Source: Bdellovibrionales bacterium
GTDB taxonomy: Bacteria > Bdellovibrionota > Bdellovibrionia > Bdellovibrionales > UBA840
Assembly (NCBI GenBank): GCA_037969075.1
Contig: JBBKWS010000061.1
Span: forward strand, 1 to 10,873
Length of the DNA stretch: 10,873 nucleotides
Reading direction: 5' to 3'
Positions 1-10,873 of this stretch are shown here, in pieces. The stretch's first letter is position 1, and each line of letters starts with the position of its first letter. The notes under the pieces are model-generated. The model was not told where the DNA came from. It saw only the letters and a program-made list of their open reading frames with translations, and searched no databases. Position numbers and translations under genes: made by a program.

Positions 1-50
1 AGTGAAGCGAAAAAGGTGAGTAGGGTTGTACTAAGTCCAGAGTTTTCCAT
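1..50 (-). CDS. Possible 5' end of a divergent gene running off the window (MENSGLSTTLLTFFAS...)
   Basis: ATG at 50-48, frame open to the window edge, hydrophobic residues. No clear SD and only 16 codons visible. Confidence 0.25.
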   Translation of the reverse strand, partial: MENSGLSTTLLTFFAS

Positions 51-66
51 AGGCTTGATTTCAAAA

Positions 67-95
67 TGGGCAAATTGGTAAAGTAAGACTATAAT
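67..95 (+). promoter_or_regulatory. Putative sigma70 promoter for the CheY-like gene
   Basis: TGGGCA (67-72), 17-nt spacer, perfect TATAAT (90-95); ATG at 102 follows after 6 nt. Confidence 0.5.
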
Positions 96-101
96 AAAAC
101 T

Positions 102-485
102 ATGGAAATGAGAATTTTAATCGGCGATGATGCCCCGTTTATTCGCGAAGTTATTCGGAATATATTAACGGATGAAGGTGTCCAATTCTTACCAGATGCT
201 TGTGACGGGGAAGAGGTTGTTGCGTTAGCAAAACGCCATAAGCCAGACCTAATTTTTATGGACCTATCCATGCCTAAGAAAAATGGAATCCAAGCCTGCG
301 AAGAAATATTGCAAGAGCTACCAAATACAAAGATAGTGATTGTATCTTCGATGCATGATGAGTCGCTAATGCAAAGGGCAATTGAAATTGGCTGTGTAGA
401 TTACATTAAAAAACCATTTGAGGTGACTGATATACTATCAGTGCTAAAGCATGTTCACAAAAAGGCTAAGGTTGTAAATGGGTAA
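102..485 (+). CDS. Single-domain CheY-like response regulator (receiver)
   Basis: ILIGDD acidic pocket, PDLIFMDLSMP phosphoacceptor Asp, NGIQ, IVIVSS, DYIKKPF conserved Lys-Pro. 127 aa with no output domain. Confidence 0.93.
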   Translation: MEMRILIGDDAPFIREVIRNILTDEGVQFLPDACDGEEVVALAKRHKPDLIFMDLSMPKKNGIQACEEILQELPNTKIVIVSSMHDESLMQRAIEIGCVDYIKKPFEVTDILSVLKHVHKKAKVVNG

Positions 486-861
486 TTTATTATTTGTTAT
501 TAAGACATTTTTTTTATCATTAGCATTGATACTGGTTCTTCAGATAAAATGGGGAGAAAATAGCATTGATGATATGGTTTACTCTGAAATGAAAGGCTCT
601 TCGATCCTTAGCCCTATTAATGAAGTGGCTGCTGGCGGAGTACTTTGGGTGAAAAATACGTTTCGTGGTTTTAGCGGACTTTTTACAGATAAATTAAAAA
701 ATCAAATAGAACAATCAGACGCCGCGGGCAATCGCCGATTTGAAATCAAGCGTCACATTGACGAATCCAAGACAAAGGCAAAGCAAGCTAGATCGCGCTT
801 TAGCAATTGGTTAAATGATAATGATAAAACAGAGGAAGCGGCTACCGTAATTACTGAGTAG
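478..861 (+). CDS. Hypothetical protein with N-terminal membrane anchor
   Basis: 127-aa ORF overlapping the regulator's end by 8 nt (ATGGGTAA). Hydrophobic N-terminus (LLFVIKTFFLSLALILVLQI) and charged C-terminus. Confidence 0.75.
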   Translation: MGNLLFVIKTFFLSLALILVLQIKWGENSIDDMVYSEMKGSSILSPINEVAAGGVLWVKNTFRGFSGLFTDKLKNQIEQSDAAGNRRFEIKRHIDESKTKAKQARSRFSNWLNDNDKTEEAATVITE

Positions 862-1039
862 CGCGTTCCGAGCTGTTTGAATTGTTTGAGCTCTTTTGAG
901 CAGCAGCATTCTTTGCAGCAAAAGCACAGGTTTGTGATTTAAAATCTTTTTCCAAATGCTTTGGCATATTGGTGTTATTTGGATCATAAGCATTAGCTGA
1001 TAAACTAAAAGCTAAAATCGAAAAAATTAGTAGTTTCAT
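851..1039 (-). CDS. Small secreted low-complexity peptide (62 aa), candidate second Hit/Bd0108-like peptide
   Basis: Strong RBS TAAGGAG-N6-ATG, Sec signal MKLLIFSILAFSLSANA|, upstream sigma54 motif, polar S/N/A/K-rich mature part with one Cys. Confidence 0.8.
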   Translation of the reverse strand: MKLLIFSILAFSLSANAYDPNNTNMPKHLEKDFKSQTCAFAAKNAAAQKSSNNSNSSERATQ

Positions 1040-1063
1040 ATATATCTCCTTACTACTTACTAT

Positions 1064-1080
1064 TGCTACATTCGTGCCAA
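1064..1080 (-). promoter_or_regulatory. sigma54 (RpoN) -24/-12 promoter
   Basis: Minus strand TTGGCACGAATGTAGCA versus consensus TGGCACG-N4-TTGC(A/T). GG-N10-GC spacing is exact with one mismatch, and it lies just upstream of the RBS of 851..1039. Confidence 0.75.
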
Positions 1081-1118
1081 GGCTAGAGCCTTCTAAGGCA
1101 ATATATCGTTAGCAGGGG

Positions 1119-1135
1119 TGTCTCAATATGAGACA
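1119..1135. promoter_or_regulatory. Perfect inverted repeat TGTCTCA-ATA-TGAGACA, candidate regulator binding site
   Basis: 7-bp perfect arms, 3-nt spacer (TGT-N11-ACA), intergenic, about 40 nt upstream of the sigma54 motif, no U-tract on either side. Confidence 0.55.
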
Positions 1136-1154
1136 GCCGGAGAACTTTTAAACA

Positions 1155-1358
1155 CTAAAGGCCGCCCTCATCAGCGTCTTCATTTGAGCCATTATTAATG
1201 CCACTGGTTTTGTCTAATAGCATTTGAGAGGGAGTTGGCCTTTTGCCACAACCAACCATGCAGGGCACTTGGCCCTCATCATTTGGCTCAGTTAAAGAGG
1301 GCATATTTGGATCTGCGGCCCATAAGTTTGCTAATATAAGTATATTTATAATCATCAT
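1155..1358 (-). CDS. Small secreted acidic peptide (67 aa), positional equivalent of Bdellovibrio Hit/Bd0108
   Basis: Starts 9 nt after the RHS stop. Hydrophobic N-terminus MMIINILILANLWA|, P/G/N/D/E-rich mature region with CMVGC. Synteny with the RHS and tad genes. SD is weak (AGGGG). Confidence 0.7.
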   Translation of the reverse strand: MMIINILILANLWAADPNMPSLTEPNDEGQVPCMVGCGKRPTPSQMLLDKTSGINNGSNEDADEGGL

Positions 1359-1367
1359 TTGTAGCCC

Positions 1368-2987
1368 CTATATCCCAAGCTCTATCCCAGCGGGACGAAT
1401 TAGCTCTACTAAGTTGTTAAAGGCTCTAGCGACTTGTACTGCTACAGTTGGCCCCTCTTTACTATCTACTTTATCGATTTCTCCGCTAGATTTATAGATC
1501 ACACGAAGGCTCCCGACACCAGGTCTTTCTACATACTCTGGTTTTCCGAAGCGGTTTTCGTATTTAATCAAAACCTTACGTTTTGCCTGATCAACTAAAC
1601 CAACAATTCTACCGTTTCTGTCATAATCTAGTTTAACAGCAAGACCGGCAGCGTTTTTGGCAAAGGTTAAGTTACATTTTTTATCGTAAGCAAACTGAGT
1701 TAATTCTTTACCAGATCTTACTTCTGATATTTTATTACATTTAGAATACTTAAAACTAGTAAGAACTTCGCCCACTTTTTTAGTCTTCACCAAACCGTTA
1801 TCGAAGTAGTCGTATTTAGTAACGATATTATTCTCTTTAGTATATATCGGCTTTTCAAGGGTAGGGTGGTATTCAACTACCGTTTCAGCTCCGTTAACAA
1901 CGGATGCTACTTTAGATAAATAATCTCCTTGCCCAGTAACTGATGGTTTAAACCAAAATTCATATTTGGATTTTGTAAGTACCTTGGCTTTACAAGTCTT
2001 AGTCAATGTCGACCAATAATGTCGTTTAGGATCTTTCTTGTCCGTTTCATAGGTATACTTTTCGTTACAACCATCGCGATGTTTAAAGTCTGTTACCCAG
2101 TCCTTATTGGTATCGTAAGAAACTTGTTTAAACGTAGAATCAGGATAGTAGATATGTGTTAAGTTGTGTAGAGCATCGTATTTAAATGTATATTTATTCT
2201 TCCAAGCATTATTCACTTCAACTAAGTCTTGGCCAGTGTATTTAAAAGATGCGGCTAAACCATTTGGACCGCTAATTTTTTCAACCTTATTGTTTTTGCC
2301 AAACACAAAGTTAAGTTGTCTAGAATTATTGTCAGAGACTTTTTCGATTTGCCCTTTGCTGTTATAGCTATAGGTTAAATAGTTTCCATTTCTATCGAGC
2401 TGACGAACCATTCTTCCGTCTTTATCAAAGTTTTGTATAGTTGAATCTGGCAAACTTCTAACATATTGCCCTTTGACGAACTTAATGGCATCCACACTAT
2501 TTAGATTTGCTTTAAAAATGCTACCATCTTTAAGATCTGTAGAAACCTTGTATTGAGCCGCCATCTCGGTACGTTTTTTAGGGTCATTAAAAAGTTGATC
2601 TGATAGATCGTTGTAATATTTAGCGGTGAATCTACCGCCGGACTTTTTCATGCCTTCGATGATTTGATCTACAACACCTTTAACATCTGTTTTTTTAAAG
2701 TTTTGCGGGTAAAAGGTAAGTTCGTCCCCAGCGCCACATTCAGTTAGCAGTAGGGTGCCATCTGGATTAGATGTTAATTTTGTTTCAAATGACGAACACC
2801 ATCCAAAGCCAAAGTGACCATTGTAAAGTGTCCTGCTATTATACGTTGTCCTTACAGACATATCATAGCCAGAGCCCGCTACTTCCATGTGTATCCATGG
2901 GTCAGAAAAGTTAGCGTTTCGCATATCAACTAGTGCGTATGCAAAACTTGGAAAAATCAATGTAATTAGCAGAAGAGTTCTTCTCAT
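1368..2987 (-). CDS. Secreted YD/RHS-repeat protein, Bd0109-like (DUF6531-type N-terminal domain)
   Basis: Signal peptide (..SFAYA|); VRTTYNS..GHFGFGW motif typical of RHS N-termini; many YD repeats (FKYDALHNL, VSYDTNKD, KYDYFDNG, AYDKKCNL, DYDRNGR); RBS GAGGTGA at 2997-2991; no PxxxxDPxG cleavage motif. Confidence 0.88.
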   Translation of the reverse strand: MRRTLLLITLIFPSFAYALVDMRNANFSDPWIHMEVAGSGYDMSVRTTYNSRTLYNGHFGFGWCSSFETKLTSNPDGTLLLTECGAGDELTFYPQNFKKTDVKGVVDQIIEGMKKSGGRFTAKYYNDLSDQLFNDPKKRTEMAAQYKVSTDLKDGSIFKANLNSVDAIKFVKGQYVRSLPDSTIQNFDKDGRMVRQLDRNGNYLTYSYNSKGQIEKVSDNNSRQLNFVFGKNNKVEKISGPNGLAASFKYTGQDLVEVNNAWKNKYTFKYDALHNLTHIYYPDSTFKQVSYDTNKDWVTDFKHRDGCNEKYTYETDKKDPKRHYWSTLTKTCKAKVLTKSKYEFWFKPSVTGQGDYLSKVASVVNGAETVVEYHPTLEKPIYTKENNIVTKYDYFDNGLVKTKKVGEVLTSFKYSKCNKISEVRSGKELTQFAYDKKCNLTFAKNAAGLAVKLDYDRNGRIVGLVDQAKRKVLIKYENRFGKPEYVERPGVGSLRVIYKSSGEIDKVDSKEGPTVAVQVARAFNNLVELIRPAGIELGI

Positions 2988-3000
2988 CCTTCACCTCGTA

Positions 3001-3876
3001 TTATACTTTTATTGTAACAACTTTTCGAATAAATATGCCACCTGTAATTTGCAGGGCCAGCATGATCAAAATAAATATACGCCCTAAAGTCGTGTTGAAA
3101 AGGGGGCCGATAAAATTTGGATCAATCACTGAAAATACCACTAGCAAGACAAAAGGGATGATGGTCATAATGATTCCTTGCATTTTACCTTGTGCGGTAA
3201 GTGCATCAATCTTCTGATGTAACTTGTGTCTCTCTCTAATCGTATCAGTGATCGTAGAAAATGTAGACGCCAAATCTCCGCCAGTTTCTTTTAAAATATT
3301 AATAGCCATTACCAGCATTTGAACATCTGGCTCAGGTATTCTTTGCGCTAAATCATTAAGCGCCTCTTCAATACTTACGCCTAGTCTTACTTTACTAAGA
3401 GCTAGGTCGAACTCTTGGCTGATTGGGTTGGGCATACTTTCAGCCACCCTCTCCATAGATTGTGTGATACTAAGACCACTTCTGATACCATTAGACATAA
3501 TTGTAAGACCATCAACCATTTGCGCAACAAACTTACGGCAGCGCTTTTGGTATAACATTTCAATTCCCCATTTTGGTATCTGCCAACCAATAATGGTAAC
3601 AATGCTTCCTATAAAGATACTAAAAAATACACTTGGCCATAAAAATAGAAAAACTATAAATCCAAGTCCAAAGCTGAGGAGAAGCATAAGGTAGGTCAGC
3701 TGCTTTTCTGAGGATTCGATAAACATGGATTCCATGCGCTTAATAATAACATCTCTGCTGCCTAAGCTTTTTTGATGCAAGAAATTAATAATTCTCTCGC
3801 TCCATAAAAGAGATAAAACAAAAATCGAGATACCAACGCCTATAATCATAAACCAGGTGCTAGGATTTAAACTCAT
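3001..3876 (-). CDS. tadB: Flp pilus inner-membrane platform protein TadB (T2SS F family)
   Basis: LTIMSNGIRSGLS, PISQEF, G.SIEEAL..LA.R, ETGGDLA, IRER..L..KIDALTAQGKMQ motifs; TM helices; ATGA overlap with the ATPase gene. Confidence 0.92.
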   Translation of the reverse strand: MSLNPSTWFMIIGVGISIFVLSLLWSERIINFLHQKSLGSRDVIIKRMESMFIESSEKQLTYLMLLLSFGLGFIVFLFLWPSVFFSIFIGSIVTIIGWQIPKWGIEMLYQKRCRKFVAQMVDGLTIMSNGIRSGLSITQSMERVAESMPNPISQEFDLALSKVRLGVSIEEALNDLAQRIPEPDVQMLVMAINILKETGGDLASTFSTITDTIRERHKLHQKIDALTAQGKMQGIIMTIIPFVLLVVFSVIDPNFIGPLFNTTLGRIFILIMLALQITGGIFIRKVVTIKV

Positions 3877-6023
3877 CCATTACCCCCGACAGCTTTTTTA
3901 ATGGGTGTAGCGTCTGGAGCTGTGTTTTTGAATAACTCAGTTCCTATTTTAATTCCTTTACGTTCAAATTTCTCAATGAAAGTTGGGATAAAACCAGTAG
4001 CTTGAAACTGGCCAATAATTTTTCTGTTTTTATCAAAACCAGTTTCTTTAAATTTAAAAATTTCTTGCAAAGTAACCACTTCACCTTGCATGCCGACCAC
4101 TTCAGTAATGCTCATAATTTTTCTACTACCATCTGAAAGACGACTAACTTGAACAATTAGATTAACGGCAGAGGCGACCTGTTCGCGAATAGCTCGTGAA
4201 GGTAGATCCATTCCAGCCATCATCACTAGAGTTTCAAGTCTAGCGACAGCCTCTCGCGGATTGTTAGAGTGAACCGTAGTCATTGATCCATCGTGTCCAG
4301 TATTCATGGCTGATAACATATCTAAGGCTTCGCCACCACGACACTCTCCAACAACAATTCTATCTGGTCTCATACGAAGAGTGTTTCGAACAAGATCTCT
4401 GATAGTGACAGCTCCAGTGCCTTCCATATTAGCTGGTTTAGTTTCTAGTCTAACAACGTGCTGTTGATTTAGCTGTAATTCTGCTGCGTCCTCGACAGTA
4501 ATAATTCTTTCATTGGAGGGGATAAAGCTCGACATGGTATTTAATAAAGTTGTTTTACCAGATCCCGTACCACCAGAAATAATTATATTTAGACCATTTT
4601 CAACACAGAGTTTGATAAAACTAATCATCTGTTTATTTAAACTGCCCCACTTTAAATAATGGTCTGTTGTTATGATTTCTTTTTTAAATTTTCTAATAGT
4701 TAAAGTGGCCCCATCAATAGATACTGGAGGGATTACGGCATTAACTCGACTACCATCTTTTAACCTTGCGTCTACATAGGGATTTTTTTCATCAATTCTA
4801 CGACCCAAAGGGGTTACAATTCGCTCGATCACATTTCTGAGCTGTAGATCCGAAGTGAATGTTATCGGGCTCATGGTAAGCTTACCATTTCTTTCCACAA
4901 ATATTCTTTTTGGGCCATTTACCATAATCTCAGAAACGTCATCATCGCTTAGCATATCTTCAAGTGGTCCCAGCCCAAGAGCCTCATCAAGAACTTCTTT
5001 AATTACTTGTGATCTTTCATTTCTATCTAGGCCACCATATTCTTTATCAACAATCTGAGTTATGCTTTGTAGGGTTTTGTTTTTTAGAGCAGCTTCTTTA
5101 ACCGGGTCCCCATTAGTGTCGGTGATCCCTTTTTTTAAATCCATTGCCATAATAAGTGCGGTATGGATTCTGGTTTTCATCAGCGTTTTTGGATCATCGC
5201 TGCTAGATGTAATCATAGTAGGGGCTGAGGTTGAGGCAGGCTTTGCTACCTTTGGTCTCATCTTAAGTTTTTGCAAAACGTTGCTACCGATTAATTTTCT
5301 TACAGTATCTCTGTAAGCATTTACAATTGGAGAATTGGCCTGCGCCTGCGCAAATAGTGTAGATTTTTGTAATGCGCCCGCTGTAGTAATATCATCTTGT
5401 GGAATCATCGAAATGATTGGTCTCTGTAAAGTTTGCGAAATACTTTGCGGACTTAGACCAGTGTTACTTGCCTTATTAATTACTATTTGAAATAAATCCA
5501 TTGATATGGTTTGAGCGACTAAATTACCAATTTGTCTTTTTGATTGTGTTAGAGCTAGAATTTCGGGCGTAGTAATAAAAAGACAAGCGCTACTATTATG
5601 AATGACTTCAATTTGCAGCTCATCATATTCACATCCAACATCAACCACAATGTAGTCAAATAAGTGACTGAATTGCATAAGCTGCCTATTAAAAGTTTCA
5701 CTATTAACACGAAGACTTTCATCAGGGCTTTTTACTGCAGCTAAATAATAGAGACCGGCGGCATTTTTACTAATCAACGAATCAATGGTTTGTGCGTTAA
5801 TAGTTCCAGCAAAGCTGGTAATTTCTGCGACAGTTTTATTTGGCTTTATACCAGTAATCATGTTTTGGTCGCCGGCAGAATTTTTATCAAGATCGATCAA
5901 TAAAACTCTTTTTCTAGTTTCTAAAAGAAGAGTCTGTGCGAAGTTTGCCGCAAACACACTTTTACCTATGCCGCCTTTGCCGCCGCTGATAGTAATAATA
6001 TGTGAATTAGGGTTAAATGACAT
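3873..6023 (-). CDS. tadA: Fusion of a CpaE/TadZ-like MinD/ParA domain with the CpaF/TadA pilus ATPase (716 aa)
   Basis: N-terminal deviant Walker [10 protein letters not shown] (5958-5984), LLIDLD, DYIVVD; C-terminal [16 protein letters not shown], Walker A GGTGSGKT (4551-4574), [36 protein letters not shown]. Confidence 0.95.
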
Positions 6024-6024
6024 T

Positions 6025-6055
6025 CCACACTCCTATTAAATGTATCGGAGTGTGG
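6025..6055 (-). promoter_or_regulatory. 9-bp stem-loop overlapping the RBS of the ATPase gene
   Basis: Minus strand CCACACTCC-N13-GGAGTGTGG-A-ATG, a perfect inverted repeat whose 3' arm contains the GGAG SD. Confidence 0.6.
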
Positions 6056-6082
6056 GGCTAATTACTCAGCTCTACGAAGGTA

Positions 6083-7552
6083 TTAATTTGTTAGGCGGAA
6101 CTTACGTTTGATTTCGTCTGATCCCTCTGAGGCAGAAGACTTAATCACAGGTGTAATGAATACCACGAACTGACTTTGGTCGCGTCTAAAATTTTTAGAT
6201 GCATAGAGAGAAAAAAGAGGGTTGTTTGCACCTGAAGGCGGTAGTTTGTTAAAATCTGTTCCGCTTGATGATTGCACAAGTCCACCAATGGCCGCACTTT
6301 GACCACTTCTAACCATGACGACAGTGTTTACATTATTTTCAGTTATTATGGGACCATTTTGCGTCATACTTAATAGTGCACGAACAAAAAAATCAATTTG
6401 TAAATGAACAGAGTCTGATTTTCCATTCATAATTTGTGGAGTCACTTTTGTAGTAATGCCGACTTTTCCAAATTGCGTTGTTATTTGCCCCTCTGCACCT
6501 ATTGTTTGATAAGGAACACCTGTATTTGATTCTAAAGTACCAAGCTTACCATCTTGAACAATAATGCTCGAGCTTTGGAGTACGCGCGCATACCCATGTG
6601 CCTTGGCCCAATTTAATTTAGGTAATAGGTTAGAGATTGTACCTGTAATTTGACTTACGATGCCACTACTCTCATTAGAACCACCCTGGCTAAAGGTTAC
6701 GTTCGTGCTATCCCCTAAGGTTGGCATCCACTCAAACTTAAAACCTCTGGTGTAATCTTTCTTAAGTTCAACATAGTGTACAACAACTTGAATGATTTTT
6801 CCTGGTTCAGCGGGAGGTGCTTGTTTAACGGTAATTAAATTAATAACCGTTTGTAGCACTTTTCTTTTTCTAATGGCTTCATCACCACTCTCTACGACCT
6901 CATCTGGCACATAGGTTTTAGCTATGATTTCTGCTCTTTCTTTTTCGGCAGTATCATTGGCAACGCCTTCAAGTATAAAACGATTGTTTACAGCTCTAAC
7001 CTGAATATCTGGGTTGTTTACATCTCTTTCGATAAAGGATGCAATTTTTCTTTGTGCTAATGGGCTAAGTGTTACAAGGTTGCTGGCGGTGTCTTTATAT
7101 TGTGCCACTACACTTGCAATACGTTTCATGTCTCTCGGTAATAGTATTTGTCCATCGACGATAACTTTGTTGTTTGCAATTTTAATTTGAATACCTTCAA
7201 TTTCGCCAAGAAGTGATTTGATCTCTCTAGCTATAGCAAACAAACTGCTCTTTTTTACAACGATTCTGTATTCGTAGGTTTTTCTAAGTCTTGCATCTCT
7301 AATTGTTAGTGTGCATGTATTCACTCTTTCGGGAGTGAAACGAAGAGTTTTTGTGGCAGGGGATAGGGATATTTTACTACATTGTGCATAGTTACCTTCA
7401 AACTTGGCATTTTCAGGTACAAAAGGTAGTTTTTCATCATGAGTTAAACCAACGGTTAGACTCAAGAACTGGCTTTTAACATTTTCATCTTGAGCGTTAG
7501 CAACGCCAAGAAGAAGAGGTAAAAGTGTTAATAGTCTTATATAAGTTACCAT
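6083..7552 (-). CDS. cpaC: Flp pilus secretin CpaC/RcpA with BON-like domains
   Basis: Signal peptide (..GVANA|); BON-like segments (GIQIKIANNKVIVDGQ, IQVRAVNNRFILEGV); secretin-like C-terminus (GITTKVTPQI, VMVRSGQSAAIGGL, VVFITPVI); RBS AGGAG overlapping the cpaB stop. Confidence 0.85.
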   Translation of the reverse strand: MVTYIRLLTLLPLLLGVANAQDENVKSQFLSLTVGLTHDEKLPFVPENAKFEGNYAQCSKISLSPATKTLRFTPERVNTCTLTIRDARLRKTYEYRIVVKKSSLFAIAREIKSLLGEIEGIQIKIANNKVIVDGQILLPRDMKRIASVVAQYKDTASNLVTLSPLAQRKIASFIERDVNNPDIQVRAVNNRFILEGVANDTAEKERAEIIAKTYVPDEVVESGDEAIRKRKVLQTVINLITVKQAPPAEPGKIIQVVVHYVELKKDYTRGFKFEWMPTLGDSTNVTFSQGGSNESSGIVSQITGTISNLLPKLNWAKAHGYARVLQSSSIIVQDGKLGTLESNTGVPYQTIGAEGQITTQFGKVGITTKVTPQIMNGKSDSVHLQIDFFVRALLSMTQNGPIITENNVNTVVMVRSGQSAAIGGLVQSSSGTDFNKLPPSGANNPLFSLYASKNFRRDQSQFVVFITPVIKSSASEGSDEIKRKFRLTN

Positions 7553-7560
7553 ATTAACTC

Positions 7561-8445
7561 CTAATTAATATCTATCCAAGGGCTACGCTTACCTTTGCCA
7601 TTGGTTTTTTTAACTGGCGCTACATTCTCTGGCGGCGATGATGGCATGCGTGGTGCTTGAAACATTGTAGGGTCAGGCATTTGATAAGCACTTAAATCTG
7701 CATTTGGTAATTGTTTTTTAGCTCGGTCATTTGGATTTCTTAATGTAATATAAATGCTACCAGGATTTGCTGCCTGCAATAAAATCATACTTTGAGATTC
7801 CTCTGGGCTAAGCTCTAAGGTAATTGTAGAGAACGTAGTGTCTCCATTTAAATTTCTGATATTCACTTTGTTATTAGCGGTAACTTCAACAGTTCTTGGG
7901 ATGTTGTTTGTGATATTTACTCCGGTTGCTAATACATATACATCTTGCATAATTGTCTTAACACTTGTTCTGCGATTAGGACCAGTTCCACTATCTACGG
8001 CCGCCAATATATCAATTCTATCACCCGGTCTAATTAACTTGGCAACACCACGTACCTCATCCACTGGAATCGTAATCGCACGCTTATTAGGTGCTACTTG
8101 CATTGAAAGTCCAGTGTTAGTTCCTGGTTTTAAAACCTTAGTATTGAGTAGTTGTTCCTTCTCTTTAATAGGTGCTGCCGCTACCAAACCAATAACTTCC
8201 TCTGGATTCTCTATGGCTCCTGGCTCAACGAAATCAATAGGCTTAGATACGGTTTCAATCATTGTGTCGTCAATAGTACTCATTTCTAAAATATCTTTTT
8301 TGGCTACAACCACTTGTTTTAAGGTGCCTAGGCGGCTGTCATACTCGGCTTTTTTTTCTTGAGAATAAGAGTACAAAAGAAAGATAGCAAACAATGCTGC
8401 CCCAATTGAGATCCATAATGTACGACTCGCATTATTGTTATTCAT
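7561..8445 (-). CDS. cpaB: Flp pilus assembly protein CpaB/RcpC (294 aa, start revised to 8445)
   Basis: N-terminal TM, SAF domain VVVAKKDI, KRAITIPVDEVRGVAKLIRPGDRIDIL, IMQDVYVLA, ITLELSPEE, ITLRNPND. ATG at 8445 has a GGAGGAG RBS and an ATGA overlap with the upstream stop. Confidence 0.93.
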   Translation of the reverse strand: MNNNNASRTLWISIGAALFAIFLLYSYSQEKKAEYDSRLGTLKQVVVAKKDILEMSTIDDTMIETVSKPIDFVEPGAIENPEEVIGLVAAAPIKEKEQLLNTKVLKPGTNTGLSMQVAPNKRAITIPVDEVRGVAKLIRPGDRIDILAAVDSGTGPNRRTSVKTIMQDVYVLATGVNITNNIPRTVEVTANNKVNIRNLNGDTTFSTITLELSPEESQSMILLQAANPGSIYITLRNPNDRAKKQLPNADLSAYQMPDPTMFQAPRMPSSPPENVAPVKKTNGKGKRSPWIDIN

Positions 8446-8930
8446 GATCCAGCTCCTCCACAAGCAACATTCAGACAAATTCCATATACTGTCTTAAGCC
8501 AAACAGGGTTCACAGTTCTTCTTTCTGGACCCATAATTGTATTTCCTAGATCATTATGGTCGCCATCGCCTAAGCGCCCAGCGCTAGGTCTACCGATTGA
8601 AATACTTCTCTCAGTTACTTCCCATGTAGGATCACTAGGATCTGCAAATTCGGTAGCTACCCCATGTGCACGAAAGTTATAGTTAGCATAGTGATCTCTG
8701 ATTTCGTTAGGCGGCAGACGATTTGATCTAAAGTAGGTCACATCTGCTCTATTATCTAAAGTTTCGAATGCATAGGTGCGTGAAGCAATTGAGTTTAAAA
8801 TACCGGTATGGATAACACCAAAAAAGCCAATTCCATAGCCAATGAAAATAGCAAACACAACCAATAGAGCCACTGACTCCATTGAGGCTAAGCCTTTATT
8901 GTTTTTTACTATTTTAACAGCCGTTATCAT
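8442..8930 (-). CDS. TadE-like pseudopilin / minor pilin
   Basis: Class III signal NNKG|LASME (Glu+5) followed by a hydrophobic helix; C-terminal Cys pair; within the tad operon. Confidence 0.75.
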   Translation of the reverse strand: MITAVKIVKNNKGLASMESVALLVVFAIFIGYGIGFFGVIHTGILNSIASRTYAFETLDNRADVTYFRSNRLPPNEIRDHYANYNFRAHGVATEFADPSDPTWEVTERSISIGRPSAGRLGDGDHNDLGNTIMGPERRTVNPVWLKTVYGICLNVACGGAGS

Positions 8931-9498
8931 AAAAACTCTCTACTTTTTTATTTGGTATATTTCCTTGAAATTTAGAATTTAACTTTTTAATTTCATCAAA
9001 GCGTTCATTACTAAAATTGATACATTCTTCCGAGCTAGGCTCTCTGCCTAAAAAGCTAGTAACTTTAGCCTTAAAAGCGTTATCCTCTGGATTTGTTGAG
9101 CCATAAAATGGGATCTTGAAGTCTAATACCTTAGACTCTAGCTCAACAACAGTCCCCCAAAAGCTTGCATTATCATTTTGGATATCATTAGGATAATCTT
9201 CCCTAAAATCACCAGTATTTATATAAGTTAGTTTAAACCAACCTTCTTTTTTGAATAAAACTTTCCAAGGACTATCATACAGTAGTTGGTTAAATTTTTG
9301 CTCAGCTTGGGCTGTTTGTGTTTGTTCATTAAAATGACTTCCATAATATGTTCTAGATGAGGCAAAGGCGATATATTGTGAAATTTCAACCACTGTTAAT
9401 GTAAAGCATAGGGCAAACAATAATCCACTCACTCCCATCACTAAGACGGTAGCAAATAAAAAATCAATTGTAAGACTTCCGCGCTCATTATTAAGCAT
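8914..9498 (-). CDS. TadE-like pseudopilin / minor pilin
   Basis: MLNNERG|SLTID then a hydrophobic helix and SQYIAFASSR (TadE-like); start overlaps the upstream stop (TAATG). Confidence 0.75.
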   Translation of the reverse strand: MLNNERGSLTIDFLFATVLVMGVSGLLFALCFTLTVVEISQYIAFASSRTYYGSHFNEQTQTAQAEQKFNQLLYDSPWKVLFKKEGWFKLTYINTGDFREDYPNDIQNDNASFWGTVVELESKVLDFKIPFYGSTNPEDNAFKAKVTSFLGREPSSEECINFSNERFDEIKKLNSKFQGNIPNKKVESFYDNGC

Positions 9499-9746
9499 TA
9501 GTCTTTGTCCCCTTTAAATGTCACATGTCTTTTTAAGTAATTTGGATGCATAGTTTTAGCTATTTGTGGTTTTTCCCAAACACCACTCTCGATCATACCA
9601 GTCAGTAGTGACCATGGACCTGCAGTCATTTTACTAAAGTATTCAGATTGTCTTAATCCACGACTTATCGCTAATGCCATAGACACGATGACAATACTAA
9701 TTAAAATAAATTCAACGGCAATTTGTCCCGAAGTATTTTTAATCAT
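9498..9746 (-). CDS. Small TadE/Flp-like pilin (82 aa, start revised to 9746)
   Basis: MIKNTSG|QIAVEF class III signal; GGAGG RBS at 9757-9753; ATGA overlap with the peptidase stop. Confidence 0.8.
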   Translation of the reverse strand: MIKNTSGQIAVEFILISIVIVSMALAISRGLRQSEYFSKMTAGPWSLLTGMIESGVWEKPQIAKTMHPNYLKRHVTFKGDKD

Positions 9747-10234
9747 AAAATACCTCCGTGCCTGTACCATGTAAGCCAACCCAACAGATAAGCAATAGTG
9801 TATGGAATTTTAAAGTCTGTGGATAAACCGCGGGATAAACCTTTTATCTTAAAATATGTACTATATAATAGACTCTTTATTTCTCCAGATATTAGCGTGT
9901 GTATAAAGCCAATCAGTCCACCCCATAATATAGACAATAATATAATGTCAGTTGTTATCAAAGGACTAAGGATAAATGATAGAGCTACAAAAAATTTAAA
10001 ATCACCACCACCAATTACACGAAGTATGTATAGAGGAAGTAAAGCCGCAAATGTAATCGCAAAGGAAGTTAAAGAAGAAATGATTCCGCTAGTACCATAA
10101 ATATAAAAATGTAGCGAAAAGCATACCAAGGCACTGAACAATACGAAAACATTACTAACTCTACGTGTGGTAATATCCATCACGCAGGCAGAAAGTATTA
10201 AGAAAGATAATATGTAAAATATCCAACTATTCAT
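9743..10234 (-). CDS. cpaA: Prepilin peptidase, A24 family (CpaA/TadV), 163 aa, start revised to 10234
   Basis: Catalytic Asp motifs MDITTRRVSN and IGGGDFK, C-terminal KIPYTIA, multiple TM helices. The start at MNSW overlaps the upstream gene's end by 8 nt. Confidence 0.9.
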   Translation of the reverse strand: MNSWIFYILSFLILSACVMDITTRRVSNVFVLFSALVCFSLHFYIYGTSGIISSLTSFAITFAALLPLYILRVIGGGDFKFFVALSFILSPLITTDIILLSILWGGLIGFIHTLISGEIKSLLYSTYFKIKGLSRGLSTDFKIPYTIAYLLGWLTWYRHGGIL

Positions 10235-10481
10235 TTCTATTGTCCAAACCTTCCACGCGATAACCACCGCCTGAACCTGATTTACGACTCCATCCAATAG
10301 GGTTCTCCGCATTGGCTGAAGCATTAGTAAAGCCGCTGCCTGTCTCTAGGTGCTTTTCAATTTTGGCACCTAGCTTTGGCGCAGCTTCTTGAAAGCTGGT
10401 TTCGATACCACCATTACCTATAAACACTCCAATAATAATAAAGAAGGTGGTTATAAATAAAATGATGGTTTCGATAGCCAT
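10227..10481 (-). CDS. Pilin-like protein without a class III leader (84 aa)
   Basis: MAIET followed by a hydrophobic helix; AGGA RBS; fills the gap between flp and the peptidase; in-frame stop 9 nt upstream of the ATG. Confidence 0.7.
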   Translation of the reverse strand: MAIETIILFITTFFIIIGVFIGNGGIETSFQEAAPKLGAKIEKHLETGSGFTNASANAENPIGWSRKSGSGGGYRVEGLDNRNE

Positions 10482-10493
10482 ATAAACTTCCTA

Positions 10494-10670
10494 TTAAGGT
10501 TCAAATGCATCAATTTGACCGCTTAGTTTTCCAACTAAATTATTAACTTGTGTTGTAATTTCACCTTTAAAAATCACAACCATCGCAACAACTGCGACAA
10601 GTAGTAAAATATATTCAGTGGCGCCTTGAGCGGACTCGTCTTTTATTAACTTTCTAAAGAAATTCTTCAC
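10494..10670 (-). CDS. flp: Flp family major pilin (58 aa, start revised to GTG at 10670)
   Basis: (M)KNFFRKLIKDESA|QGATEYILLLVAVVAMVV: basic leader, Flp motif Glu+5/Tyr+6, hydrophobic helix; RBS AAAGGGGG upstream of the GTG. Confidence 0.92.
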   Translation of the reverse strand: MKNFFRKLIKDESAQGATEYILLLVAVVAMVVIFKGEITTQVNNLVGKLSGQIDAFEP

Positions 10671-10709
10671 TATTTCCCCCTTTGAAAAAAGTAGATTCCT
10701 CAACCTTAC

Positions 10710-10737
10710 ATTTCGGTCTAATTTTGCTACACCATTA
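10710..10737 (-). promoter_or_regulatory. Possible sigma28 (FliA)-type promoter for flp
   Basis: Minus strand TAAT-N16-ACCGAAAT versus consensus TAAA-N15/16-GCCGATAA, about 40 nt upstream of the flp start. Confidence 0.4.
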
Positions 10738-10873
10738 GGGAAATGTTTAAAATACTTAAGGAAAAATGCATTTGCCTATAAGTTTTTTACCTAAATTAGG
10801 CTAAATCTGCGAAATGTGACGGGCTGGACTGTAAAACAATTAGACACTAGCCTTAGGTACCTGCTTCCTTTTT

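What the first reader, a model, noticed from the sequence alone, without database searches (positions are those of the whole stretch)
851..1358. Two related small secreted peptides occupy the hit position downstream of the RHS gene
Seen: both ORFs have an N-terminal signal-like segment, and the predicted mature chains begin ADPNMP and YDPNNTNMP. They share the DNA GATCCAAATA (1304-1313 and 976-985), and AATATGCC follows in both, differing by a 9-nt insertion. Each has a Gln shortly before a Cys at about mature residue 19-21 and an S/N-rich tail. Net charges are opposite (9 acidic/3 basic versus 4 acidic/6 basic). Known: in B. bacteriovorus the small, secreted, disordered Bd0108 (Hit) lies next to RHS protein Bd0109, binds it, affects pilus extension, and its mutation favours host-independent growth. 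Inference: a duplicated, diverged pair of Hit-like ligands, possibly alternative or antagonistic signals for the same RHS/pilus switch.
Basis: partly seen in the sequence, partly recalled or inferred. Interest (0 to 1): 0.8.

Follow-up and report, generated by a model that had tools for sequence, protein, structure and literature searches.

The report
Second secreted peptide at hit locus
Next to the gene that lets predatory Bdellovibrio-type bacteria switch between hunting and free growth sits a second, separately controlled, tiny exported protein found across the whole group; its counterpart in the model species lies inside a transcript that was published as a non-coding RNA.

Summary
Both ORFs are real, but their direct likeness is marginal (mature chains, BLOSUM62 local p=0.31), and the pair is not a local duplication. 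In 108 loci of the order, a two-Cys acidic secreted peptide follows the RHS gene (100 loci; Bd0108/Hit in L034). A one-Cys basic peptide follows it (85 loci), behind a sigma54 site (80 of 85) and a TCTCA-N3-TGAGA palindrome (66 of 85). ORF A fills the first slot, by position only; ORF B fills the second. Both published primers of the 'hit-locus sRNA', which rises in bd0108 mutants (PMC3818213), match inside the slot-2 ORF of L034. That ORF is under protein-level purifying selection (pN/pS 0.2). So the 'sRNA' is most likely the mRNA of an inducible second peptide. Predicted B-RHS binding has weak support only (0.46, best control 0.02). Ancient paralogy is plausible but unproven. Prehna 2014 noted two small neighbours in B. 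marinus, and RefSeq lists a hypothetical gene there. This scan earlier noted sigma54-driven single-Cys peptides at hit loci in two other genomes. I found no paper linking the sRNA to a peptide.

The parts
1368..2987 (-). Bd0109-type secreted RHS/YD-repeat protein (DUF6531 + RHS repeats), 539 aa, no DPxG motif and no C-terminal toxin domain
   Evidence: Pfam; homologs in 295 of 301 genomes of the order; AlphaFold2 pLDDT 89; Foldseek top hits are Rhs cages; no DPxG
1155..1358 (-). ORF A, slot-1 peptide (positional counterpart of Bd0108/Hit): acidic, DPN, C-x3-C, starts 9 nt after the RHS stop
   Evidence: slot present in 100 of 108 loci; the L034 slot-1 protein is named 'hit'; no significant alignment to Bd0108
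1119..1135 (.). Palindrome TGTCTCA-N3-TGAGACA, probable transcription-factor site
   Evidence: 66 of 85 loci versus 0.6 expected; 20 copies in G000 versus 1.4 expected
1064..1079 (-). sigma54-type -24/-12 promoter of ORF B
   Evidence: 80 of 85 slot-2 genes; 0 of 100 before slot 1 and 0 of 85 on the opposite strand; G000 has rpoN and 8 strong sigma54-activator hits
1046..1051 (-). Ribosome-binding site AAGGAG of ORF B
851..1039 (-). ORF B, slot-2 peptide: signal peptide, DPN, single Cys, basic, S/N tail; positional counterpart of the ORF inside the published 'hit-locus sRNA'
478..861 (+). Convergent conserved hypothetical gene in the Bd0103 position; overlaps the end of ORF B by 11 nt
   Evidence: similar ORF on the opposite strand in most printed loci; gene order in PMC3627812 Table S1 rows
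102..485 (+). Single-domain response regulator in the Bd0102 position
   Evidence: Pfam PF00072
3001..10703 (-). Tad/Flp pilus operon upstream of the RHS gene (TadB, CpaE-TadA fusion, secretin, CpaB, minor pilins, prepilin peptidase, Flp)
10711..10738 (-). FliA (sigma28)-like promoter match ahead of flp
   Evidence: the B. bacteriovorus operon has a FliA start site at Bd0119 (PMC3627812 Table S2)

Best explanation
The locus is a two-peptide control unit on a periplasmic RHS scaffold. SHOWN by sequence: the RHS gene is followed by slot-1 peptide A, which has no sigma54 site, then by a palindrome and a sigma54 promoter that drive slot-2 peptide B, a real exported protein with an unpaired Cys. 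FROM THE LITERATURE (B. bacteriovorus): the slot-1 peptide Bd0108 is co-transcribed with and binds Bd0109, controls pili, and its loss permits prey-independent growth; the transcript covering slot 2 rises when functional Bd0108 is missing but not in HI strains with wild-type bd0108. INFERRED: A is made with the attack-phase Tad operon and holds the RHS/pilus checkpoint. When that signal is lost, a regulator acting at the palindrome and a sigma54 activator switch on B. B is exported and feeds back on the same RHS protein, most likely as a counter-ligand or output rather than a replacement, since its induction does not restore obligate predation in bd0108 mutants. It may work as a Cys-linked dimer or by thiol exchange with A's disulfide. 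My odds: B is a translated, exported peptide 0.95; made from the sigma54 site 0.85; the published sRNA is its mRNA 0.8; A works as Hit 0.8; A and B are ancient paralogs 0.55; B binds the RHS protein 0.45; B opposes A 0.3.
For: Architecture in 108 loci, 10 families, 53 genera: slot 1 in 100, slot 2 in 85, both in 82. Slot 2 has one Cys in 81 of 85 and three in 4 (always odd); slot 1 has an even number in 96 of 100. Net charge is higher in slot 2 in 81 of 82 pairs. Sigma54 site in 80 of 85, controls 0 of 100 and 0 of 85; palindrome in 66 of 85 versus 0.6 expected. Slot-2 pN/pS 0.20 over 10 non-overlapping same-genus pairs; L034/L035 pS 0.35, pN 0.019. Codon-position conservation 0.63/0.72/0.50 in 19 loci of genus g33. 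Frame, Cys core and stop position are kept in the G050 fragment. Both sRNA primers of PMC3818213 match exactly inside the L034 slot-2 ORF; regulation as read in section 14. No Rfam match. L034 proteins are named 'hit' and 'hypothetical protein'. RHS + mature B: weak support, score 0.46, best of 3 controls 0.02, runs agree in at least 46% of contacts, partner pLDDT at least 41; the mark was reached by 116 of 157 solved and 2 of 215 mismatched pairs, but at 0.60 or under by only 18 solved pairs and both mismatches. Paralogy: 11 of 49 genus-level slot-1 peptides beat shuffles on a slot-2 HMM versus 1 of 60 control proteins (Fisher p=0.001). Slot 1 resembles its own locus's slot 2 more than others (mean z 1.14 vs 0.23; within-family permutation p=0.011).
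Against: No expression, translation or binding data for this organism. The strand of the published RNA is not given in the passages I read, and the primer named F matches the strand opposite to the ORF. DPN is in only 10 of 85 slot-2 peptides, so a shared DPN docking mode cannot be general. The reverse HMM test fails (5 of 40 versus 5 of 60 controls, p=0.52). With Cys and tail fixed, the forward test drops to 12 of 49 versus 4 of 37 (p=0.16). hhalign of the mature profiles gives 0.6% probability; on full-length profiles only the signal peptides align. A does not score on the genus-level slot-1 HMM (p=0.69) and B is borderline on slot 2 (p=0.07). 16 full-length loci have no slot-2 call, among them same-family L005. 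The complex pass is of the weak class that the tool calls more often wrong than right unless likely beforehand. A's signal peptide lacks a basic n-region.
Confidence: 0.5

Rival explanations
1. B is a real sigma54-induced exported peptide but an unrelated family with another target (an envelope or pilus-stress output of the palindrome regulon) that only sits beside the hit operon.
For: No mature-profile homology; reverse HMM test negative; DPN absent from 75 of 85 slot-2 peptides. The palindrome lies mostly before lipoprotein and secreted-protein genes elsewhere in G000, G015, G043 and G066.
Against: Position kept across 9 families of the order and in other orders; own-locus similarity excess p=0.011; weak B-RHS pass; the transcript responds to bd0108 genotype.
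Confidence: 0.3
2. One reading: a recent lineage-specific duplication gave two interchangeable Hit-like ligands.
For: Both begin with DPN and share a 10-nt word. A scores better on the slot-2 HMM (p=0.02) than on slot 1 (p=0.69) and is short for slot 1 (53 versus median 76.5 mature residues), so a local replacement of slot 1 by a slot-2 copy is not excluded.
Against: The two slots exist in 82 loci of 38 genera. A keeps slot-1 traits (two Cys, acidic, no sigma54 site). Pairwise p=0.31. The Met of NMP is not kept in G050.
Confidence: 0.1
3. The slot-2 region works as a regulatory small RNA, as published, and the ORF is incidental (or the RNA has both roles).
For: PMC3818213 section 14 and discussion call it a 261-nt sRNA. 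The window's sense transcript folds at z=-2.3 against rough doublet shuffles.
Against: pN/pS 0.2; codon periodicity; invariant Cys; RBS and signal peptide in all 85 calls (these two were calling criteria); no Rfam hit; L034 sense fold z=-0.5; the paper reported no obvious targets.
Confidence: 0.05
4. B is a small lipoprotein and its single Cys is the lipid anchor.
For: Automatic UniRef name 'Lipoprotein' on two cluster members; in some slot-2 peptides the Cys directly follows the signal peptide.
Against: In the window the Cys is mature residue 21, after charged residues. Across the family its distance from the signal peptide runs from 0 to more than 24 residues, which does not fit a lipobox.
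Confidence: 0.05

Closest known systems
Bd0108 (Hit) with RHS protein Bd0109, Bdellovibrio bacteriovorus (PMC3818213, PMC4267844; passages read, plus section 14 of the first)
   Same: Gene order tad - RHS - small exported peptide; A is acidic, disorder-like in composition, with DPN and two close Cys (Bd0108: C56-C59 disulfide, N32 and D36 in the binding segment).
   Different: A is 67 aa against 101, C-x3-C against CxxC, has no significant alignment to Bd0108 (p=0.67) and no basic n-region. Those papers describe no second peptide in B. bacteriovorus in the passages read.
'Hit-locus sRNA' between bd0103 and bd0108 (PMC3818213, section 14)
   Same: Same position as ORF B; both RT-PCR primers fall inside the slot-2 ORF of L034.
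   Different: Published as non-coding. Here it carries a conserved secreted-peptide ORF under purifying selection with a sigma54 promoter and a palindrome.
BD_RS00505, hypothetical gene between Bd0108 and Bd0103 (PMC5941755, passages); WP_038450492
   Same: Almost certainly the slot-2 ORF (inferred from position; the tag itself was not returned by any search).
   Different: Only listed as hypothetical; no family, promoter, link to the sRNA or function in the passages read.
BMS_0183/BMS_0184 beside BMS_0182 in Bacteriovorax marinus SJ (PMC4267844, discussion passage)
   Same: Two small signal-peptide genes next to a Bd0109 homolog.
   Different: Reported as having no significant homology to Bd0108 and as a peculiarity. 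Here the two-slot layout is the rule in the loci examined.
Rhs/YD-repeat cages (T6SS Rhs, Tc B-C, teneurins)
   Same: Fold of the scaffold (Foldseek E down to 1.8e-24).
   Different: About half the length, signal peptide, no DPxG protease motif, no toxin tip; any cargo would be encoded in trans.

Membership tests
Bd0108/Hit (ORF A) | Directly downstream of a Bd0109 ortholog at the end of the tad operon | tested here: met
   9 nt after the RHS stop; RHS 46-47% identical to the g33 homologs listed
Bd0108/Hit (ORF A) | Sequence similarity to Bd0108 | tested here: not met
   p=0.67; slot-1 HMM p=0.046 with all loci but 0.69 with one per genus. A is therefore filed as a positional counterpart, not as a family member.
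Bd0108/Hit (ORF A) | Close Cys pair and conserved N-terminal DPN segment | tested here: met
   C19-x3-C23 and DPN; Cys pair in 82 of 100 and DPN in 39 of 100 slot-1 peptides versus 2.6 expected
Bd0108/Hit (ORF A) | Exported and intrinsically disordered | tested here: inconclusive
   Hydrophobic N-terminus without K/R; charge-hydropathy index -0.126, the same as Bd0108; no SignalP or disorder predictor available
Bd0108/Hit (ORF A) | Binds Bd0109 and controls pili and host independence | not tested
Bd0108/Hit (ORF B) | Close Cys pair, acidic, first gene after the RHS gene | tested here: not met
   One Cys, basic, second position with its own sigma54 site; p=0.79 against Bd0108
Bd0108/Hit (ORF B) | Binds the RHS protein | tested here: inconclusive
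   Weak support: 0.46 versus best control 0.02, contact agreement at least 46%, partner pLDDT at least 41
Slot-2 peptide family (defined here) | Signal peptide, odd Cys number, net basic, sigma54 site 39-86 nt before the start, palindrome upstream | tested here: met
   All present in ORF B; top score among 66 small secreted candidates of G000 on the slot-2 HMM, but only 6.2 bits
sigma54-dependent promoter | -24 GG / -12 GC consensus, rpoN and activators in the genome | tested here: met
sigma54-dependent promoter | Mapped start site and RpoN dependence | not testable with these tools
   Only assembled RNA contigs were held; they show no strand or start
Known RNA family | Rfam match | tested here: not met
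   0 matches at E<=1 in L034 and L002

The most novel reading that the evidence does not exclude
The predation/growth switch of Bdellovibrionota is a two-ligand circuit on one RHS cage. An operon-encoded, disulfide-closed acidic peptide (Hit) and a sigma54-induced, free-thiol basic paralog (the misread 'sRNA') compete for, or exchange disulfides at, the same scaffold and co-evolve within each lineage. A so far undescribed regulator at TGTCTCA-N3-TGAGACA ties the second peptide to a regulon of exported proteins. This would be the missing link between Bd0108 loss and the transcriptional change to prey-independent growth.
Probability: 0.3. Interest if true: 0.85.

Novelty: new variant of a known kind. 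Interest (0 to 1): 0.62.

Why it matters
How loss of Bd0108 turns an obligate predator into a free-growing cell has been open since the hit locus was found, and the one downstream clue in print was an 'sRNA' without targets (PMC3818213). If that RNA encodes a conserved exported peptide under sigma54 control, the question becomes directly testable in the genetically tractable B. bacteriovorus: a start-codon mutant, promoter and palindrome mutants, and binding to Bd0109. It also cautions against BLAST-based statements that many relatives 'lack' bd0108 (PMC11870529 and PMC5941755, passages): a slot-1 peptide was found in 100 of 108 loci examined here, though I did not check those papers' strains one by one.

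Tried and rejected
Pairwise A-B alignment as proof of duplication: not significant on standard settings. hhalign of slot families: no mature-chain match. Pfam: nothing meaningful for A or B. ESM Atlas: best scores 0.85 and 0.81, unnamed clusters, leads only. Further copies of either family in G000: none convincing among 66 small secreted candidates; a cytochrome-like protein tops the slot-1 HMM through its CxxC motifs. The search for related loci gave 1 genome locus, cut before the peptides, and 3 metagenome loci, one of which duplicates G015. Public RNA runs: only contigs; one run breaks between slot 1 and the sigma54 site of L034, three do not, so this is no evidence. Sigma70 scan 400-1500: 0 promoters; no terminator between A and B. 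DP in both slots of the same locus: 13 of 16 versus 38 of 66, p=0.09. Best single cross-hits of A and B among 183 peptides (p about 0.001) are near what multiple testing gives. The idea that DPN mimics the Rhs DPxG motif in trans was considered and has no support. Cotter 1992 and Roschanski 2011 were not held; supplements of PMC3818213 could not be read and may state the RNA's strand.

Full report
OBSERVATION. The shared 10-nt word, the 9-nt difference, the Gln-before-Cys and the mature charges (9/3 and 4/6) check out. The likeness itself is marginal. Mature chains give p=0.31 (BLOSUM62 local) and 0.23 (BLOSUM45). Full-length global alignments reach 0.017-0.046 only with the signal peptides included. 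BLOSUM80 runs gave 0.003-0.005 but used gap costs too cheap for that matrix. The 10-nt word has p=0.046 against codon shuffles. In the same-genus genome G050, which holds only the 3' part of B, the Cys core, frame and stop position are kept, but NMP reads NQP.

CONTEXT. The window is a tad/flp operon followed by a secreted RHS protein, with a response regulator and a hypothetical gene converging from the other side. This is the gene order of the B. bacteriovorus hit locus (PMC3627812 Table S1 rows). The RHS protein has homologs in 295 of 301 genomes of the order and 87 of 121 of the phylum sample. It folds with pLDDT 89, resembles Rhs cages and lacks a DPxG motif.

SURVEY. I took the DNA downstream of the RHS gene from genomes among the 150 best matches listed, so weakly scoring families are under-sampled. 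111 loci had at least 300 nt downstream; three duplicates were dropped, leaving 108 (10 families, 53 genera). Peptides were called by position, hydrophobic N-terminus and (slot 2) ribosome-binding site, not by Cys or promoter. Slot 1 was called in 101; I dropped L086 as a doubtful call, giving 100. Slot 2 was called in 87; I dropped L008, L068 and L094 (a false call and two displaced slot-1 genes) and added L049 by hand, giving 85. Seven loci end too early; 16 full-length loci have no slot-2 call. Slot 1 has an even Cys number in 96 of 100 and is acidic in 93. Slot 2 has one Cys in 81 and three in 4, and is basic in 76. In 81 of 82 pairs slot 2 is the more basic, and 71 have opposite sign. A strict sigma54 pattern precedes 80 of 85 slot-2 genes (79 of the 87 raw calls), 0 of 100 slot-1 genes and 0 of 85 opposite strands (with a slightly shorter window). 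TCTCA-N3-TGAGA with at most one mismatch lies between the slots in 66 of 85, against 0.6 expected. Three loci have a further slot-2-like gene with its own sigma54 site, and L082 repeats slot 2 identically. Of 40 further loci, 37 lie outside the order. Small Cys-bearing exported peptides follow the RHS gene in all 10 of family f21 (two or three in 7) and in f14, f18, f23, f24, f26, f27, f30 and f31, but in 0 of 8 of f17 and 0 of 1 of f29. My stop detection was off-frame in many of these loci, so some slot-1 genes may have been skipped.

IDENTITY OF THE SLOTS. The slot-1 protein of L034 is the protein named 'hit' (CAE77782.1) and has the residues that Prehna et al. give for Bd0108 (101 aa, N32, D36, C56, C59). 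Its slot-2 protein is WP_038450492.1, 'hypothetical'. [quoted passage not shown] Both of their primers match exactly inside the slot-2 ORF of L034 (ORF 510-711 nt after the RHS stop; primers 541-561 and 619-639). That ORF is selected as protein. Pooled pN/pS is 0.20 over 10 non-overlapping same-genus pairs, the same as slot 1 (11 pairs); L034 against L035 has pS 0.35 and pN 0.019. Codon positions are conserved 0.63/0.72/0.50 in 19 loci, the Cys is invariant in the 79 sequences aligned, and Rfam has no match. The strand of the published RNA is not stated in what I read, the paper's supplements were not readable, and public RNA data were contigs only, so 'the sRNA is this mRNA' is a strong inference and not shown. 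The region is not among the 8 attack-phase sRNAs of Karunker et al.; I read part 1 of 2 of their start-site table, which is ordered by position and has no start between Bd0064 and Bd0119.

ARE A AND B RELATED? With all loci, 33 of 99 slot-1 peptides beat at least 49 of 50 shuffles on a slot-2 HMM and 31 of 84 the other way, but kin inflate this. With one per genus it is 11 of 49 against 1 of 60 control proteins (p=0.001) one way, and 5 of 40 against 5 of 60 (p=0.52) the other; with Cys and tail fixed, 12 of 49 against 4 of 37 (p=0.16). Profile-profile comparison fails. Both slots are enriched for DPN (39 of 100, 10 of 85) and for a Cys...L-x-x-x-T pattern (32 and 29, against 5.6 and 2.5 expected), but I wrote the second pattern after seeing the data. 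Across 38 genera, a slot-1 peptide resembles its own slot 2 more than others (z 1.14 versus 0.23; p=0.011 when permuted within families), which fits co-evolution with one binding site or occasional conversion. For the window itself, A scores p=0.02 on slot 2 and 0.69 on slot 1, B 0.07 and 0.50, and neither aligns to Bd0108. Ancient paralogy: about 0.55.

REGULATION. G000 has rpoN and 8 strong activator hits. The palindrome occurs 20 times in G000 against 1.4 expected, and only at spacer 3 (0-3 copies at other spacers). Most copies lie just before lipoprotein-like or secreted-protein genes, and few have a sigma54 site nearby. The longer form occurs 25, 10 and 5 times in G066, G015 and G043 and 0 times in G002 and G308 (reversed control 0, 0, 0, 2, 0). 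G002 also has no slot-2 call (L005). One G043 copy lies ahead of a flp pilin gene on the contig that carries the RHS gene. The binding protein is unknown; in genus g33 the site lies only about 8 nt from the -24 element, closer than a usual enhancer (spacing rule from my own knowledge). The operon itself has a FliA-like site, as mapped for Bd0119.

BINDING. RHS residues 19-539 with mature B: weak support, score 0.46, best of 3 controls 0.02, contact agreement at least 46%, partner pLDDT at least 41. The mark was reached by 116 of 157 solved complexes and 2 of 215 mismatches, but at 0.60 or under by only 18 of the solved ones and by both mismatches; the counts hold only roughly because my own alignments were used. 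The RHS protein's conserved Cys are four (C64, C84, C307, C332), probably two disulfides, so B's unpaired Cys more likely pairs with another B or exchanges with A (inference).

MECHANISM. Most likely A is the operon-encoded Hit-type ligand and B an inducible second exported peptide, switched on through sigma54 when Hit function is lost and feeding back on the RHS/pilus checkpoint. The rise in a start-codon mutant argues for a trans signal rather than a distance effect of deletion (inference). Because induced slot 2 does not keep bd0108 mutants obligately predatory, an output or counter-ligand role is somewhat more likely than replacement. The main rival is that B is an unrelated output of the palindrome regulon (0.3).

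PRIOR ART. Read: passages of PMC3818213 (plus section 14), PMC4267844, PMC5941755, PMC11870529, PMC11323537, PMC13689555 and PMC2797640; passages, section 16 and parts of two supplements of PMC3627812. Prehna et al. already noted two small signal-peptide neighbours in B. marinus without homology to Bd0108. Oyedara et al. list BD_RS00505 as hypothetical. Eight full-text searches gave no paper that links the sRNA to a peptide, or that describes the sigma54 site or the palindrome; subscription papers, including Cotter 1992 and Roschanski 2011, were not available. Two earlier notes of this scan report sigma54-driven single-Cys peptides at hit-type loci in other genomes; the excerpts do not mention the sRNA link.

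VERDICT. The genes are real and the arrangement is ancient and widespread. New variant of a known kind; interest 0.62.

Noticed in passing
G000, 20 sites (e.g. C24:6988, C50:3036, C69:412, C101:9897, C121:1301, C170:1688, C178:1990); G066, G015, G043: TCTCA-N3-TGAGA palindrome, mostly 40-130 nt before lipoprotein-like (often QNC-type) and secreted-protein genes: a likely undescribed regulon of Bdellovibrionales; the longer form is absent from G002 and G308.
   Followed up: partly
G000 C47:3345(-), C55:8533(-), C58:21438(-), C65:5165(-), C70:4601(+), C138:4336(+): Six paralogous 113-161 aa coiled-coil-like genes (starting MD-I-...GF-R-QAE-QV), each 61-64 nt behind a sigma54 consensus.
   Followed up: no
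G000 C55:4462(+): Another sigma54 site before a 45-aa secreted peptide ending in a CxxC motif.
   Followed up: no
window 3873-6023(-): TadA ATPase fused to an N-terminal CpaE/MinD-like domain.
   Followed up: no
L025, L027, L030, L124, L127, L129: Extra slot-2-like peptide genes, most with their own sigma54 site; L082 repeats slot 2 identically, possibly an assembly artefact.
   Followed up: partly
L106:1983-2177(-): Slot-1 gene appears frameshifted after the DPN segment (65 aa, Cys pair lost).
   Followed up: no
L145-L147, L151-L154, L156 (family f17): RHS homologs with no small exported peptide called downstream in 8 of 8 loci; stop detection was off-frame in some.
   Followed up: partly
L120, L122, L123, L127, L128, L130, L142 (family f21): In this family the first peptide often has an odd Cys number too (1 or 3), unlike slot 1 in the window's order.
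   Followed up: no
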